From an uncultured Thermoplasmatales archaeon (GTDB lineage Archaea; Thermoplasmatota; E2; DHVEG-1), in assembly GCA_964638155.1 (NCBI GenBank), contig CAZWYI010000002.1, positions 5,727 to 69,726 of the forward strand: a DNA stretch of 64,000 bases, written 5' to 3'. The translations under genes were made by a program, and so were the position numbers. The notes under the pieces are model-generated. The model ran no database searches. It had not been told where the DNA came from and saw only the letters and a program-made list of their open reading frames with translations. Positions 1 to 64,000 of the stretch are shown here, in pieces. Positions within the stretch are counted from its first letter, which is position 1; each line of letters opens with the position of its first letter.

Positions 1-1949
1 AAACAAGAAAAAATAATGCTGTTTCAGAAGTTCTTGGAACAATTCTATTATTAGGTATTGCTGTTGCTATTTTTTCGGTTTTATATTTTATTGTTCTCTC
101 TGAGTCGTTTGAAACAAATGAATCTAATCCAACTATTTATGCGTTCATTGAAGGAAAAAACATAGTTCTCGAGCATAGAGGGGGAGATGAATTATCTGGA
201 AGTGACTATTTTTCTTATAAGATTAATGGTGTAACAAAAACCATTTTTGTGAAGGATAACTATGAAGATTATAACGTTGATAATCTATGGAATTTTGGAG
301 AAAGAATATATATTCCAATTGGGGAGTTTAATCTGGCAAATAAAAGCGTTGACATCTTCGGAGCAAAAACAGACGAAACGGAGAGTAGTATAGTATTCCA
401 AGGAATCTTAGATATTACGCCAGAAAATGATATTGGTGTTGAAGTTAGAATAGATGATTATGAACCAGAGATTTGGGATACAATACAAATATCAGTTATT
501 ATTCATAACTACAGAGGAGATATAAATGCAACAAACGTTAATATTAGCTTTAAATTACCAGAGGGATTAGAGTATATTTACCATTCATTTATCTTCGACT
601 CAGGATATGAATCATCAAACTTTTCTTACGATAATGACACGGGATATTGCATCGTTGATAAAATCAAGGTCCGTGACTCAATTACACTTTTGGTAAATGC
701 AAAGGTTACTGATGAAGGTATGTACAGAGAAAAAACTCAGCTTGCCATGATTTTAGATGGTTCAGGTAGTATAAGTGAAGATGATTGGATTCTTATGAGA
801 AATGGATTGGCAAATGCAATTGAAAATAATTCAGTTTTCCCTCATGATGGATCTGTTGAGTTAACTGTGATCCAATTTGGGGGTACTTCTCCACCGAGAG
901 CAAAATTGGAGCTTGGTGGATCGCAGATAATTACAGAATCAAATTATGAATCTATTGCAGATGATATCAGAAATATTAAACAAATGATTGAATCTGGAGG
1001 TAGTGCAACACCAACTGCCTGTGGCATCAGACTTGCAGCTGATGAATTATATAATTCTGATTTTTATAGTTCTGATAGGAGACAAATAGTAAATCTTGTA
1101 ACTGATGGTTTGGCGAATTGTAGATGGATAGAAGATACATATAATGGTACTTGGCTTGGGAACGGTTGGGTTTATGAATCAAGTCATGGGCATGATGGAA
1201 GTACTCATTCTGCAAAATCTACTAACTCTAACTGGGGTGAGTTCATCAGTAAAGATATAGATACCTCCAATGCAAATTCGATACATATAGAGTTTTATCG
1301 GTATTTGTATTATACCGAAAGCAATGATTTAAAAATCTATTTCTATGATGGAACAAACTATAATATTATAGATGATGGGCTAGGAAGCGGTAGTGGATCT
1401 AGTTGGATATTTAAAGAATTTAATTTGAATATTAATGATAATCCAGAATATTTCACTGAGGATTTTAAAATTCGTTTTGATACTTCTTTGTCAAATTGGG
1501 AACGTATATGGATAGATGATGTTTTAGTAGAAACAGAATCAAAGATTCTACTTTATGATGATTTTGAGCAAGACCACTGGAATCAAAACTGGTCTAATTT
1601 TGGTAAATTCGATTCTGAAGAACAAATTCAATATCTTCTAGATCTTCTTGATATGCAGGAAGAAGATGATGAAATTGATTCACTTGCAATAGGCCCTGGG
1701 CCTGATAAATATTGGATAAAAAACAAGATTGTATGGCCTCAGCCAGGATATGAAGCACCACCATTTAACAGTGGTTCAGGATGGTTAAGTCATATTGATT
1801 CATTTGATGAATTTGAATATGCTACATCTGAAATGTTTAGAATTCAATTTTCAAAAATTAAATCAATCGTTAAATTAAATACAATGGATACAAGAGACCC
1901 ATATAGTGATAATGATGAATATACAATAGAGATAATTCCAAAAAATTAA
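1..1949 (+). CDS. Archaeal type IV pilin-like (class III signal peptide) N-terminus fused to a large extracellular region containing a von Willebrand factor A (vWA) domain. The 5' end lies upstream of the window.
   Basis: Frame 3 is open from nt 3 with no stop. Nt 3-248 translate to TRKNNAVSEVLGTILLLGIAVAIFSVLYFIVLSESFE..., the hydrophobic N-terminal helix typical of archaeal prepilins/archaellins. The ORF-track part 249-1949 carries the MIDAS-type vWA motif ILDGSGSISEDD, a GSGSGSS linker and many N-x-S/T sequons. Confidence 0.6.
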   Translation, partial: TRKNNAVSEVLGTILLLGIAVAIFSVLYFIVLSESFETNESNPTIYAFIEGKNIVLEHRGGDELSGSDYFSYKINGVTKTIFVKDNYEDYNVDNLWNFGERIYIPIGEFNLANKSVDIFGAKTDETESSIVFQGILDITPENDIGVEVRIDDYEPEIWDTIQISVIIHNYRGDINATNVNISFKLPEGLEYIYHSFIFDSGYESSNFSYDNDTGYCIVDKIKVRDSITLLVNAKVTDEGMYREKTQLAMILDGSGSISEDDWILMRNGLANAIENNSVFPHDGSVELTVIQFGGTSPPRAKLELGGSQIITESNYESIADDIRNIKQMIESGGSATPTACGIRLAADELYNSDFYSSDRRQIVNLVTDGLANCRWIEDTYNGTWLGNGWVYESSHGHDGSTHSAKSTNSNWGEFISKDIDTSNANSIHIEFYRYLYYTESNDLKIYFYDGTNYNIIDDGLGSGSGSSWIFKEFNLNINDNPEYFTEDFKIRFDTSLSNWERIWIDDVLVETESKILLYDDFEQDHWNQNWSNFGKFDSEEQIQYLLDLLDMQEEDDEIDSLAIGPGPDKYWIKNKIVWPQPGYEAPPFNSGSGWLSHIDSFDEFEYATSEMFRIQFSKIKSIVKLNTMDTRDPYSDNDEYTIEIIPKN

Positions 1950-1962
1950 TTTTTTTTTTTTT
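1950..1962 (+). terminator. Oligo-T tract (T13) immediately after the stop of the pilin/vWA gene; an archaeal-type intrinsic terminator. It overlaps the stop of the convergent minus-strand gene.
   Basis: taa at 1947-1949 is followed by 13 consecutive T. Archaeal termination typically uses oligo-T. Confidence 0.5.
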
Positions 1963-2542
1963 ATTCAATTTTAATTACTTTATCACAAAGTTGAGCTATC
2001 TCTGCTCTTACTTCGCGGTTTGTCCTATCAGTTAAAGAAATCATGATTCCACCGATAGCATTGATCCTCATTCTTGTAAAAATACTGTGCATAAAACGAG
2101 CAAAAACGTATGGTTCATTATGAATAAGCATTGTTGTTATAGAATCAATAAAAACAAATTTTTTCCCATCTAATTTTTTTATATGCTTATTAATTGAAAG
2201 AGAAATATCAGTTAATGAAGAAGCATTTTTTATAAACATAACATTATCTGCAGGCTCATCTGCGTTTTGATTTCTTGATATCAAATCAAGAATGTATACC
2301 TTTTGTGTATTGATTTTATTTCTTTGATAGTTGGCAATTAAATTTACATATGGTCTATTTGCAGAAACAATTATTCCATAATCATTTTGTTTTGTCAAAA
2401 ATTTTACAACCGCCATTGAAACTTCAGAGATATTTTCAGCACTTGTTTCAACTAGAACAATAAAATCTTTAGGAATATTATTTAATTCTTTATCTAATTT
2501 TTTTATATCAACCATTAAATCACTATGTAACAACTGAGCCAA
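1961..2542 (-). CDS. KaiC/RecA-fold domain protein lacking a Walker A P-loop (degenerate KaiC-like paralog, possibly a DUF257-like family).
   Basis: The C-terminal half (KKFVFIDSITTM...IGGIMISLTDR) mirrors the KaiC/RadA Walker-B/strand region. The N-terminal region, where GxxxxGKT/S should sit, reads DFIVLVETSAENISE with no P-loop. It is a paralog of the adjacent 207-aa protein. Confidence 0.45.
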   Translation of the reverse strand: MAQLLHSDLMVDIKKLDKELNNIPKDFIVLVETSAENISEVSMAVVKFLTKQNDYGIIVSANRPYVNLIANYQRNKINTQKVYILDLISRNQNADEPADNVMFIKNASSLTDISLSINKHIKKLDGKKFVFIDSITTMLIHNEPYVFARFMHSIFTRMRINAIGGIMISLTDRTNREVRAEIAQLCDKVIKIE

Positions 2543-2621
2543 TTTTTTACAATATATAAGTAATTTATTAACTTATCTATATAAAAATCCTTTGGTCAAT
2601 ATCTGTTTAAACACCTAAAAA

Positions 2622-3245
2622 TTAAGTAAAAACAGTGTTTTTTGTTAAATCATGAGAATAACTATCTTTAGGATTTGAGGTGTCAATAATTCCATCAGCA
2701 TAAGAAATAAAACTATTTACAATATTTTTTTTAGAAAGCTCCTTAGCAACATTTACCACAAAAAGCGTGTTTCCAAATTTTTTCTTGCTTATTTCATCTA
2801 AAATTTTTTTTGTAAAGTCGTCTAACCATATATCTTGATTACAAAGAGCCATTGTGTTTAATGAATCAATAAAAACAAATTTTTTATCTCCCTTTATTTT
2901 TTTAATTGATCTTAATATCTCCTCATACAGCTTTTCAAGATTTTTTTTATTGGAATAATCCAAAAATAAAATATTTTTTTTATCCAAATTATTTTTTCCT
3001 ATCCAATATATAAGGTTTTTTAAAGGTCTTTGAAAACTTACAAAAATTCCTCTATAATCTTTCTCTAATAAAATTTTTAGAGATATAGCATTATTCTTAG
3101 AATACAGCTCTGAAGAATGTTTAAGTAAAATAAGATTAGACTTATTGTTTTTTACATTAGTATACTCAACAATTGAACGTTTTATATTTTCTAAATTATC
3201 AAAATCATATTTAAGTTCAGACATCCCATCTGTCACCAAAAACAA
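2622..3245 (-). CDS. KaiC/RecA-fold domain protein lacking Walker A (second degenerate KaiC-like paralog).
   Basis: It shares the KKFVFIDSLNTM motif and overall architecture with the 193-aa neighbor and has no GKT/S P-loop. Confidence 0.45.
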   Translation of the reverse strand: MFLVTDGMSELKYDFDNLENIKRSIVEYTNVKNNKSNLILLKHSSELYSKNNAISLKILLEKDYRGIFVSFQRPLKNLIYWIGKNNLDKKNILFLDYSNKKNLEKLYEEILRSIKKIKGDKKFVFIDSLNTMALCNQDIWLDDFTKKILDEISKKKFGNTLFVVNVAKELSKKNIVNSFISYADGIIDTSNPKDSYSHDLTKNTVFT

Positions 3246-3304
3246 AATAATTTACACTATATTTAAAATTTCCTAATTAGATTAAATAAAAACTATAATT
3301 TATT

Positions 3305-4132
3305 TCATTTAAAGTTAAGTCCACCAAATACTTCTTGATCCGGATGAACTATTATACCTTCATCAGTTATTTGCATAGCAACAGTTTTTTTCTCATGCTT
3401 TTCCCCTCGCATTTTTAAAACTTCAATAGCTGTTTCTCTAATATTTTCCCGTCTAATATTATAAAAAACAATTACTCCATCTGCAAGAAATTCTTCTACT
3501 CCCGTGGGAGAATAAACCTCAGGCAATTGCTTAGTCTCTGTTATTAAAAGATTGGTACTTCCTACTTTTTCAAAGAATCTAAAAAGCCGCTCGATATAAA
3601 ATCTATATGATTGTTCTTTACCTCTAAAAGTTGAGGATATAGCAGTTAATGAGTCAATAACTATAAAATCAGGATGAAAACCATCTTCTTGACTAGTAAC
3701 TGAAAGAGGTTCAAGTTCCATTAAAAGAGGATCAATATCTTTTGTCATCATAGCCTGCATATCTCCTCCCATATTTTTGTTCTTATTATAATAATAAATT
3801 TCACTAGTTAGAAAACGCTTTATTTTTAAATTACCTGATTTAATTAATTTTTCCGGATTCCATCCAAAATCCTTCATATGTTCAATAAGGTTATCTTTTG
3901 ATTCTTCAAAACTCATATAATAACATTTTTTACCCTTAGCTGCCTGATGTGCAAGTGTTTGGAGACAAAATATAGTTTTACCTGCACCTGTTCCACCTGC
4001 AATAACGATAGGTGCACCTTTTGGAATGCCATGTTTAAAAAGCTTGTCAAAACCAGGTACACCGGTTTTAATATATTCTTTTTTATTTTCTTTATTTTTA
4101 GCCATATTATTTATCTCCATCGGCCCTAACAA
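3305..4132 (-). CDS. KaiC/RadA-like RecA-superfamily ATPase with intact Walker A and B. The start is probably the internal Met MAKNKENKK (~nt 4105).
   Basis: Walker A VIAGGTGAGKTIFCLQ, Walker B-like FIVIDSLTAI, and the KaiC-type C-terminal region ETAIEVLKMRGEKHEKK. Confidence 0.7.
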   Translation of the reverse strand: MLGPMEINNMAKNKENKKEYIKTGVPGFDKLFKHGIPKGAPIVIAGGTGAGKTIFCLQTLAHQAAKGKKCYYMSFEESKDNLIEHMKDFGWNPEKLIKSGNLKIKRFLTSEIYYYNKNKNMGGDMQAMMTKDIDPLLMELEPLSVTSQEDGFHPDFIVIDSLTAISSTFRGKEQSYRFYIERLFRFFEKVGSTNLLITETKQLPEVYSPTGVEEFLADGVIVFYNIRRENIRETAIEVLKMRGEKHEKKTVAMQITDEGIIVHPDQEVFGGLNFK

Positions 4133-4238
4133 TAAATGGAGAGTATAACTCCTCGCCCCATTTTCATGTCATAGATAATGTTTTTATTTAAATGAGTTTT
4201 GGAAACTTTTAAAAACAAGTTGTAAATATCCACCAAAC

Positions 4239-4406
4239 ATGGCAGTAACTATTGATAAGGAAAAATGTACAGCATGCGGTGCTTGTGTCGATGTATGTCC
4301 AGTTGATGCAATAAAAATAGAAGATAAAGCAGTAGTAGATGAAGAAACATGTATTGATTGTGGAACCTGCGTTGATGAGTGTCCCGTAGAAGCTATTTCT
4401 TTATAA
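4239..4406 (+). CDS. 2x[4Fe-4S] ferredoxin (55 aa); not in the ORF track because it is under 60 aa.
   Basis: ATG at 4239 translates to MAVTIDKEKCTACGACVDVCPVDAIKIEDKAVVDEETCIDCGTCVDECPVEAISL* with two CxxCxxCxxxCP motifs. A TATA-like tttatttaaa lies ~50 nt upstream. Confidence 0.75.
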   Translation: MAVTIDKEKCTACGACVDVCPVDAIKIEDKAVVDEETCIDCGTCVDECPVEAISL

Positions 4407-4442
4407 AATTGTTTTATATCCTCCAATAGGGGGATATCTTTC

Positions 4443-4943
4443 TTAATTTTTTGAATTTGAATATTTAAGACAAATTTCTGCAAGTTCTTCAGGACAGCCT
4501 GATAGTTTACCTGTTTTTATGTATTCTTTTAATCTTTTAAGCCAGAATGGTGTAACATTACATTTGTTGACAACTTCAACAAATTTAATAACTGAATTCA
4601 TTGTTTTTTTATGAAGGATATGCTCCATTTCACAGGCATCTATTTCTGCTGTTTTTTTGTCAACTCCAATTAAAATTAAAAACTCTAGTAGTTTGTTATG
4701 TCTTTCAATTGTTTTTTTAGCAATTATTTTACCTTTTTTTGTAAGAGAAACGCCCCCGTATTTTTTATAATTGATATATCCTTCTTCACCAAGCTTTTGT
4801 ATTACTTCAGTTACACTTGAAGGTTTTATATTAAATGATGATGCGATATCATTTGTGTGAACTTTATCCATTTTTTTCCCAAGGTTATATAAAAGTTCTA
4901 AATAATCTTCAATTGTTTTTTGTCTCAGTTCTTCACACTCCAA
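4443..4943 (-). CDS. DtxR/MntR-family metal-dependent transcriptional repressor.
   Basis: N-terminal wHTH (EDYLELLYNLGKK...TNDIASSFNIKPSSVTEVIQKL) plus a C-terminal metal-binding/dimerisation region. It is co-oriented and overlapping with feoB. Confidence 0.65.
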   Translation of the reverse strand: MECEELRQKTIEDYLELLYNLGKKMDKVHTNDIASSFNIKPSSVTEVIQKLGEEGYINYKKYGGVSLTKKGKIIAKKTIERHNKLLEFLILIGVDKKTAEIDACEMEHILHKKTMNSVIKFVEVVNKCNVTPFWLKRLKEYIKTGKLSGCPEELAEICLKYSNSKN

Positions 4944-6687
4944 TCAATATTAGTCTTAAAATAATTCCAACTATTGTTGCTGCACCAAGCATAATAATTG
5001 CTGATTTTATCATGTCTTTCACTCCTAGTTCTTTTATCATAACAGCAAAGGTTGCAATACATGGGAAAAACATAGTAAGCATTGTAGCAACTATTACTAG
5101 TTGCATAGCACTGAATGTTCCTGAGGGAAAACTTAGAAGAGTGCCTACTGCTAGATCTTTTCTTAAAAATCCACTTATTAACACAACAGATGTTTCTCCA
5201 GGTAGGCCAAATAATCCGGTCATTATTGGTTTAAATGCTTGAGCTAAAAAATCAATTACTCCTATTGTATATAATATATTTATAGCAAGTACTCCAAAAA
5301 ACATCCATGGTAGAGCATCTTTTAAAAACCATTTTATTCTCATCCAGGTTTTTTTTAGTGTTGTTTTAAAATGAGGAACTCTATAGTTTGGAATTTCTAA
5401 AAATATCTCTGGACTAGTTCCTTTTATGAATTTATTTAAAATTATTCCTACTATAAAGTAGATAATAATTAGTGATGAAAAAACCATTAAGATATATATT
5501 ATTGGAAGAAATTGTAAACTTCCTTTTATTTTTTCATCTGAAAACATTGCAAATATTAAAGAAGTTTGAGCCATACATGGAACTGCAATTGATAGAAGGG
5601 TTGCTGCAATAAACCTTTGTTTTCTTGTCTCCAGAGATCGTGTTGCAAGCATACCTGGGACATTGCAACCAAGTCCAAGAAAAACAGGTATTATTCCGTA
5701 TCCATGCATTCCTAGTTTGTGAAAAATATTATCAAGGAGAGTTGCTAGACGTGGCAAGTATCCGGTATCTTCTAGTAGTGATAACATAAAGTAAAATGCT
5801 ATAATATATGGTAATACCATACCAATTGGAACGTAGAGTCCTGTTGTTAGCATCCCAAGTGATTCTAAGAAATTTATTTCTCCATAAGTTTGACTTATCA
5901 AAAATTTATATAAGGGCCCAGGTCCTAAAATTTCTCCTAAACTTGTAATTATAGGTCTATATAGATTTTCAAATATTGGATCTAAAATATATGTTATTAA
6001 GTTTTCACCAATTAATCTAACTATCCAAAATGATAGAAAAATAATTGCTATTGCAATTGGTAGACCAGTCAAGGGTTTTATTGTTAAATCAGATATTTTA
6101 TCTTTTATGCTATGATGTTTATGCTCTATTTTTTCAACTTCTTTTATTATTTTTCCAATTTCAATCCATCTGCCCTCTTCACTTGTAGGTTTTATTTTAT
6201 CTGCCGTCTTTGCATTTTTTATATTTGAAACAAGTTCTTTTATTCCTTCACCAGTTAATGCTACTATTGGAATCGTTGGCACGTTAAGCATTTTTTTTAG
6301 TTTTTTTTCATCAATATTAATTCCAGTGTGTTTTGTTTCATCCCACATGTTAAGTGCTAAAACAACTGGGATATCTTTTTCTAAAAGTTCTAAGGTAAGA
6401 TACAGGTTTCTTTCAAGGTTTGTTGCATCTAAAACATTTATTACAACATCAGCATCTTCAAGAAGTTCCCCTGCTACTTTTTCTGATTTGTTAGAGGGGT
6501 CAAGTGAATAAGTTCCAGGTGCGTCTATTATTTCAACGGTTTTTCCATCAAGCCTCATTTTTCCTTTTGAAAAATCAACTGTTGTCCCCGGATAATTGGA
6601 AGAAATTACATGCGCACCTGTAAGGCGAGAAAATACAACACTTTTTCCGACATTTGGGTTTCCCATTAGAACAATTTTTTTTATCAT
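4933..6687 (-). CDS. feoB: Ferrous iron transporter FeoB (N-terminal G-domain plus polytopic permease).
   Basis: G1 motif LMGNPNVGKS, G-domain motifs, long multi-pass membrane C-terminus; the stop overlaps the dtxR start. Confidence 0.85.
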   Translation of the reverse strand: MIKKIVLMGNPNVGKSVVFSRLTGAHVISSNYPGTTVDFSKGKMRLDGKTVEIIDAPGTYSLDPSNKSEKVAGELLEDADVVINVLDATNLERNLYLTLELLEKDIPVVLALNMWDETKHTGINIDEKKLKKMLNVPTIPIVALTGEGIKELVSNIKNAKTADKIKPTSEEGRWIEIGKIIKEVEKIEHKHHSIKDKISDLTIKPLTGLPIAIAIIFLSFWIVRLIGENLITYILDPIFENLYRPIITSLGEILGPGPLYKFLISQTYGEINFLESLGMLTTGLYVPIGMVLPYIIAFYFMLSLLEDTGYLPRLATLLDNIFHKLGMHGYGIIPVFLGLGCNVPGMLATRSLETRKQRFIAATLLSIAVPCMAQTSLIFAMFSDEKIKGSLQFLPIIYILMVFSSLIIIYFIVGIILNKFIKGTSPEIFLEIPNYRVPHFKTTLKKTWMRIKWFLKDALPWMFFGVLAINILYTIGVIDFLAQAFKPIMTGLFGLPGETSVVLISGFLRKDLAVGTLLSFPSGTFSAMQLVIVATMLTMFFPCIATFAVMIKELGVKDMIKSAIIMLGAATIVGIILRLILIGV

Positions 6688-6932
6688 ATCTCTTCAACAA
6701 GTATCTTGGATGCCATACCTCTTCCGATTGTCATATTACATCGCCCTGCAGAAATTGTTAATGGCCCAAATAAGGGCTGCTTGGATATTACTTCTACAGT
6801 TTGCCCTTCTCTTAGTCCCATTACACACATACGTCTGTGAAAATGCCGACCTTTATGTATTTTTACAATTTTTGCTTTTTTATTAACTGGTAATTCTGAT
6901 AAGGTTTTGATACTCTCTGCCATAACAATCAC
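6684..6932 (-). CDS. feoA: FeoA-family small protein. The ORF track uses a GTG start; a more likely ATG start is at 6923.
   Basis: ~80 aa SH3-like FeoA (KIVKIHKGRHFHRRMCVMGLREGQTVEV), with 4-nt overlap onto feoB. Confidence 0.7.
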   Translation of the reverse strand: MIVMAESIKTLSELPVNKKAKIVKIHKGRHFHRRMCVMGLREGQTVEVISKQPLFGPLTISAGRCNMTIGRGMASKILVEEI

Positions 6933-6936
6933 ATTT

Positions 6937-7002
6937 TTAGGTATGCCTAAATATTACTATATATGTACTAGTTTAAATAAATTTTGGTATACCTAAATAT
7001 TA
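6937..7002. promoter_or_regulatory. Two tandem ~18-bp boxes ((T)GGTAT(G/A)CCTAAATATTA) resembling DtxR/IdeR iron boxes, just upstream of feoA.
   Basis: ttaggtatgcctaaatatta at 6937-6956 and ttggtatacctaaatatta at 6984-7002. The first shows the palindromic TTAGG...CCTAA core and matches 13/19 positions of the canonical TTAGGTTAGCCTAACCTAA. The second contains the perfect palindrome GGTATACC. Confidence 0.4.
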
Positions 7003-7020
7003 TAAAAAAAGAAAAGAAAA

Positions 7021-8151
7021 TTATGCTATAGTAACATCATTACAAAGATAAACGTCCTGTATAGCATTTAAAAGTTTAATTCCTTCTTCCATTGGTCTTT
7101 GGAAAGCCTTTCTTCCTGAAATAAGACCAGTACCGCCTGCACGTTTATTGATTACAGCAGTCCTGACAGCTTGAGCAAAATCATTTTCACCAGATGCACC
7201 GCCACTGTTAATAAGTCCAACTCGTCCCATATAGCAATTTACAATTTGCCAGCGGACCATATCTATAGGATGATCAGAACAAAGTTCATTATATGCTTTT
7301 TCACTCCATTTACCAAAATTCACATTTTTATTGTTTAATGCTATATATCCACCATTAATTGTAGCCTGTTTTTGTTTGACAATATCTGCTTCAATTGTAG
7401 CACCTAGATGGTTTGCCTGACCTGTTAGATCAGCAGAAGAATGATAGTCTTTACCTTTTATTTTAAACGCAGAATTACGAAGATAACACCATAGAATAGT
7501 GCCCATACCAAGTTCATGAGCCCATTTAAATGCATCACTTACTTCTTGAATTTGCCTGTTATTTCTTTCTTTTTCAGATCCAAAATAGATTGTAGCACCA
7601 ACAGCTGCAGCACCCATATCCCATGCCTGCTCAACATCTGAAAACATAATTTGATCATACTCATTTGGATAACTTAAAAGCTCATTATGGTTAATCTTTA
7701 CAATAAAAGGGATACGATGAGCGTACTTTCGTGAAATCATTCCAAGAACGCCAAGTGTACTAGCAACAGCATTACACCCGCCTTTTATTGCAAGTTCAAT
7801 AATATTTTCAGGATCAAAATAGATTGGATTAGGTGCAAACGAAGCATTGGCAGAGTGCTCTACACCCTGATCAACCGGTAAAACAGATACATAACCAGTG
7901 CCTCTAAGCCTTCCATTATTAAAAATGGATTTAAGATTTCTAAGAACTTGAGTGTTTCTATCAGAGTTTGTAAAAATCCTATCAACAAAACTAGGTCCAG
8001 GAAGATTTAACGATTCTTTGTTTATTTTAGGTGTATCAAAATTAAGTAAATAATCTGTTTTATCGCCTAAAAAATTTTTAATCTGCTCTATTTTACTATT
8101 ATTCATATAATTCTTAATCTCCTCAGTTGATTCCATATGAAACCCTCTCAC
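7021..8151 (-). CDS. fbaB: Class I fructose-bisphosphate aldolase, DhnA/FbaB type.
   Basis: Near-colinear match to recalled E. coli FbaB (…[39 protein letters not shown]…[11 protein letters not shown]…[23 protein letters not shown]…[19 protein letters not shown]). Confidence 0.8.
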
Positions 8152-8197
8152 AAAATAAAAGAAATATTTTCAAGCAGAAAAACTTTCTGGTAAAAAC

Positions 8198-9178
8198 CTA
8201 AAACTCTCCGTCTTTATATCGCTTGCTGAGTTTTTCAATCATATCTTTTGTCATTTTTGATAGATCATAATTAGGATTCCATCCCCATTCTTCACGAGCA
8301 GGGCTATCATCAAGTGAGCTGGGCCAAGAATCAGCTATCTCTTGTCTGAAATCAGGTTTAAACTCACATTTAAACTCAGGTATGTGTTTTTTTATTTCAT
8401 CAGCTAATGCCCCGGCACTAAAACTCATACTGCCAAGATTAAAATCACAATGATGTTTTAAATTTGAAATATCTGCATCCATTAAATCAATTGTTCCCTT
8501 AATGCAATCTGGCATATACATCATCGGAAGGGTTGTATCTTTTTTTACAAAACAGGTATATTTTTTATTTTTTATAGCTTCATAAAATATTTCAACAGCA
8601 TAATCAGTAGTACCTCCTCCAGGAGGTGTTTCACTACTTATTATTCCAGGGTATCTTACTCCTCGTATATCTAAATTAAATCGTTTGAAATAATAATCCC
8701 CTAAAAGTTCTCCAGCAACCTTTGTAACACCATACATAGTTTTAGGTTTAAGTATAGTATCATTAGGAGTATTTTCTTTTGGTGTCTCTGGTCCAAAAGC
8801 AGCTATACTACTTGGGACAAAAACACGTGTCATATCATATTCACGTGCTATTTCTAAAATATTATGCATTCCATTGATATTTACATCCCAACAAAGAAGG
8901 GGTTTTTCTTCACCTACCGCAGAAAGTATTGCCGCCATATTATAGATTGTATCAATATCATATTTTTTTACAATTTTTTCAACACTTTCTTTATCAACAA
9001 TATCTATACCTAATTCAAACGGTCCAGAATCACGTAGTTTTTTACTAGGTTTTGTTTTTCTTCCACATGCGATAACATTATCATTTCCAAATTTTTCACG
9101 TAAAGCAATTGTTAGTTCTGAACCAATTTGTCCGACTGCACCTGTAACCATTATTTTTTTCATTTGTTTTTTTGACAT
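8198..9178 (-). CDS. NAD-dependent epimerase/dehydratase-fold L-threonine 3-dehydrogenase-like enzyme.
   Basis: Rossmann motif VTGAVGQIGSEL, catalytic YGVTK, and the C-terminal KKHIPEFKCEFKPDFRQ that closely matches recalled UDP-galactose-4-epimerase-like TDH sequences. Confidence 0.55.
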   Translation of the reverse strand: MSKKQMKKIMVTGAVGQIGSELTIALREKFGNDNVIACGRKTKPSKKLRDSGPFELGIDIVDKESVEKIVKKYDIDTIYNMAAILSAVGEEKPLLCWDVNINGMHNILEIAREYDMTRVFVPSSIAAFGPETPKENTPNDTILKPKTMYGVTKVAGELLGDYYFKRFNLDIRGVRYPGIISSETPPGGGTTDYAVEIFYEAIKNKKYTCFVKKDTTLPMMYMPDCIKGTIDLMDADISNLKHHCDFNLGSMSFSAGALADEIKKHIPEFKCEFKPDFRQEIADSWPSSLDDSPAREEWGWNPNYDLSKMTKDMIEKLSKRYKDGEF

Positions 9179-9294
9179 ATAAGTATAATCCCCCGGTTAG
9201 GAAACCTGAAATAAAAATAAGTATATACATAGTTTACTGTTTAACAAAAAAAGAAAATATTAAAATCAAAATAAGAAAAGAAAAATATGTTTTA

Positions 9295-10011
9295 TTATGA
9301 TCCAGCGTCACTTTCCAAGTGTACCCATATAGTACCAGTCATTGTACCAATTTCATTTACACTTTCTGGAATATCAAGTGTTACTTGCACCCATACAAAA
9401 TCTGAAATCGCACTTGTCGCATTATTGTTGTCAATTGAATATCTAACATGTGCTGTTTCATCCCAGTTTGTATCTATGCTATAAAGATTTCTATTTGAGA
9501 CATTATAACACATATCACTTGAGTTATCATTCCCTGAAGCAAGAGTCCACGCAGTTGTATTTGAAGTATTTACCATAGTATCATTATTCCACATGAGAAC
9601 ACTTGATGGATCTGTTGAGGTACTATTTGCATTTGCATCTCTATCACCATGCAAATATATTTTCATATAAGTAAAGTTGTTAGATGAAACATTTATATGA
9701 GTAATATTTAGAGAATAATTTTCTTCATTTACAATTCCAAAGGCAGCTGTAAAGGTTCGGACCATATTTGTAGAATAAACATCTCCTAATTCTAGTTTTA
9801 ATCCTACATTTGTAGTGTTACTGCCTGCGACTCTAAGTACTCTTATGCCATCTGAAGAATTATCTGAGCCAATAAATCTAATTGATGCATCACAAGGATG
9901 TACTATACTATATTCATAACCTAGTTTTACAACAGCGTATTGGGTTGCTGTTATCATATTCAATACCAAAAAAAGAACAGCTATTATCATATATTTTCTA
10001 CTTACCTTCAT
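9295..10011 (-). CDS. Secreted hypothetical protein, N-glycosylation-sequon rich.
   Basis: Signal-peptide-like N-terminus MKVSRKYMIIAVLFLVLNMITA and more than 12 N-x-S/T sequons. No recognisable domain. Confidence 0.4.
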   Translation of the reverse strand: MKVSRKYMIIAVLFLVLNMITATQYAVVKLGYEYSIVHPCDASIRFIGSDNSSDGIRVLRVAGSNTTNVGLKLELGDVYSTNMVRTFTAAFGIVNEENYSLNITHINVSSNNFTYMKIYLHGDRDANANSTSTDPSSVLMWNNDTMVNTSNTTAWTLASGNDNSSDMCYNVSNRNLYSIDTNWDETAHVRYSIDNNNATSAISDFVWVQVTLDIPESVNEIGTMTGTIWVHLESDAGS

Positions 10012-10163
10012 TTCCTTTCACCTTTCCTTTCCATCTTATCTAGACATTAGATGTCGAGATAATTATTACCATGTTAACTGTTCTCAAATGAAGGTATAAA
10101 AAGCTATGGCGTAAAAATCTCAGAATGTAAAAATGTCAAAAAAATTTAGTAAAAATATTTTTT

Positions 10164-11077
10164 TCAAGGTCTCGGCAGAAGACCAACGGTGTCAACTAAT
10201 TTTGGAATAATATCTTCCCAGAAAAGAGCGGTAATGTGGATTCCGTGAACCCCTCTAATCTTTTTTATTTCCTCAATTAGTTCTACAGCTATGTTAAAAC
10301 CTTCTTTTTTCTGATCCATTGTTTTTACCATACGATTATGATACTCATCTGGTATATCAACACCTGGAACAAAAAACTTCATCCTTTCAGTCATCTTTAG
10401 AGATTTTAGAGGAGTAATACCTGCTAAAATAGAAACTTTTTTGTCAAGGCCTCTGGAGCATACTTCATCCATAAATTCTTTGAATCTATCCAGATTATAA
10501 ACACTTTGAGTTTGAATAAAATCAGCTCCAGCCTCTATTTTTTTTCAAGTCTTTCAATTCTAAAATCAAAAGGCTCAGCAAAAGGGTTACAGGCTGCACC
10601 AATAAAAATAGGTGGAGCACCTGATAAAATTTTATCTCCACTTAGAAAAAATTCTTTATCTCTCATATTTTTAACTATATTTATAAGTTGAATAGAATCC
10701 AGATCATAAACACCTTTTGCATCAGGATGATTTCCAAAAGACTGATGATCACCTGATATAAAAAGAATATTTCTAATCCCACAGGATGCAGCACCAAGAA
10801 CATCACTTTGAAGGGCAATCCGATTTCTATCCCTACAACTCAACTGCATAATAGGTTCTAAACCCATTTTTTGAAGAATAACACTTCCCCCCATGCTAGA
10901 AAGTCTTACAACTGCAGTTTGATTATCGGTAATATTAAAAGCATCAGCATAGCCTCTTAAAATTACTGCCTTATCTTTTATTTTGTCTGGATTACAACCT
11001 TTTGGAGGGCCAATCTCTGCAGTTACAACAAATTTTTTTTCTGAAAGTAATTTCTCTAGATTACTTTTGTAATTCAT
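10164..11077 (-). pseudogene. metF: Methylenetetrahydrofolate reductase (MetF family, acetogen/archaeal type). It is split into two ORFs (10535-11077 and 10164-10472) by a -1 frameshift in an A8/T8 homopolymer at 10538-10545.
   Basis: The upstream ORF ends …NPFAEPFDFRIERLEKK*. Adding one A to the A8 run continues the frame as …IEAGADFIQTQSVYNLDRFKEFMDEVCSRGLDKKVSILAGITPLKS… through to the listed 102-aa ORF. This could be a homopolymer sequencing error or a true inactivation. Confidence 0.6.
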
Positions 11078-11078
11078 G

Positions 11079-11723
11079 TTAACAAATCCTTTTAAATTCA
11101 GTTGATTTACTCCAGTTTTTCGGATCCTGGATTTTTTTTAACAAATGTAGTTTATTTTTCTTTTTTAGATAATCAATTATTAAAATCCACACGCAATCCA
11201 TATCTTTGTTAATTTCACATTTTCCATTAACAGCTCCACCACATGGTCCATTTAAAATACCTTTAGGGCACCTAGTAACAGGACAAAAGCCTCCAAATTC
11301 ATCTTGAATGCACTCCCCACACATCATACATCTTTTTTCAAACTCGTTAACTCTTTTTATTTCCCCTAAAAAAAGAGTATTATTACCTGCAATGATATCT
11401 TTATCTTCGATTATTTCAGAAACAGTTTGAATCCCATTTCCACAGGCAAGAACTAGTATTTTTTCTGCTTTTTCTATGCTATTTTTATGTTGTCTAAGAA
11501 GTCTTTTATCATTATTTAAATGACATGCAGGATCTAAAATTACCCAACCAGAAACAATTATATTTTTAGTTTCAAGTTTATCTTCCATTTCTAAAACTTC
11601 TTTTTCACCACCTGTGTGGCACAAGGTTGCGCATTCACTGCAGCCTATAATAAAAACTGGTTTATTGTTAATAGATTTTAAAATATCTTTGAAATCTTTT
11701 TGTTTGGTTATAATCATTATCAT
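11079..11723 (-). CDS. metV: MTHFR C-terminal-domain zinc-finger protein (MetV-like partner of MetF).
   Basis: Cys-rich motifs CSECATLCH, CMMCGECIQDEFGGFCPVTRCPKGILNGPCGG; immediately upstream of and co-directional with metF. Confidence 0.6.
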   Translation of the reverse strand: MIMIITKQKDFKDILKSINNKPVFIIGCSECATLCHTGGEKEVLEMEDKLETKNIIVSGWVILDPACHLNNDKRLLRQHKNSIEKAEKILVLACGNGIQTVSEIIEDKDIIAGNNTLFLGEIKRVNEFEKRCMMCGECIQDEFGGFCPVTRCPKGILNGPCGGAVNGKCEINKDMDCVWILIIDYLKKKNKLHLLKKIQDPKNWSKSTEFKRIC

Positions 11724-11832
11724 TAGGATATAAAAAAGATATTTAAGGATTTTCGGTAAAAAAGGAAAATCTCTAAATATGCTTGAATCGTTTACATAAT
11801 AGTTGTTATTATAAATTTAGGATGGGACTAAA

Positions 11833-12891
11833 ATGCTTGATAACAGAGAAGAAATTTCTAAAATCGATAAATCAAATATGCTTGATTCTGTAGAAGAATT
11901 TCCAGATCAAATAAAAAAAGCAAAAGATATTATAGAATCAGCAAAATTAGAAAATATTTACAAAGTTGATAACATAATTTTTACTGGAATGGGTGGCTCA
12001 GCAATTTCTGGTGACATTCTAAAAGCTTATTTTAGAGATAAAATAGATATTCCAATCTATGTAAATAGAAAATATGAGCTACCTAAATGGGCACATAAAA
12101 ATACTCTTGTCATTGCTCAAAGTTATTCAGGAAACACTGAAGAAACACTTTCAGCATTCAAACACGCTTATCAAAAAAGATGCAAAATAATAGGTCTAAC
12201 ATCAGGTGGAAAACTAGAAGAATACTGTAAAAAAAGAGATGTTCCTTTTATAAAAATTCCAAGTGGATATCAACCTAGAGCTGCAACAGGTTATATGATG
12301 TTTTCAGCGTTATATGGATTAAAAGATACAGGTATTTTAAGAATAGATATTGATAAGGATATAAATGAAGCAATATCTATAACTGAAGAATTTAGAAATA
12401 AAAATAAAAAAGATATTCCTTTTGAAAAAAATTTATCCAAAAAAATTGCAAAACAAATCCTTGGTAAAATACCACAAGTGTATGGTTTTAAAGAGTATGT
12501 TCCTATTGCAAAAAGATGGTGCACACAGTTTAATGAAAATAGTAAAATAATTTGTAGATATGATGAGGTATCTGAATGTAACCATAACGATATTGTCGGC
12601 TGGTCAATGAATCCTGAAGCTACAGAAAATTTTGTATGTATTATGTTTAGAGATAAAGAAGATGAATCTATCTATATATCTAAAAGAATGGATTTTATGA
12701 AAAAACTTTTCAAAACAAATGCAAAAGATACAATAGAAATAGAAATACCTCCAAAAAGAAAACTTGCTAAAATGATGTATGCAATGTACTTGGGAGATTT
12801 TATCAGTTGTTATCTTGCAATTTTAAGAAAAATAGATCCAACACCTGTTAATATAATATCTGAACTAAAAGAGGAACTTGCAAAAATATAG
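11833..12891 (+). CDS. Bifunctional phosphoglucose/phosphomannose isomerase (archaeal SIS-domain PGI/PMI).
   Basis: SIS motifs FTGMGGSAISGD and AQSYSGNTEETL; its length and C-terminal region are typical of crenarchaeal-type PGI/PMI. Confidence 0.6.
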   Translation: MLDNREEISKIDKSNMLDSVEEFPDQIKKAKDIIESAKLENIYKVDNIIFTGMGGSAISGDILKAYFRDKIDIPIYVNRKYELPKWAHKNTLVIAQSYSGNTEETLSAFKHAYQKRCKIIGLTSGGKLEEYCKKRDVPFIKIPSGYQPRAATGYMMFSALYGLKDTGILRIDIDKDINEAISITEEFRNKNKKDIPFEKNLSKKIAKQILGKIPQVYGFKEYVPIAKRWCTQFNENSKIICRYDEVSECNHNDIVGWSMNPEATENFVCIMFRDKEDESIYISKRMDFMKKLFKTNAKDTIEIEIPPKRKLAKMMYAMYLGDFISCYLAILRKIDPTPVNIISELKEELAKI

Positions 12892-12991
12892 AATTTAAGA
12901 TCAATAAAGTAAATTTAAATATTTATAATGTATTCAAAAAACAAATACTATTTAAAAAATAAAAATTTGGGATGCAAGATGGGTTTGCCAT

Positions 12992-14551
12992 ATGTTAAAA
13001 GAATCTTCTAAATTTGATAAAGAAAATAAAAATTTCTCTTCTGATCGTGATAGATATAAAACCTTATTTGAGTCAATAAATGCTGCTGCATTTATTACTT
13101 CTCTTGATGGAAAAATAATTGAAGCTAATCTAAAATCTTGTGATTTACTAGGTTATGGCTGGGAAGAACTTAAAAAAATCTCGTTTAAAGATATTTTTCC
13201 AAAGAATGTAAAATGGGATATTTTAATGGAAGAAATCACCTCAAAAGGAGGTATCAACTTTGAAACAAAAAACAAAAGAAAAGACGGAACAATCTTTCCT
13301 GTAGCAATAGATACATCTCTTTTTGTTTTAGAAAAAAAACCAGTGATGCTTGCACTTATCTGGGATATTACGGAGAGAAAAACGGCAGAGGAAAAATTAA
13401 AGGAATCAGAAGAAAAATATCGAAGTATTTTTGAAAATAGTGCTGTAGCAATTATGCTTACTGATAAAAATGAAAAAATAATTTCTTGGAATAATTACGC
13501 CGAAAAAATGCTTGATATGAAAAAGGAAGATTTAGAGTTTAAACCTGTGAAATCCTTGTATCCGGAAGAGGAATGGGAAAAAATTCGGTCTCAAGATATA
13601 AGAAAGAAAGGTATGCAGCATCATCTTGAGACAAAGATGTATAAAAAAGATGGAAGACTTTTAGATGTTAATATATCAATTAGCGTATTTAAAGATAAAA
13701 AAGGAAAAATTACTGGTAGTGTAGGGATAATAAAAGATATATCTGAGCAAAAAAAAGCAGAAATAAAACTAAGAGAAAGCGAAGAAAAGTACCAAGGTCT
13801 TTTTGAATCTACAACTGATGGCATGCTAGTTTTAGATGGTCGAGGTGAAATAAAAGACATAAACAGTAAAGCAATTGAAATATTTGGAAAAAACAAAGAA
13901 AAAATGATTGGAAATAATTTTTTAAGTATGGGCCTATTGACACCGAAAGGTCTGTCTATTGTTGTAAAACAGTTCCATGATTTATTATCAAATAATAAAT
14001 CTACTAGTAGTGAAACAGAAATAATAGATAAGAATAATAAAAATCTAAATGTTGAACTTACTTCTTTTTTCTTATCTAAAAAACAAAGTGAATTAGATAA
14101 CTTTGTTTTAGTTATAAGAGATATAAATGATCGAAAAAAAACAGAGATAAAGCTAGCTAGAGAACACGAACTACTTCAAACACTTATGAACAATCTTCCA
14201 GATCCAGTATATTTTAAGGATTATGACAATAAATTTGTACTGGTAAATAAAGCAATGGCTGCAAATAATGATACAAAACCTGAAGAGATGATAGGTAAAA
14301 CAGATTTTGATTATTTATCACCTGAAAAGGCTCAAAAAGAATTCAAAGAAGACGAAGAAATAATGAAAACAGGTAAATTTGTAATTAATGAATCTAGAAA
14401 AATATTTTCTGAAAATGATGTTGAGTCATGGGTAAGTATAACTAAGATACCTCGTTTTGATCAAGAAGGAGATATAATTGGTATGATGAGTATAAAAAGA
14501 GATATTACATATTGGAAAAAACTTGAGAAATTAAAAAAAGATGAAATATAA
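12992..14551 (+). CDS. Multi-PAS-domain sensor protein without a recognisable output domain.
   Basis: At least three PAS repeats, each preceded by a coiled linker (TERKTAEEKLKESEEKYRSIFENS, EQKKAEIKLRESEEKYQGLFEST, DRKKTEIKLAREHELLQTLMNNL). No HisKA/HATPase_c or GGDEF domain is seen. Confidence 0.6.
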   Translation: MLKESSKFDKENKNFSSDRDRYKTLFESINAAAFITSLDGKIIEANLKSCDLLGYGWEELKKISFKDIFPKNVKWDILMEEITSKGGINFETKNKRKDGTIFPVAIDTSLFVLEKKPVMLALIWDITERKTAEEKLKESEEKYRSIFENSAVAIMLTDKNEKIISWNNYAEKMLDMKKEDLEFKPVKSLYPEEEWEKIRSQDIRKKGMQHHLETKMYKKDGRLLDVNISISVFKDKKGKITGSVGIIKDISEQKKAEIKLRESEEKYQGLFESTTDGMLVLDGRGEIKDINSKAIEIFGKNKEKMIGNNFLSMGLLTPKGLSIVVKQFHDLLSNNKSTSSETEIIDKNNKNLNVELTSFFLSKKQSELDNFVLVIRDINDRKKTEIKLAREHELLQTLMNNLPDPVYFKDYDNKFVLVNKAMAANNDTKPEEMIGKTDFDYLSPEKAQKEFKEDEEIMKTGKFVINESRKIFSENDVESWVSITKIPRFDQEGDIIGMMSIKRDITYWKKLEKLKKDEI

Positions 14552-14562
14552 TTTTTTTATAA

Positions 14563-15039
14563 TTACATGATTAACTGTGAAATAAATACCCCTGTGTAAT
14601 GAGCAAGTATGATTACAATTGTTCCAATGGCGATATGTTCTAAGACTACTTTTATTCTGTTATCTTCATTATTTTTAGCAATTCTATAGCTAAATATGCT
14701 TAATAGAGAAAATCCCCATATAATACAAACCCAAATAGCATATTTTAATTGTAACATTACAACGGGAATAACAAAAGAAAGGGCAATAATAAATTTACAT
14801 ATAAATGTTGAAAATGTTGATTCCCAAATTTCTTTATTAGTGTGTTTTCTTTCAGATTCTTCAGAAATATGAATTCCCATAGCATCTGATAAGGAATCAG
14901 CAATTGCGATAGTTAAAATTCCACCTAAAACTGCTATTTTTTCATTTGTCCCAGAGCTTAGACCTACCAATAAACCAAGAGTTGTAATAATACCTGATGT
15001 TAGACCAAAACTAAAACCTACTTCTAAAGATCGTTTCAT
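14563..15039 (-). CDS. VIT1/CCC1-family (DUF125) membrane protein, a putative Fe/Mn transporter.
   Basis: FSFGLTSGIITTLGLLVGLSSG… and AIADSLSDAMG motifs; 4-5 TM helices. Confidence 0.5.
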   Translation of the reverse strand: MKRSLEVGFSFGLTSGIITTLGLLVGLSSGTNEKIAVLGGILTIAIADSLSDAMGIHISEESERKHTNKEIWESTFSTFICKFIIALSFVIPVVMLQLKYAIWVCIIWGFSLLSIFSYRIAKNNEDNRIKVVLEHIAIGTIVIILAHYTGVFISQLIM

Positions 15040-15178
15040 ATTTATCTTCTAATATTACTCTAATAATAAAGAAACACTATTAAATATTTTTAAAAATAAA
15101 GTTTTGATATGTATATTTTTTTATTATTCAATTAATAATAACGTCATGTAAATGTTAGGAGAATGATTTTGACGCGCA

Positions 15179-15190
15179 TTTACTAGTAAA
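15179..15190. promoter_or_regulatory. Perfect 12-bp palindrome TTTACTAGTAAA (copy 1 of 3), ~120 bp upstream of the RHH antitoxin gene.
   Basis: Exact palindrome; copies 2 and 3 are at 15845-15856 and 18913-18924. Confidence 0.4.
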
Positions 15191-15311
15191 AAATAGATTT
15201 CCTATCTTTTAATCATTTTTCGTAAATTATTATTTATAGTTTAACAATTTTTAAAAGTACAGCCGATGATTTTAAATATATGTGTTACTATAGTAATACT
15301 ATGGTAATATA

Positions 15312-15551
15312 TTGACATCTGTTAATGTGAAGATATCGAAAGGCATGGAAGCAAAGATAAAAAATTTTCTTAAGAATCATCCTTATTATATGAACAAAAG
15401 TGAGATGATACGTGATGCTATTAGACATCTAATAGAATCAGAAAATAGACTGTCTACAGATACTCTAAAAGTAATAGATGAGGGGATAAAACAGGTAGAA
15501 AGTGGAAAAGGTAAAACATTAGAAGAATTGGAAAAGGAATTAAATGAATGA
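15312..15551 (+). CDS. Ribbon-helix-helix (CopG/ParD-like) antitoxin.
   Basis: N-terminal beta-strand VNVKISKGMEAKIKNFLK followed by two helices (SEMIRDAIRHLIE). It overlaps the downstream RelE-like ORF by 8 nt (ATGAATGA). Confidence 0.6.
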   Translation: MTSVNVKISKGMEAKIKNFLKNHPYYMNKSEMIRDAIRHLIESENRLSTDTLKVIDEGIKQVESGKGKTLEELEKELNE

Positions 15552-15801
15552 AATTTTATTCACAGATTCAGTTTCTAATCAATTTAAAAATTTAGAGAAA
15601 AACATTCAAGAAAGAATACTTTCACGACTTAAAAAAATGAGAAACTTACCTGATCACTATCTAAAATCTCTGAAATGATATCCATATTTTAGCCTAAGAA
15701 GTGGTGATTATAGAGCTATTCTAGATTGGAGAAAAAACAAGAACCAAATTTGGGTAGTTGCAGTAGGTCATAGAAGAAATATTTATGAAAAAGATTTTTA
15801 A
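15544..15801 (+). pseudogene. RelE/ParE-family toxin interrupted by an in-frame TGA at 15676-15678.
   Basis: MNEILFTDSVSNQFKNLEKNIQERILSRLKKMRNLPDHYLKSLK*YPYFSLRSGDYRAILDWRKNKNQIWVVAVGHRRNIYEKDF*. The C-terminal part carries the RelE hallmark (R)VGDYR(I)IY…HR. Both halves are in the same frame. Confidence 0.55.
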
Positions 15802-15836
15802 CAAATCTTATAATATTTGCTGAGATTTTTGAAAAT

Positions 15837-15856
15837 AAACATAATTTACTAGTAAA
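15837..15856. repeat. 20-nt repeat aaacataatttactagtaaa containing palindrome copy 2; a direct repeat of 18905-18924.
   Basis: An identical 20-mer occurs ~140 bp upstream of the subtilase start and again ~25 bp after its stop. Confidence 0.5.
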
Positions 15857-15993
15857 AAATAATTTTTTCCCTAAATATATTATTTTGAGAGTATATGAGA
15901 AAAAATTGAAAATATAATCTTTTATTCCTGACAATAATTGTTAAATAAATTATTTATACAAATAAATTAAAGTAATAAATAAGGAAAATAATA

Positions 15994-18879
15994 ATGAGGA
16001 ATATAATACAGAAAACAATAGTGATGATTCTAATCATTTTTTTAATACTTGTGAGTTTGAACATATCTAAAAGTAAAGAAAGTACAATATTGAGAAAAAA
16101 TACAATTACAGAAAAAAATTTTGATATTGACATCAATCAAAATAAAAAAATAGCCCCTATTGGTCAAGAATATATTTCTGGAGAGTTAATTGTAAAAATA
16201 AAATCTGATTTACCTATTGAAGATACTTCATCTTTTAATGGGCAGAGAAAATTAGGTATTTTTACATTAGATATATTGAATAGCAAAAATAATGTATTGT
16301 CTATTGAGAATGTTTTTAAGAATAAAGAAAATCAAATATCTATTTCAAAAGAATTTGATAATATCTATAAATTCACTTTTCAAAAAAATATGAATATTTT
16401 TTCAATCGCCAAAAAATATGAAAAAAATCCAAATATAATATATGCTGAACCTAACTATATTCATCACTTTTGTAATGTTCCAAATGATCCATATTTTAGT
16501 CAACAGTGGTCTTTAAATCAATTAAGTGACCATGATATTGATGGATCTGAAGCATGGGATATTGAAACAGGTAGATCTAATGTTACAATAGCAATTATTG
16601 ATATGGGTGTAGATTATAATCATCCAGATTTAAAGAATAATATATGGGTTAATGAAAATGAAATACCCAATAATGGTATAGATGATGACGAAAATGGATT
16701 TATTGATGATGTCAATGGTTGGGATTTTTATACAAATACAAATAATCCAATCGATTTAGGTGGTCATGGGACATTATGTGCAGGTATTGCATCTTCAGTT
16801 ACAAATAACAACATAGGTATAGCAGGTGTTAGTTGGAACTCTAAAATTATGCCTTTAAAAGTTCACTCTTTACCTATAAGTACTATCGAACAGGAAGCAA
16901 GAGCAATTATTTATGCAGCTGATAACGGTGCAGATATAATTAGCATGAGCTTTGGTGGATTTTATGATTCAAAGGTTTTGCGGGATGCTGTAAATTATGC
17001 TTATTCTAAAGGTGTTTTTCTAGTAGCTGCTGCAGGAAATAACAATCATAACAATAAATTTTATCCAGCAGCCTTTGACAATGTTTTTTCGGTTGCTGCT
17101 ACAGATGAAAATGATAAAAAAGCAGATTTTTCGAATTACGGTTCGTGGATAGATGTTGCAGCACCAGGAGTAAATATACTATCACTAAGAGCAAACAATA
17201 CTAGCTTGGGTAATATTATAGATGATAAATATACATTTGTCAATGGCACTAGTTTTGCAGGCCCACATGTTGCAGGTTTAGTAGCATTACTTTTATCAAA
17301 AAATAATAGCTTAAATCAAAATATGATTAAAACTATGCTCTGTAATACTGCTGATAAAATTAATACTGATAAGTACATTGGTACAGGTAGAATAAATGCT
17401 TACAAAGCATTATCAAGCGATCCAGTTGAAGCAGTTTTAAAATCATTTTCAGATGGTTCTGATGTGAAGGGAGTAATACCAATCATAGGTTCAGCTTCTG
17501 GAAAAAATTTTCAGGCATACAAGGTTGAATATGGCAGAGGAAAAAATCCTAATAATTACATAGAATTAAATTTTTCAACTAATAAAGTTCATAATGATGT
17601 TTTAGCGTATTTAAATACAACTATCCTTGATGATGGATATTTTACAATTAAATTAAATGTATCATGTAACTACACTAATTATGAAGATTCAACGTATATT
17701 GTTGTTAATAATAAATACAACCGATTTACAGTAGATAATGATGGATTAGAAGCAAATTATAGCTCTATTCAAGATGCATTAGATGATGCTGGAAATAATG
17801 ACGAAATTTTTGTTTATTCTGGGGAATATAACGAATCAATTAAAATATGCAGATCGGTAAATGTAATTGGAGAAAATAAATCTAGCACGATCATTAGGCT
17901 AAAAGGTTATCCTAAATATTATTTTTTACCTTTAGTAAATATTAAAGCAGATAATGTAACAATCAATGGATTTACTATTATGGATTCAGGTTATGGGATT
18001 GTAACTTATTCATTTGCAGATCATTGTAAAATTTTTAACAACATATTTGAAGAGAATTTTATAGATATAGCGATCCAATCATCTTGTTGTCAAATATCTA
18101 ATAATAAAATGACTAATGAAATCATATTATTTTATGCTTTTAACAATTCTATATGGAATAATTCTTTATATAATGGAATTAATATTTCGATGTCAAATAA
18201 TAATATTATTCACGATAATAAAATTTCTGAAGGGTCAAAAGGAATCGAAATATGTCTTTCAAATAATAATAAAATCTATAATAACTCTATTTTTGATAAT
18301 GTGTGTGGAATAAAAATATTTGAAAACTCTAATAACAATGTGATTTATCATAACGAGTTCATAAATAATTCAGAGAATGCAAATGATTGTTCTGTCAATT
18401 CTTGGGATAATGGATATCCTTCTGGTGGAAACTACTGGGATGATTATACTGGAATAGATGGTGATAATGATGGCATTGGTGATGCTCCATATAACATTCC
18501 AGGTGGGAATAACAAAGATTTATATCCATTGATCAGCTTGGAGATTGATTTAAATCCTCCATCAATTAGTATAATGAAACCAGAAAAGGCATTTTATCTA
18601 TTTAATATGAAAATCAGAAATTATATGATTCGTAAACCTTTGATTGTTGGAAAAATAAATATTACAGCAAATGCAATAGATAAAGAATCGAAAATAAATA
18701 GAGTTGAATTTTATATTGATAAGGATTTAAAATATACTGATTGCAGTTATCCTTACAATTATTTATGGAAAAGAGATAAAATAAGATTTTTCAAACATAA
18801 ACATGACGTTAAAGTTATAGCATATGATACTGCAGGAAACAATGAAAGCAAGGAAATTAAGGTTTGGAAATTTTTATAA
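15994..18879 (+). CDS. Secreted subtilisin-like serine protease (peptidase S8) with an N-terminal signal/anchor, an I9-like propeptide, and a C-terminal right-handed parallel beta-helix repeat region.
   Basis: Catalytic-triad motifs IAIIDMGVDYNHPDL (Asp), GHGTLCAGIA (His) and GTSFAGPHVAGLVALL (Ser). Downstream are repeated NN(I/K)I…N…I motifs typical of PbH1 beta-helix repeats. Confidence 0.8.
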   Translation: MRNIIQKTIVMILIIFLILVSLNISKSKESTILRKNTITEKNFDIDINQNKKIAPIGQEYISGELIVKIKSDLPIEDTSSFNGQRKLGIFTLDILNSKNNVLSIENVFKNKENQISISKEFDNIYKFTFQKNMNIFSIAKKYEKNPNIIYAEPNYIHHFCNVPNDPYFSQQWSLNQLSDHDIDGSEAWDIETGRSNVTIAIIDMGVDYNHPDLKNNIWVNENEIPNNGIDDDENGFIDDVNGWDFYTNTNNPIDLGGHGTLCAGIASSVTNNNIGIAGVSWNSKIMPLKVHSLPISTIEQEARAIIYAADNGADIISMSFGGFYDSKVLRDAVNYAYSKGVFLVAAAGNNNHNNKFYPAAFDNVFSVAATDENDKKADFSNYGSWIDVAAPGVNILSLRANNTSLGNIIDDKYTFVNGTSFAGPHVAGLVALLLSKNNSLNQNMIKTMLCNTADKINTDKYIGTGRINAYKALSSDPVEAVLKSFSDGSDVKGVIPIIGSASGKNFQAYKVEYGRGKNPNNYIELNFSTNKVHNDVLAYLNTTILDDGYFTIKLNVSCNYTNYEDSTYIVVNNKYNRFTVDNDGLEANYSSIQDALDDAGNNDEIFVYSGEYNESIKICRSVNVIGENKSSTIIRLKGYPKYYFLPLVNIKADNVTINGFTIMDSGYGIVTYSFADHCKIFNNIFEENFIDIAIQSSCCQISNNKMTNEIILFYAFNNSIWNNSLYNGINISMSNNNIIHDNKISEGSKGIEICLSNNNKIYNNSIFDNVCGIKIFENSNNNVIYHNEFINNSENANDCSVNSWDNGYPSGGNYWDDYTGIDGDNDGIGDAPYNIPGGNNKDLYPLISLEIDLNPPSISIMKPEKAFYLFNMKIRNYMIRKPLIVGKINITANAIDKESKINRVEFYIDKDLKYTDCSYPYNYLWKRDKIRFFKHKHDVKVIAYDTAGNNESKEIKVWKFL

Positions 18880-18904
18880 AATTTTTACTTGTACTTTGAT
18901 TTTC

Positions 18905-18924
18905 AAACATAATTTACTAGTAAA
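18905..18924. repeat. Second copy of the 20-nt repeat aaacataatttactagtaaa (palindrome copy 3), between the subtilase stop and the tRNA-Ser 3' end.
   Basis: Exact match to 15837-15856. Confidence 0.5.
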
Positions 18925-18986
18925 TTGAAGTGAGGAAAACATTTTACAAAAAACTCTTTTTTTCTCCTCTAAAATTGGTAAAATTA

Positions 18987-19071
18987 CGCGAGGAGGGAGA
19001 TTTGAACTCCCGAGGTCGTAAGACCAAAGGATTAGCAATCCTTCGCCGTGGCCAGGCTGGGCCATCCTCGC
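18987..19071 (-). tRNA. tRNA-Ser (anticodon GCT) with a long variable arm; no encoded CCA.
   Basis: The reverse complement reads GCGAGGA-TG-GCCC…anticodon stem AAGGA/TCCTT, loop TTGCTAA, long variable arm TGGTCTTACGACCTCG, T-arm GGGAG TTCAAAT CTCCC, acceptor TCCTCGC, discriminator G. Confidence 0.8.
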
Positions 19072-19179
19072 AAAATAGTTTTTTTTGAATTTATGGAATA
19101 AACAAATCTGATAAAAATGTTATGCAAAAGAAATCAAAACAAATATTAAAATATTACCCCTTGTTTATAATATTTACTT

Positions 19180-20598
19180 ATGCTAGACTGGACAGAGAGA
19201 TATAGACCAAACACTTTAGATAAAATCATCGGTAATGATAAAGCAGTTATCGAACTCCGTAAATGGGCAGCCGATTGGAATAAAGGAAAACCCAAACATA
19301 AAGCAGTTATTCTATCTGGAAAAGCAGGGATTGGAAAAACAAGTTGTGCGATAGCTCTTGCTAAAGACTTTGGGTGGACTATAATAGAATTAAACACATC
19401 AGATGCAAGAAATGCAAAAAAAATAAAATCAGTAGCAACAACAGGTGCGGTAAATGAAACATTTTCTGATGATGGCTCATTTATATCTTCAAATAAAGGC
19501 GGTCGAAAACTAATAATTCTAGATGAAGCAGATAATCTATATGAAAGAATTAAAAATAGTTCTAGTTCAGATAATGATCTAAGCGACAGAGGCGGAAAAA
19601 AAGCAATAGTAGATACAGTAAAAATCACAAATCAACCAATGATACTAATTGTAAACGATTACTATGGCCTTATAAAAGGCAGTGGAGAAAGTTTAAAAAA
19701 ATACTGTAAACTAATAAAGTTTTACAATCCATATTCTAACTTAATTTTCAATCTTTTAAAAAAAATATGTTTAAAAGAAGGAATAAATGTTGACCTAAAT
19801 GTCCTAAAAAACATTTCAGATAGATGCAAAGGGGATGTAAGATCAGCGATAAATGATTTACAATCAATATGTATGAATAAAAAACAAATTGATTCTACTG
19901 CTCTTTCAGTATTGGGATATAGAGACCGGGAGAAAGATATTTTTTCTTCACTTAGGGAAATTTTTAAAACCAAAAATGTAAAAGAAATAAGAGAGAACTT
20001 AATGAATTTGGATTTAGATCCAAAACTATTGATGCTTTGGATAAATGAAAATCTTCCAAAGGAATACATTGATAAAAAAGATTTAGCAAATGGATATGAT
20101 ATGCTATCAAAAGCAGATATGTTTTTTGGTAGAACCTTTAAAAATCAAAACTATAAACTCTGGTCTTATGCCTGCGACTTGATGAATGGTGGAGTTGCGA
20201 CAGCAAAATCACATAACTATCCAAACAATCGATACAATTTTCCAACATATCTTCGCAGAAGAAAAGGCAATAAAAACAAATCTGACTTAAGAAAAACAAT
20301 AGTAAAAAAAATAAGTAAAAACTGTCATAACTCGGGTTATAAAACAAAAGATCAGTTTTTTAACTATTTTATTCATATGTTTAGAAATAATACGTATTTT
20401 GCAATAAATATGAAAGATAAGTTTGATTTCACTGAACCAGAAATTAAGTATCTTTTAGGAAAAAGTCATATGTATAAATTAAAAGAAATACAGAATTTTT
20501 CAAAAGATGAAAAAATAAAACCAATAGAAGAAAATATAGAACAAAAAAAAGATAAAAAAGAAAATAAAGAAATTCAGCAGAATTTATTTGATTTCTGA
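19180..20598 (+). CDS. rfcL: Replication factor C large subunit.
   Basis: MLDWTERYRPNTLDKIIGND, Walker A LSGKAGIGKTS, the RFC-box layout, and a C-terminal PIP-like motif QQNLFDF. Confidence 0.8.
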   Translation: MLDWTERYRPNTLDKIIGNDKAVIELRKWAADWNKGKPKHKAVILSGKAGIGKTSCAIALAKDFGWTIIELNTSDARNAKKIKSVATTGAVNETFSDDGSFISSNKGGRKLIILDEADNLYERIKNSSSSDNDLSDRGGKKAIVDTVKITNQPMILIVNDYYGLIKGSGESLKKYCKLIKFYNPYSNLIFNLLKKICLKEGINVDLNVLKNISDRCKGDVRSAINDLQSICMNKKQIDSTALSVLGYRDREKDIFSSLREIFKTKNVKEIRENLMNLDLDPKLLMLWINENLPKEYIDKKDLANGYDMLSKADMFFGRTFKNQNYKLWSYACDLMNGGVATAKSHNYPNNRYNFPTYLRRRKGNKNKSDLRKTIVKKISKNCHNSGYKTKDQFFNYFIHMFRNNTYFAINMKDKFDFTEPEIKYLLGKSHMYKLKEIQNFSKDEKIKPIEENIEQKKDKKENKEIQQNLFDF

Positions 20599-21387
20599 TT
20601 TCATATCTTCAAGTTTTTTCATGGCATCTACTGCTTCATTTTTATAACGTTCTTTTAGTTTAGAATAAGTATCATCAGATATCTTTTTATTTCTATGTTT
20701 CTTTTCAAGTTCTTTTAAAAGAGACATAAGAAGGGTTTTTTTGGTGCTAATATATTCTTCTGATGAACCAATTGTCTCTCTTTTTTTAGTCTGCTTTTGT
20801 TTTTTAAAAAAATAGTATACAAAAACAGTAAGTAGAATTATTAAAAGTAAAACAGAAATAATTGTGTATATGCTAAGTTGTTGAGGTTCAACTTCAAAAA
20901 GTGTTATACTAAATTTTGTGTTATTCTTCATATTTTCTGCTGAATATCTATTATTGCCATTGTAATTTAGATCAAGAGTTTCAGCGTCCCTAAGTATTTT
21001 TTTTTCAAAAATTGTTTCTGTCTCAGATTTTTCAATATTATATGTAATTTTAATTTCTAATTTATTGCTTATCTGAAGGTTTAAATCTGAAATGTTACAA
21101 GAATAAGTGTTTTCACTTATTTTGATATTTTCTTCTTCAATTAAGTTTTCATTTATATTGATACTTATATCTGATGATTTTTCTGTTATCCAAAAAGAAA
21201 TAATTGTATAGTTCTCGTTAGCTTCCCCAATTATTTCAATTGTTTCTTCTACTTTTAAGTTATCATTTTGAGATGAAATTTCAATTGAATGTGTTTCTGA
21301 AGTAATGTTTTCTGCGTTTGATATTAATCCTGTGCCTGCTGTGATAAGTATTATAGCTAAAACTCCAACTGTATATTTTATTTTCAT
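20584..21387 (-). CDS. Membrane-anchored hypothetical protein (signal peptide, beta-rich ectodomain, single TM helix, charged coiled-coil cytoplasmic tail).
   Basis: N-terminal MKIKYTVGVLAIILITAGTGLISNA, a TM segment IYTIISVLLLIILLTVFVYYFF, and a lysine/glutamate-rich tail. Confidence 0.35.
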   Translation of the reverse strand: MKIKYTVGVLAIILITAGTGLISNAENITSETHSIEISSQNDNLKVEETIEIIGEANENYTIISFWITEKSSDISININENLIEEENIKISENTYSCNISDLNLQISNKLEIKITYNIEKSETETIFEKKILRDAETLDLNYNGNNRYSAENMKNNTKFSITLFEVEPQQLSIYTIISVLLLIILLTVFVYYFFKKQKQTKKRETIGSSEEYISTKKTLLMSLLKELEKKHRNKKISDDTYSKLKERYKNEAVDAMKKLEDMKSEIK

Positions 21388-21507
21388 TTCTTACTCCCAA
21401 TTGGTGTCATATTTTTGATTACTTATTTATTTTTCTAAATTAAATAGTTTTAACCTATAATCAAACGAAACTTCTAAAAGCATGTTCTTTCATTACCCGA
21501 TTGAGAT

Positions 21508-21933
21508 ATGAAAATTAGAAACATACAACTAAAATCAATTGAAGCAAGAAGATATACTGATAGAAACGAACGTCCAAAAAAAGTTAGGATAGATCATAAT
21601 AGTACTTTTACTCGTATTTCATATATTAAAGACAATAATGCAAGTCTTGATTTTCAATATACGGCAAGTTACGGTCCAGTAGGACTAATAAAACTAGAAG
21701 GTTCTTTGTTGTATCAAGATGAAAACGCAAAAAAGATTGCAAATAACTGGAATGAAACACGAAAAATGCCAAATGAGATAGCTAGTAGAATGCACACCGC
21801 TGTTATGCATGCATGTGTTCCTGAAGCCGTAGGTATTGCAAAAGATTTAGGTTTGCCTCCTCCAATACCATTACCGCAGGTAAAACTAGGAGATACACCT
21901 AAAAAAGGAACAGCAGGTCCTGAAGTAGCCTAA
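21508..21933 (+). CDS. Hypothetical protein.
   Basis: ORF in the track with a GGAGG-free but AT-rich upstream region and no recognisable motif; proline-rich segment LGLPPPIPLPQ. Confidence 0.3.
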   Translation: MKIRNIQLKSIEARRYTDRNERPKKVRIDHNSTFTRISYIKDNNASLDFQYTASYGPVGLIKLEGSLLYQDENAKKIANNWNETRKMPNEIASRMHTAVMHACVPEAVGIAKDLGLPPPIPLPQVKLGDTPKKGTAGPEVA

Positions 21934-21987
21934 AATTTTTTTATTTAAAAATCTAAAAATATGGGTCCTTACATACAATAAAATATT

Positions 21988-22662
21988 ATGGACTCAATTG
22001 TAATCTCTATCGGTGGATCAGTTTTATTTTCAGATGATATAGATTTTTCTTTTTTTAATAGACTTAAAACTCTATTAGATAAATATGCTGAAAAATATAA
22101 ATTCTATATTGTTGTTGGAGGGGGAAAAACAGCTAGAAAATATATAAAACTAGGTAGAGAGTTGAATTTAGATGAAGAAACCTTAGATCAAATAGGAATT
22201 GATGTAACAAGGTTAAATGCAAGAATGTTATCCTTAATAATTAAAGATTCAAACAGAGATATACCATTTACCACTGATGAAGCAAAAAATCTACCAAATA
22301 AAGTTATAGTTATGGGGGGTACAACTCCAGGTCATAGCACGGATATGGTAGGTGCAGAACTTGCATATAAAACAAATTCTTCAAAATATATTATTGCAAC
22401 AAATGTTGATGGCATATATGATAAAGATCCAAATAAATTTGAAGATGCAAAAAAAATACCCGAAATAAAAATTGTAGAACTTATTAAAAAATATGGAACT
22501 AAATGGAATATGGCAGGGAAAAACATTGTTATCGATGGCCCTGCTTTAGAAATTATTTCTAAAGAAAAAATTCCAACCTATGTATTTAATGGAAAAAAAT
22601 TAGATGAACTAGAAAAAATATTCAAGAATAAAAAATTTAATGGAACAAAAATAAAAATATAA
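21988..22662 (+). CDS. pyrH: Uridylate (UMP) kinase, archaeal type.
   Basis: Amino-acid-kinase fold motifs ISIGGSVL and YIVVGGGKTARKYI; ~224 aa as in archaeal PyrH. Confidence 0.75.
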   Translation: MDSIVISIGGSVLFSDDIDFSFFNRLKTLLDKYAEKYKFYIVVGGGKTARKYIKLGRELNLDEETLDQIGIDVTRLNARMLSLIIKDSNRDIPFTTDEAKNLPNKVIVMGGTTPGHSTDMVGAELAYKTNSSKYIIATNVDGIYDKDPNKFEDAKKIPEIKIVELIKKYGTKWNMAGKNIVIDGPALEIISKEKIPTYVFNGKKLDELEKIFKNKKFNGTKIKI

Positions 22663-22673
22663 AAAAAAGAAAA

Positions 22674-22695
22674 AAATTGTTTTTTATAACAATTT
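22674..22695. terminator. Perfect 8-bp inverted repeat hairpin (AAATTGTT-ttttat-AACAATTT) between convergent pyrH and ftsZ; a candidate bidirectional terminator.
   Basis: Seen directly in the sequence. It is flanked by an A-run (pyrH side) and a T-run, and the 3' arm touches the ftsZ stop codon. Confidence 0.4.
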
Positions 22696-23807
22696 TACCT
22701 TACAAAATCTATATCAAAGTTTTTGTTTGTTACTGTTTTTACAGGTGCTTTTTGCATAGCAGGAGACCCTTGTGGGCCAAGTAGATTAGGTGATTGTACA
22801 CCAGTCATAATAGCCATTACCCTGCATTTCCCTTCAAACTCTGGTAGAACTCTTGCACCAAGTATCACATTTGAATAGCAGTCAAGATCCTCTGTTAATG
22901 ATTTTGCAACATCTTGAACATATTTTAGGCTCATATTTGGGCCACCTGTAATATGAACAAGTGCTCCATTTGCACCGGTGTAATCAACATTTAGAAGTGG
23001 ATGATTCAATGCTTCTTGTACTATTGACTCAACTCCAGCATCCTCATCTGATTCACCCCAGAGCATAACAGATAGTCCACCTTGGTTCATAATTGATTTC
23101 ATATCTGCATAATCAAGGTTAATTAACGATGGTACAGTAATTGTTTCAGATAATCCTTTTACAGTTTCAGCTATCATTTGATCCATAACTGAAAATGCTT
23201 GGTTTATAGGTAGATTTGGTACAAACTCAAGAAGTCTGTTGTTATCAAGTACTACTGTACTGTCTGCTTTTATTCTAAGTTTATCAAGGCCTTCATCTGC
23301 TTTTATAAGTCTTGCTCTTTCTACATTGAATGGAGTTGATACCATGCAAGTAACTACTGAGTTATGTTTTTTTGCCATTTCAGCAACTACAGGTGCAGAA
23401 CCTGTGCCTGTTCCTCCGCCCATACCAGCAGTAATAAATACAAGATCTGAATCTTTTATCAAATTCTCTATTTCTCTACTTGATTCTTGGGCAGCTCTTT
23501 GTGCTACTTCTGGAAATCCACCTGCTCCTAGACCGCGGGTTAGGTTTTCACCAATTAATATTTTATGATCTGCTTCTACTAAATCAAGTGCTTGTTTGTC
23601 TGTATTTATAGCTATTGTATCTGCGCCTTTTACACCTAATTTGTTTAATCTAGTTATCGTGTTTCCTCCGGCTCCACCGCATCCAACAATTGTTATTCTT
23701 GGTGTTCCAAACATATCGTCTTCATTAATTTTTAATCTGTTTTCTTCATCTTTTTTATTTTCTACTGCATTTTTAATAAATGATTCCATATTCTTGTTTT
23801 CTCCCAT
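22695..23807 (-). CDS. ftsZ: Cell division GTPase FtsZ.
   Basis: Tubulin signature [22 protein letters not shown] near the N-terminus, and a GGAGG motif 8 nt upstream of the start. Confidence 0.9.
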
Positions 23808-23823
23808 ACAATTCCTCCTATTT

Positions 23824-23890
23824 GCTGGTAGTTTGAAGGACGCCCATCCCGAGGCGCCCTTCTGTTAAGGGGTGCATCCCATCCCCTCCT
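23824..23890. repeat. Composite conserved intergenic motif copy A (GCTGGTAGTTT … hairpin … TGCATCCCATCCCCTCCT), between cdrS and ftsZ.
   Basis: The 11-mer gctggtagttt (23824-23834) and 18-mer tgcatcccatcccctcct (23873-23890) are both repeated at 40346-40384. Between them lies the hairpin GAAGG-a-CGCC/GGCG-c-CCTTC at 23835-23862. Confidence 0.45.
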
Positions 23891-23910
23891 AATTATTTTA
23901 ATGTAGGTAG

Positions 23911-24150
23911 TTATTTTTTCATGTAAGGCTCAATGGACTCGACGGCAAGTTCCATTTCTTGGACTTTTTTTATTTTTTCCGCCTTTTCAATTAAATCATT
24001 GGCATAGTTTTTAATAAAATCGTTTACCGCATGTCGAATAACCTCCGACCTAGTTGCAAACTCTCCAGCTCTCACAAAAAGATCTATTGAGTGAACATTT
24101 CGCTGGGGTAATCTTATGGTTATCCTTTGCGTTTCCATTTTTCTCCTCAC
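23911..24150 (-). CDS. cdrS: Small ribbon-helix-helix DNA-binding protein immediately upstream of ftsZ; a likely CdrS-type cell-division regulator.
   Basis: RITIRLPQRNVHSIDLFVRAGEFATRSEVIRHAVNDFI is the RHH beta-alpha-alpha pattern. Its position directly 5' of and co-oriented with ftsZ fits the conserved euryarchaeal cdrS-ftsZ2 arrangement. Confidence 0.5.
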   Translation of the reverse strand: MRRKMETQRITIRLPQRNVHSIDLFVRAGEFATRSEVIRHAVNDFIKNYANDLIEKAEKIKKVQEMELAVESIEPYMKK

Positions 24151-24328
24151 ATTAAACTAGCCTTTGCCATTATGATGCCATTATTGCGTCGATAATACGT
24201 CTAAATTACGCCGATTAAACGACACCAGACATCATTTGTCTGACAAACATAGAACGAATGTGTGGTTAAGTTTATATAATTTTCGCTAATTTTTAAGCAG
24301 CCGTATATGCACCTGCATATGTAGAGAA

Positions 24329-24967
24329 TTATGAGCGTACAATATGGCCAAATGCAACAGTTCCAGAAATTTTTTCTATTTTAACTTTGACACTTGTGCC
24401 TTTTACGGCTCCATTAACATATATAATGTATTTATCAAAATAGGCTATACCGTCGCCTTTTTTGCCTATATCTTTAATTGTTAAATCGTAAGTATTTCCT
24501 TCTTTAAGTCTTTCTGAAGGCTGTGTGACAACTTTTTTCTTACGTGCTTTAACTGATCTAAATGCACCACATGCATCACATCTTATTAGAGTTGTTCTAC
24601 CTTTTTTTACAAGATGGGTATCAGGTCTGTTACACTCAGAGCAGATGACATAGGTATCAACATATTCTTTTATTTTATTTTTAATATTTCTTGCTGGGAT
24701 CTTTCCTTGGAAAACTGCTCTGCTACCTACTATTTCACCAGCAGTACCAAGTCCACCTAATAAAAATTTAAGAATCTGATCGGCAGGACGGTTAAGAGTA
24801 TTTGCTATTTTATCAAAATTTCTAATTACTGTAGTGTTTCCTTCATAAAAAACATCTGCAATAGGAACCTTAAATCTGTCTTCTGCAACTTCTTTGTCTG
24901 GAGTGCTGTCTATTACTCTTTTTAATAATTTTTTATACTCTTCATCTGCCATATTTTCAACCTGCAA
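24329..24967 (-). CDS. Translation initiation factor aIF2 beta subunit with a C-terminal TRAM-domain fusion.
   Basis: aIF2beta core and Zn ribbon CSECNRPDTHLVKKGRTTLIRCDACGA, followed by a ~60-aa TRAM-like beta-barrel YDLTIKDIGKKGDGIAYFDKYIIYVNGAVKGTSVKVKIEKISGTVAFG. Confidence 0.65.
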   Translation of the reverse strand: MQVENMADEEYKKLLKRVIDSTPDKEVAEDRFKVPIADVFYEGNTTVIRNFDKIANTLNRPADQILKFLLGGLGTAGEIVGSRAVFQGKIPARNIKNKIKEYVDTYVICSECNRPDTHLVKKGRTTLIRCDACGAFRSVKARKKKVVTQPSERLKEGNTYDLTIKDIGKKGDGIAYFDKYIIYVNGAVKGTSVKVKIEKISGTVAFGHIVRS

Positions 24968-25052
24968 ATAGAATAACTATCTAAAAAACTTGTGTTTGAA
25001 AATATTTCCCCTCTAAATCGATTTTTATAGATTATTTTTTTTGAAATCACTA

Positions 25053-25187
25053 GTATTTAATGATATCAGGTCTGATCTTTTTACCCATTACAAATATACC
25101 TTGTTTCATTGCTTTCTCTGCAACTTCAGTATTTCTAGTATATACTTTTTTGTTTCCTTTATTCCAGTACCATATGAATTCAGACAT
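25053..25187 (-). CDS. Small hypothetical protein (44 aa), not in the ORF track.
   Basis: ATG (rc of cat at 25185-25187) translates to MSEFIWYWNKGNKKVYTRNTEVAEKAMKQGIFVMGKKIRPDIIKY*. The competing + strand 82-aa ORF is low-complexity. Confidence 0.25.
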
Positions 25188-25285
25188 TTGTCTCCCCCAC
25201 AAATGAACTTATGTAGCACTAGGCAAATAAGAGATGTTATAAATAGTTTGCCAAAAAAAGAAAATTTAATTGTAATTTTTTATTT

Positions 25286-26266
25286 TTAATCATGCTCGTC
25301 TTTAATCTCGCCAAAGATTTCTTCAATTAAATCTTCCATACTTACAAGGCCGATAGTATGACCCTTTTTGTTTTGTAAAACTGCTATATGTGTTTTATAA
25401 AGCTTCATTTTTCTTAAGACATCATCTACTTTCATACTCGGATTAATTATTAACACATCACGCATAATTTCATTTATTTTAGTTTTTTTATCCTCAAGTT
25501 TCAAGGTATCTTTTACATGAACCATGCCAATAATGTCATCATAATTTTTATCATATACTGGAAACCTTGAAAAACCTGTTTTAATAGATTTTTTAATAAG
25601 ATTATCTATAGTATCTTTTTTATTGATGAACTCAATTTTATATTTAGGATTATCAACTTCATCGACTATTTTTTCATCAAACTCAAAAACATCGCTTACC
25701 ATTACTCTTTCATCTTTTTCAATTGTTCCTTCTTCTTCCCCTAGTTTCATCATAGCAATTATTTTTTCTTCTGTTACAATGTCTTTTTGTTTTTCACCTT
25801 TCCCAATAAGTTTTAAAAGACCATTTGAAATCGTTTTTACAGATACAACTATAGGATGAAATATTTTTGTAAAAATACTTATTGCTTTAGCTGATTTTAA
25901 AGCCCATTTTTCGTTTTTTCTACCAAATGCTTTAGGGGTAGTCTCACTAAATATTATCACTAGAAAAAACATTAGAAGTGTAGCAATTCCAACACCGATA
26001 CTTCCGAATATCTTTGTTGTGACAAAACCTGCTAGAACCGATGCAAAAATATTTACAATATTATTACCAATTACTATAGCACTTATAACATCATCTGGTT
26101 TTTTTAATAATCCTTCAAGAATTTGTGCTTTTTTATTTCCGTTTCTAGCTTTATCAACAATAATAGCTCTATCTATTGATACTAGTGCCATTTCAGAACC
26201 TGAAAAAAAGGCTGAAATAAAAATTAAGAAAGCAATTATTATGATACTTACTATAATATATATCAT
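25286..26266 (-). CDS. CNNM/CorC/TlyC-family transporter (DUF21 membrane domain + CBS pair + CorC_HlyC domain).
   Basis: N-terminal DUF21 TM region with FFSGSEMALVS, tandem CBS region, and a C-terminal transporter-associated domain ending EDLIEEIFGEIKDEHD. Confidence 0.75.
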   Translation of the reverse strand: MIYIIVSIIIIAFLIFISAFFSGSEMALVSIDRAIIVDKARNGNKKAQILEGLLKKPDDVISAIVIGNNIVNIFASVLAGFVTTKIFGSIGVGIATLLMFFLVIIFSETTPKAFGRKNEKWALKSAKAISIFTKIFHPIVVSVKTISNGLLKLIGKGEKQKDIVTEEKIIAMMKLGEEEGTIEKDERVMVSDVFEFDEKIVDEVDNPKYKIEFINKKDTIDNLIKKSIKTGFSRFPVYDKNYDDIIGMVHVKDTLKLEDKKTKINEIMRDVLIINPSMKVDDVLRKMKLYKTHIAVLQNKKGHTIGLVSMEDLIEEIFGEIKDEHD

Positions 26267-26479
26267 ATTGTTTTTGATTCCCTCTTAAGATAACCGCCCA
26301 TATTAAATAATCCTTTTTAAGTTTAATTGTCATAATTTAGGGATTTTCACAGGATATTATTCTCAAATACTGGAAAAATTTTTTATATCACTTTATTTTC
26401 ACCAATAAATTATTAAAACATAATCCTGTTACCAGGAAAAGTCGAACTTAAAAACAAAGCACAATGGAGATCTATTAAA

Positions 26480-26920
26480 ATGGTTGAATTTAAAGTTGTA
26501 ATAAATGATACAAAAAACGGAAAATCTCATCAGGTAAAAGTAGAAGGACATCATGCAAATTCACTTATTGGAAAAAAAATCGGGGAAGAAGTAGATGGAA
26601 TTTTTATTTCTCTTCCAGGTTATAAACTTCAAATCACTGGTGGAACTGATAAAGATGGATTTGCAATGAGAAATGATTTACCTGGCGTGGTTAGAAGAAA
26701 GCTTTTACTTAGTAAAAGCAAAGGATATAAACCAAAAGAAAAAGGAAAAAGAACTAAAAAATCAATAAGAGGAAATACAGTAAACCAAGATATTGTTCAA
26801 ATTAATATGAAAGTTAAAAAACATAGTTCAAAACCAATTTCTGATTTACTAAAATCTCAAGATAAAAAAGAAGAAAGTAAAGAAGAAGATAAAGAAAAAG
26901 AGGTTAAAGAGGAGCAATAA
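26480..26920 (+). CDS. rps6e: Ribosomal protein S6e.
   Basis: [21 protein letters not shown]…[19 protein letters not shown] are classic S6e motifs. Confidence 0.85.
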
Positions 26921-28161
26921 TGAGTCTTCCCAAGCAACCTGAAATAAATATTGGAATGATCGGCCATGTCGATCATGGTAAAACAACTCTTACTCAGCGT
27001 CTTTCAGGAAAATGGACTGATGAGCATTCTGAAGAATTAAAAAAAGGTATATCTATAAAACTTGGATATGCAGATGCTGCTTTTTATAAATGTCCAAATT
27101 GTGATGAACCAAAATGTTACTGTACAGATAAAAAATGTCCAAGTTGTGGTAGCCCTACTGAACTTTTAAGAGTGGTATCTTTTGTTGATGCACCAGGCCA
27201 TGAAACCCTTATGGCTATAATGCTATCTGGTGCTGCAATTATGGATGGAGCAGTACTTGTTATTGCTGCAAATGAGGAATGTCCTCAGCCGCAGACTAGA
27301 GAACATTTGACTGCTCTTGATTTATCAGGAATAAAAAATATTGTTATTGTTCAAAATAAAATAGATCTAGTAAGTGAAAAACAAGCAGTAAAAAATTATG
27401 AACAAATTCTAAAGTTTGTAAAGGGAACATCTGCTGAGGGTGCACCAATTATACCGGTTAGTGCTCATCAAGATATCAATATTGATGTTTTGATAAAAGC
27501 AATGGAAGAAAAAATTCCAACTCCCGATCATAATCTTGAAAAACCATCGCTAATGTATACAGCTCGTAGTTTTGACATTAATAAACCTGGTGCTAGACCT
27601 AATGAATTAAAAGGTGGAGTGATTGGTGGTTCCTTGGTTCAAGGAGTTCTTTCAAAAGGAGACGAAATTCAAATAGCTCCTGGCAGAAGAATTGAGGTTG
27701 AAGGTAAGAAAAAAATTGAAAAAATTACTACTAAAGTTGATTCTTTATTTACTGGGGGTAAATCAGTAGATAAGGCAACACCCGGTGGACTTATTGCTAT
27801 TGGAACAACTCTTGATCCATCACGAACTAAATCAGATTCTTTTGCAGGAAAGGTTATTGGAAAAGTAGATACTCTTCCACCAACCGTTAGAGATTTTCAT
27901 TTATCTATTAGTTTACTTAAGCGTGTTGTTGGAACAATTGAAGAAAAAAACGTTGAGCCTATTAAAACAAATGAACCATTGATGCTTACAATTGGAACTG
28001 CAACTACTGTTGGCATAGTATCTGAATTTAAAGGTGATTTAATCGGCGTTGAATCAAAACTTCCGGTATGTGTCAAGGAAGATCAACGGATTGCTATTAG
28101 TAGAAGGATAGATGGCAGATGGCATCTGATAGGTTACGGGAACGTAAAAATAGATCAATAG
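26920..28161 (+). CDS. eif2g: Translation initiation factor aIF2 gamma subunit.
   Basis: GTPase motifs [14 protein letters not shown] and VDAPGHE, the zinc knuckle [20 protein letters not shown], and NKIDLV. Confidence 0.9.
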
Positions 28162-28523
28162 TTGTACTTGATAGCAGCGCTGCTATGATGCCTTTTGAGT
28201 TTTTAGTTGATTTAGAAAAGGGCTTAACTAGGCTTTTAGGTAAATTTAGAATAATTGTCTCTAGTAGTGTATTAAATGAACTTATTTTTTTAACTGAAAA
28301 AGGATCTGGTAGAAAGAAAAGATTTGCTAAACCTGCTCTTGATTTAATTAAAGATTATGAAGTAGTTGATACTAATAAAAATGCTGATGATTCAGTTTTA
28401 GAACTTGCAGTTAAAATGGATGGCATAGTTTTTACAAATGATAAAGAACTTAGAAAAAGAGCTAAGAAAAATTCTTTGAAAACAATTTATTTAAGAGGAA
28501 AAAATAGACTTGTGTTAGAATAA
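28119..28523 (+). CDS. PIN-domain protein in the conserved position downstream of aIF2gamma.
   Basis: [15 protein letters not shown]… with acidic PIN residues (D in VLDSS, E in LNELIF, D in TNDKEL). The start may be internal; it overlaps the eif2g 3' end. Confidence 0.55.
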
Positions 28524-28585
28524 TTTTAGAAATTTTTTGGAAAGTTTTTATAAACAAAGTGTGTATTCAACTTTCTTGTTATACT

Positions 28586-28708
28586 GTCGGGGTGGCTCAG
28601 CCTGGTTAGAGCGCCTGACTCATAAGCGCAGCTTAAAGGGTTCGAAAATAGTTGCCTTTATGGCGTTAAGATATCAGGAGGTCGCGGGTTCAGATCCCGC
28701 CCCCGACA
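28586..28708 (+). tRNA. tRNA-Met (elongator; anticodon CAT) with a ~48-nt canonical-position intron (between nt 37/38, intron ~28625-28672).
   Basis: Acceptor GTCGGGG/CCCCGAC, D-arm GCTC…GAGC, anticodon stem CCTGA/TCAGG split by an insert, loop CTCATA|A, T-arm GCGGG TTCAGAT CCCGC, discriminator A. G1-C72 argues against an initiator. Confidence 0.75.
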
Positions 28709-29158
28709 TACAAACTACTGACTCACCCCCTAAAAAAATTAAATTTACTAAACAGGTTCATATCCGGGATATTTTTAATATATTAACATAAAAACAAACA
28801 AGAAATTTCCAAACTTTAGTTTGCGAGATGAATCGTATGGTAAGATAATTTAAAAAACTGTTAAGTGTTTGTTCCCATAAATGGGAAAACTATCTCATTT
28901 TTGTCATTTAAGGGCTGACAATTTCTAGTATTTCCATAAAATTGCTTAAAAGGCTTTATAAAAAAAATATTGCTAAGGAGTTTATTTTAAAAATAATATG
29001 TGTTGAAAGTAGAAATTTACACAAAGCGAAGATTTTTTAAGTAAAATATATAAATAACAAGTAACATAACTAAGAACTGGTACGAGTAAGACCTGCTGAA
29101 AGAATGACGACTCCATAGCGAGTTTAGGACGAGTAAGCAGGAATCGTGCATTATTTTT

Positions 29159-38875: not shown

Positions 38876-39955
38876 TTATACTTCCTGTAAAAGAAATGCA
38901 CCAAGACATTTAACTTTTTCTTTGTAAGTTTTTGGATAAAGAAATCTTTCACAGGCAGTTATACTGCTAAGAATAGAGTTACCATCTTGTGGCGTGAAAC
39001 AAAAACCTACAACTTCGTTATCATTTACTACATGGATTGTCGGAAGAACAGCTACAGTCTGGTTAAGAATCCTACCATAATGTCCATGTTCACGTCCATA
39101 TGAAAACACTAAGTTCGCTGATTTTTTATTTGATACAGCAACCCTTGGGTTATCAATAAATTTCTTTTTAACATCATCAATTGAAGTTTTATTTTTAAGT
39201 TTTAAATCATACCATATGCTATGCATATATTGGGTATTAAGTTTCAAAGCACTTGAAAAAACATTTAGCTTAACACCTAATGTTTTATACAAATGATAAA
39301 CATCTACTGCATGATGAGTGCCCATTGTTTTATCTTTATGAGCGCCAACCTCTGGAGAAGGAATAAAATTTTCAACCTGGCTTATATCATTTGCACGTCT
39401 TATACATAAAAATCTTCCTTCTTTCAGATTGTTTTTATTATTATCTCCAATTGCAAGTGTTTTTATCAAAACAGCAATGTTATGAGTGTTACAACTGACT
39501 ATATGGATAAATTTATCTTTTTCAGATACTATTTCATCATTTATTCCAACAGCATACATCTTTCCAAAGCCAAACTCAGAGCCCTGTGCCAAAAACCCTT
39601 TGGTTTTGTTTTTGTATTTTTTGTAGTATTTTTCTTTATTCATTAGGCCAGTACCTTTTGGTGTACAATCAATAACAACATCAGCTCTTTTGATAGCTTC
39701 TTCTGATCCATACACTGGCTCAATTCCTAACTCTTGAAAATCTGTCTTTTTTTCATCTCTAACACATAGGTTAGCTCCTCTCTTGATTAAACCTTTTACC
39801 TTTGGTCTATCAACAAGTTTTGGACTGTGTTTATAAAAAGTTACTTCGTCAATCCCAAGATCCTCTTTAGCATCACATAAAAGACCAATTAATGGTTCAC
39901 CAATAGTGCCAGTTCCAACAACATGCACGATATTTCCATTAGACATATCCATCAT
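38876..39955 (-). CDS. NAD(P)-dependent dehydrogenase related to archaeal type II glyceraldehyde-3-phosphate dehydrogenase.
   Basis: ADVVIDCTPKGTGLMNKEKYYK…AQG…HIVSCNTHNIAVLIKTL parallels the archaeal GAPDH ADIVVDCTPGGIG…FQGGE…VVSCNTTGLCRTL catalytic-Cys region. The N-terminus (VVGTGTIGEPL) is atypical. Confidence 0.45.
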   Translation of the reverse strand: MMDMSNGNIVHVVGTGTIGEPLIGLLCDAKEDLGIDEVTFYKHSPKLVDRPKVKGLIKRGANLCVRDEKKTDFQELGIEPVYGSEEAIKRADVVIDCTPKGTGLMNKEKYYKKYKNKTKGFLAQGSEFGFGKMYAVGINDEIVSEKDKFIHIVSCNTHNIAVLIKTLAIGDNNKNNLKEGRFLCIRRANDISQVENFIPSPEVGAHKDKTMGTHHAVDVYHLYKTLGVKLNVFSSALKLNTQYMHSIWYDLKLKNKTSIDDVKKKFIDNPRVAVSNKKSANLVFSYGREHGHYGRILNQTVAVLPTIHVVNDNEVVGFCFTPQDGNSILSSITACERFLYPKTYKEKVKCLGAFLLQEV

Positions 39956-40069
39956 GCCTCCCCAATATTTGAGCAGTCACGGTAATATACAATATGCATA
40001 TAACTGTTATCATTTTAAAAACAGAAACAAGGGAATACTTTTTAAAGGGTAATATATTTCACCTACTCC

Positions 40070-40285
40070 ATGGCATTACCTTTAGACGTACTAGAAAAAT
40101 CAATGAACCAGAAGCTGTCACTTCTTTTAAAAGATGGAAGAGAAGTTGATGGAAAGCTATCAGGATATGATGAATATATGAACATGGTTCTAACAGATGT
40201 AGAAGAAACTGTTGGAGAAACAAAGAGAAGACTTGGAACAATTATCCTTAGAGGAAACAATGTTGTAAGTATATCTCTGTTATAA
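40070..40285 (+). CDS. Sm-like archaeal protein (SmAP/LSm).
   Basis: 71 aa, Sm1/Sm2 motifs (LKDGREVDGKLSGYDEYMNMVL; IILRGNNVVSI). Confidence 0.85.
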   Translation: MALPLDVLEKSMNQKLSLLLKDGREVDGKLSGYDEYMNMVLTDVEETVGETKRRLGTIILRGNNVVSISLL

Positions 40286-40334
40286 GCCTTTTAAGCGAAA
40301 TATATATATACATGTTACTTATTTGTTTACTATG

Positions 40335-40405
40335 GAAGGAATCGGGCTGGTAGTTTTTTGTTAGAGTGCATCCCATCCCCTCCTAGTGAGGCCAGCCTAC
40401 CTTCC
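40335..40405. repeat. Composite conserved intergenic motif copy B, embedded in a GGAAGG…GGCTGG/CCAGCC…CCTTCC hairpin, between the Sm gene and hutU.
   Basis: gctggtagttt (40346-40356) and tgcatcccatcccctcct (40367-40384) are identical to copy A. Flanking inverted repeats are ggaagg (40335-40340)/ccttcc (40400-40405) and ggctgg (40345-40350)/ccagcc (40392-40397). Confidence 0.45.
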
Positions 40406-40460
40406 CTTTTGATTATGTTTTTTTAAAAAAGATTTAAGTATAGTTTTAAGATACAACAAA

Positions 40461-42131
40461 ATGGTTTTTATGGGGAAAATTTTTAAGGCAACTACAGGAA
40501 AAAAAATTAGATGTAAAGGTTGGAGACAAGAAGCAATTCTTAGGATGCTTGAAAACAATCTTGAGAATGCTGAAATTCCTGAAGATTTAATTGTTTATGG
40601 TGGAACAGGTAGAGCTGCCAGAAACTGGGAAAGTCATGATAAAATAGTTGAAATTTTAAAAAACCTTGAATCAGATGAAACAATGATAATACAATCTGGT
40701 AAACCTGTAGCTGTTTTTAAAACATATAAAAATTCTCCTAGAGTTCTTATGGCTAATTCAAATATTGTTCCGCATTGGAGCAACTGGGAAAAGTTTCATG
40801 AGCTAGATAAATTAGGCTTAATTATGTATGGTCAGATGACGGCCGGGTCATGGTGTTATATAGGAACTCAAGGTATAATACAGGGAACATATGAAACATT
40901 TGCAGCTCTAGCTAAAAAACATTTTAATAGTGATCTTTCAGGTAAAATAGTTCTAACTGGTGGTGTTGGTGGTATGAGTGGTGCACAACCCTTATCTGTA
41001 AAAATGGCTGGTGGTGTGTGCATTGCTGTTGAATGTGATGAAAAACGTATTGATAGAAGAATAAAAGCAGGTTTTTGCGATAAAAAAATGTATGATATAG
41101 ATAAAGCTGTAGAACTTGCTCGTGAAAAAAAGAAAAACAAAGAGGCTTTTTCTATAGCTGTTCTTGGAAACTGTGCTGATATTCATCCTAAACTAGTGAA
41201 GAATGGTTTTAAACCAGATATAGTGACAGATCAAACAAGTGCCCATGATGAACTAAATGGATATGTTCCAGCGGGATATTTCGGTGATACACTTAAAGAT
41301 GCGGTTGAACTGAGAAAAAAAGATCCAAAGGCATATATTGATTTATCCTTTAGAAGTATGAAAGCACATTGTAAGGCAATGCTTGATTTTCAAAAAAGAG
41401 GTTCTGTTGTTTTTGACTATGGAAATAACCTTCGTGGTCAGGCAGAAAAAGCAGGTCTTAAAGATGCTTTTTCATATCCTGGTTTTGTTCCAGCCTATGT
41501 TAGACCTATGCTTGCAGTTGGCCGTGGTCCATTTAGATGGCTAGCATTAACAGGAAATCCGGATGATATTATTAAAACAGATAAAGCAATTCTTGAAATG
41601 TTTCCTGATAACAAAATTCTTTCCAACTGGATTACACTTGCCGAAGAAAACCTACCATGGGAAGGTCTTCCTGCTCGTGTATGCTGGCTTGGTTATGGTG
41701 AACGTGAGCGTTTTGCTTTAAAGATTAATGATATGATTAGAAATGGTGAAATAGGCCCTGTTGCAATAACTCGTGATCATTTGGATTCAGGTAGTGTTGC
41801 CTCACCGTATCGAGAAACAGAGGGTATGAAAGATGGAAGTGATGTAGTGGCAGATTGGCCACTATTAAATGCACTTTTAAATTGTGCGGCCGGTGCAGAC
41901 AATGTTCAGATTCATAATGGTGGAGGTGTTGGAATTGGTCTTTCGACTCATGCCGGTATGGTTGTAGTATGTGATGGAACAAAAGAAACTGATGAACGAA
42001 TAAAACGTGTTTTTAAAACCGATCCTGGTATGGGTGTAGTAAGACATGCTGATGCAGGATATAAAGAATCAATTGATCTAATAAAAAATTCTGATATCAG
42101 TTCACCTATGATAAAGAATAAGAAAAAATAA
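40461..42131 (+). CDS. hutU: Urocanate hydratase (urocanase).
   Basis: GWRQEAILRMLENNL, VYGGTGRAARNWESHD and the NAD-binding GGVGGMSGAQ motif; ~556 aa. Confidence 0.9.
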   Translation: MVFMGKIFKATTGKKIRCKGWRQEAILRMLENNLENAEIPEDLIVYGGTGRAARNWESHDKIVEILKNLESDETMIIQSGKPVAVFKTYKNSPRVLMANSNIVPHWSNWEKFHELDKLGLIMYGQMTAGSWCYIGTQGIIQGTYETFAALAKKHFNSDLSGKIVLTGGVGGMSGAQPLSVKMAGGVCIAVECDEKRIDRRIKAGFCDKKMYDIDKAVELAREKKKNKEAFSIAVLGNCADIHPKLVKNGFKPDIVTDQTSAHDELNGYVPAGYFGDTLKDAVELRKKDPKAYIDLSFRSMKAHCKAMLDFQKRGSVVFDYGNNLRGQAEKAGLKDAFSYPGFVPAYVRPMLAVGRGPFRWLALTGNPDDIIKTDKAILEMFPDNKILSNWITLAEENLPWEGLPARVCWLGYGERERFALKINDMIRNGEIGPVAITRDHLDSGSVASPYRETEGMKDGSDVVADWPLLNALLNCAAGADNVQIHNGGGVGIGLSTHAGMVVVCDGTKETDERIKRVFKTDPGMGVVRHADAGYKESIDLIKNSDISSPMIKNKKK

Positions 42132-42136
42132 TTTCT

Positions 42137-43660
42137 TTATTCTAATTTTCCAATTTCTTTTTCTACTTTATCTAAAATTTCACAAGATTTTACTAGTTCT
42201 TTCATTTTTGTATGATCTGGATAAAGAGGTCTATCTTCATCTAAATATTTGACATGTTTTCTAATTGCTTTTTTTGCTTTTGTAACTCCTTTTCCAAATT
42301 TATATTTTCTTAAATCAAGTGCTTGAGCTGCTGCCATAAACTCAATTCCAAGAATACCATATGCATTATCAAGAATCTGGAAATTTTTAATTGCTGTATT
42401 CATTCCCATACTTACAAAATCTTCTTGATCTGCTGCAGCAGGGATTGATTGAACACTAGCAGGATTTGAAAGAATTCTCTGCTCAACAATTAAACTGTCT
42501 GCTGTATATTGACTAAGCATAAGCCCAGAAAACATACCTGCACCTTTAGTGAGAAATGCAGGAAGTCCTACACTTAACGCAGGATTATTAAGTCTATTCA
42601 TACGACGCTCACTCATAACACAAACCATAGTGATTGCATAACCTGCCATATCCATAGGAACACTTACAGGAGTTCCCTGAAAGTTAGCACCAGATATTTG
42701 TAAATCTTCATCTGGGAAAAAAACTGGATTGTCACATACTCCATTAAGTTCAGTTTCAACTTGTTCTTTTGCCCATTTAAGAGCATCATGGGCAGCACCA
42801 ATTACTTGAGGAGTAGATCGCATAGAATATGCATCTTGAACTTTGCATTGGACCTTTCCTTCTTTTAAATCTCCACCTGTAACAAGTTTACATATAGAAT
42901 TTGCACTGCGCACAGCACCACTAAAACCACGTGCCTCATGTAATTTAGGAGTATATGGGCCCATATTAGCCTTTAATGCATCAAGGCTCATAGCAGCAGC
43001 AATTTCAGCTTGTTTTAAAAAATTATTAGCATCATACAGAAAAATAGCACTCATAGCAGTTAAAAGATTAGAACCATTAATAGTTGCAAGCCCGTCTCTA
43101 GCCTTAAGTCCAGGTATCTTAATACCTGCTTTTTTCATAGCTTCTTTTCCAGGCATTAATTTTCCCTTGTAATAGGCTTTTCCTTCTCCAAGTAAAACTA
43201 ACGCAATTTGAGACATAGGGGCAAGATCGCCACATGCACCAACTGATCCCTTCTGACATACAAATGGTGTAACACCTTTGTTTAACATTTCAACAAGAGT
43301 CTTTGTTATTTCAGGTCTACATGCACTTTGTCCATGAGCATGAACATTAATTCTTGATGCCATAGCACCTCTAACATATTCTATTGGTGCTGGATCACCT
43401 ATCCCTGCTGAATGATTATAAATAAGATACCTTTGGAATTTTTTAACCTGATCATCAGAAAGAACTACCTCAGAAAACTCTCCAATACCAGTGTTTACTC
43501 CATACATTATTTCTTTTTTTTCAATTTTTTCTTCAAGAACTTTTCTGCATTTTTTAATTCTTTTTAAAGCATCAGGATGAAGTTCTACTTTTTCATTATA
43601 TCTTGCAATTTTTACTAAATTTTCAACAGTCAGATCAGAGCCTTTTAAAGTAATAGTCAT
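42137..43660 (-). CDS. hutH: Histidine ammonia-lyase (MIO-dependent), with Ala-Cys-Gly in place of the canonical Ala-Ser-Gly MIO triad.
   Basis: Aromatic amino acid lyase signature GSVGACGDLAPMSQIA. Cys143 is encoded by tgt (rc of aca at 43232-43234). The gene is convergent and adjacent to hutU. Confidence 0.85.
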   Translation of the reverse strand: MTITLKGSDLTVENLVKIARYNEKVELHPDALKRIKKCRKVLEEKIEKKEIMYGVNTGIGEFSEVVLSDDQVKKFQRYLIYNHSAGIGDPAPIEYVRGAMASRINVHAHGQSACRPEITKTLVEMLNKGVTPFVCQKGSVGACGDLAPMSQIALVLLGEGKAYYKGKLMPGKEAMKKAGIKIPGLKARDGLATINGSNLLTAMSAIFLYDANNFLKQAEIAAAMSLDALKANMGPYTPKLHEARGFSGAVRSANSICKLVTGGDLKEGKVQCKVQDAYSMRSTPQVIGAAHDALKWAKEQVETELNGVCDNPVFFPDEDLQISGANFQGTPVSVPMDMAGYAITMVCVMSERRMNRLNNPALSVGLPAFLTKGAGMFSGLMLSQYTADSLIVEQRILSNPASVQSIPAAADQEDFVSMGMNTAIKNFQILDNAYGILGIEFMAAAQALDLRKYKFGKGVTKAKKAIRKHVKYLDEDRPLYPDHTKMKELVKSCEILDKVEKEIGKLE

Positions 43661-43778
43661 ATTAGTCCTCCCTATATCAACATAAATCGAGTTACCCGTA
43701 TTATATCAATATGTATTAATTTATCTGAAAACAAAACTAAATTTTAAATACTCCCTGTTTTTTTACGAATCGATTTAT

Positions 43779-44879
43779 ATGGATATTGAAACAAGTTTGT
43801 CTGTTGTAAATAAATTTATTAGTGATTTACTGCCAGAGTCTTTGCCTAACTGGATTGGAGAAGGTATTGTATCAGTTGCTATACTTCTAACTTTTGTATT
43901 TCTTGGCTGGGTTGTATACACTATTTTTGAAAAAGTTTTTTTAAGACTTGCAAAAAAAACAGAAACAAAACTTGATGATGAAATATTAAAAAATATTAAA
44001 AAGCCAATATATTTTCTGGTAATCGTAATAGGTCTTTATTTTTTCCTATGGAATTTTTCAGATTTACAACCATATAGAGGGATTATTGCTGTAATAATTT
44101 CTTTTATAGAAATTTTGCTTGTAGCATTTGCTATAACTCGTGTTATAAACGTTGTTTTTGCATGGTACCAAGAGAAAGAGGCAAAAAAGAAGAAAATGAG
44201 CGATCATATACTAATAGTACTTAGAAATATTGTCAATGCAATAGTTGTTCTAATAGCTTTTTTCTTTATATTAGGTGCAGCAGGAATTGATTTATCTGGT
44301 GTAGTTGTAGGTTTTGGAGTATCTGGTATAGTAATTGGTTTTGCACTTCAAAATGTTTTATCTGATTTTTTTAGTGCCTTTTCAATATATTTTGACAAAC
44401 CATTTGAAATAGGTGATTTTATAATAGTTGGAGACTACGCAGGAACTGTTACAAAAATTACTATGAAATCAACAAGAGTAAAACTTCTACAAGGTGAAGA
44501 ACTAGTACTTGCAAATAAAACTCTAACTACTTCAGATGTTAGAAATTTTAAAAAGATGAAACAAAGAAGAATCTCATTTAGTTTTGGAGTGACATACAAT
44601 ACTCCTACAGAAAAACTGAAAAAAATTCCAGATATGATTAAAGATATAATAGACCCTAAGAAAATAAAAAATCTACATAAACTTGATAGAGTCCATTTCA
44701 GCGAATTTGGTGATTTCAGCTTGAATTTTGATATAGTATATTATATGAAAAGTCAGGATTATTTACAGTACATGAATACTCAACAAGAAATAAATTTCAA
44801 AATAAGAGAAGCCTTTGAAAAAGAAGGAATTGAAATGGCATTTCCAACTCAAACCATCTTTTTAAATAAGGAAAACTAA
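43779..44879 (+). CDS. MscS-family mechanosensitive channel.
   Basis: N-terminal TM helices, then the MscS beta-domain region GVSGIVIGFALQNVLSDFFS…FEIGDFIIVGDYAGTVTKITMKSTRV. Confidence 0.75.
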   Translation: MDIETSLSVVNKFISDLLPESLPNWIGEGIVSVAILLTFVFLGWVVYTIFEKVFLRLAKKTETKLDDEILKNIKKPIYFLVIVIGLYFFLWNFSDLQPYRGIIAVIISFIEILLVAFAITRVINVVFAWYQEKEAKKKKMSDHILIVLRNIVNAIVVLIAFFFILGAAGIDLSGVVVGFGVSGIVIGFALQNVLSDFFSAFSIYFDKPFEIGDFIIVGDYAGTVTKITMKSTRVKLLQGEELVLANKTLTTSDVRNFKKMKQRRISFSFGVTYNTPTEKLKKIPDMIKDIIDPKKIKNLHKLDRVHFSEFGDFSLNFDIVYYMKSQDYLQYMNTQQEINFKIREAFEKEGIEMAFPTQTIFLNKEN

Positions 44880-44893
44880 AATTTCTTATTTTT

Positions 44894-46072
44894 TTATAAC
44901 CATTTTTTTCTTTTAAAATATACAAGCATTATACATGCAACTGAAATCATAATAAATAATGCCATAGGATAACCCCAAACCCAAGTAAGTTCAGGCATAA
45001 CAGTAAAATTCATACCATAAACTCCAGCGATAAAAGTCAGAGGAATAAAAATTGCTGCAAAAATTGTTAAAACCTTCATTACCTCATTCATTTTGTTACT
45101 AACACTGCTCATATAAATATCAAGCATACCTGAAATCATATCACGAAATGATTCAACTGTATCAATTACTTGTATGGTATGATCATAAAGGTCACGTAAA
45201 AAAATATTAGTTGTTTTTCTAATAAGCCGTGATTCTTCTCTCATTAAGCCACTTATCACTTCTCTTAATGGCCATATTGATTTACGGAGAAAAATCATTT
45301 CTCTTTTAAGCCTGTATATTTCTTGAAGTGTTTCAGGAATAGGATTTTCAATTAGCTCTTCTTCAATTGTTTCTATTTTTTCACTTATTTTTTCAAGTAT
45401 TAAAAAATAGTTATCAACTATAGAGTCTATTAATGAATAAAGTAAATAATCAGCGCCCATTTTTCTAATTCTGCCTTTGTTATTTCTAATACGTTCACGT
45501 ATAGAATCAAAAACATCTCCTTTCATTTCTTGAAAAGAAATTACCATGTTTCGAGTTAAAATAAAACTAATTTGTTCAATAGTAATATTATTATTTTCAT
45601 CAAGATGAAGCATTTTTAAAACAATAAAAATATAGTTATCATAATCCTCCAATTTAGGTCTTTGATCTGTATTGAGAATATCTTCGAGAACAAGTGAATG
45701 GATGTCAAAGTTTTTTCCAATCTTTGAAATTATATCAGTATCATTGATACCATCAATATTAACCCAAGTTACAGATCTTTTATTTTTAAATGAAAAACAA
45801 TCCTCAACCTTTTTATATTTTATCTCTTTGAAATCTTTTGAGTTATAATCTAATATAGAAATATCTGGTTTTTCTTGTTTTTTATCACCAATATAAACAA
45901 GGCTTCCAGGGGGAAGGCCTTTAGTTTTTGAGGTTTTTTTGATAATATTTCTCATTTTTTTCACCATATATGAGAACTTTAGATTATGTAATAATTTATT
46001 ATTATTAAAAAACCTTGGAATAGTAATATTCATAAGAGATGTTATTATACCATTTAAAACACAGAAATACAC
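44894..46072 (-). CDS. corA: CorA-family Mg2+/Co2+ transporter.
   Basis: C-terminal two TM helices with YGMNF (GMN) signature; cytoplasmic N-terminal domain. Confidence 0.8.
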   Translation of the reverse strand: MYFCVLNGIITSLMNITIPRFFNNNKLLHNLKFSYMVKKMRNIIKKTSKTKGLPPGSLVYIGDKKQEKPDISILDYNSKDFKEIKYKKVEDCFSFKNKRSVTWVNIDGINDTDIISKIGKNFDIHSLVLEDILNTDQRPKLEDYDNYIFIVLKMLHLDENNNITIEQISFILTRNMVISFQEMKGDVFDSIRERIRNNKGRIRKMGADYLLYSLIDSIVDNYFLILEKISEKIETIEEELIENPIPETLQEIYRLKREMIFLRKSIWPLREVISGLMREESRLIRKTTNIFLRDLYDHTIQVIDTVESFRDMISGMLDIYMSSVSNKMNEVMKVLTIFAAIFIPLTFIAGVYGMNFTVMPELTWVWGYPMALFIMISVACIMLVYFKRKKWL

Positions 46073-46087
46073 TAAAAATATTTTATT

Positions 46088-46196
46088 AGCCCCGTAGTGT
46101 AGAGAGGTTTGTTAGGGGTAAAAACCTGCAGATCCTATAAGTCAATCATCGAAGGTTCTGGACCTTTGGACTCCAGTTCGAATCTGGACGGGGCTA
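46088..46196 (+). tRNA. tRNA-Gln(CTG)-like gene carrying a ~37-nt insertion in the 5' (D-arm) region; a probable non-canonical intron.
   Basis: Acceptor AGCCCCG/CGGGGCT, discriminator A. Anticodon arm GAAGG-TTCTGGA-CCTTT (46151-46167; anticodon CTG at 46158-46160). T-arm TCCAG TTCGAAT CTGGA. 56 nt lie between acceptor and anticodon stem, where 19 are expected. Confidence 0.55.
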
Positions 46197-46205
46197 TGTT
46201 ATTTT

Positions 46206-46808
46206 TTATTCTAACATAGTAACATCTATTTTTTCATTTAGATTTATAAGTGTGCCTTCTCCTCTCTTTCCTATACTGCAGTTTACAACTGTTGTCTTAT
46301 CATATTTTGTATATCCTGGATTTTCATGGATATGTCCACATAGTAAAAGCCTTGGTTTGAAATCATCAATTATTTTTTTAAGTTCTTTACTACCACCATT
46401 ATTTCCTTTGTATATTTCATCTTGAATCTTATATGGTGGTACATGACTTACGAGCACACTATCTTTTTCTACTAATTTTTTTTCATTTAGAAAATTATAG
46501 TCACTAGAGTTAAGCCCAGTTATTCCTACAAAATTAATGTCTTTTTTAACAATTTTCTTAAGTTCAATTCTTGTTGCATTACTTTCATCAATTCCTTTTT
46601 TTACATCCTCTGAATCTATATTGCCTGTTACTGCAAGAGTTTCTATTGGTATTTGATCTAAAAAATTCTTTGCAACTTCACCTGGTCCAAATTGAGTTAT
46701 ATCGCCACAAATAACTAAAATTTCTGGAGAATATCTTTCAATATTTTTTAAAACAATATTAAGTCTATATTGTGACCCATGTAAATCTGCTACAGCTAGA
46801 ATTTTCAT
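46206..46808 (-). CDS. Calcineurin-like metallophosphoesterase.
   Basis: Motifs ILAVADLHG, GDITQFG and GHIHE. Confidence 0.7.
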   Translation of the reverse strand: MKILAVADLHGSQYRLNIVLKNIERYSPEILVICGDITQFGPGEVAKNFLDQIPIETLAVTGNIDSEDVKKGIDESNATRIELKKIVKKDINFVGITGLNSSDYNFLNEKKLVEKDSVLVSHVPPYKIQDEIYKGNNGGSKELKKIIDDFKPRLLLCGHIHENPGYTKYDKTTVVNCSIGKRGEGTLINLNEKIDVTMLE

Positions 46809-46829
46809 TGTTTTTCACCTAAGTTTTTT

Positions 46830-48089
46830 TTATGTTGGCATCACTGGATCTTCATAGATGGAGCGTAAATAGTCAAATTTTTCTTCAAAAATTTCTGCCT
46901 GTTTTTGAATTACAATTTCTGCGCTATTGATATCCATGTCTTCTACTTTTTTAGCATAGCTTACAAATCTTCCAAGCCATAAGGTCTTTAATGAGTCAAG
47001 TAGTTTGTATTTATCTTCATCTGTTTTTGCTTGTTTCCATGATGAAGCAAAATTATATACAATTTCAGTCCATATCTCTGAATCAAATTCTTGGCCATTA
47101 TCTACAATATTTTCAAGTTCTTTTAGTATGCTTTCTGGAATATATTGTTTTATAATTTCCTTTGATGTTTCAAATTCTTTTCTAAAGTTTTTCTTCATAT
47201 CTGGAACATTTACTTTCACTGGTATCGGTTTTTGACTAAAACATTCCCTGTAGTATTTTGTTTTAAAGGGAATTGGATGAGTAGCCCAGTATTCTTCATA
47301 ATATTTAGCTAGTTCAAACATTTCTCCAGTAACCTTTCTAAACATTGGAATTAAAAACTTTTCAGGTTCTAAATAATGGGTTGTTGATTCATGTATTTTT
47401 AAGGAAAATAGCCCTTCTTTTACATACATTCTTTCAGCTGCTGCAACAGTTAATATAAAAATATCTATTCCGAAATCAGGTGGGAAAAGTGGATGGTTAC
47501 GTAAAAGTTCATACAAATTTCTTGATATTGCATATTCTCCTGCGATGGGCTGTCTGACATCTATACCATATAATGCTCTAGTGAAAGGATAAACTAGGTT
47601 ATTAGTTATCACTCCATCGTTTTTATCTCTAATATAATAAGGAACTGTTAAATCAGCTCGGCCGTAGACAATAGGGTTTGCAATCATAGGTAGCCACCTT
47701 GGTTTGATACTTAAAAGATCACCGTCCATTAAAACAACCATTTTTGCATCGCACTCATGTGCAATTTCAAAAATAGTCATAACACCTGCACCTTTTCCTT
47801 CAGAAATAATATCTTTTGTAGCTATTTTTTCAATTGATGAATAAGGCTGAAAAAGATCTACTGCTTGATTTGTATCATCACTTGATTCAGCAGTACTTAT
47901 CACTATAGCTTTATTGAAATCTGGAAAATATCTATACAGTCCTTCGTTTATAACATTTAAAACGTTTAACACAGTTGATTCAACGTCTTTACATAAAACG
48001 CCTACTACTATATCCATCGGCTTTATTTTTTTACATTTTTCAATTACTTTTTCATCTAAACTAAGGCCTTTATTCCACTCTTGATTCAT
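46830..48089 (-). CDS. GT-A fold glycosyltransferase, glucosyl/mannosyl-3-phosphoglycerate synthase-like (paralog A).
   Basis: DxD-type LMDGDL, and RQPIAGEYAISRNLY resembling the P(I/L)(S/A)GE(Y/F)A motif of GT81/GT55 retaining glycosyltransferases. Confidence 0.4.
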   Translation of the reverse strand: MNQEWNKGLSLDEKVIEKCKKIKPMDIVVGVLCKDVESTVLNVLNVINEGLYRYFPDFNKAIVISTAESSDDTNQAVDLFQPYSSIEKIATKDIISEGKGAGVMTIFEIAHECDAKMVVLMDGDLLSIKPRWLPMIANPIVYGRADLTVPYYIRDKNDGVITNNLVYPFTRALYGIDVRQPIAGEYAISRNLYELLRNHPLFPPDFGIDIFILTVAAAERMYVKEGLFSLKIHESTTHYLEPEKFLIPMFRKVTGEMFELAKYYEEYWATHPIPFKTKYYRECFSQKPIPVKVNVPDMKKNFRKEFETSKEIIKQYIPESILKELENIVDNGQEFDSEIWTEIVYNFASSWKQAKTDEDKYKLLDSLKTLWLGRFVSYAKKVEDMDINSAEIVIQKQAEIFEEKFDYLRSIYEDPVMPT

Positions 48090-48111
48090 TTATCTCTCCT
48101 CTTCTATTCTT

Positions 48112-49320
48112 TTACTCATTATCTGCAATAGTTACTTCTAGTAACTGCTCACGGATCTTTCTTCTTGCAGAAAGTGTTCTAAGCCAGTCAGGAATACGAG
48201 TTCCTACTGGTTTTCTCATATAGCTAATACCAGCATTCATTATTTGTCTACTGAATTTTTCAACAATAGTTTCTTCTAAATGCCGGTCATATCTAAGATT
48301 ATTAAAATGAGCATCCGCATGATATTTTCTTATTACATCACGAGCATGTCGAACATATAAAACACGTAATGTGATTAATGCTTCTTTTGAAATTTCAATG
48401 TTATCTTCTTCAATTAAAACTCTTAAAAGAGTTTTTAAAATATCTCCTGTCATCTTGGTAAGACCCTTTGTGGTATTTCCTATTTTTTGATGTTTATGAT
48501 CATAAAACCCTAGATCTGTTTGACAGATACTTTTTGCTGTAACATTTCTATACATCTCTGCCATTACACCTATTTCAATTCCCCAGTCACCTGGTAGGTC
48601 TACATCTCTAGCAAGGTCACTTGTGAGTGCAAATTCTCCGGATATAGGATATCTAAAGGATCTTAAAAATCTTGTAAAATCTGTTTCATGGCCGATATTA
48701 TCTACAAAAGCGCGTAATAAAGGATTTAGAAAAAGCCTGAAAACACGGCCATACATAATCCTTTTCTCTAGGTTAACTCTTGCATAGTATCCTTTGTTAA
48801 ACTTGAAATCTAGTTCAGGTTCAATAATTGGATATAAAAGTTTTGTAGGAACCATTTCATCATAGTTTAATACATCTGCATCATGAAGTGCAAAGGCATA
48901 GTTTTTGATACTAGCAACTCCCATTGCAAGCCATACGTCTCTTCCTTTCCCTTGGTATTTTAAAAGATTAAGACCTTCTCTTTTTAAATCAATTAAAAGT
49001 TTTTCTATTTTTGGGCCGTTGCACCACATTATTAGATGAGGGATTTTTAAATCATTAAAAAAACGTTTAACTTCTTGAAAATCTTTTTCTTTGTTTGCTG
49101 CAAGAGGTATGATTACTTCATTTAGATAAGTGCATTTATTCAAATATTTTTTGATATCTATTAATGCATCGCTTTTTATTTCCCTATATAGCATAGGCAT
49201 TATAACTGCTGAAGGGCGATCAGTTACAGCATCTTCAACGTACTTTAGAAGCTTTTTTTTATCAACACATAAATCATGTAAAGTTGTTACTTCATCTTGT
49301 CTTGCATCCAAAATAATCAC
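48112..49320 (-). CDS. GT-A fold glycosyltransferase, mannosyl/glucosyl-3-phosphoglycerate synthase-like (paralog B).
   Basis: LHDADVLNYDE (DxD) and RYPISGEFALTSDLARDV, paralogous to the 419-aa neighbour; its ~400-aa size is typical of MpgS. Confidence 0.4.
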   Translation of the reverse strand: MIILDARQDEVTTLHDLCVDKKKLLKYVEDAVTDRPSAVIMPMLYREIKSDALIDIKKYLNKCTYLNEVIIPLAANKEKDFQEVKRFFNDLKIPHLIMWCNGPKIEKLLIDLKREGLNLLKYQGKGRDVWLAMGVASIKNYAFALHDADVLNYDEMVPTKLLYPIIEPELDFKFNKGYYARVNLEKRIMYGRVFRLFLNPLLRAFVDNIGHETDFTRFLRSFRYPISGEFALTSDLARDVDLPGDWGIEIGVMAEMYRNVTAKSICQTDLGFYDHKHQKIGNTTKGLTKMTGDILKTLLRVLIEEDNIEISKEALITLRVLYVRHARDVIRKYHADAHFNNLRYDRHLEETIVEKFSRQIMNAGISYMRKPVGTRIPDWLRTLSARRKIREQLLEVTIADNE

Positions 49321-49540
49321 CTCGCAGGAGTTTTATAAATAACGATGCAACTTAATTTTTCAAATGATGGTATATATTAAACTATATTTAACACATCGGA
49401 TGTATAATATTATTTCAAATATACTTAATTATTTACAAATTTTTTGGCTTTTCAAACATACCCCTATTTTTTCAAAAATATTAAAACAAAGTATCCCATA
49501 TGATTCGATGAAAGAACAAGGTTAAAATCTCTTAATAGCA

Positions 49541-49825
49541 TTGATAACTGCTTTAATTGTTACAGGAATTGGAGCTTTTTCATCATATTATACAACTTTA
49601 AAACCAATAAATGAATTGAGTGAAAATATGGAAGGAGACTTATCATCTGATACAACGATTGGCCAAATAAATATTGATTCACTACTTTATGATATTAGTG
49701 GTATTGAAGATGCGATGTATCAAAAGGCACTTATTCAAATAATAGGTTTTTTAATTGTTGTTTTTTGTTTAACAATTCTCGCTTCTTATTTGATGCTAGA
49801 AAACTTAAGAAAAAAGAGAAAATAA
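49541..49825 (+). CDS. Small hypothetical membrane protein.
   Basis: N- and C-terminal hydrophobic helices. Weak. Confidence 0.25.
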   Translation: MITALIVTGIGAFSSYYTTLKPINELSENMEGDLSSDTTIGQINIDSLLYDISGIEDAMYQKALIQIIGFLIVVFCLTILASYLMLENLRKKRK

Positions 49826-49894
49826 ACCTTTTATTTAGATATTTTCAAAAAATTTTTGAAAAAACAGAGTTAAATACCAAAAACCTATTTCACC

Positions 49895-51532
49895 TTGAGT
49901 ATGCCTGTAGTAACATTTGATTATAATGACTTTACAATGCTATTAAACAAAAAAATTCCAAAAAACGAACTAGTTAACAAACTCCCTATGATTGGTGGAG
50001 ATTTGGATAGAGTTGAAAAAGATGAAATAGGTATGGAGTTTTTTCCAGATAGACCTGATCTTTCATCTGTGGAAGGAATAGTTAGAGCTGCAAGAGCCTT
50101 TTTTGAAATAAAAACAGGTCTTACAAAATACAACGTTAAAAAATCAAATATCGAAATAAAGGTAGACTCATCAGTAAAAAAAGTAAGACCTTATGTTGTA
50201 ACTGCCATAGTTAAAAATGTTGAAATGACTGATGAACTCATTGCTTCATTGATGGATTTACAGGAAAAATTACATCTTGGTCTTGGCCGGGCAAGAAAAA
50301 AAATAGCAATAGGTGTTCATAATTACGAACCAGTTGAGCCTCCTTTTTATTATAAGGCAGTTGATCCAGATAGTGTTCAGTTTGTTCCTTTAAATAAAAT
50401 TGAATCAATGACTATGAGTGAAATTCTAAAAAAACATGAAAAAGGAATAGACTATGCTCATATTCTAAAAGGGTTTGACAAGCATCCTGTAATTTTAGAT
50501 AAAAACAATAACGTTCTATCGTATCCACCAATAATTAACGGTAGCCTTACTGAAGTTACACCTTTTACAAAAGATCTTTTTATAGATGTAACAGGTACTG
50601 ATAAAAAAGCAGTAAATTATGCTTTAAATATTGTTGTAACGTCTCTTGCCGAAAGGGGTGCAGATATATATACAACAAAAGTAGTTGATGGTAAAAAAGA
50701 ATATATCACTCCAAAGCTTAAACCTGATAAAAAAAACTTATCCATTGATTATACAAATAAAATACTTGGAACAGATTTAATGGATGATGAGATTATTAAA
50801 GCCCTTAAAAAAATGGGGTATAATGGTAAAAAAATTAATTCAAAAAAAATAGAAGTGGAAATACCTTGCTGTAGGGCTGATATTTTACATGAAATTGATT
50901 TAATAGAAGATGTGGCAATTGGATATGGATATGATAAATTCGAAAATGATATGCCAAAAGAATTAACCTTTGGAAAAAGCCTTAAAGAAACAGATTTCAA
51001 CAATAATATTAGAGATATTATGACAGGCTTAGGGTTTACTGAGGTTACCACCTTTACTATATCAAACAAAAAAGATGAATTTAAAAAACTTTGCCTAAAA
51101 GAAAAAAATATAGCTGAAATCAAAAACCCTGTTGGTGAAGAATACTCTTGCTTAAGACTTCATCTTCTTTCTTCAGTTTTAAAAATATTAAAAGAAAACA
51201 AACATCATTCTCTACCTCAGAAAATATTTGAAATAGGAAAAATAGTAGATGAAAATTTCAAAAATAAAAATAATTTATCTTTTACTAAGATTTCAGCAAA
51301 AGCAAATTTTACAGAATGTAAATCCTTAATGGATGCAATCTTTAGAGATATAGGTGTTAATTATAACATAAAAAACTTTGATCACCCTGCTTTTGTAAAA
51401 GGAAGATGTGCAATGGTTCTATATAAAGCTAAAAATATTGGATATTTTGGAGAGTTACATCCAAAGACAATAGTAAATTTTGAGATGGAACATCCAATTA
51501 TTGCAGGTGAAATAAACTTAGATTTTTTTTAA
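49895..51532 (+). CDS. pheT: Phenylalanine--tRNA ligase beta subunit (archaeal type).
   Basis: N-terminal MPVVTFDYNDFTMLL…FFPDRPDLSSVEGIVRA, and a B3/4 plus B5 domain layout; ~545 aa. Confidence 0.85.
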   Translation: MSMPVVTFDYNDFTMLLNKKIPKNELVNKLPMIGGDLDRVEKDEIGMEFFPDRPDLSSVEGIVRAARAFFEIKTGLTKYNVKKSNIEIKVDSSVKKVRPYVVTAIVKNVEMTDELIASLMDLQEKLHLGLGRARKKIAIGVHNYEPVEPPFYYKAVDPDSVQFVPLNKIESMTMSEILKKHEKGIDYAHILKGFDKHPVILDKNNNVLSYPPIINGSLTEVTPFTKDLFIDVTGTDKKAVNYALNIVVTSLAERGADIYTTKVVDGKKEYITPKLKPDKKNLSIDYTNKILGTDLMDDEIIKALKKMGYNGKKINSKKIEVEIPCCRADILHEIDLIEDVAIGYGYDKFENDMPKELTFGKSLKETDFNNNIRDIMTGLGFTEVTTFTISNKKDEFKKLCLKEKNIAEIKNPVGEEYSCLRLHLLSSVLKILKENKHHSLPQKIFEIGKIVDENFKNKNNLSFTKISAKANFTECKSLMDAIFRDIGVNYNIKNFDHPAFVKGRCAMVLYKAKNIGYFGELHPKTIVNFEMEHPIIAGEINLDFF

Positions 51533-51554
51533 AAAACTTTTTTGAGGATAAAGA

Positions 51555-52472
51555 ATGGTTAAAACTTGCTTTAAATGTAAAAAACCAGCAGTCACACTTA
51601 TCCGGTATAATGGTACACATCTATGTAAAGACCATTTTAATGAGTACTACGAAAAAAGAGTTAAAAAAGATATAAAAAAACAGGGTAAAACTTATAATAA
51701 GGCAAAAATAGCAGTTGCTTTATCTGGTGGTAAAGATAGTACTCTTGCATTGTTAATGATCCATAAGATTTTTTCTAAAAGAAAAGATATAGAGATTATC
51801 GCTATAACAGTTGATGAAGGAATAAAAGGATATAGAGATAAAAGTATAGAAGTTGCTAAAAAAAACTGTGAAAAAATAGATATCCCTCATTATGTAGCAA
51901 CTTTTAAAGAGATGATAGGAATTTCTATGGATGAACTTTCTAAAAAAAATACTGATCTTGGGTATTGTAGTTATTGTGGTGTTTTTAGAAGGTTTTGCTT
52001 GAATAAAACAGCTAAAAAACTAAATGTTGATAAACTTGTAACTGGCCACAACCTTGATGATATGGCTCAATCGATACTCATGAATTTTGTAAAAGCAGAT
52101 ATTAAAAAACTAGCTAGATTAGGTCCTCATAAAAAAATTCAAGCAGGTCTTATACCTCGGATAATTCCTCTGCGTAGAATACCTGAAAAAGAAAATGCCC
52201 TATATGCAATTCTAAATAATATTGAGTTTTATATTTCTAAATGTCCGTATTCAACTGATGCAAAAAGAGGAGATTTTAGAGATATAATAGATAATCTTGA
52301 ATATAAAGATCCTGGTACCCGTCATAGCATTATAAATAGCTATGAGGAAATAAAAGATTTATTACTTGAAAAATATCCTCCAGCTAATTTAAACAAATGT
52401 GAAATCTGCAAAGAGCCTACTTCCAAAAAAATTTGTAAAGTATGTACTTTTAAGAAAAAAGTATTAGAATAA
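51555..52472 (+). CDS. TtuA/NcsA (Ncs6/Ctu1)-family PP-loop tRNA thiolation ATPase.
   Basis: N-terminal Zn finger CFKCKK…CKDHF, PP-loop ALSGGKDS, C-terminal CxxC pairs CPYS…CEICKEP…CKVCTF. Confidence 0.7.
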   Translation: MVKTCFKCKKPAVTLIRYNGTHLCKDHFNEYYEKRVKKDIKKQGKTYNKAKIAVALSGGKDSTLALLMIHKIFSKRKDIEIIAITVDEGIKGYRDKSIEVAKKNCEKIDIPHYVATFKEMIGISMDELSKKNTDLGYCSYCGVFRRFCLNKTAKKLNVDKLVTGHNLDDMAQSILMNFVKADIKKLARLGPHKKIQAGLIPRIIPLRRIPEKENALYAILNNIEFYISKCPYSTDAKRGDFRDIIDNLEYKDPGTRHSIINSYEEIKDLLLEKYPPANLNKCEICKEPTSKKICKVCTFKKKVLE

Positions 52473-52523
52473 TTCTTTTCAGGAAAACTTTATATTTAAA
52501 ATAACATTTGAAGTTTTTGAAAG

Positions 52524-53171
52524 ATGAAACGGCTTAGAACAAAGTGTAAATCAATCGATGGACTTATTGGCGGAGGCATTGAACCTGGTATAATCACTAT
52601 GATTTATGGTGAATCAGGTGCTGGAAAAACAAATTTCTGCTTACAACTTTCAAAAGAAACTGCTCAAAATAAAAAAGTTGTATATGTTGATAGTGAAGGT
52701 GTTTCATATGAAAGATTAAGCCAAATCTGTGGCAAAGATTACAAAAAAATTGTAGAAAACATACTTTTTTTTAAACCAAATTCTTTTGAAGACCAGGAGA
52801 AAAGTATAGACGATATTAAAAAGATTAAAAACCCAGGAATAGTAATAATTGACACAATTAATTTATACTATAGAATGCAGCTTGAAGATGATAAAGAAAA
52901 ATCAATGAGATCTTTTTTAAGACAGATGGGAAAGTTACAGCTTTTAGCTAGAGAAAAAAATATACCTGTAGTTGTAGTAGAGCAGGTATATACTGATAAA
53001 AATGGTGAGATAAAACCTTTTACCCATAGAGAAACAGATCACTTGGTAAAAACAATGATACGTTTTGACAAAAAAGAGATAGGGATTAGAGATGCAACAG
53101 TTATGAAACATAGATCAGAGCCAGAGGGAAAAACAGCTACATTCAAAATTACAAAACACGGTTTGGAATAA
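52524..53171 (+). CDS. radB: DNA repair and recombination protein RadB.
   Basis: Walker A GESGAGKTNFCLQL, Walker B-like IVIIDTI, ~215 aa with no N-terminal HhH domain. Confidence 0.75.
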   Translation: MKRLRTKCKSIDGLIGGGIEPGIITMIYGESGAGKTNFCLQLSKETAQNKKVVYVDSEGVSYERLSQICGKDYKKIVENILFFKPNSFEDQEKSIDDIKKIKNPGIVIIDTINLYYRMQLEDDKEKSMRSFLRQMGKLQLLAREKNIPVVVVEQVYTDKNGEIKPFTHRETDHLVKTMIRFDKKEIGIRDATVMKHRSEPEGKTATFKITKHGLE

Positions 53172-53175
53172 AAAA

Positions 53176-54291
53176 ATGAATATACAAAATAGAAAAAATT
53201 CTAGTAGATATATTTATCCTCTTTCACCTGCTTGTAAGATGTGTGCTCGTGGCTCAAAAATGGTTTTACTTATAACTGGGCTTTGTCCATCTAATTGTTT
53301 TTACTGTCCACTTTCTAAAGAAAAACTTAACACTGATAGAATTTTTGCTGATGAATGGGAACTAGAAGACGAAGAAGATACTCAAAAAATTTTAAAAGAA
53401 GGAAATTTCATTGATGCAGAAGGAGCAGGTATCACAGGTGGAGATCCATTAATTGTATGGAGAAGAACTAAACAATATATAGAACTTTTAAAAAATTATT
53501 ATGGATCAAAATTCCATATACATCTTTATACCTCCGGTGTAAAAAACTATGAGTATATTGATGAACTTTCATCTGCTGGTCTTGATGAAATAAGATTTCA
53601 TCCAAATCCTGTGTACTGGAATAAAATGGAGAAAAGTAACGTTAAAAAATCAATAAAAAAAGCAATGAAAAATAGTTTAGATGTGGCAATTGAAATACCA
53701 GTTATTCCAAATATGAAAAATGAAATAATAGAGCTTATCAAATGGTCAGAAAAAAATAGTTTAAACTGGGTTAATCTAAATGAACTGGAGTTTTCAGAGA
53801 CAAACGCAGATGCTCTTATTTCAAAAAACTATAACGTAAAAAATGATATATCAAGTGCTGTAAAAGGAAGTGAAAAAACAGCATATGAGATACTTGATTT
53901 TTTTTCAAGAAAAGAAAGTAATATAGGCATACATTATTGTTCTTCATCTTTTAAAGATGGAGTTCAACTAAGAAATAGGATTAAAAGAAGAGCAAAAAAT
54001 ATAGCTAAAAATTTTGAAACAGTAACTGAAGATGGAACAATTCTAAAGGGTATAATTGAGCCTAAAGCGGGAATAAATCTAAAAAAGATAGCTAATAACA
54101 TAATACATACATATAATATTACAGAAAATAATATTTTTATCGATGAAGACAAAAATAGATTAGAACTATCTATAAATCTAGTAAGGAAATTAGCAGAAAA
54201 GAAGAATTTTACCAATATAATGGATTATTATATTATTGAAGAATATCCAACAGCTGATTCTTTGGAAGTTGAAAGAATACCATTAAATTAG
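53176..54291 (+). CDS. Radical SAM domain protein.
   Basis: CPSNCFYCP (Cx3Cx2C) cluster motif and a glycine-rich SAM motif GAGITGGDPL. Confidence 0.6.
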   Translation: MNIQNRKNSSRYIYPLSPACKMCARGSKMVLLITGLCPSNCFYCPLSKEKLNTDRIFADEWELEDEEDTQKILKEGNFIDAEGAGITGGDPLIVWRRTKQYIELLKNYYGSKFHIHLYTSGVKNYEYIDELSSAGLDEIRFHPNPVYWNKMEKSNVKKSIKKAMKNSLDVAIEIPVIPNMKNEIIELIKWSEKNSLNWVNLNELEFSETNADALISKNYNVKNDISSAVKGSEKTAYEILDFFSRKESNIGIHYCSSSFKDGVQLRNRIKRRAKNIAKNFETVTEDGTILKGIIEPKAGINLKKIANNIIHTYNITENNIFIDEDKNRLELSINLVRKLAEKKNFTNIMDYYIIEEYPTADSLEVERIPLN

Positions 54292-54406
54292 AAGAAAATT
54301 TGTGTTTTATTCCTGAAAAACATTTTTATATGTGACCTACATTTCCAAGCTTTACATATTCAATGATAATATGTCTATGAAAGCTTCAAAAGGAGGCTAA
54401 AAATAA

Positions 54407-54778
54407 ATGGCAATGTATGTAAGATTTCAAACACCGAAAGATGTACAGGATTTAGCCTATGATCTTGTAGAAAAAGCTCGAGATAACGGAAAAATAAGTA
54501 AAGGTGCAAATGAGGTAACAAAACAAGTAGAGCGAGGTCAAGCAAAGCTTGTTGTAATGGCTGAGGATGTATCACCTGAAGAGATACTTGCTCATATGCC
54601 TATCTTATGCGAAGAAAAAAAGATACCATATGCTTATGTTCCAAGTAAAGACGAACTCGGAAGTGCAGCAGGATTACTTGTTAGTACAACTGCTATAGCT
54701 ATTACAGATCCAGGCAAAGACAAAGCAGGTATAGAAAACATTTCAAAAAAGATTGAAAATTTAAAAAAACAGGGTTAA
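54407..54778 (+). CDS. rpl7ae: Ribosomal protein L7Ae (also a box C/D and H/ACA sRNP component).
   Basis: KGANEVTKQVERGQAKLVVMAEDVSPEEILAHMPILCEEKKIPYAYVPSKDELG; GGAGG 10 nt upstream. Confidence 0.9.
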   Translation: MAMYVRFQTPKDVQDLAYDLVEKARDNGKISKGANEVTKQVERGQAKLVVMAEDVSPEEILAHMPILCEEKKIPYAYVPSKDELGSAAGLLVSTTAIAITDPGKDKAGIENISKKIENLKKQG

Positions 54779-54781
54779 ACT

Positions 54782-54991
54782 ATGGTAGAAGGAACACCTT
54801 GTGAAGTTGTAGAGATAATTGCAAGAACTGGTATGGCCGGAGAAGCACGTCAAGTAAAAATACGTGTACTTGATGGCCGTGATAAAGGTAAAATTATCAC
54901 CAGAAACGTAATGGGCCCTATTCAACTCGGCGATATATTAATGCTTAATGAAACCCAGAGAGAAGCAAAAAGCCTAGGCGGAAGACATTAG
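54782..54991 (+). CDS. rps28e: Ribosomal protein S28e.
   Basis: PCEVVEIIARTGMAGEARQVKIRVLDGRDKGKIITRNVMGPIQLGDIL. Confidence 0.9.
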   Translation: MVEGTPCEVVEIIARTGMAGEARQVKIRVLDGRDKGKIITRNVMGPIQLGDILMLNETQREAKSLGGRH

Positions 54992-55001
54992 AGGTAAAAA
55001 A

Positions 55002-55184
55002 ATGGTTGAAAGAAGAAAATGTTCATTTTGTGGAAATGAAATAGAACCAGGAACTGGAAAGATTTATGCTAAAAAAGATGGTACAGTTCTATATTTCTGT
55101 AAAAACAAATGTCAGAAAAATATGTTAAAACTAAAACGTATTCCTCGCCGAGTACAATGGAGTAAACATTACGCTAAAAAATAA
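55002..55184 (+). CDS. rpl24e: Ribosomal protein L24e.
   Basis: CSFCGNEIEPGTGKIYAKKDGTVLYFCKNKCQKN zinc-ribbon L24e. Confidence 0.9.
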   Translation: MVERRKCSFCGNEIEPGTGKIYAKKDGTVLYFCKNKCQKNMLKLKRIPRRVQWSKHYAKK

Positions 55185-55464
55185 AAAATATTTTTTGGTT
55201 AAAAGGATGCAGGTAAAACTTTCAAAATAAGAGTTAAAAAAGCTTTTAGAATTTTAGTAAAAAATTCTAAGATAATTGTTTTACCTCTTATTAACACTAG
55301 TTTTGTAGAAATAAAACCATACCTGCATATTTATCTACATATTCTTTTGCACATGTAATTTAATATACATATTTAAATATTAATCATATATTTTTTTATA
55401 TACAGAAAGATATATATTTGTATAGTTTATTTGAGTTGAATAATATTCAGAAAAATTCCACAGC

Positions 55465-58400
55465 ATGAATAAAAAAACATGCTTTTCTCTGAATAATGAT
55501 ACTAGAAGGGATAGGTGGGTAGAATTGCAAAGTAATCTTAATAGAAACAAATATATTTATAGAAAAATTTTATGCTGTTATGTCGTAGGAATATTGATAT
55601 TTGCATCGTTTGTTGTGATGGTTCCAAATAGTAAAGCTGATAATCCTTCAGATTTTATAATAACTTTTTATGAAGATGGTGGAAGTTTCACCGAATCTTC
55701 TAAGTTTGATGTTGGTGATGTTGTTTTTGTAAACATTACGTTAGATGGTCTCTCAGGCGATCCAGTGGGATCTGAACCATATTGTTTGTTTGTCAAAAAT
55801 AATGATACCACTGAAAGTATATATTTCCCTGTTTGGGATAATGATACATCTGGCCCATGGGATGAAGAAAATCAGGATGATGATGGATCTTACTGGGGCT
55901 ATTTTAATTTAACAGATTCAGAAGACTCACATCCACCTTCAGGTCCCGGAGATGCAGCTGTATTAAATTGTTCCGCTGGTGATACTATTTATCTATATGA
56001 AGATAATGGAGTTGGACCAACAAATCCCCTCTGGGATGATGATTTAGATGTTGCTTCTACTGAAATTATAATAGATAGTGATAGTGGAAATGAACAGAAT
56101 TCTGAACCTGATATAAGCTCACCAAATCCCTCCAATAATTCTATCGATGTCTCTATAGATCTTTCTACTCTTAATGTTACAATTGAAGATCCTGAAGGCG
56201 ATTATTTTAATTGGAGTATTGAAACAAGTCCATATATTGGTGGCAGCTCATCATCAGATGATAATAATGGAACCTGCACCTGTGGTGTTGGTGGACTAAA
56301 TTATAATACAACATATTATTGGTTTGTAAATTGTACTGATTCCGGTAGTGGAAATTGGGAAAATGAAACTTTTTCTTTTACAACAATTGCAGATGATCCT
56401 GGTAGTAGTGGCAATAACTCTCCGATTGTTACAGATCCAGATCCAACTAATGAGTCAACTATTTCTGCAGATTCGTTATCTTCACTGAATATTTCAATTA
56501 GTGATCCTGAAGGGGATAGCATTGATTGGAGCATAGAAACAAGCCCATATATTGGTGATAATAGTGCAACTAACGATGTTAATGGTACAAAAACGAGTGA
56601 GATAACTGAGCAATTAACCCCTGGCTCGACGTATTATTGGTTTGTAAATTGTACTGATTCTGGCAGTGGTAATTGGACAAAGAGGAGTTACTGGTTTACA
56701 ATCTCTTCATCTCCGCCAGGTGGAGATATGTATAATGTTTCAGGTTATGTTTTAGATAGTGTGGATGAAGGACCAATACAGGGTGCTGATTTAACGATAA
56801 CTGACAACGCATCTTTTTCAAATAATGCTGTAACAGATAGTCAGGGGTATTATATGTTCCAAAATGTACCTGCTGGTGATTACGATGTAGTTGCATCAAT
56901 GTCTGGCGATCCAGGTTTCGGTCCAATCTGGCAGTCCATTACGGTGTTTGATCATGATGAAACTAACTTTAATTTTACAGTTTCCTTTGACGGTGGTGGA
57001 GATGATGGTAGTGATGATCCGGGGCCTGGTGAAGATGGTATAGAGGGTGAAGTAAATATTAGCGTGGTCGGAACCGTTTATATGGAAAGATCAATGGTTA
57101 CAATTTCTGGTGTCAATCTTACTGCATATCCAAAAAATGATGATAGTAACATTTTGAATAACACGTTTACAGATCAAAACGGACAATTTCAACTAAATTT
57201 TGTAATAAATCAGTCAATTAGTGAAAATTCCAGTGAAATCTGCTTCATGTTTTCTGCTGAAGGTTATGAAACAAACGATGATTGGCAAATGGGTCTTTAT
57301 GATCTCATGGATATGATGGAGCAAGAAGGACAAGTCATGATGGATATGGTAGAACTTGCAAAGATTTGGAATACAACTGCATTTGTAAACGGTACAATTC
57401 TTGATTTAGATACAAATAATCCTATTTCAAATGTTACAGTTGAATTAGAAGGCCCTAACTATTTTGAAAATAGAACTCAAACTGATAATAATGGAAATTT
57501 TTCAGTTGGCTCAATCACAGGGGATGAAAGTGATTTTGAATTAATGTTTGATAAAGAAGGATACTTTACAAATGCATCTGAAATTAACGATGATGGTACT
57601 ATTTCTGCAGGAGATTATATCGAGTTAGGAACTATTTATATGGAGGTAAAACCATCATCTAATGCGTTTATTGAGGGTTATCTAAAATCTGAGGGTAATC
57701 CTATAGAAGATGCAAATCTTATGTTATATGATCCAGCTCATCCATATGAATCTGAAAAAGGTTTTTTTGATATGCCGACTACAGACTCAAATGGCTATTA
57801 TAATATTTCTACCTACGCTGGAGAATTCTATCTAATAACACTTGCTAACATAGTTGGCGAGTCTAGACACGGACCTCCGCTTGGTATTGGTGGATATGTA
57901 AACCAAGTAATTGATGTGGATGTTTCAGCTAATGAAACAGTAGAACAAAATATTAATCTTACAGCTTCAAATCCTGATAATATAAACGTTAATCTAAATA
58001 TCATCAATAGTACTTTTTCATACGCAAGGATTTCAAGAACTATATCATGTAACCCAAGAATAGTTAGATTAATGACAGATGCAAACTTAGATGGGGTAAT
58101 AGATTCTGATGAGGGAGATACATTTAAAAGTTCCATCAACTCATCTTTTACTTCAAGTGGTTATTTTGATGAAGATATGCTTCTAGCAAGAATTCCATTT
58201 ACTTACTATAAACTAGATGGGACATACATTCAACCGCAACAAATCAATGTTGATATAACTGGAATAATCGGAGATGCTGATTCAAGTGATCTGATAACAG
58301 TTTATGTTAATATGTCTATGGTTCCAAGTGGCCAAGTTGACTCAAATGAGTCATTACATAGTATTAGACTTGAAGGATACTATGGTAATCCAGCATTTAA

Positions 58401-64000: not shown

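What the first reader, a model, noticed from the sequence alone, without database searches (positions are those of the whole stretch)
1..4132. A pilin-like/vWA surface protein convergent on a trio of KaiC-fold proteins, two of which lack P-loops
Gene 1 joins an archaeal type-IV-pilin-like N-terminal helix to a MIDAS-containing vWA domain. This architecture is typical of a pilus tip or minor-pilin adhesin. Directly opposite lie three consecutive KaiC/RecA-fold genes: one with intact Walker A/B, and two ~200-aa paralogs that keep the KaiC C-terminal core (KKFVFIDS(I/L)(T/N)TM) but have lost the P-loop. KaiC-like ATPases (ArlH/FlaH) are known regulators of archaeal type IV filament machines. Pseudo-ATPase paralogs stacked next to an active one suggest a heteromeric regulatory ATPase. 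The trio is divergently paired with a small ferredoxin. This is a candidate undescribed surface-filament regulatory module.
Basis: partly seen in the sequence, partly recalled or inferred. Interest (0 to 1): 0.6.

Follow-up and report, generated by a model that had tools for sequence, protein, structure and literature searches.

The report
KaiC trio beside pilus operon
An uncultured archaeon encodes one working KaiC-type ATPase and two conserved P-loop-less copies of it, tail-to-tail with the last gene of a type IV pilus operon (a pilin carrying a vWA adhesion domain); this is probably a pilus-linked signalling module, and a variant of a kind already predicted in the literature.

Summary

In relatives, the psK2-psK1 pair is the constant core and always sits with KaiC-domain genes. 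Often these include a double-domain KaiC fused to PAS/GAF/histidine-kinase modules. psK1::KaiC fusion proteins also exist. In Thermoplasmatota the module repeatedly abuts the 3' end of a PilB-PilC-pilin-DUF7289-(gene 1) operon. In DPANN archaea it usually does not.

The ferredoxin pairing is not conserved. The link between KaiC and type IV pili, and "inactivated KaiC" domains, are published ideas, so "undescribed" is too strong. A heteromeric complex and control of the pilus are inferences.

Verdict: a real feature, a new variant of a known kind, of moderate interest.

The parts
1..1949 (+). Gene 1 (g1). A modular pilin-like surface protein; 648 aa are visible and about 11 N-terminal codons lie outside the window. 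In orthologous loci it is the last gene of a type IV pilus operon.
   Evidence: Pilin_N, DUF11, VWA. In some searches orthologs follow PilB-PilC-pilin-DUF7289 in L013, L017, L043, L051, L054, L057 and L061.
15..209 (+). Pilin_N domain of g1. It holds the class III signal-peptide-like cleavage motif and hydrophobic helix (KNNA|VSEVLGTILLLGIAVAIFSVLYFIVL).
   Evidence: PF07790, residues 5-69, 35.3 bits; complete N-termini in the L017 and L013 orthologs.
429..734 (+). DUF11 (beta-sandwich) domain of g1.
   Evidence: PF01345, residues 143-244, 41.3 bits.
744..1772 (+). vWA domain of g1 with MIDAS (DGSGS at 756..770, T at 1008..1010, D at 1104..1106). It is interrupted at about 1185..1601 by an inserted domain of roughly 140 aa (motif 'SNANSIHIEF...RIWIDDV').
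   Evidence: VWA, residues 248-371. In one search the insert is absent from the L013 ortholog and lies at a different site in L017; the MIDAS residues are invariant.
1950..1962 (+). T13 run that fills the 11-nt gap between the convergent stop codons and overlaps the psK1 stop codon. Likely an oligo-T termination signal for the pilus operon (inferred).
   Evidence: read directly from the sequence.
1961..2515 (-). psK1. A 184-aa KaiC-fold protein with no Walker A (ETSAENISEV in its place) and no catalytic Glu (SANRPY). The Walker B Asp is kept (FVFIDS). The family is very highly conserved.
2622..3224 (-). psK2. A 200-aa paralog of psK1, also KaiC-fold and without a P-loop (KHSSELYSKN; SFQRPL). 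It evolves faster than psK1, and this lineage has an internal deletion and a C-terminal tail.
3305..4105 (-). Single-domain KaiC-family ATPase of 266 aa, with intact Walker A (GGTGAGKT, 3974..3997), catalytic EE and Walker B.
4239..4406 (+). 2x[4Fe-4S] ferredoxin, a divergent neighbour. It is listed because the finding names it, but it is judged not to belong to the module.
   Evidence: the adjacency is not conserved, and the gene travels with MntR and FeoAB.

Best explanation
The three minus-strand genes encode a KaiC-family signalling module: one catalytically competent single-domain KaiC and two dedicated, catalytically dead paralogs (psK2 and psK1, both 'iKaiC').

Shown:
- All three have the KaiC/RecA fold.
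- The two short proteins lack Walker A and the catalytic Glu throughout their families, yet they are under purifying selection.
- psK2-psK1 is a conserved adjacent pair that always travels with KaiC-domain genes.
- psK1 is found fused to the short KaiC in some genomes.
- In Thermoplasmatota the module sits tail-to-tail with a PilB-PilC-pilin-DUF7289-(g1) type IV pilus operon. Its terminal gene here is a pilin carrying a MIDAS vWA domain.

Inferred:
- The iKaiC proteins join the KaiC in a hetero-oligomer. This could be a mixed RecA-type ring as in Elp4/5/6, or a dead ring or adaptor stacked on the KaiC hexamer, like the CI and CII rings of double-domain KaiC.
- They tune its ATP binding or autophosphorylation state, or read that state out.
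- The output acts on the neighbouring pilus system. It could act directly on the PilB-type assembly ATPase, as ArlH does on ArlI, or on pilus gene expression, as CirA does for arl genes.
- g1 itself is most likely a minor or tip pilin that presents a metal-dependent vWA adhesin on the filament.
For: Fold and loss of motifs:
- Pfam KaiC matches.
- AlphaFold models: pLDDT 90.6 for psK1 and 76.9 for psK2.
- A Walker A motif occurs in 0 of 56 psK1 and 0 of 57 psK2 sequences, against 13 of 14 short KaiCs.

Paralogy: hhalign 99.7%, E 3.6e-27.

Selection: dN/dS is about 0.04 for psK1, 0.2 for psK2 and 0.05 for KaiC. The psK1 profile finds 2051 50%-identity clusters.

Pairing and KaiC company:
- A psK2-type gene lies directly upstream of psK1, often overlapping it, in about 25 of 28 distinct genome loci. 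KaiC-domain genes are adjacent.
- The large upstream genes are double-domain KaiCs with or without PAS/GAF/HisKA-HATPase.
- psK1::KaiC fusions occur in L030 and P0142.

Pilus linkage:
- A convergent type IV pilus operon lies next to the module in L007-9, L013, L017, L019, L023, L024 and L033. L016, L022 and L025 show it partially.
- Seen from the g1 side, the same holds in L043, L048, L051, L054, L055, L057, L061, L079, L081, L088 and L089.
- Independent arrangements keep the proximity: L021 is divergent, and L032 and L036 are DPANN loci.
- The other flank (Fdx-MntR-FeoB) is already lost at 73% psK1 identity (L011).

Precedents from the literature:
- KaiC-family ATPases are associated with archaeal type IV pilus loci (PMC4858521).
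- ArlH binds ATP, autophosphorylates and modulates ArlI (PMC8978795).
- CirA is a KaiC-like gene on the opposite strand next to the arl genes, and it represses their expression (PMC10983859).
Against: - The module and the pilus operon are convergent, so they are not co-transcribed.
- About two thirds of g1-type pilus operons in metagenomes have no adjacent KaiC module.
- Most DPANN copies of the module have no pilus genes within 10 kb.
- The adjacency could therefore be clade-level synteny.
- No hetero-oligomer was modelled or measured.
- The pilus operon upstream of g1 is not visible in this window and is inferred from orthologous loci.
- This lineage lacks the sensor-bearing double-domain KaiC next to the pair, and none is present in the 64 kb.
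- L013, L057 and L061 have only KaiC plus psK1, so psK2 is dispensable in some lineages.
- The KaiC fails the ArlH/FlaH family cut-offs.
Confidence: 0.5

Rival explanations
1. The trio is a general KaiC-based signalling hub with no specific tie to the pilus. The iKaiC pair acts as the partner or adaptor of KaiC ATPases, filling the role KaiB-like or DEATH-like partners play elsewhere. Its position next to the pilus operon is inherited gene order within one archaeal clade.
For: - The constant partners of the pair are KaiC-domain genes, not pilus genes.
- Most DPANN loci have no pilus genes within 10 kb.
- About two thirds of g1-type operons lack the module.
- The genes are convergent, not operonic.
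- Several genomes carry multiple module copies (L016, L018, L027, L033).
Against: - Adjacency to the pilus operon persists down to about 48% psK1 identity, while the opposite flank changes by 73% identity.
- The adjacency survives rearrangements: KaiC upstream or downstream of the pair, g1 present or absent, and a divergent layout in L021.
- It reappears in two DPANN loci (L032, L036).
- Published genomics already links KaiC families to type IV pilus loci (PMC4858521).
Confidence: 0.35
2. The three RecA-fold paralogs form an Elp4/5/6-like or Rad51-paralog-like hetero-oligomer that acts on nucleic acids (tRNA, or DNA repair and recombination) and has nothing to do with signalling or pili.
For: - Weak Pfam matches of both short proteins to Elongator Iki1/Elp5 and Elp6 (E 0.002-0.01).
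Against: - The best sequence and structure matches are to KaiC-like proteins.
- The neighbours are double-domain KaiCs with PAS, GAF and histidine-kinase modules, which are typical signalling parts.
- A separate RadB-like gene is present elsewhere in the window (52524..53171).
- No nucleic-acid-handling genes accompany the module.
Confidence: 0.05
3. The two short genes are decaying remnants of KaiC duplications and have no function.
For: - Loss of Walker A and the catalytic Glu.
- The window's psK2 is divergent, with an internal deletion.
Against: - psK1 is as constrained as the active KaiC (dN/dS about 0.04).
- 41 residues are invariant across 19 orthologs.
- Length is conserved at 183-185 aa in hundreds of sequences.
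- The psK1 profile finds 2051 related clusters.
- psK2 is also under purifying selection (about 0.2), and the pair is conserved across phyla.
Confidence: 0.02

Closest known systems
KaiC-family ATPases associated with archaeal type IV pilus loci (Makarova, Koonin & Albers 2016, PMC4858521) and 'iKaiC' inactivated KaiC-like domains (Makarova, Galperin & Koonin 2017, as cited in PMC5847659)
   Same: A KaiC-fold ATPase encoded next to a PilB/TadC-type pilus locus and predicted to be its regulator. Homologs with dead ATPase sites take part in the same networks.
   Different: - The module contains a dedicated, conserved pair of stand-alone P-loop-less paralogs of about 185-215 aa, plus a short KaiC.
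- It occurs in uncultured Thermoplasmatota and DPANN.
- I could not read the 2017 paper, so I cannot say whether this particular pair was catalogued there.
- No held paper mentions DUF7504 or DUF7090.
ArlH/FlaH of the archaellum
   Different: - The window's KaiC scores 43.5 bits against the ArlH cut-off of 215, and 50.9 against 194 for the FlaH subfamily.
- It is not inside the filament operon but convergent to it.
- The neighbouring operon encodes adhesion-type pilins (Pilin_N, DUF7289), a vWA pilin and a PilB3_C-type ATPase; none of its genes was called as an archaellum component.
- ArlH has no dead paralogs as partners.
CirA of Haloferax volcanii
   Same: A KaiC-like gene placed next to filament (arl) genes on the opposite strand. 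It acts as a negative regulator of their expression (PMC10983859).
   Different: - CirA is a single active KaiC-like protein in a haloarchaeon and regulates archaella, not pili.
- No iKaiC partners are described for it.
- Orthology to the window's KaiC was not tested.
Elongator Elp4/5/6 subcomplex
   Different: - Elp4/5/6 is eukaryotic and binds tRNA.
- Here one of the three paralogs keeps a complete ATPase site.
- Assembly into a ring is untested.
Cyanobacterial KaiC
   Same: The same Pfam family and fold. In relatives, a true double-domain (CI+CII) KaiC sits directly upstream of the iKaiC pair.
   Different: - All three window proteins are single-domain.
- No kaiA or kaiB was seen among the called genes of the related loci.
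- There is no evidence of clock function.
Pfam DUF7504 (PF24336) and DUF7090 (PF23365)
   Same: psK1 scores 27.1 bits against DUF7504 (cut-off 27). At E<=1e-3, 42 of 56 family members match DUF7504 and 37 of 56 match DUF7090.
   Different: - Both are families of unknown function.
- The matches are borderline, so psK1 is at best a peripheral relative.
- The window's psK2 matches neither.
Modular type IV pilins and pilus proteins with vWA domains (bacterial TadG, cited in PMC4858521; Streptococcus sanguinis PilB from my own knowledge)
   Same: A pilin-type N-terminal helix joined to a MIDAS vWA module. In bacteria such proteins are proposed to anchor the pilus (TadG) or to mediate adhesion.
   Different: - g1 has the archaeal Pilin_N / class III type N-terminus.
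- It has an extra DUF11 domain and a further domain inserted into the vWA fold.
- Its place in the filament (tip, minor or anchor) is unknown.

Membership tests
KaiC / RecA-superfamily ATPase (Pfam PF06745) | RecA-like alpha/beta core fold | tested here: met
KaiC / RecA-superfamily ATPase (Pfam PF06745) | Score above the Pfam gathering cut-off (26.6 bits) | tested here: inconclusive
   KaiC scores 179 bits (met) and psK1 35.9-36.2 (met). The window's psK2 scores 18.2 (not met), although 40 of 57 psK2-family members match at E<=1e-3.
KaiC / RecA-superfamily ATPase (Pfam PF06745) | Walker A P-loop [AG]xxxxGK[ST] | tested here: not met
   This applies to psK1 and psK2: 0 of 56 and 0 of 57 family members carry the motif. 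The motif is met for the 266-aa KaiC (GGTGAGKT; 13 of 14 orthologs).
KaiC / RecA-superfamily ATPase (Pfam PF06745) | Catalytic glutamate(s) after strand 2, and the Walker B aspartate | tested here: inconclusive
   The KaiC has SFEES and FIVIDS. psK1 has SANRPY and psK2 has SFQRPL in place of the Glu pair, but both keep the Walker B Asp (FVFIDS).
Bona fide circadian KaiC | Two tandem KaiC domains (CI+CII) in one polypeptide, together with kaiB (and kaiA) | tested here: not met
   All three window proteins are single-domain. The 64-kb window holds no double-domain KaiC. Double-domain KaiCs occur next to the pair only in relatives.
ArlH/FlaH | NCBIfam ArlH equivalog (cut-off 215) or FlaH subfamily (cut-off 194) score | tested here: not met
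   The scores are 43.5 and 50.9 bits.
ArlH/FlaH | Encoded within an archaellum (arl) operon with ArlI, ArlJ and archaellins | tested here: not met
   The gene is convergent to, and not inside, an operon encoding a T2SSE/PilB3_C ATPase, T2SSF, Pilin_N pilins and DUF7289.
iKaiC (inactivated KaiC-like domain, Makarova 2017) | KaiC-like fold with a disrupted nucleotide-binding site, encoded together with active KaiC-like ATPases | tested here: met
   fold present, motifs lost; adjacent KaiC genes. Assignment to a specific arCOG of that paper could not be tested because the paper is not held.
Pfam DUF7504 / DUF7090 | Score at or above the gathering cut-off (27 bits each) | tested here: inconclusive
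   psK1 scores 27.1 bits (184-aa form) or 26.9 (193-aa ORF) against DUF7504, and 22.5 against DUF7090. psK2 matches neither.
Elp4/5/6-like hetero-hexameric RecA-fold ring | Three paralogous subunits assemble into one ring | not testable with these tools
   Only single-chain prediction was available. Indirect support comes from the conserved adjacency and the psK1::KaiC fusions.
Archaeal type IV pilin (Pilin_N, class III signal peptide), for g1 | Pilin_N HMM above cut-off, and a short charged leader followed by a cleavage motif and a hydrophobic helix | tested here: met
   PF07790 scores 35.3 bits against a cut-off of 25.2. 'RKNNA|VSEVLGT' plus a hydrophobic stretch is visible. Complete leaders are seen in the orthologs L017 ('MNNKRKDKA|VAEIIGT') and L013. 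Cleavage itself was not tested.
Archaeal type IV pilin (Pilin_N, class III signal peptide), for g1 | Encoded with a PilB-type ATPase and a PilC/TadC platform | tested here: inconclusive
   These genes cannot be seen in the window because the region upstream of g1 lies outside it. The feature is met in the orthologous loci L013, L017, L043, L051, L054, L057 and L061. No prepilin-peptidase motif was found in the window.
vWA domain with MIDAS, for g1 | DxSxS ... T ... D metal-ion-dependent adhesion site | tested here: met
   D252-G-S254-G-S256, T336 and D368 are invariant in three orthologs. VWA scores 35.0 bits against a cut-off of 23.8.

The most novel reading that the evidence does not exclude
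The short KaiC and its two dead paralogs form a defined hetero-oligomeric ring. This ring would be the pilus counterpart of ArlH: a post-translational switch that docks on the PilB-type assembly ATPase of a non-archaellum type IV pilus. In relatives it would be driven by a PAS/GAF/histidine-kinase-bearing double-domain KaiC. That would make it a previously uncharacterised KaiC-to-pilus signalling pathway, shared by Thermoplasmatota and some DPANN archaea, in which pseudo-ATPase subunits set the stoichiometry or read the phosphorylation state.
Probability: 0.25. Interest if true: 0.6.

Novelty: new variant of a known kind. Interest (0 to 1): 0.4.

Why it matters
KaiC-like ATPases have been proposed as the main archaea-specific signalling hubs, but almost none has a defined partner or output. 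This module offers a compact set of parts that can be tested:
- one live KaiC;
- two conserved dead paralogs;
- natural psK1::KaiC fusions;
- sensor-fused double-domain KaiCs in relatives;
- a plausible output, a type IV pilus with a vWA adhesin.

If the complex and its link to the pilus are confirmed, it would show how pseudo-ATPase subunits work in KaiC signalling. It would also show how uncultured Thermoplasmatota, and some host-attached DPANN archaea, control surface attachment. If the link is not confirmed, the module is still a large, unnamed iKaiC family (about 2000 clusters at 50% identity) that deserves a family definition.

Tried and rejected
- Exact look-up of the source contig to read upstream of g1 failed. 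psK1 is not in the position index, and MntR found only a 1.9-kb Logan contig.
- The psK1 family profile found nothing meaningful among PDB sequences. Fold comparison was needed instead.
- hhalign of the psK1 family against the short-KaiC alignment found nothing (the alignments have low diversity). psK2 against KaiC gave only a weak hit (E 0.0026), though it aligned the P-loop region correctly.
- A metagenome scan with g1 alone found no relatives. The scan with the three-sequence alignment worked.
- The afdb50 fold library was not available.
- The sigma-70 promoter scan found fewer sites than shuffled sequence and does not apply to archaea. The four terminator-like hairpins exceeded the shuffles (mean 0.6), but none lies at the 3' end of a trio gene: two follow the ferredoxin gene and two are inside coding sequence. 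Whether the trio is co-transcribed could not be assessed.
- A motif search for a prepilin peptidase (GxGD[VAIL]K) and for further class III pilin-like ORFs in the 64-kb window found none other than g1.
- Makarova et al. 2017 (mBio) could not be read by DOI or PMC id. Whether this exact pair was catalogued there remains open.

Rejected readings:
- The ferredoxin is part of the module: the adjacency is not conserved.
- The KaiC is ArlH/FlaH: it fails the family cut-offs.
- The short genes are pseudogenes: they are under strong purifying selection.

Full report
**1. What is in the sequence**

The window is AT-rich (about 30% G+C) and comes from an uncultured archaeon. It carries an intron-containing tRNA. 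The closest relatives of its genes are metagenome-assembled genomes labelled Thermoplasmatales or Thermoplasmatota.

Gene 1 (g1) runs off the window start and ends at 1949. Its visible 648 residues begin 'TRKNNAVSEVLGTILLLGIAVAIFSVLYFIVL'. Pfam finds three domains:
- Pilin_N, residues 5-69, 35.3 bits (cut-off 25.2);
- DUF11, residues 143-244, 41.3 bits;
- VWA, residues 248-371, 35.0 bits (cut-off 23.8).

The MIDAS residues (D252-G-S254-G-S256, T336, D368) are invariant in an alignment with two orthologs. The complete orthologs start 'MNNKRKDKA|VAEIIGT...' (L017) and similarly in L013. Only about 11 codons of g1 are therefore missing, and the class III-type leader and hydrophobic helix are essentially visible.

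Three genes lie on the opposite strand, and exact look-up confirms their annotated starts:
- psK1, 1961..2515, 184 aa;
- psK2, 2622..3224, 200 aa;
- KaiC, 3305..4105, 266 aa.

The convergent stop codons of g1 and psK1 are 11 nt apart. That gap is filled by a T13 run at 1950..1962.

**2. The three KaiC-fold proteins**

The 266-aa protein is an unambiguous single-domain KaiC-family ATPase (Pfam KaiC, 179 bits). Walker A (GGTGAGKT), the catalytic SFEES and Walker B (FIVIDS) are conserved in its orthologs. It is not an ArlH/FlaH ortholog: it scores 43.5 bits against the ArlH cut-off of 215, and 50.9 against the FlaH cut-off of 194.

psK1 passes the Pfam KaiC cut-off (35.9 against 26.6), but only over profile positions 36-187, which leave out the P-loop segment. 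It is borderline for DUF7504 and below cut-off for DUF7090. The window's psK2 is sub-threshold (18.2 bits), although 40 of 57 members of its family match KaiC at E<=1e-3.

The two families are clear paralogs (hhalign 99.7%, E 3.6e-27).

- psK2: PH0321 (13.3), KaiC (13.2), PH0284 (13.2), Elp6 (13.1), FlaH (12.8).

The second refutation test, that the short proteins would show no RecA-fold similarity, is also not met.

A Walker A pattern is present in 0 of 56 psK1 and 0 of 57 psK2 sequences, against 13 of 14 short KaiCs. Where KaiC has the P-loop and the SFEES motif, psK1 has the conserved 'ET(S/T)AE' and 'SANRPY', and psK2 has 'E.P.E.Y' and 'SFQRP(F/L)'. Both keep the Walker B Asp in 'KKF.F.DS'.

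These are not decaying genes:
- psK1 has 41 invariant positions in 19 orthologs and a fixed length of 183-185 aa in hundreds of sequences.
- Its profile finds 2051 clusters at 50% identity with E<=1e-3, and 1204 with E<=1e-10.
- Rough dN/dS values are about 0.04 for psK1, 0.05 for KaiC and 0.2 for psK2. dS is saturated, so these are rough.

**3. Context in relatives**

Three sets of related loci were compared:
- a scan of species-representative genomes with the psK1 alignment, which returned 33 loci from Thermoplasmatota and many DPANN lineages;
- look-ups of individual homologs, which gave further loci;
- a metagenome scan with g1 orthologs, which gave 49 more.

I called ORFs in all of them and searched them with the window and L007 proteins.

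(a) psK2-psK1 is the constant core. A psK2-type gene sits directly upstream of psK1, often overlapping it by 4 nt, in about 25 of 28 distinct genome loci that have enough upstream sequence.

(b) The pair travels with KaiC-domain genes. The ortholog of the window's short KaiC lies upstream of the pair in the window's clade (L001, L005, L007, L010, L011, L014). It lies downstream in others (L016, L019, L022-25, L033, L036). In most loci outside the window's clade, a large gene directly upstream of psK2 is a true double-domain KaiC. It is plain in DPANN (474-642 aa). In Thermoplasmatota it is fused to 2-5 PAS domains, GAF and HisKA-HATPase (807-1512 aa).

(c) Some lineages have only KaiC plus psK1 (L013, L057, L061).

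(d) L030 and P0142 encode a single polypeptide with psK1 at residues 1-184 and the short KaiC at the C-terminus. Such a fusion argues that the two proteins work together.

(e) The window itself has no double-domain KaiC in its 64 kb. A stand-alone four-PAS protein lies 9 kb away.

**4. Link to the pilus**

In L007-L009 (psK1 at least 90% identical) the trio is convergent on a five-gene operon:
- T2SSE/PilB3_C ATPase (764 aa);
- T2SSF platform protein (588 aa);
- Pilin_N protein (682 aa);
- DUF7289 protein (291 aa);
- a pilin-like protein (341 aa).

g1 orthologs are the last gene of the same operon type in L013, L017, L043, L051, L054, L057 and L061. The DUF7289-g1 pair is present in most of the g1 loci, though in some (L060, L067, L076, L078, L082, L086) DUF7289 follows g1 rather than preceding it. 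The closest complete proxies for the unseen region upstream of the window are L043 and L051, whose best g1 alignment segment is 53% identical. L051 reads PilB-PilC-pilin-DUF7289-g1, then convergent psK1-psK2-KaiC, the same order as in the window.

The tail-to-tail arrangement of module and pilus operon, with gaps of roughly 10-50 nt, recurs in Thermoplasmatota down to about 48-50% psK1 identity (L019, L023, L024, L033). Other layouts keep the proximity: L021 is divergent, and the DPANN loci L032 and L036 have PilB/PilC within 5-8 kb. The other flank behaves differently. Ferredoxin-MntR-FeoAB is shared only by the nearest relatives and is already gone at 73% psK1 identity (L011). A VIT1 gene or 3 kb of other DNA separates ferredoxin from KaiC in L007 and L010. 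The ferredoxin pairing is therefore incidental.

The link has limits. About two thirds of g1-type operons in metagenomes have no adjacent module. Most DPANN modules have no pilus genes within 10 kb. The genes are convergent, so any coupling is not through a shared transcript.

**5. How it most likely works**

Shown: there is one live and two dead KaiC-fold proteins. They are conserved as a set, always occur with KaiC ATPases, and are sometimes fused to one.

Inferred: they form a hetero-oligomer. One model is a mixed RecA-type ring, as in Elp4/5/6. The other is a dead ring or adaptor on the KaiC hexamer, imitating the CI/CII stack. In such a complex the dead subunits would shape or read the nucleotide or phosphorylation state of the live one.

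By analogy, the output is proposed to be the neighbouring pilus. ArlH binds ATP, autophosphorylates and modulates the motor ATPase ArlI (PMC8978795). CirA is a KaiC-like gene on the opposite strand beside the arl genes and represses their expression (PMC10983859).

g1 is read as a minor or tip pilin that displays a metal-dependent vWA adhesin. vWA pilus proteins such as TadG are discussed in PMC4858521. The bimodular pilin PilB of Streptococcus sanguinis is known to me but was not checked here.

I put about 0.5 on this full statement. Most of the remainder goes to the rival that the module is a general KaiC signalling hub whose position next to the pilus operon is inherited gene order.

**6. 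Comparison with what is known, and novelty**

[quoted passage not shown] Galperin et al. [quoted passage not shown] 2017. I could not read the 2017 paper. No held paper mentions DUF7504 or DUF7090.

The general ideas, KaiC next to pili and dead KaiC homologs in signalling, are therefore published. The following appear to be new in detail:
- a dedicated pair of stand-alone P-loop-less paralogs together with a short KaiC;
- its several layouts, including sensor-fused double-domain KaiCs and psK1::KaiC fusions;
- its spread through uncultured Thermoplasmatota and DPANN;
- its recurrent position against an operon that ends in a vWA pilin.

I rate it a new variant of a known kind, with interest about 0.4. 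It is a good experimental lead, not a surprise to a specialist.

Noticed in passing
window 10164..11077 (-): A methylenetetrahydrofolate-reductase-like gene is split into a 180-aa ORF (10535..11077) and a 102-aa ORF (10164..10472), with about 20 residues missing between them. The ortholog in L007 (925..1839) is an intact 304-aa protein. This is either a frameshift or stop (a pseudogene) or an assembly error.
   Followed up: partly
window 55465..64000 (+): A giant ORF of more than 2845 aa runs off the window end. It has CarboxypepD_reg, DUF4785 and transthyretin-like repeats, so it is presumably a very large surface protein.
   Followed up: partly
window 12992..14551 (+): A stand-alone 519-aa protein made of four PAS domains lies 9 kb from the trio. 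In relatives, PAS domains are fused to the double-domain KaiC that precedes the iKaiC pair, and this lineage lacks that gene. Whether the PAS protein substitutes for it is unknown.
   Followed up: no
window 744..1772 (+); L017:420-2441 (-); L013:1459-3030 (-): The same extra domain ('S.ANSI..F.YR...IWIDDV') is inserted at different points of the vWA fold. It comes after the TDG motif in the window's g1 and right after the DGSGS motif in L017, and it is absent in L013. This is an unusual case of one insert occupying two sites in orthologs.
   Followed up: partly
L030:4160-5716 (+); protein P0142: These are natural fusion proteins with a psK1-type dead KaiC domain (residues 1-184), a charged linker and the short active KaiC. 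Other relatives carry the dead domain behind other N-terminal regions, among them Glu/Lys/Arg-rich (possibly coiled-coil) stretches and parts longer than 1100 aa (P0246, P0273).
   Followed up: partly
window 28586..28708 (+) and 29080..29149 (+): Rfam finds a tRNA of 123 nt, so it contains an intron; ARAGORN missed it. About 370 nt downstream is a DUF3800-X RNA motif (57.6 bits, cut-off 38.2).
   Followed up: no
window 15994..18879 (+): A 961-aa secreted-type protein that combines a subtilase S8 domain with NosD/beta-helix and Big_7 domains.
   Followed up: no
window 52524..53171 (+): A 215-aa RadB/Rad51-like RecA-fold protein with an intact ATPase profile. It is a separate RecA-family member unrelated to the trio.
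   Followed up: no
L016, L018, L027, L033: Several genomes carry two or more copies of the double-domain KaiC plus iKaiC-pair module within 10 kb. The module has therefore been duplicated repeatedly.
   Followed up: no
L001:8563-10350 (-), L005:8587-10416 (-), L002:3343-5445 (-): In a sister clade, the gene convergent on the trio is a 520-700 aa protein with a repeat-rich central region and a Laminin_G_3 domain. It carries a Pilin_N-like segment ('EGDEIVFEHRRGE') but has no PilB/PilC genes nearby. In both complete-genome assemblies the N-terminal part of this gene is a run of N.
   Followed up: partly

Follow-up and report, generated by a model that had tools for sequence, protein, structure and literature searches.

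Cis-mobilizable elements (CIMEs) derive from ICEs and are tRNA-targeting remnants that carry no integrase. Comparable are the tycheposon islands of Prochlorococcus, which comprise tRNA-targeting elements and integrase-less remnants of these (bioRxiv 10.1101/2020.12.28.424599). In addition, integrons are known from archaea (Ghaly et al., 2022, PMC9668308), and plasmids of Acinetobacter harbor Xer-dependent dif modules (PMC6449649).

The locus in the focus of this analysis lies in a 64-kb stretch of AT-rich DNA (about 30% GC), referred to as the window, and its host, an uncultured Thermoplasmatota archaeon, sets it apart from the tycheposons. It contains three copies of a perfect 12-bp palindrome, which are most likely junction sequences of DNA insertions into a tRNA-Ser hotspot and not sites of a regulator. 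With tRNA-targeting elements and their remnants the locus shares a tRNA 3' end as the point of insertion, a partial copy of that tRNA at the distal boundary, a content that varies among close relatives, and successive additions at one site; like the remnants, it holds only cargo and no recombinase. Unlike in tRNA-targeting elements, an integrase is missing from every locus seen, in the window and in relatives, and the island of the window would at best be a relic, or else depend on mobilisation in trans. Furthermore, the unit is tiny (about 750 bp, with the toxin-antitoxin (TA) pair alone), and the 12-bp palindrome with its conserved flanks forms a second repeat system inside the tRNA repeats.

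As in integron cassettes and CALINs, single-cargo units follow one another head to tail, promoter-proximal to terminator-proximal; each is bounded by a sequence resembling a recombination site, a TA cassette is included and, as in CALINs, no integrase is adjacent. The sites themselves are different: attC is an imperfect inverted repeat of 55-140 nt with a GTTRRRY core, whereas here a perfect palindrome of 12 bp is flanked by about 20-30 nt of conserved sequence. GTTRRRY is absent from the cassette boundaries as read from the sequence, no fold is predicted for single-stranded DNA at the three sites (z-scores -0.50, +0.52 and -0.76), and no tyrosine recombinase, such as an IntI beside its attI, was found in the window or the relatives' loci. 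The link to a tRNA with its partial duplication, and the presence of only two units, also depart from integrons. The dif modules are likewise small and recombinase-less, often consist of TA pairs, use short palindromic sites and are proposed to rely on a host recombinase in trans. By inspection, however, an 11-6-11 architecture of the XerC/XerD type is not readily apparent here: the arms of copy 2, AAACATAATTT and AATTATTTTTT around ACTAGT, match at 7/11 positions. The present units are, moreover, chromosomal and tRNA-linked. Two other element types were considered and rejected. For a MITE or IS, the orthologous sites are the only other copies met with across the window and about 120 kb of relatives' loci, and no transposase was found; for a casposon, the genes between the repeats are only those of the RHH protein, ParE and the S8 protease, with no Cas1 casposase or family-B polymerase.

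Palindromes and shared flanks

The palindrome TTTACTAGTAAA occurs at 15179-15190 (copy 1, O_A), 15845-15856 (copy 2) and 18913-18924 (copy 3, O_B) and nowhere else in the window, as the sequence-only reading had reported for all three positions. Its count is 0 in all 100 dinucleotide-preserving shuffles, and the mononucleotide expectation is 0.04. Variants with up to two mismatches are at background level (11 matches, the three perfect ones included, vs 12.3 expected), so that the motif appears to be local and not genome-wide. Its core is not depleted in the window either, with 27 occurrences of ACTAGT vs 22 expected and 144 of CTAG vs 181 expected.

Copies 1 and 2, spaced 666 bp apart, share the 18-mer ATTTACTAGTAAAAAATA, and copy 3 extends in the sequence to a perfect 16-bp palindrome, AATTTACTAGTAAATT. 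Copies 2 and 3 are embedded in the 20-mer AAACATAATTTACTAGTAAA, which forms exact direct repeats at 15837-15856 and 18905-18924 with a spacing of 3068 bp and which does bracket the S8 protease gene, as had been claimed. The same claim placed the 20-mer directly against tRNA-Ser at its 3' end; in fact, 61 nt separate the tRNA from copy 3, which is near to it only. The flanks are shared in a chain, since copies 1 and 2 have in common the palindrome plus AAAATA at its right, and copies 2 and 3 the palindrome with AAACATAA at its left. Such chained flanks are expected of recombination junctions, and flank sharing beyond the palindrome is unexpected for independent operators.

An origin by chance, as a low-complexity repeat or as an assembly artefact, with neither history nor function, is hardly credible. 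The genome is AT-rich, and 20 of 100 order-2 Markov simulations of the window contained some repeated complex 18-mer, but three exact 12-mers within 3.7 kb stand against 0 expected, and an independent Logan assembly (run SRR7048227, L135) is base-for-base the same over 14319-16087, including copies 1 and 2. Four other genomes, moreover, have orthologous sites whose flanks are conserved, which effectively refutes this explanation.

It is also very improbable that the copies are terminators or insulators closing each transcription unit. Copies 2 and 3 sit 43 and 33 nt past stop codons, with T4-T5 runs ahead of them; against this, no stable hairpin can form (there is no loop, and fold z-scores range from -0.8 to +0.5), no gene precedes copy 1, and the hybrid flanks and the tRNA pseudo-copy described below would be left unexplained. 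In archaea, oligo-T is sufficient for termination, which speaks against a need for such elements.

The tRNA-Ser(GCT) slot in related Thermoplasmatota

The slot that extends from a PAS gene to tRNA-Ser(GCT), which it meets at the 3' end, was compared among related Thermoplasmatota in nine loci from eight organisms (L001, L002, L010, L132, L133, L136, L137, L138 and L139). The tRNA gene, identified with ARAGORN and Rfam at 18986-19072 on the minus strand, is the proposed integration target; its position is the same in all relatives checked, and the variable slot starts directly downstream of its 3' end, as found in the window, L132, L136, L138 and L139. The slot is empty in L010, L133 and L002. 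In L001 it holds a gene for a secreted protein of 462 aa and in L132 two radical-SAM genes, a difference in content seen although the RFC proteins of these two are 96% identical. RHH-ParE is the only content at four loci from three organisms (L136/L137/L024, L138 and L139; L024 is the same organism as L136), where the order is PAS, RHH, ParE, one palindrome site, tRNA-Ser and RFC. A VIT-family gene of the window (14563-15039, minus strand; Pfam VIT1, 1.6e-10) is lineage-specific slot content to the left of the element relic and is missing from the slot in all nine related loci.

At the left boundary of the inserted DNA, the window carries GTTAGGAGAATGATTTTGAC (15154-15173), which alignment with relatives suggests to be a decayed pseudo-copy of the tRNA-Ser 3' end, an attL-like boundary repeat. 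The corresponding copies of the relatives are better preserved: the one in L136 (9831-9850) agrees with the tRNA-Ser 3' end of the same genome at 19/20 positions, and the one in L138 at 27/32 positions, of which 15 nt are downstream flank in the stretch compared. Of roughly 1,900 random windows tried for each locus, none scores as high. The copy of the window matches at 13/20 by our own count, which is not significant alone, and it aligns column-for-column with those of L136 and L138. Such a partial repeat of the tRNA at the left boundary is the hallmark of site-specific integration, and the boundary repeat of L138, which includes that lineage's own tRNA-downstream flank, argues for integration in situ. 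The whole region, bounded in relatives by this partial copy, is read as inserted DNA.

O_A lies 5 nt inside the left boundary repeat and has orthologues at L136 9856 (cTTACTAGTAAA) and L132 7778 (aTTACTAGTAAA), with a degenerate copy in L138. Its right flank, AAATAGATTTCCTATCTTTTAATCA (15191-15215, plus strand), is conserved, with 42/55 to 47/53 identity to relatives. O_B, within the right 20-nt repeat, has orthologues at L136 10523 (perfect), L132 7861 (TcTACTAGTAAA) and L138 10536 (TTTACTAaTAAA). The 61-nt arm between O_B and the tRNA (18925-18985) is conserved, being 81-87.5% identical to L136, L132 and L138. In L136, O_A and O_B flank the TA pair at a distance of 667 bp, as against 666 bp for copies 1 and 2 of the window. 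In L138 and L139 the O_A orthologue is destroyed (TTAAAAGTAAAT), with RHH-ParE and the proximal operator intact, and L132 retains both palindrome sites although its TA pair is deleted, which marks it as a deletion derivative and not a true empty site. Among the relatives examined, none has a single unoccupied palindrome. A second locus with palindrome and flanks was found neither in the viral scan nor among the metagenome matches listed, in which L024 was the only true match.

Where the window has copies 2 and 3, the relatives have a single palindrome site and no protease. The intervening segment (15857-18904, plus strand) is lineage-specific, and its sole gene (15994-18879) encodes a protease with S8 subtilase, NosD beta-helix and Big_7 domains (Pfam Peptidase_S8, 2.5e-59; NosD, 1.1e-17). 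The segment is absent here in L136, L137, L138 and L139, and a check proposed earlier, for absence of the protease in relatives, turned out as anticipated, since none lies between PAS and tRNA-Ser in L136/L137/L024, L138 and L139. Once the 3,068 bp that separate the 20-mers are taken out in silico, the locus has the same architecture as in the relatives. The left repeat with copy 2 (15837-15856) is a hybrid junction: its left flank corresponds to the ParE-distal flank of the relatives' B site (32/38 in L136, 30/34 in L132), and its right flank is new sequence which in alignments resembles the O_A right flank. The right flank of copy 3, in turn, corresponds to the relatives' B-site flank (49/58). 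The earlier suggestion of a protease cassette that was inserted beside a tRNA and is marked by direct repeats of a recombination site is thus supported by relatives with a single site and no protease. A near-identical protease cassette was not found elsewhere; outside the source genome, the closest protein reaches no more than 56% identity, and the palindrome is missing from its surroundings.

As a separate observation, the pseudo-tRNA copy of the window is more decayed than the divergence of about 10% between TA genes would predict, which counts against the history proposed in the following section. So does the lack, in the scans and relatives covered, of a second palindrome locus, of a near-identical protease cassette and of a genome with one unoccupied palindrome, as well as the fact that this pseudo-tRNA copy does not reach significance alone.

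Proposed history of the insertions

The explanation that we favor as a whole, and consider probable, comprises three steps. In the first, a small RHH-ParE element would have integrated at the tRNA-Ser 3' end and duplicated it (the decayed copy at 15154-15173); this is seen in relatives and transferred to the window by orthology. The element would have carried one palindrome just inside its left end (O_A) and another about 60 nt inside its right end (O_B). In the second step, which the comparison with relatives shows, the 3,068-bp protease segment was added at O_B, in the lineage of the window only. The crossover would have fallen within the 20-nt block AAACATAATTTACTAGTAAA, which is why this block is duplicated, leaving copy 2 with the old left flank and a new right flank, and copy 3 with a left flank that arrived with the segment and a right flank that was there before. 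It is very likely that a recombination history of these two steps accounts for how many copies there are, where they lie and what flanks them.

In the third step, a dimeric site-specific recombinase, supplied in trans, would bind the palindrome and exchange strands, and the TA pair and the protease gene would be integrase-less cassettes with conserved ends, starting with the palindrome (O) plus AAAATA.ATTT..CC.TA and ending with TTGA...AAACATAA plus O. That the 12-mer itself is the site of a recombinase is a tentative proposal, on balance doubtful. A 12-bp site with a symmetric center would give a tyrosine recombinase no polarity, which counts against it, and ordinary short-homology recombination could produce the same end state with no dedicated enzyme. 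Pfam revealed no domain of an integrase, a transposase or any other recombinase, either among the 38 ORFs scanned in the window or among the gene calls of syntenic relatives.

A different course of events, which we regard as rather unlikely, assigns the palindrome to another role. Here, a TA element and a protease element, both targeting tRNA-Ser, integrated successively, with an att copy between them; recombination or slippage between the two palindromes on either side later removed this att copy and fused the palindromes into copy 2; the palindrome would then be a subterminal arm-type binding site or one in a terminal inverted repeat, and not the crossover point. A palindrome near both ends of the TA relic is by construction a 12-bp terminal inverted repeat, the terminal match in L136 extends by inspection to 15/18, and the copy 2 right and copy 3 left flanks resemble the O_A right and O_B left flanks of the TA element. 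In tRNA islands, successive integrations are indeed known to push older elements outward, as in tycheposons (bioRxiv 10.1101/2020.12.28.424599). Nevertheless, two elements would each have to be decayed to exactly one cargo unit with the ends intact, the middle att copy would have vanished with no trace, a candidate third tRNA-like repeat beside O_B lacks statistical support, and integrase remnants are not found in the window ORFs or the relatives' gene calls.

On a more far-reaching view, a recombinase encoded elsewhere would insert units such as a TA pair or a secreted protease at a landing pad tied to the tRNA-Ser 3' end, or swap them within it. This would be a functional analogue of integrons or dif modules with an unrelated site architecture. 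That uncultured Thermoplasmatota possess such a new cassette-exchange system, with small integrase-less units whose ends are built around a 12-bp palindromic core, is a speculative idea with the odds against it.

The toxin-antitoxin pair and its probable operator

The predicted antitoxin is an RHH protein (CopG/Arc/MetJ-type) of 79 aa, encoded at 15312-15551 on the plus strand and recognized by weak Pfam hits (RHH_1, RHH_8) that fall below the Pfam threshold; outside the source it has 8 homologue clusters with 91-94% identity. Its start codon is TTG in the window, ATG in L136 and GTG in L138, at the same position. The ParE/RelE-type toxin gene (15544-15801, plus strand; Pfam ParE_toxin, 5.2e-8) is inactivated by an in-frame TGA at 15676-15678, where the intact orthologues of 85 aa in L136 and L138 have Gly (GGA). 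A TATA-box-like sequence, TTTAAATATA (15271-15280, plus strand), is read 41 nt upstream of the start codon, counted from its first base, and is conserved in L136 and L138; it is the putative RHH-ParE promoter. Between it and the start codon lies a tandem palindrome of two 11-bp units, TTACTATAGTAA and then TACTATGGTAA (15285-15307), about 92% conserved across all TA-bearing relatives and present in L138 as a perfect 19-bp palindrome, ACCATAGTAATACTATGGT. This sequence is probably the autoregulatory operator of the RHH protein, and is a likelier candidate than the 12-mer. In type II RHH-ParE operons, too, the antitoxin gene overlaps that of a ParE-family toxin, and a conserved tandem palindrome occupies the autorepressor position between TATA box and start codon; the nonsense codon of the toxin, and a probable operator at 15285-15307 distinct from the 12-mer, set the present locus apart.

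These data bear on the proposal that the 12-mers are an operator family, bound by the RHH antitoxin or another dimeric regulator and co-regulating the TA pair, the divergent VIT gene and the protease. The 12-mer is a perfect palindrome of the size of one RHH dimer's footprint, all three copies are perfect in a genome with an intact RHH gene, copies 1 and 2 lie upstream of genes, and TACTA/TAGTA half-sites are common to the 12-mer and the palindrome at 15285-15307. Moreover, TTACT-N(0-6)-AGTAA occurs seven times in 64 kb, four of these within the 3.7-kb region. However, the protease and tRNA-Ser genes converge on copy 3 with their 3' ends and leave it no gene to control. From the ends of copies 1 and 2 it is 121 and 137 nt to the start codons downstream (TTG at 15312 for RHH) and roughly 80-90 nt to TATA-like boxes, and the half-site spacing is 2 bp off that of the proximal operator. 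The loss of O_A in L138 and L139 with the TA pair intact, and the retention of both sites in L132 without it, also speak against co-regulation. Of the two interpretations offered by the sequence-only reading, that of recombination and an inserted cassette is supported, and that of an operator family is set aside as improbable, with a small residual chance, owing to the shared half-site, that the RHH protein also touches the 12-mer.

Apart from its regulation, the TA pair is informative with regard to age. The RHH and ParE genes are about 90% identical at the nucleotide level, as against 77-79% for core genes, and at four-fold degenerate sites 78-84% identical, as against 43-56% for PGI, RFC and PAS. 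This excess over core-gene identity suggests that the cassette moved horizontally and is far younger than the host lineages, despite which it is always found at the same tRNA.

Repeats and gene content next to tRNA-Ser(GCT)

The interval between the gene for a PAS-domain protein (12992-14551, +) and the 3' end of tRNA-Ser(GCT) (18986-19072, -), here called the slot, holds four genes: a VIT-family protein (14563-15039, -), an RHH antitoxin with a TTG start (15312-15551, +), a ParE-family toxin with an in-frame TGA at 15676-15678 (15544-15801, +), and a 961-aa S8 subtilase with NosD/beta-helix and Big_7 domains (15994-18879, +). The RFC large subunit gene (19180-20598, +) lies on the other side of the tRNA. 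Subtilases of this large, secreted kind are thought to underlie protein degradation by sediment Thermoplasmatota.

The 12-bp palindrome TTTACTAGTAAA is found at 15179, 15845 and 18913 (copies 1, 2 and 3) and at no other place in the 64 kb of the window (GC ~30%). It was present in 0/100 dinucleotide-preserving shuffles (mononucleotide expectation 0.04), and with up to 2 mismatches allowed the matches are at background level (11, including the 3 perfect copies, vs 12.3 expected). An exact 20-mer, AAACATAATTTACTAGTAAA, is found at 15837 and 18905 with a spacing of 3,068 bp, and copies 1 and 2 have the 18-mer ATTTACTAGTAAAAAATA in common; the flanks are thus chained, with the right flank common to copies 1 and 2 and the left flank to copies 2 and 3. 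These counts bear out the sequence-only reading in its description of three perfect palindromes and a pair of 20-mers, but the last copy does not abut the tRNA-Ser 3' end as claimed there: 61 nt separate them. The stretch 14319-16087 shows no difference from the Logan assembly of run SRR7048227, and an Rfam scan of 15040-19180 for known RNA families returned the tRNA alone. Avoidance of restriction sites (the SpeI site ACTAGT; CTAG) was rejected, both sites occurring at expected frequencies, and so was an attC-like or hairpin structure at the palindrome sites, which fold no better than shuffles.

Related loci, fetched by their RFC protein (identities are pairwise to the window), differ widely in the slot, which is about 40 bp long in L010 (RFC 80%), empty in L133 (76%) and 28 bp long in L002 (65%), and which contains the gene of a 462-aa secreted protein in L001 (79%) and two radical-SAM genes in L132 (79%). 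L001 and L132 share 96% identity in their RFC proteins, yet their slot genes are completely different, L132 carrying palindrome sites besides its radical-SAM genes; slot turnover therefore outpaces species divergence and, judged from this pair of loci, takes place at near-species level. The slot shows a route by which flexible genes enter an abundant, uncultured archaeal group, namely through a single tRNA-linked hotspot. Two short-read Logan contigs from the same or a 99% identical strain (L008 and L009) both end within tRNA-Ser, probably because this tRNA is common to several co-occurring relatives; population heterogeneity at the hotspot could also account for the breaks.

Mobility of the toxin-antitoxin unit

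A search with the RHH protein returned eight homologue clusters outside the source (91-94% identity), three of which share contigs with RFC homologues: L136/L137 (with L024 from the same organism), L138 and L139. There, the order is PAS, RHH (79 aa), intact ParE (85 aa), tRNA-Ser and RFC, and the slot carries neither the VIT gene nor the protease. In L136 the toxin-antitoxin pair is bracketed by cTTACTAGTAAA at 9856 and TTTACTAGTAAA at 10523, sites which keep the flanking sequences of window copies 1 and 3 and are spaced 667 bp apart, vs 666 bp between window copies 1 and 2.

Across the window, L136 and L138, the RHH and ParE genes are 78-84% identical at four-fold degenerate sites, as against 43-56% for PGI, RFC and PAS, a value essentially at saturation for this base composition; overall nucleotide identity is ~90% for the pair vs 77-79% for the core genes. 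Since the pair is far more alike than core genes at saturation, long-separated lineages have received this small unit, or exchanged it, at the same tRNA. On this comparison of sequences, the toxin-antitoxin unit is mobile: its ~750 bp are met again in lineages that have reached silent-site saturation in their core genes. Searches of viral contigs with the RHH and ParE proteins found no relatives.

A tRNA 3' end duplicated at the distal side of an insert is a classic mark of site-specific integration into a tRNA gene. At 8 nt to the left of the copy-1 orthologue of L136 lies ATCACGCGAGGAGGGAGATT, which matches the L136 tRNA-Ser 3' end at 19/20 positions. The boundary copy of L138 is 32 nt long (27/32 match) and includes 15 nt of the flank downstream of L138's own tRNA, which argues for integration in situ. 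Random windows scoring as high as these repeats numbered 0 of ~1,900 per locus. Window positions 15154-15173 (GTTAGGAGAATGATTTTGAC) align with the partial tRNA copies of L136 and L138; this pseudo-tRNA matches the tRNA 3' end at 13/20 positions by manual count and is recognised solely via the relatives. When the tRNA region was compared with the window by BLAST in search of a partial duplicate of the tRNA, nothing significant was returned, because the copy has decayed to this extent. A third tRNA-like repeat to the right of copy 3 (GTGAGGAAAACATTTTAC) was dropped, its likeness to the tRNA 3' end not being significant. The same logic of tRNA duplication has been described for tycheposon islands (bioRxiv 10.1101/2020.12.28.424599). 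The window's VIT gene and the radical-SAM genes of L132 are both found left of the pseudo-tRNA, where there is thus a second insertion point.

In L132, both palindrome sites are retained, with one mismatch each and 83 bp apart, together with ~30 nt from the right flank of copy 1 and ~45 nt corresponding to the relatives' sequence after ParE. As both flanks of the toxin-antitoxin pair are kept, L132 was rejected as an unoccupied 'empty site' and is instead a derivative that lost the pair by internal deletion. In the window genome, the module appears to be decaying. The toxin's TGA codon corresponds to GGA (Gly) in the L136 and L138 orthologues, and the RHH gene itself terminates with TGA; the codon is therefore a nonsense mutation, and recoding of TGA was rejected on both counts. 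The RHH start codon, TTG in the window, is ATG in L136 and GTG in L138.

Palindromic junctions and the inserted protease

The left flank of copy 2 runs on from the ParE stop as it does in the relatives (32/38 and 30/34 identity), and to the right of copy 3 comes the conserved 61-nt arm leading to the tRNA (49/58, or 81-87.5% by global alignments). In place of the relatives' single site, the window carries two sites and 3,048 bp whose sole gene is the protease; removal of 15857-18924 gives the relatives' arrangement. Read from these alignments, the protease is a later, lineage-specific insertion at the ancestor of copy 3, which upholds and extends the earlier proposal of a cassette inserted next to a tRNA. 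At its start the inserted segment has AAATAATTTTTTCCCTA, similar to the right flank of copy 1, and at its end TTGATTTTCAAACATAA, similar to the left flank of copy 3; it therefore derives from a sibling unit whose ends were of this type. Two histories would each produce this outcome: recombination between a circular unit and the resident site within the 20-nt identity block, or integration of a second sibling element at the tRNA, the intervening att copy then being lost between two palindromes. A homologue search found no near-identical protease unit elsewhere; the nearest homologue, P0122 on contig L011, is 56% identical, and no palindrome was found near its gene. Contig L011 itself opens (1-200) with a ~95-bp perfect hairpin, most likely a contig-end assembly artefact.

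The other proposal of the sequence-only reading, that the palindromes form an operator family for the RHH antitoxin, is unlikely in view of where the copies lie and how they fare in relatives. Copy 3 is located between convergent 3' ends, and copies 1 and 2 stop 121 and 137 nt short of the respective downstream start codons. In L138 and L139 the toxin-antitoxin pair is intact although the orthologue of copy 1 is destroyed (TTAAAAGTAAAT) and that of copy 3 has a mismatch, while in L132 the sites persist after loss of the pair. Furthermore, another element has the position and conservation expected of an RHH autorepressor site: this candidate, TTTAAATATA followed by TTACTATAGTAA-TACTATGGTAA at 15271-15307, immediately precedes the start codon, is ~92% conserved and forms a perfect 19-bp palindrome in L138. 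TACTA/TAGTA half-sites are common to this element and the 12-mer, with different spacing, and RHH may therefore weakly cross-recognise the latter. A palindrome near an RHH gene is thus not automatically an RHH operator.

Its palindromic form, its presence at each junction and the blocks of identity around it make the 12-mer itself a candidate recombinase target. Scans of 38 window ORFs and of the relatives' loci for an integrase or other recombinase found none. Viral contigs gave five single matches to a 17-mer, all unrelated, and no match to a pattern of copy 3 plus the arm; metagenomes gave at least 120 single matches to the 17-mer, and among the matches listed all were unrelated except L024. 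No other locus carrying the palindrome site was found in the viral scans or among the metagenome matches listed. The description that fits the locus best is that of a toxin-antitoxin element at tRNA-Ser, either a relic or cis-mobilisable, which gained a protease unit through recombination at a shared palindromic junction. In logic it resembles tRNA-island accretion, integron CALINs (PMC9668308) and dif modules (PMC6449649), but it is without the defining sequence features of CALINs and apparently without those of dif modules; no attC-type single-strand fold was predicted at the palindrome sites. Should the palindrome be a genuine recombination core, it would provide a compact, searchable signature by which cassettes, together with their recombinase, could be traced in archaeal metagenomes; otherwise the locus remains a clean example of tRNA-adjacent short repeats recording insertion history.

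Other repeats and structured elements in the window

Two further exact repeats were noted. The GC-rich 20-mer GTGCATCCCATCCCCTCCTA occurs at 23872-23891 and 40366-40385, in GC-rich intergenic stretches with local inverted repeats upstream of ftsZ and urocanase; these stretches may be unannotated structured RNAs, and 23850-23952 (-) gives a weak, sub-threshold tRNA-clan match. The 23-mer GAATCAATAAAAACAAATTTTTT occurs at 2142-2164 and 2863-2885, with a spacing of 721 bp, within the first and second of three neighbouring ORFs (1961-2542, KaiC-like; 2622-3245, no Pfam match), and probably reflects local gene duplication. From ~55444 to 64000 (+), a single ORF of at least 2,852 aa, probably encoding a giant surface protein, runs past the window end; CarboxypepD_reg, SdrD_B-like and transthyretin-like repeats occur in it, as do internal DNA repeats at 56314 and 56632. 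Rfam places a 123-nt intron-containing tRNA at 28586-28708, which ARAGORN missed. Finally, a DUF3800-X RNA motif (29080-29149, +) lies just past the 3' terminus of an oppositely oriented DUF3800 gene (29159-29812), a placement which seemed unusual for this motif.

Follow-up and report, generated by a model that had tools for sequence, protein, structure and literature searches.

Two unrelated intergenic regions of the window (the whole 64-kb stretch of DNA that was analysed, which is archaeal and has about 30% G+C) carry the same composite motif on the same strand, and we asked what this repetition represents. An 11-mer (GCTGGTAGTTT) occurs at 23824-23834 and 40346-40356 and an 18-mer (TGCATCCCATCCCCTCCT) at 23873-23890 and 40367-40384, in each case on the + strand, so that the order, orientation and positions given in a preliminary description of this DNA were confirmed. 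The longest exact run common to the locus in the cdrS-ftsZ spacer (copy A) and the second locus (copy B) is 20 nt (GTGCATCCCATCCCCTCCTA, 23872-23891 and 40366-40385), and a TGTTA between the 11-mer and this 20-mer is also shared, giving 36 nt in common, in the same order, at a distance of 16.5 kb. With up to three mismatches allowed, the 18-mer has two matches in the window against 0.01 expected, and none of 100 shuffles reached two. The structures reported around the blocks are likewise present: a hairpin between them in copy A (GAAGGACGCC, 23835-23844, with GGCGCCCTTC, 23853-23862), two enclosing stems in copy B (GGAAGG/CCTTCC, 40334-40339 and 40400-40405, and GGCTGG/CCAGCC), and an 18-mer that reads AGGAGGGGATGGGATGCA on the ftsZ-sense strand and resembles a Shine-Dalgarno (SD) sequence. 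The gene calls around copy A were also right, namely FtsZ (Pfam Tubulin and FtsZ_C) and a cdrS-like ribbon-helix-helix (RHH) protein.

The preliminary description had proposed a search for further copies, and would have taken the motif for a chance duplication had only two copies existed and relatives lacked conservation. This is clearly not the situation: the exact 18-mer was found in at least 118 loci (one genome per species), at least about 100 of them from Thermoplasmatota MAGs, counts that are biased by the use of the exact 18-mer in the first genome scan and were partly corrected by 11 loci retrieved through their proteins. The two copies are different things, a small RNA (sRNA) gene in copy B and a complementary site in the ftsZ leader in copy A (Table 1). 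They have the same DNA orientation, and copy B is read from the + strand and copy A from the - strand, so the two RNAs are complementary.

Table 1. Positions in the window of the predicted sRNA gene, the cdrS-ftsZ leader element and neighbouring genes.
Feature	Position	Strand	Remarks
LSm (Sm-like archaeal protein) gene	40070..40285	+	Pfam LSM, E=3.9e-23; directly 5' of the sRNA promoter
Putative sRNA promoter: BRE-like GCGAAA and TATA box (TATATATATA)	40295..40310	+	Spacing kept in the family
Predicted small RNA gene, about 72 nt	40334..40405	+	Stems P1 (GGAAGG/CCUUCC) and P2 (GGCUGG/CCAGCC) close a loop of about 40 nt; covariance model, covariation
Predicted sRNA pairing segments 2 and 3: GCUGGUAGUUU, then UGUUA	40346..40365	+	Complementary to leader AAACUACCAGC and UAACA; U-rich tract
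Predicted sRNA seed in the loop: GUGCAUCCCAUCCCCUCCUA	40366..40385	+	18-mer (40367-40384) invariant
Oligo-T tracts: T4 (40407-40410) and T7 (40418-40424)	40407..40424	+	Likely archaeal terminator of the sRNA
Urocanase gene hutU	40461..42131	+	Downstream of copy B
cdrS-like ribbon-helix-helix gene	23911..24138	-	Pfam RHH_8 and RHH_1; stop codon 20 nt upstream of the motif
Predicted primary sRNA-complementary site: UAGGAGGGGAUGGGAUGCAC	23872..23891	-	Perfect complement of the seed; form SD + 7 nt + AUG
Predicted mRNA hairpin: GAAGGGCGCC-UCGGGAUG-GGCGUCCUUC	23835..23862	-	Loop with a second seed-complementary GGGAUG
Predicted second pairing block: AAACUACCAGC	23824..23834	-	-27 to -17 from the ftsZ AUG
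ftsZ SD AGGAGGA (23813-23819) and start codon (23805-23807)	23805..23819	-	AGGAGGAAUGG conserved, itself a diverged copy of the motif
ftsZ, presumed regulated gene	22695..23807	-	Pfam Tubulin, E=6.6e-42, and FtsZ_C

Sequence and covariation predict that copy B is the genuine gene of a small RNA with its own promoter. A covariance model built from 57 sequences (CM R1) scored copy B at 92.2 bits on the + strand and 7.9 bits on the - strand of the window, and found 97 full-length family members (45-98 bits) in Thermoplasmatota MAGs, all carriers being uncultured. Nearly all 18-mer loci have one layout, in which GGAAGG, GGCUGG, a U-rich stretch, the 18-mer, (A)GUGAGG, CCAGCC and CCUUCC follow each other. 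The covariance analysis of copies that had been suggested showed that the copy B stems covary: on the CM-based alignment, 94.9% of the cells at the 13 stem pairs were paired and 43 cells held a compensatory change, nine of the 13 pairs had changed on both sides, and none of 500 shuffles reached the observed values. Slid controls of stem pairing gave 32-64% only. RNAalifold on a MAFFT alignment returned P2 only, as P1 was misaligned in divergent lineages, and realignment with the model recovered it. The support for the structure comes from covariation, since the minimum free energy (MFE) of the sRNA (z -0.8) was not better than that of shuffled sequences. The 18-mer occupies +33 to +50 of the sRNA, inside the transcribed loop between the covarying stems; in the MFE fold the seed is mostly unpaired, with a 3' end that is partly able to pair inside the sRNA (CCUC/GAGG).

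Signals expected of an independent transcription unit recur across the family. Relative to the first G of P1, CGAAA stands at -38 ± 1 in 66 of 90 unique upstream regions and an A/T hexamer at -30 ± 2, a spacing that is also found in genomes with 60-70% G+C. A run of four or more T follows the 3' end of P1 within 12 nt in 59 of 91 unique members, and in 68 of 91 the stretch from P2 to the seed contains a run of four or more U.

Several other identities for copy B were considered and rejected. A tRNA or split-tRNA reading of GGGCUGGUAG...CCAGCC was called neither by ARAGORN nor by the Rfam tRNA model. For a C/D-box or H/ACA guide, the consensus holds no C (RUGAUGA), D (CUGA) or ACA boxes and there was no Rfam match of snoRNA type, and the defining motifs of G-quadruplexes and K-turns were absent by eye. 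A hutU leader or riboswitch would agree with the 48 loci in which hutU follows, but the genes downstream of paralogues and of GC-rich members are unrelated or lie on the opposite strand; since the downstream gene often lies on the opposite strand in the GC-rich lineages, the sRNA is not a leader. No Rfam family matched copy A or copy B at its gathering score, and at E≤10 the two loci gave chance-level matches only (lncRNA fragments, ar14, a sobemovirus frameshift element). A literature search gave no prior report of such an sRNA or ftsZ-leader element in Thermoplasmatota or archaea. The sRNA family is previously undescribed and absent from Rfam.

Variant members were also seen. Many Thermoplasmatota MAGs (L001, L026, L046, L073, L105 and others) have a second sRNA paralogue with the same seed and the promoter GCGAAAAAGGTACTTAAA but with LSm not adjacent, and in eight loci an 87-aa protein without a Pfam match lies downstream of this paralogue. 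One locus (L091, 3134-3162, - strand) holds the sRNA loop sequence with P1/P2 stems that are not recognisable, and in another (L083, 7776-7819, + strand) the sRNA ends right after the seed, from an insertion or an assembly break.

The same searches recorded other features of the window. At 28586-28708 (+ strand) lies a tRNA-Met (CAU), its intron about 50 nt long, which scored 55.4 bits with the Rfam tRNA model and was missed by ARAGORN. A DUF3800-X RNA motif (57.6 bits; gathering score 38.2) at 29080-29149 (+ strand) stands beside a DUF3800 gene (29159-29812, - strand; Pfam E=6e-19), which is the expected association of this motif, here in an archaeon. Between 61000 and 62600 there was no listed ORF of 80 aa or more, and G+C is about 0.35 from 56 kb to the window end; a very long ORF, of a kind absent from the list, probably runs past the end of the window.

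The sRNA gene has a conserved neighbour. An LSm gene was found on the same strand and upstream of the sRNA in at least 59 Thermoplasmatota loci (tblastn; 51-91% identity), and the sRNA promoter fills the short gap between the two. When LSm loci of a distant GC-rich lineage were fetched by protein identity alone, all three held the full sRNA (70-82 bits) with the exact 18-mer, 110-200 nt downstream of LSm. The adjacency of the genes, together with the U-rich tract (a candidate Sm/LSm site), suggests that LSm probably assists the sRNA. GC-rich lineages (L170-L172, L004, L013 and others) additionally have an XPD/Rad3-type helicase gene (DEAD_2, Helicase_C_2) that precedes LSm and the sRNA, and the helicase-LSm-sRNA order is conserved among them.

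Copy A is of another kind. All 42 metagenome loci with the motif were cdrS-ftsZ spacers, as collected with a scan pattern (K at position -2) that excludes copy B, and the 18-mer was always antisense to ftsZ. The layout was the same in all 42: cdrS stop, motif, hairpin, AAACUACCAG(C), SD and AUG. An RHH gene lay directly upstream of ftsZ in every Thermoplasmatota locus fetched, and the core of the motif (GAUGGGAUGC) was present in eight of eight cdrS-ftsZ spacers fetched by protein alone; in the AT-rich clade, three leaders retrieved in this way keep 17-18 of the 18 motif positions. Beyond the motif, AACUACCA was invariant in 40 of 40 unique leaders of the AT-rich clade, though it lies outside the search pattern. 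The covariance model of the sRNA matched copy A only locally (model positions 31-56, 21.3 bits, against 92.2 bits over the full length of copy B), and 50 other leaders likewise gave local matches to the loop part (16-29 bits).

Which strand the leader structure belongs to was decided by its variation. Read on the ftsZ-sense strand, the hairpin was paired in 400 of 400 cells, G-U accounting for 32 of these, and two pairs showed compensatory changes; on the + strand the only mismatches were 33 A·C, with no G·T. As G-U pairs on the - strand appear as A·C mismatches on the + strand, the hairpin belongs to the ftsZ-sense RNA. The predicted folds of copy A agree (-34.3 kcal/mol, z -3.6, on the - strand vs -28.4 kcal/mol, z -1.9, on the + strand). 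Comparative sequence evidence thus indicates that copy A belongs to the cdrS-ftsZ mRNA and is not a second copy of the gene. The shared + orientation had been taken to argue against a 5'-UTR feature, but the reverse is true: copy A is a - strand mRNA element with a hairpin fully paired only in the ftsZ sense.

The motif has the form of a ribosome binding site followed by a start codon. In our reading the ftsZ start region has here a putative decoy or duplicate, which would offer a high-affinity site to the sRNA. A conserved upstream ORF or leader peptide from the two AUGs of the motif was rejected, as frame, length and peptide vary in 41 leaders. Where the motif AUG is in frame by chance, gene callers give an FtsZ of 394-404 aa. 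The N-terminal FtsZ extension of about 25 residues in relatives (P0008, P0012, P0119; L034, L120, L125; others) is probably a systematic misannotation of the start. One 1.6-kb metagenome contig (L128, 1-900) carries the stretch from the cdrS 3' end through the leader into the 5' end of ftsZ twice in tandem, with the junction inside ftsZ, most likely from a chimeric assembly of two strains.

Given the complementarity of the two RNAs, we assessed how strongly they are predicted to pair. Cofolding of the window sRNA with the leader gave a ΔΔG of -29.4 kcal/mol, compared with -6.4 ± 2.8 for the shuffled sRNA, and three other same-genome pairs gave -22 to -26. The predicted duplex is a three-way junction made of a 20-22 bp seed helix, UGUUA/UAACA and GCUGGUAGUUU/AAACUACCAGC, around an mRNA hairpin that is retained, and the GCUGGUAGUUU/AAACUACCAGC pairing occurred in every matched-genome cofold. 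Because the second block overlaps P2, full pairing needs a partial opening of the sRNA. The GGGAUG of the mRNA hairpin loop could in addition make a kissing contact with the seed, judging from their complementary letters. Within the 64-kb window the cdrS-ftsZ spacer was the outstanding target of the sRNA loop by duplex energy, about 10 sd from the mean, and the search returned no other target comparable to it. The seed and the core are both invariant and show no covariation with each other, so that pairing is supported by complementarity and by lineage-specific extensions, not by compensatory seed changes. Across 1.12 Mb of Thermoplasmatota DNA, GATGGGATGC occurred 169 times and, besides the degenerate, sRNA-like locus L091, only twice outside sRNA genes and ftsZ leaders. 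These two exceptions are L025 3373-3382 (+ strand) and L010 7862; the former lies at the start (GGUGAUGGGAUGCC) of a gene for a 156-aa membrane protein, divergent from cdrS, and may be a second target.

The extensions came into view in distant GC-rich lineages, which were reached with the FtsZ of L025 as query, the window protein having given only relatives at least 84% identical. In L025 (FtsZ 61% identical; 66% G+C), AGGAGGGGAUGGGAUGCA follows 8 nt after the cdrS stop, and the true ftsZ start region (GGAGGAGAUGGGAUGCAG) is one mismatch away from the complement of the 18-mer. Five of five further spacers found through FtsZ homologues (L161-L165) have (A/G)GGGAUGGGAUGC(A/C) in the ftsZ sense, and after this core come a stable hairpin of unrelated sequence, ACC(A/G)G, the SD and the AUG. 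L161 and L163 hold three copies of the core each, one of them at the true ftsZ start region, and the core is thus repeated at the real start of ftsZ in L025, L161 and L163. No other occurrence of the 9-mer core was seen in the 11-21 kb GC-rich loci. All six GC-rich leaders also carry GCCU(C/U)AC upstream of the core (GCCCCAC in L025), complementary to GUGAGGC, which is conserved in the sRNA, and correctly placed for antiparallel pairing. Lineages therefore extend the pairing through different segments of the sRNA, which fits RNA-RNA pairing and not a protein site. Cofolds of GC-rich pairs, in which sRNA and leader came from different genomes, were modestly better than shuffles (ΔΔG -12 to -18). 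The ftsZ locus of Methanolobus, used as an outgroup, had neither cdrS nor the motif.

We consider it probable, from these sequence relationships, that a trans-acting antisense sRNA pairs with the cdrS-ftsZ leader, where it would most likely lower ftsZ translation or alter mRNA stability, probably with LSm. The sRNA would be transcribed from the + strand, from a BRE/TATA promoter of its own that closely follows the LSm gene, and P1 and P2 would hold a loop open that presents the U-rich tract and the invariant 18-nt C/U-rich seed UGCAUCCCAUCCCCUCCU. On the - strand cdrS-ftsZ mRNA, the leader site of the form AGGAGG + 7 nt + AUG would be bound through the 20-nt seed, the 5-nt UGUUA/UAACA and the 11-nt block whose end lies 17 nt ahead of the ftsZ start codon, with a three-way junction forming around the conserved mRNA hairpin; in GC-rich relatives the seed also matches the true ftsZ SD and start codon. 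We infer that this pairing takes place in vivo. The second block lies within the footprint usually ascribed to the 30S subunit. Its closeness to the AUG, together with the seed lying over the SD and AUG in GC-rich lineages, makes repression of translation the most likely effect, with changed processing or stability of the bicistronic mRNA as the alternative, and as to the direction of regulation, repression is our guess.

Four other explanations were weighed against this one. Copy A might itself be a + strand small RNA gene, with copy B as its paralogue, that acts cis-antisense to the ftsZ 5' region as StfZ does. The common DNA orientation and the 36 nt shared in order would suit such a gene, as would a TATA-like TAATAAAT about 45 nt upstream on the + strand with T-runs after the motif, and an antisense RNA has been reported near the ftsZ2 5' end in H. 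volcanii (PMC8303175). However, the TATA-like stretch, seen in the AT-rich clade, corresponds to conserved FtsZ codons (ESFI) read in reverse, GC-rich relatives are without an A/T hexamer within about 100 nt on that strand, and on the + strand the hairpin has A·C mismatches and no G·U. The independent small RNA gene of the preliminary description therefore stands for copy B, with its promoter, terminator, covarying stems and phylum-wide conservation, and fails for copy A, which is without P1/P2 and matches the covariance model only locally; as an account of copy A we hold it to be very unlikely. The shared sequence might instead be a DNA operator through which a transcription factor, such as CdrS or a different RHH protein, controls ftsZ together with the sRNA gene, the RNA complementarity being a by-product. 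The motif does adjoin the gene of a DNA-binding RHH protein, and GC-rich spacers hold two to three direct repeats of the core, as operator arrays do. Yet the site lies inside a transcribed, structured sRNA loop between covarying stems, the leader site overlaps the ftsZ SD and AUG in GC-rich relatives, and a protein site predicts none of the complementarity that is extended through different sRNA segments in each lineage. An invariant, non-palindromic site of 18-20 bp is also unusual for RHH dimers, and we regard an operator as quite improbable.

An explanation that we find unlikely but take more seriously is that the leader acts alone, as a standby or decoy site for ribosomes, as a short upstream ORF, or as a protein site with its hairpin, while the main function of the sRNA lies elsewhere; the complementarity would then be a relic, left from an inverted duplication of the ftsZ leader that gave rise to the sRNA, or the leader would simply sponge the sRNA. 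The SD-AUG geometry of the motif is ideal, gene callers start FtsZ at the motif when it is in frame, and the seed keeps its sequence also in lineages with differing leaders, a hint that something else constrains the sRNA as well. On the other hand, no frame, length or peptide of the upstream ORF is conserved, and the full core is found elsewhere in 1.12 Mb at two exceptions only. A relic should erode with time; instead, AACUACCA and the core do not vary, and new complementary segments appear in other lineages. A miniature mobile element, which the preliminary description had also allowed, or a chance duplication is hardly credible. Two same-orientation copies 16.5 kb apart might suggest either, but more than 150 loci fall into two fixed genomic contexts, the only ones in the 1.12 Mb, and the conservation is deep, with flanking genes 51-91% identical. 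The flanks, read by eye, had no terminal inverted repeats or target-site duplications, the 0.01 matches expected speak against chance, and the conserved synteny already refutes this explanation. The trans-acting antisense sRNA thus remains our preferred reading.

A wider proposal, to which we give somewhat less than even credence, is that the LSm-linked, phylum-wide antisense sRNA would be a dedicated post-transcriptional switch of FtsZ in Thermoplasmatota, recognising a decoy (in some lineages the true) start site via a three-way junction. If true, this would be the most deeply conserved archaeal sRNA-target pair known, the first archaeal LSm linked with one particular sRNA and one particular essential target, and an independent equivalent, in archaea, of bacterial DicF. 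To our knowledge, targets have been assigned to only a handful of trans-acting sRNAs from archaea, and the conservation of these few stays within a single genus. What archaeal LSm proteins contribute to sRNA regulation is still being worked out (PMC5867862), and in haloarchaea there are indications that the cdrS-ftsZ2 operon is controlled post-transcriptionally (PMC8303175). The locus provides a sequence-defined hypothesis, consisting of an LSm-linked sRNA family present in more than 100 Thermoplasmatota genomes, its invariant 18-nt seed and, in the leader of ftsZ, an essential cell-division gene, a conserved site complementary to that seed. For annotation, the putative decoy start adds about 25 residues to the called FtsZ of some genomes, and the sRNA family could enter Rfam from the present alignment.

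By analogy, DicF is functionally the closest known system, and sRNA41 and sRNA154 of Methanosarcina mazei are the closest in archaea. The E. coli DicF sRNA represses ftsZ, works with Hfq and inhibits cell division (PMC5069750). Like DicF (RF00039), the archaeal sRNA is predicted to be trans-encoded and complementary to the ftsZ initiation region, the Sm-family chaperone of DicF being Hfq. DicF, however, is bacterial and prophage-encoded and has no likeness in sequence or structure to the LSm-linked sRNA, for which there was no Rfam match, whereas the archaeal gene is chromosomal, phylum-wide and LSm-linked. The pairing of DicF is short and imperfect, in contrast to the 20 + 5 + 11 nt, enclosing a hairpin of the mRNA, that are predicted to pair in the archaeal system. 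In M. mazei, sRNA41 covers ribosome binding sites of polycistronic transcripts (PMC5867862). With sRNA41 and sRNA154, which repress translation at the ribosome binding site (PMC5867862), the sRNA described here shares an archaeal intergenic gene and C/U-rich, anti-SD-like loops. Those two do not resemble it in sequence or structure, are conserved in one genus only, have several metabolic targets and no reported LSm synteny, while the present sRNA has one dominant predicted target and an 18-nt invariant seed and is phylum-wide.

Three further comparisons concern parts of the system. StfZ, at the ftsA-ftsZ junction of E. coli, is likewise an antisense RNA complementary to a region just upstream of ftsZ (PMC9628754), but it is transcribed at its target locus, from the other strand, whereas the gene of the archaeal sRNA lies at a distance of 16.5 kb and has a putative promoter to itself, and no antisense promoter is evident at ftsZ. 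The αr14-type CCUCCUCCC sRNAs of alphaproteobacteria (RF02344) similarly expose anti-SD-like C/U-rich loops; they belong to another domain of life and have another architecture, and the 14.3-bit match of αr14 on copy A is at chance level (gathering score 58.8). As in CopA/CopT and hok/sok, the loop of the target hairpin (GGGAUG) is complementary to the loop of the regulator and a multi-helix junction is predicted; those are cis-encoded plasmid control systems, and for the archaeal sRNA a kissing step is suggested by sequence only.

Follow-up and report, generated by a model that had tools for sequence, protein, structure and literature searches.

The window analysed here is a stretch of 64,000 nt from an uncultured Thermoplasmatales archaeon (GenBank assembly GCA_964638155.1, contig CAZWYI010000002.1, positions 5,727 to 69,726 of the forward strand). 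Reading of its sequence identified, at 46088-46196 (+), a 109-nt tRNA-Gln(CUG) gene with the layout AGCCCCG-UA-GUGU-AGAG-(36 nt)-GUCAA-UCAU-C-GAAGG-UUCUGGA-CCUUU-GGAC-UCCAG-UUCGAAU-CUGGA-CGGGGCU-A (Table 1). The acceptor stem, the anticodon arm (CTG) and the T arm are textbook, just as the original prediction had described them, and the distance between the acceptor and anticodon stems is exactly the 56 nt it gave. The insertion that it placed in the D-arm region is real too, but comprises 36 nt instead of ~37, and its site can be narrowed to the D-loop, between G18 and G19. Exon 2 lacks a CCA, i.e. the 3' CCA is not encoded, and the predicted mature tRNA has 73 nt, with the terminal pair A1-U72 and the discriminator A73. 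After excision the D-loop reads AGAGGUCAA (A14 G15 A16 G18 G19 U20 C20a A20b A21), and since the boundary lies inside this loop, the intron splits the conserved G18-G19 (position 18/19). The predicted spliced junction is GUAGAG^GUCAA (here and below the caret marks a cut or joint), in the wider context GUGUAGAG^GUCAAUCAUC.

Table 1. Features of the tRNA-Gln(CUG) locus and other elements of the window (local numbering: end of exon 1, 17 = 46104; start of exon 2, 54 = 46141).
Feature	Position	Strand	Details
Candidate promoter TTTAAAA	46053-46059	+	TATA-box-like; 29-35 nt upstream of the mature 5' end
tRNA-Gln(CUG), exon 1	46088-46104	+	acceptor 5' strand AGCCCCG, U8 A9, D-stem GUGU, D-loop A14 G15 A16 G18
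Central helix H, 5' strand	46099-46102	+	local G12 U13 A14 G15; pairs with 46135-46138
5' bulge AG^A	46103-46105	+	local A16 G17 ^ A18; predicted cut 46104/46105; unpaired in the minimum-energy fold
Intron	46105-46140	+	36 nt, AGGUUUGUUAGGGGUAAAAACCUGCAGAUCCUAUAA; D-loop, between G18 and G19
Inner hairpin h'	46106-46134	+	7 bp (46106-46112 with 46128-46134), bulged U26, 3 bp (46114-46116 with 46125-46127)
Central helix H, 3' strand	46135-46138	+	local C48 U49 A50 U51, intron nucleotides
3' splice site AA^G	46139-46141	+	local A52 A53 ^ G54; predicted cut 46140/46141
tRNA-Gln(CUG), exon 2, 5' part	from 46141	+	G19 UCAA, D-stem 3' strand UCAU, C26, anticodon arm
Anticodon CTG (Gln)	46158-46160	+	loop UUCUGGA
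tRNA-Gln(CUG), exon 2, 3' part	to 46196	+	variable loop GGAC, T arm, acceptor 3' strand CGGGGCU, discriminator A73
Candidate archaeal transcription stop, oligo-T tract	46202-46207	+	5 nt past the discriminator
Metallophosphoesterase gene	46206-46808	-	adjoins the tRNA gene
Two glucosyl-3-phosphoglycerate-synthase-like genes, then the phosphoesterase gene	46206-49320	-	phosphoesterase gene ends beside the tRNA gene
tRNA, anticodon CAU	28586-28708	+	48-nt intron at canonical position 37/38
DUF3800-X RNA motif (RF02984)	29080-29149	+	
DUF3800-family protein gene	29159-29812	-	
Methylenetetrahydrofolate-reductase-like gene, two ORFs	10164-10472 and 10535-11077	-	adjacent, different frames
Open reading frame	~55446-64000	+	at least 2,852 codons; runs past the window end

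Elements similar to the TATA-like sequence of the window are also found upstream of the corresponding tRNA genes at three of the loci described below (L063, L059 and L043); in a host of ~30% G+C, the value of the window, TTTAAAA is weak evidence for a promoter. The oligo-T tract shares nucleotides with the stop codon of the phosphoesterase gene, which is convergent. Of the six orthologs and class members compared, all except L043 have five or more consecutive T within 15 nt 3' of the gene. The tract may act as a transcription stop.

The original prediction had considered a permuted gene among the possibilities. Exon 1, intron and exon 2 are colinear and contiguous, so the gene is not permuted. 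It is scarcely credible that the locus represents one half of a split or permuted tRNA, although such tRNAs are known from archaea whose tRNA genes are disrupted (PMC3218864, PMC4090602), or the mark of an integrated mobile element in the form of an att-site duplication: both tRNA halves lie within 109 nt, neither repeated tRNA fragments nor an adjoining integrase or element gene were found at the locus, its neighbours encode CorA and the metallophosphoesterase, and the insert is only 36 nt long.

The standard gene finders miss this gene, as had been anticipated. ARAGORN, run both on the whole window and on the local region, called nothing at the site, and the Rfam scan of the window at gathering threshold reported no match there. 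In a local E-value scan the Rfam tRNA model aligned to positions 6-65 with a sub-threshold score (20.3 bits, E = 0.096) and a 42-nt D-loop insertion. However, once the 36 nt are removed, ARAGORN calls the spliced product tRNA-Gln(ctg). ARAGORN also misses all five of the other distinct tRNA-Gln genes with an insertion at 18/19 (see below). Because ARAGORN and Rfam skip the gene, an annotation made without a BHB-aware (bulge-helix-bulge) intron search would seem to lack tRNA-Gln(CUG), and the same gap is to be expected for other D-loop-interrupted tRNA-Gln genes, the ARAGORN miss having been tested on the five of the 18/19 class. The archaeal mode of tRNAscan-SE 2.0 looks for non-canonical BHB introns by default (PMC8450103). 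Two further covariance-model matches were discarded: the SpF41 sRNA match in the local Rfam scan is spurious, drawing only on the acceptor and T arm with their tRNA-like form, and a weak alpha_tmRNA match at 23850-23952 (-) in the whole-window E-value scan is the 3'-terminal part of a small ribbon-helix-helix ORF.

For comparison, contigs were gathered via homologs of the adjacent metallophosphoesterase, which has many environmental homologs (some of the contigs were fetched), and by two exon-anchored DNA pattern scans. The loci L059-L062 (including GCA_964481275.1) contain at the syntenic spot an intron-less tRNA-Gln(CUG), AGCCCCATAGTGTAGAGGTCAATCATCGAAGGTTCTGGACCTTTGGACTCCAGTTCGAATCTGGATGGGGCTA. 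The gene order GpgS-like / glycosyltransferase / phosphoesterase / tRNA / MscS / HutH is common to them and the window, the phosphoesterases are 72% identical and the neighbouring proteins about 72%. The L059 tRNA equals the sum of exon 1 and exon 2 of the window exactly, save for the compensatory replacement of G7-C66 by A7-U66, it is recognised by ARAGORN, and it obtains 52.2 bits with the Rfam tRNA model (RF00005), versus the 20.3 bits of the unspliced window gene. No alternative excision of the window gene yields the L059 sequence. The intron-less ortholog thus lacks the insert with exact boundaries, which defines the splice junction without recourse to RNA data. At two phosphoesterase-homolog loci (L066-L070) there is no adjacent tRNA and the synteny is broken, so they are uninformative.

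The junction was also approached from the side of the precursor fold. We enumerated all excisions with the 5' end after local position 8-39 and a length of at least 10 nt and scored them by the archaeal BHB geometry, i.e. a 4-bp helix between two 3-nt bulges, each cut after its second nucleotide; applied to the tRNA(CAU) of the window, which has a canonical intron, this rule places the cuts at 37/38. Among all excisions tested, only that with p = 17 and q = 54 joins a fully paired central helix (4/4) to a long (7 bp) inner helix. The central helix GUAG/CUAU consists of G12-U51, U13-A50, A14-U49 and G15-C48, and the loop of the inner hairpin h' is GGUAAAAA. Beyond AA^G the outer helix h is essentially missing (U11.U55, G10-C56, A9.A57, U8-A58, G7.U59; uninterrupted run 0, 3/5 positions pairable), and the motif is therefore of the relaxed HBh' type and does not qualify as a strict hBHBh'. 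The original prediction had pointed to 46097-46150 as the place where a BHB motif might be sought, and it is in this relaxed form that one lies there. The other hallmarks of an EndA-type BHB intron, namely the 4-bp central helix, the 3-nt 5' bulge framed by H and h', and the restoration of the cloverleaf on excision, are all present. When the 109-nt precursor is folded without constraint, central helix, 3-nt bulge and inner helix are all present in the minimum-energy structure (-40.7 kcal/mol, z = -2.9). With the junction fixed by the intron-less ortholog, a 4/4 central helix combined with an inner helix of at least 7 bp arose in 5 of 200,000 trials with shuffled introns, which puts the BHB geometry of this junction far outside chance expectation. 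The suggestion of an intron at a non-canonical position is thereby supported: exactly one excision with a BHB-type fold restores the cloverleaf, and its product matches the intron-less syntenic ortholog.

One might suppose that the 36 nt are retained and that the mature tRNA simply possesses an enlarged D-arm with an extra hairpin, in keeping with the stable hairpin that the insert forms. We regard this as highly improbable, as the insert would part G18 from G19 and sequester G12-G15, which are needed for the D-stem and for the tertiary contacts of the D- and T-loops, as a close relative does without it and shows no other change beyond the compensatory acceptor pair, and as EndA substrates have precisely this 3-4-3 geometry. 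Introns of other kinds were considered and rejected as well. The insert contains neither a C box (RUGAUGA) nor a D box (CUGA), and its 36 nt compare with about 60 nt or more for an intron hosting a box C/D sRNA; a group I or group II intron was likewise dismissed.

An intron at the identical position was found in five other distinct genes (L057, L063, L039, L043 and L056). Three of them are syntenic with the window and have introns of 35-36 nt at the same nucleotide: L057, with neighbours 63-87% identical to those of the window, L063 (together with L064), and L039, labelled only "Methanobacteriota archaeon", with neighbours 44-51% identical; in the tree alignment, the phosphoesterases of L057, L063 and L039 are 72, 72 and 52% identical to that of the window. 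Two are distant carriers with the same position and flanks, i.e. L043 (= L055) from Candidatus Alkanophaga volatiphilum and L056 (= L058), the latter with a 28-nt intron that forms a perfect 8-bp hairpin. In all six distinct genes the GUAG/CUAU helix, the 5' bulge WG^A and the 3' AA^G are constant. The inner helix varies both in sequence and in length (introns 28-36 nt), yet stays paired, and five of its seven pairs differ on both sides, i.e. they covary. Altogether 90.9% of 66 cells (4 central and 7 inner pairs in six genes) are paired, compared to 35-48% when the partners are slid; the pairs were counted on junction-anchored segments, as MAFFT misplaced the gap of the intron-less gene since GUAGAG resembles CUAUAAG. 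For five of the six precursors, the minimum-energy folds obtained without constraint likewise show the succession of central helix, 3-nt bulge and inner helix.

These data bear on the other possibility raised by the original prediction, a degenerate gene, that is a tRNA pseudogene disrupted by a random insertion and no longer used. Its being missed by ARAGORN and its sub-threshold Rfam score would suit such a gene; on the other hand, all four stems are intact, G18, G19, U33 and the T-loop UUCGAAU are present, and the insertion has kept its exact nucleotide position even though the proteins encoded beside the orthologous genes share only 44-87% identity with those of the window; its flanks are invariant, and compensatory changes are seen in the intron hairpin and the acceptor stem. 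Moreover, a relative has a genuine intron-less tRNA-Gln(CUG) at this very locus, and the junction geometry departs from chance as described above. With its stems intact and its conservation compensatory, the gene is not degenerate, and we consider a pseudogene very unlikely.

In the neighbor-joining tree, calculated for a single protein, the intron-less lineage is nested in the intron-bearing group, with L039 as the outgroup. This tree is weak, but the nested position suggests a precise loss of the intron in the L059 lineage. In either direction, the intron-bearing and intron-less pair at one syntenic locus documents an exact gain or loss of an intron.

A peculiarity was noticed in the tRNA-Gln of L063 (GCA_964518165.1) and L064 (JGI 3300001533), which is encoded on the minus strand between the phosphoesterase and CorA genes. 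Its anticodon loop reads CCCUGGA, with C33 in place of the nearly universal U33. The two records, an NCBI metagenome-assembled genome and a JGI metagenome contig, have identical sequences over the region read.

Thus, the window gene very probably encodes a functional archaeal tRNA-Gln(CUG) and is interrupted at position 18/19 of the D-loop by a 36-nt HBh' intron. The data above show the exon and intron boundaries and the HBh' fold with its conservation and covariation, and the exact intron-less ortholog lends indirect support to removal of the intron from the transcript. For expression, cleavage by EndA and ligation we infer the following course. Transcription would begin from the TATA-like element and end at the oligo-T tract. 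In the precursor, G12-G15 of the D-arm pair with CUAU at the 3' end of the intron rather than form the D-stem, and this 4-bp helix, followed by the 5' bulge AG^A and the 7+3-bp intron hairpin, with AA^G on the 3' side, constitutes a relaxed BHB substrate. EndA would cut after the second nucleotide of each bulge (Table 1), a ligase of the RtcB type would join the exons, recreating G18-G19 and the normal cloverleaf, and CCA would be added later.

The window is archaeal, encoding aIF2-beta, aIF2-gamma, S6e, L7Ae, FtsZ, RFC and an archaeal-type PheT. It also encodes a RadB equivalog that scores above the NCBIfam cut-off. RadB is a euryarchaeal marker, by which the host looks euryarchaeal. No match to EndA or RtcB was found among the 51 ORFs of at least 100 aa in the window. 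Euryarchaeota mostly have narrow-specificity alpha4 or alpha'2 EndAs and canonical introns, and efficient cutting of relaxed or D-loop motifs is known only for (alpha-beta)2, epsilon2 or loop-bearing EndAs (PMC4090602, PMC3241643, PMC5829648, PMC6379350); in vitro, the alpha4 and alpha'2 enzymes show next to no cleavage of motifs that are relaxed or lie in the D-loop (PMC3241643, PMC5829648). For a euryarchaeal-looking host and a motif with hardly any outer helix, this counts against the splicing proposed here.

Non-canonical introns were correctly said to be known in archaea, and they have been described in the D-loop as well (PMC3241643, PMC5829648). A close parallel is the pre-tRNA-Glu(UUC) of Methanopyrus kandleri, where a D-loop intron with a relaxed HBh' motif and one properly framed bulge is also found in a euryarchaeon and its removal restores a normal D-arm; excision by EndA has been shown, albeit with lower efficiency (PMC5829648). 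The M. kandleri intron is located at 20b/21 instead of 18/19, in a gene of another isotype that has a canonical intron too, and the EndA of that organism is of the (alpha-beta)2 type without a specificity loop and cuts inefficiently (PMC5829648). The pre-tRNA-Thr2(UGU) of Aeropyrum pernix is comparable in that its intron also lies in the D-loop and the D-arm of the precursor must refold into the BHB; there, splicing has been shown experimentally, the intron being removed by EndA alone (PMC3241643), whereas for the window gene splicing is predicted. A. pernix differs in being a crenarchaeote with a broad-specificity (alpha-beta)2 EndA that has a Crenarchaea-specific loop, and its motif was described as a canonical BHB (PMC3241643). 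With canonical 37/38 introns, such as that of the tRNA(CAU) of the window, the tRNA-Gln intron shares the 3-4-3 geometry and the cleavage rule, and presumably the same EndA and ligase machinery; canonical introns, however, reside in the anticodon loop and use the anticodon stem as the outer helix (strict hBHBh'), whereas the tRNA-Gln intron has no outer helix and requires the D-stem to unfold. Similarly short BHB, HBh' or hBH introns outside 37/38, often missed by generic finders, are known from Thermoproteales, Thaumarchaeota, ARMAN-2, Asgard and DPANN archaea (PMC4090602, PMC3239211, PMC8450103, PMC11291895), and Asgard genomes with >90% intron-bearing tRNAs have been reported (PMC11291895). 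In those groups disrupted tRNAs are numerous and the EndAs possess broad-specificity loops, while the window host is euryarchaeal-looking; besides the tRNA-Gln gene, two tRNA genes were found in the window, and one of them likewise bears an intron, but at the canonical position. Position 18/19 is absent from the intron examples of PMC4090602, a non-exhaustive list that ends in "etc.". Non-canonical BHB introns being long established, the window gene is no new kind of element; it is a well-documented ordinary case of the D-loop BHB introns already described, and no concept is changed by it.

With one genome per species, the exon-anchored scan gave 54 loci, of which one is a chance match in a bacterium. 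The remaining 53 archaeal species genomes contain tRNA-Gln genes with D-loop insertions of 15-50 nt at no fewer than three different positions: ~15/16, mostly in Asgard; ~20b/21-21/22, mostly in DPANN, plus some records labelled Methanosarcinales or Thermoplasmata; and 18/19, in L039, L043 (Ca. Alkanophaga) and L030 (Heimdallarchaeota). Judging from this distribution, the tRNA-Gln D-loop looks like an intron hot spot. The window gene agrees with the whole set in isotype and loop and with L039, L043 and L030 also in the exact position 18/19 and the GUAG/CUAU helix with ...CUAUAA^G, whereas its position differs from that of most Asgard (~15/16) and DPANN (~20b/21-21/22) insertions, and the intron sequences are unrelated. 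Many of the 53 genes also carry a canonical intron and/or T-arm insertions.

The Candidatus Heimdallarchaeota gene (L030, 5883-5945, +) has its tRNA-Gln intron at 18/19 with the same ...CUAUAA^G 3' junction, but the hairpin of the intron is unrelated to that of the window and the 5' bulge is CG^U. From sequence comparison, its likeness may be due either to convergence forced by the exon sequence GUAG or to shared origin.

A near-identical junction, GUAGWG^A ... CCUAUAA^G, hence recurs in distant lineages, a Heimdallarchaeote included. We put forward, as a doubtful and strictly tentative proposal, that an 18/19 HBh' intron is kept in lineages that current schemes would expect to have only alpha4 or alpha'2 EndAs (the RadB-bearing window host, its relatives and Ca. 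Alkanophaga), and that the near-identical junction could reflect horizontal spread and not only shared constraint. Should these hosts have only alpha4 or alpha'2 enzymes, then either an undescribed broad-specificity EndA variant would exist or alpha'2 would handle the D-loop motif in vivo. As the window gene supplies a relaxed D-loop substrate from a euryarchaeote-like lineage, the co-evolution that has been proposed between EndA type and intron position can be tested directly there.

Several other features of the window deserve mention. The tRNA with the anticodon CAU (Rfam score 55.4 bits) is likewise missed by ARAGORN, and the central helix of its BHB contains one C.A mismatch. A DUF3800-X RNA motif (57.6 bits; gathering score 38.2) directly adjoins the gene of a DUF3800-family protein on the opposite strand. 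The methylenetetrahydrofolate-reductase-like gene that is divided between two ORFs could represent either a frameshift (pseudogene) or an assembly error. The long ORF at the end of the window was missing from the ORF list, since the window ends before any stop codon is reached; with its numerous diverged internal repeats, this ORF probably encodes a giant repetitive surface protein. One of the two glucosyl-3-phosphoglycerate-synthase-like genes obtains 554 bits with the NCBIfam model GpgS_Meth, below the cut-off of 700. Together with the phosphoesterase gene, these two may make up a cassette for a compatible solute (glucosylglycerate); the related contigs come from saline sediments, with which such a function would agree.
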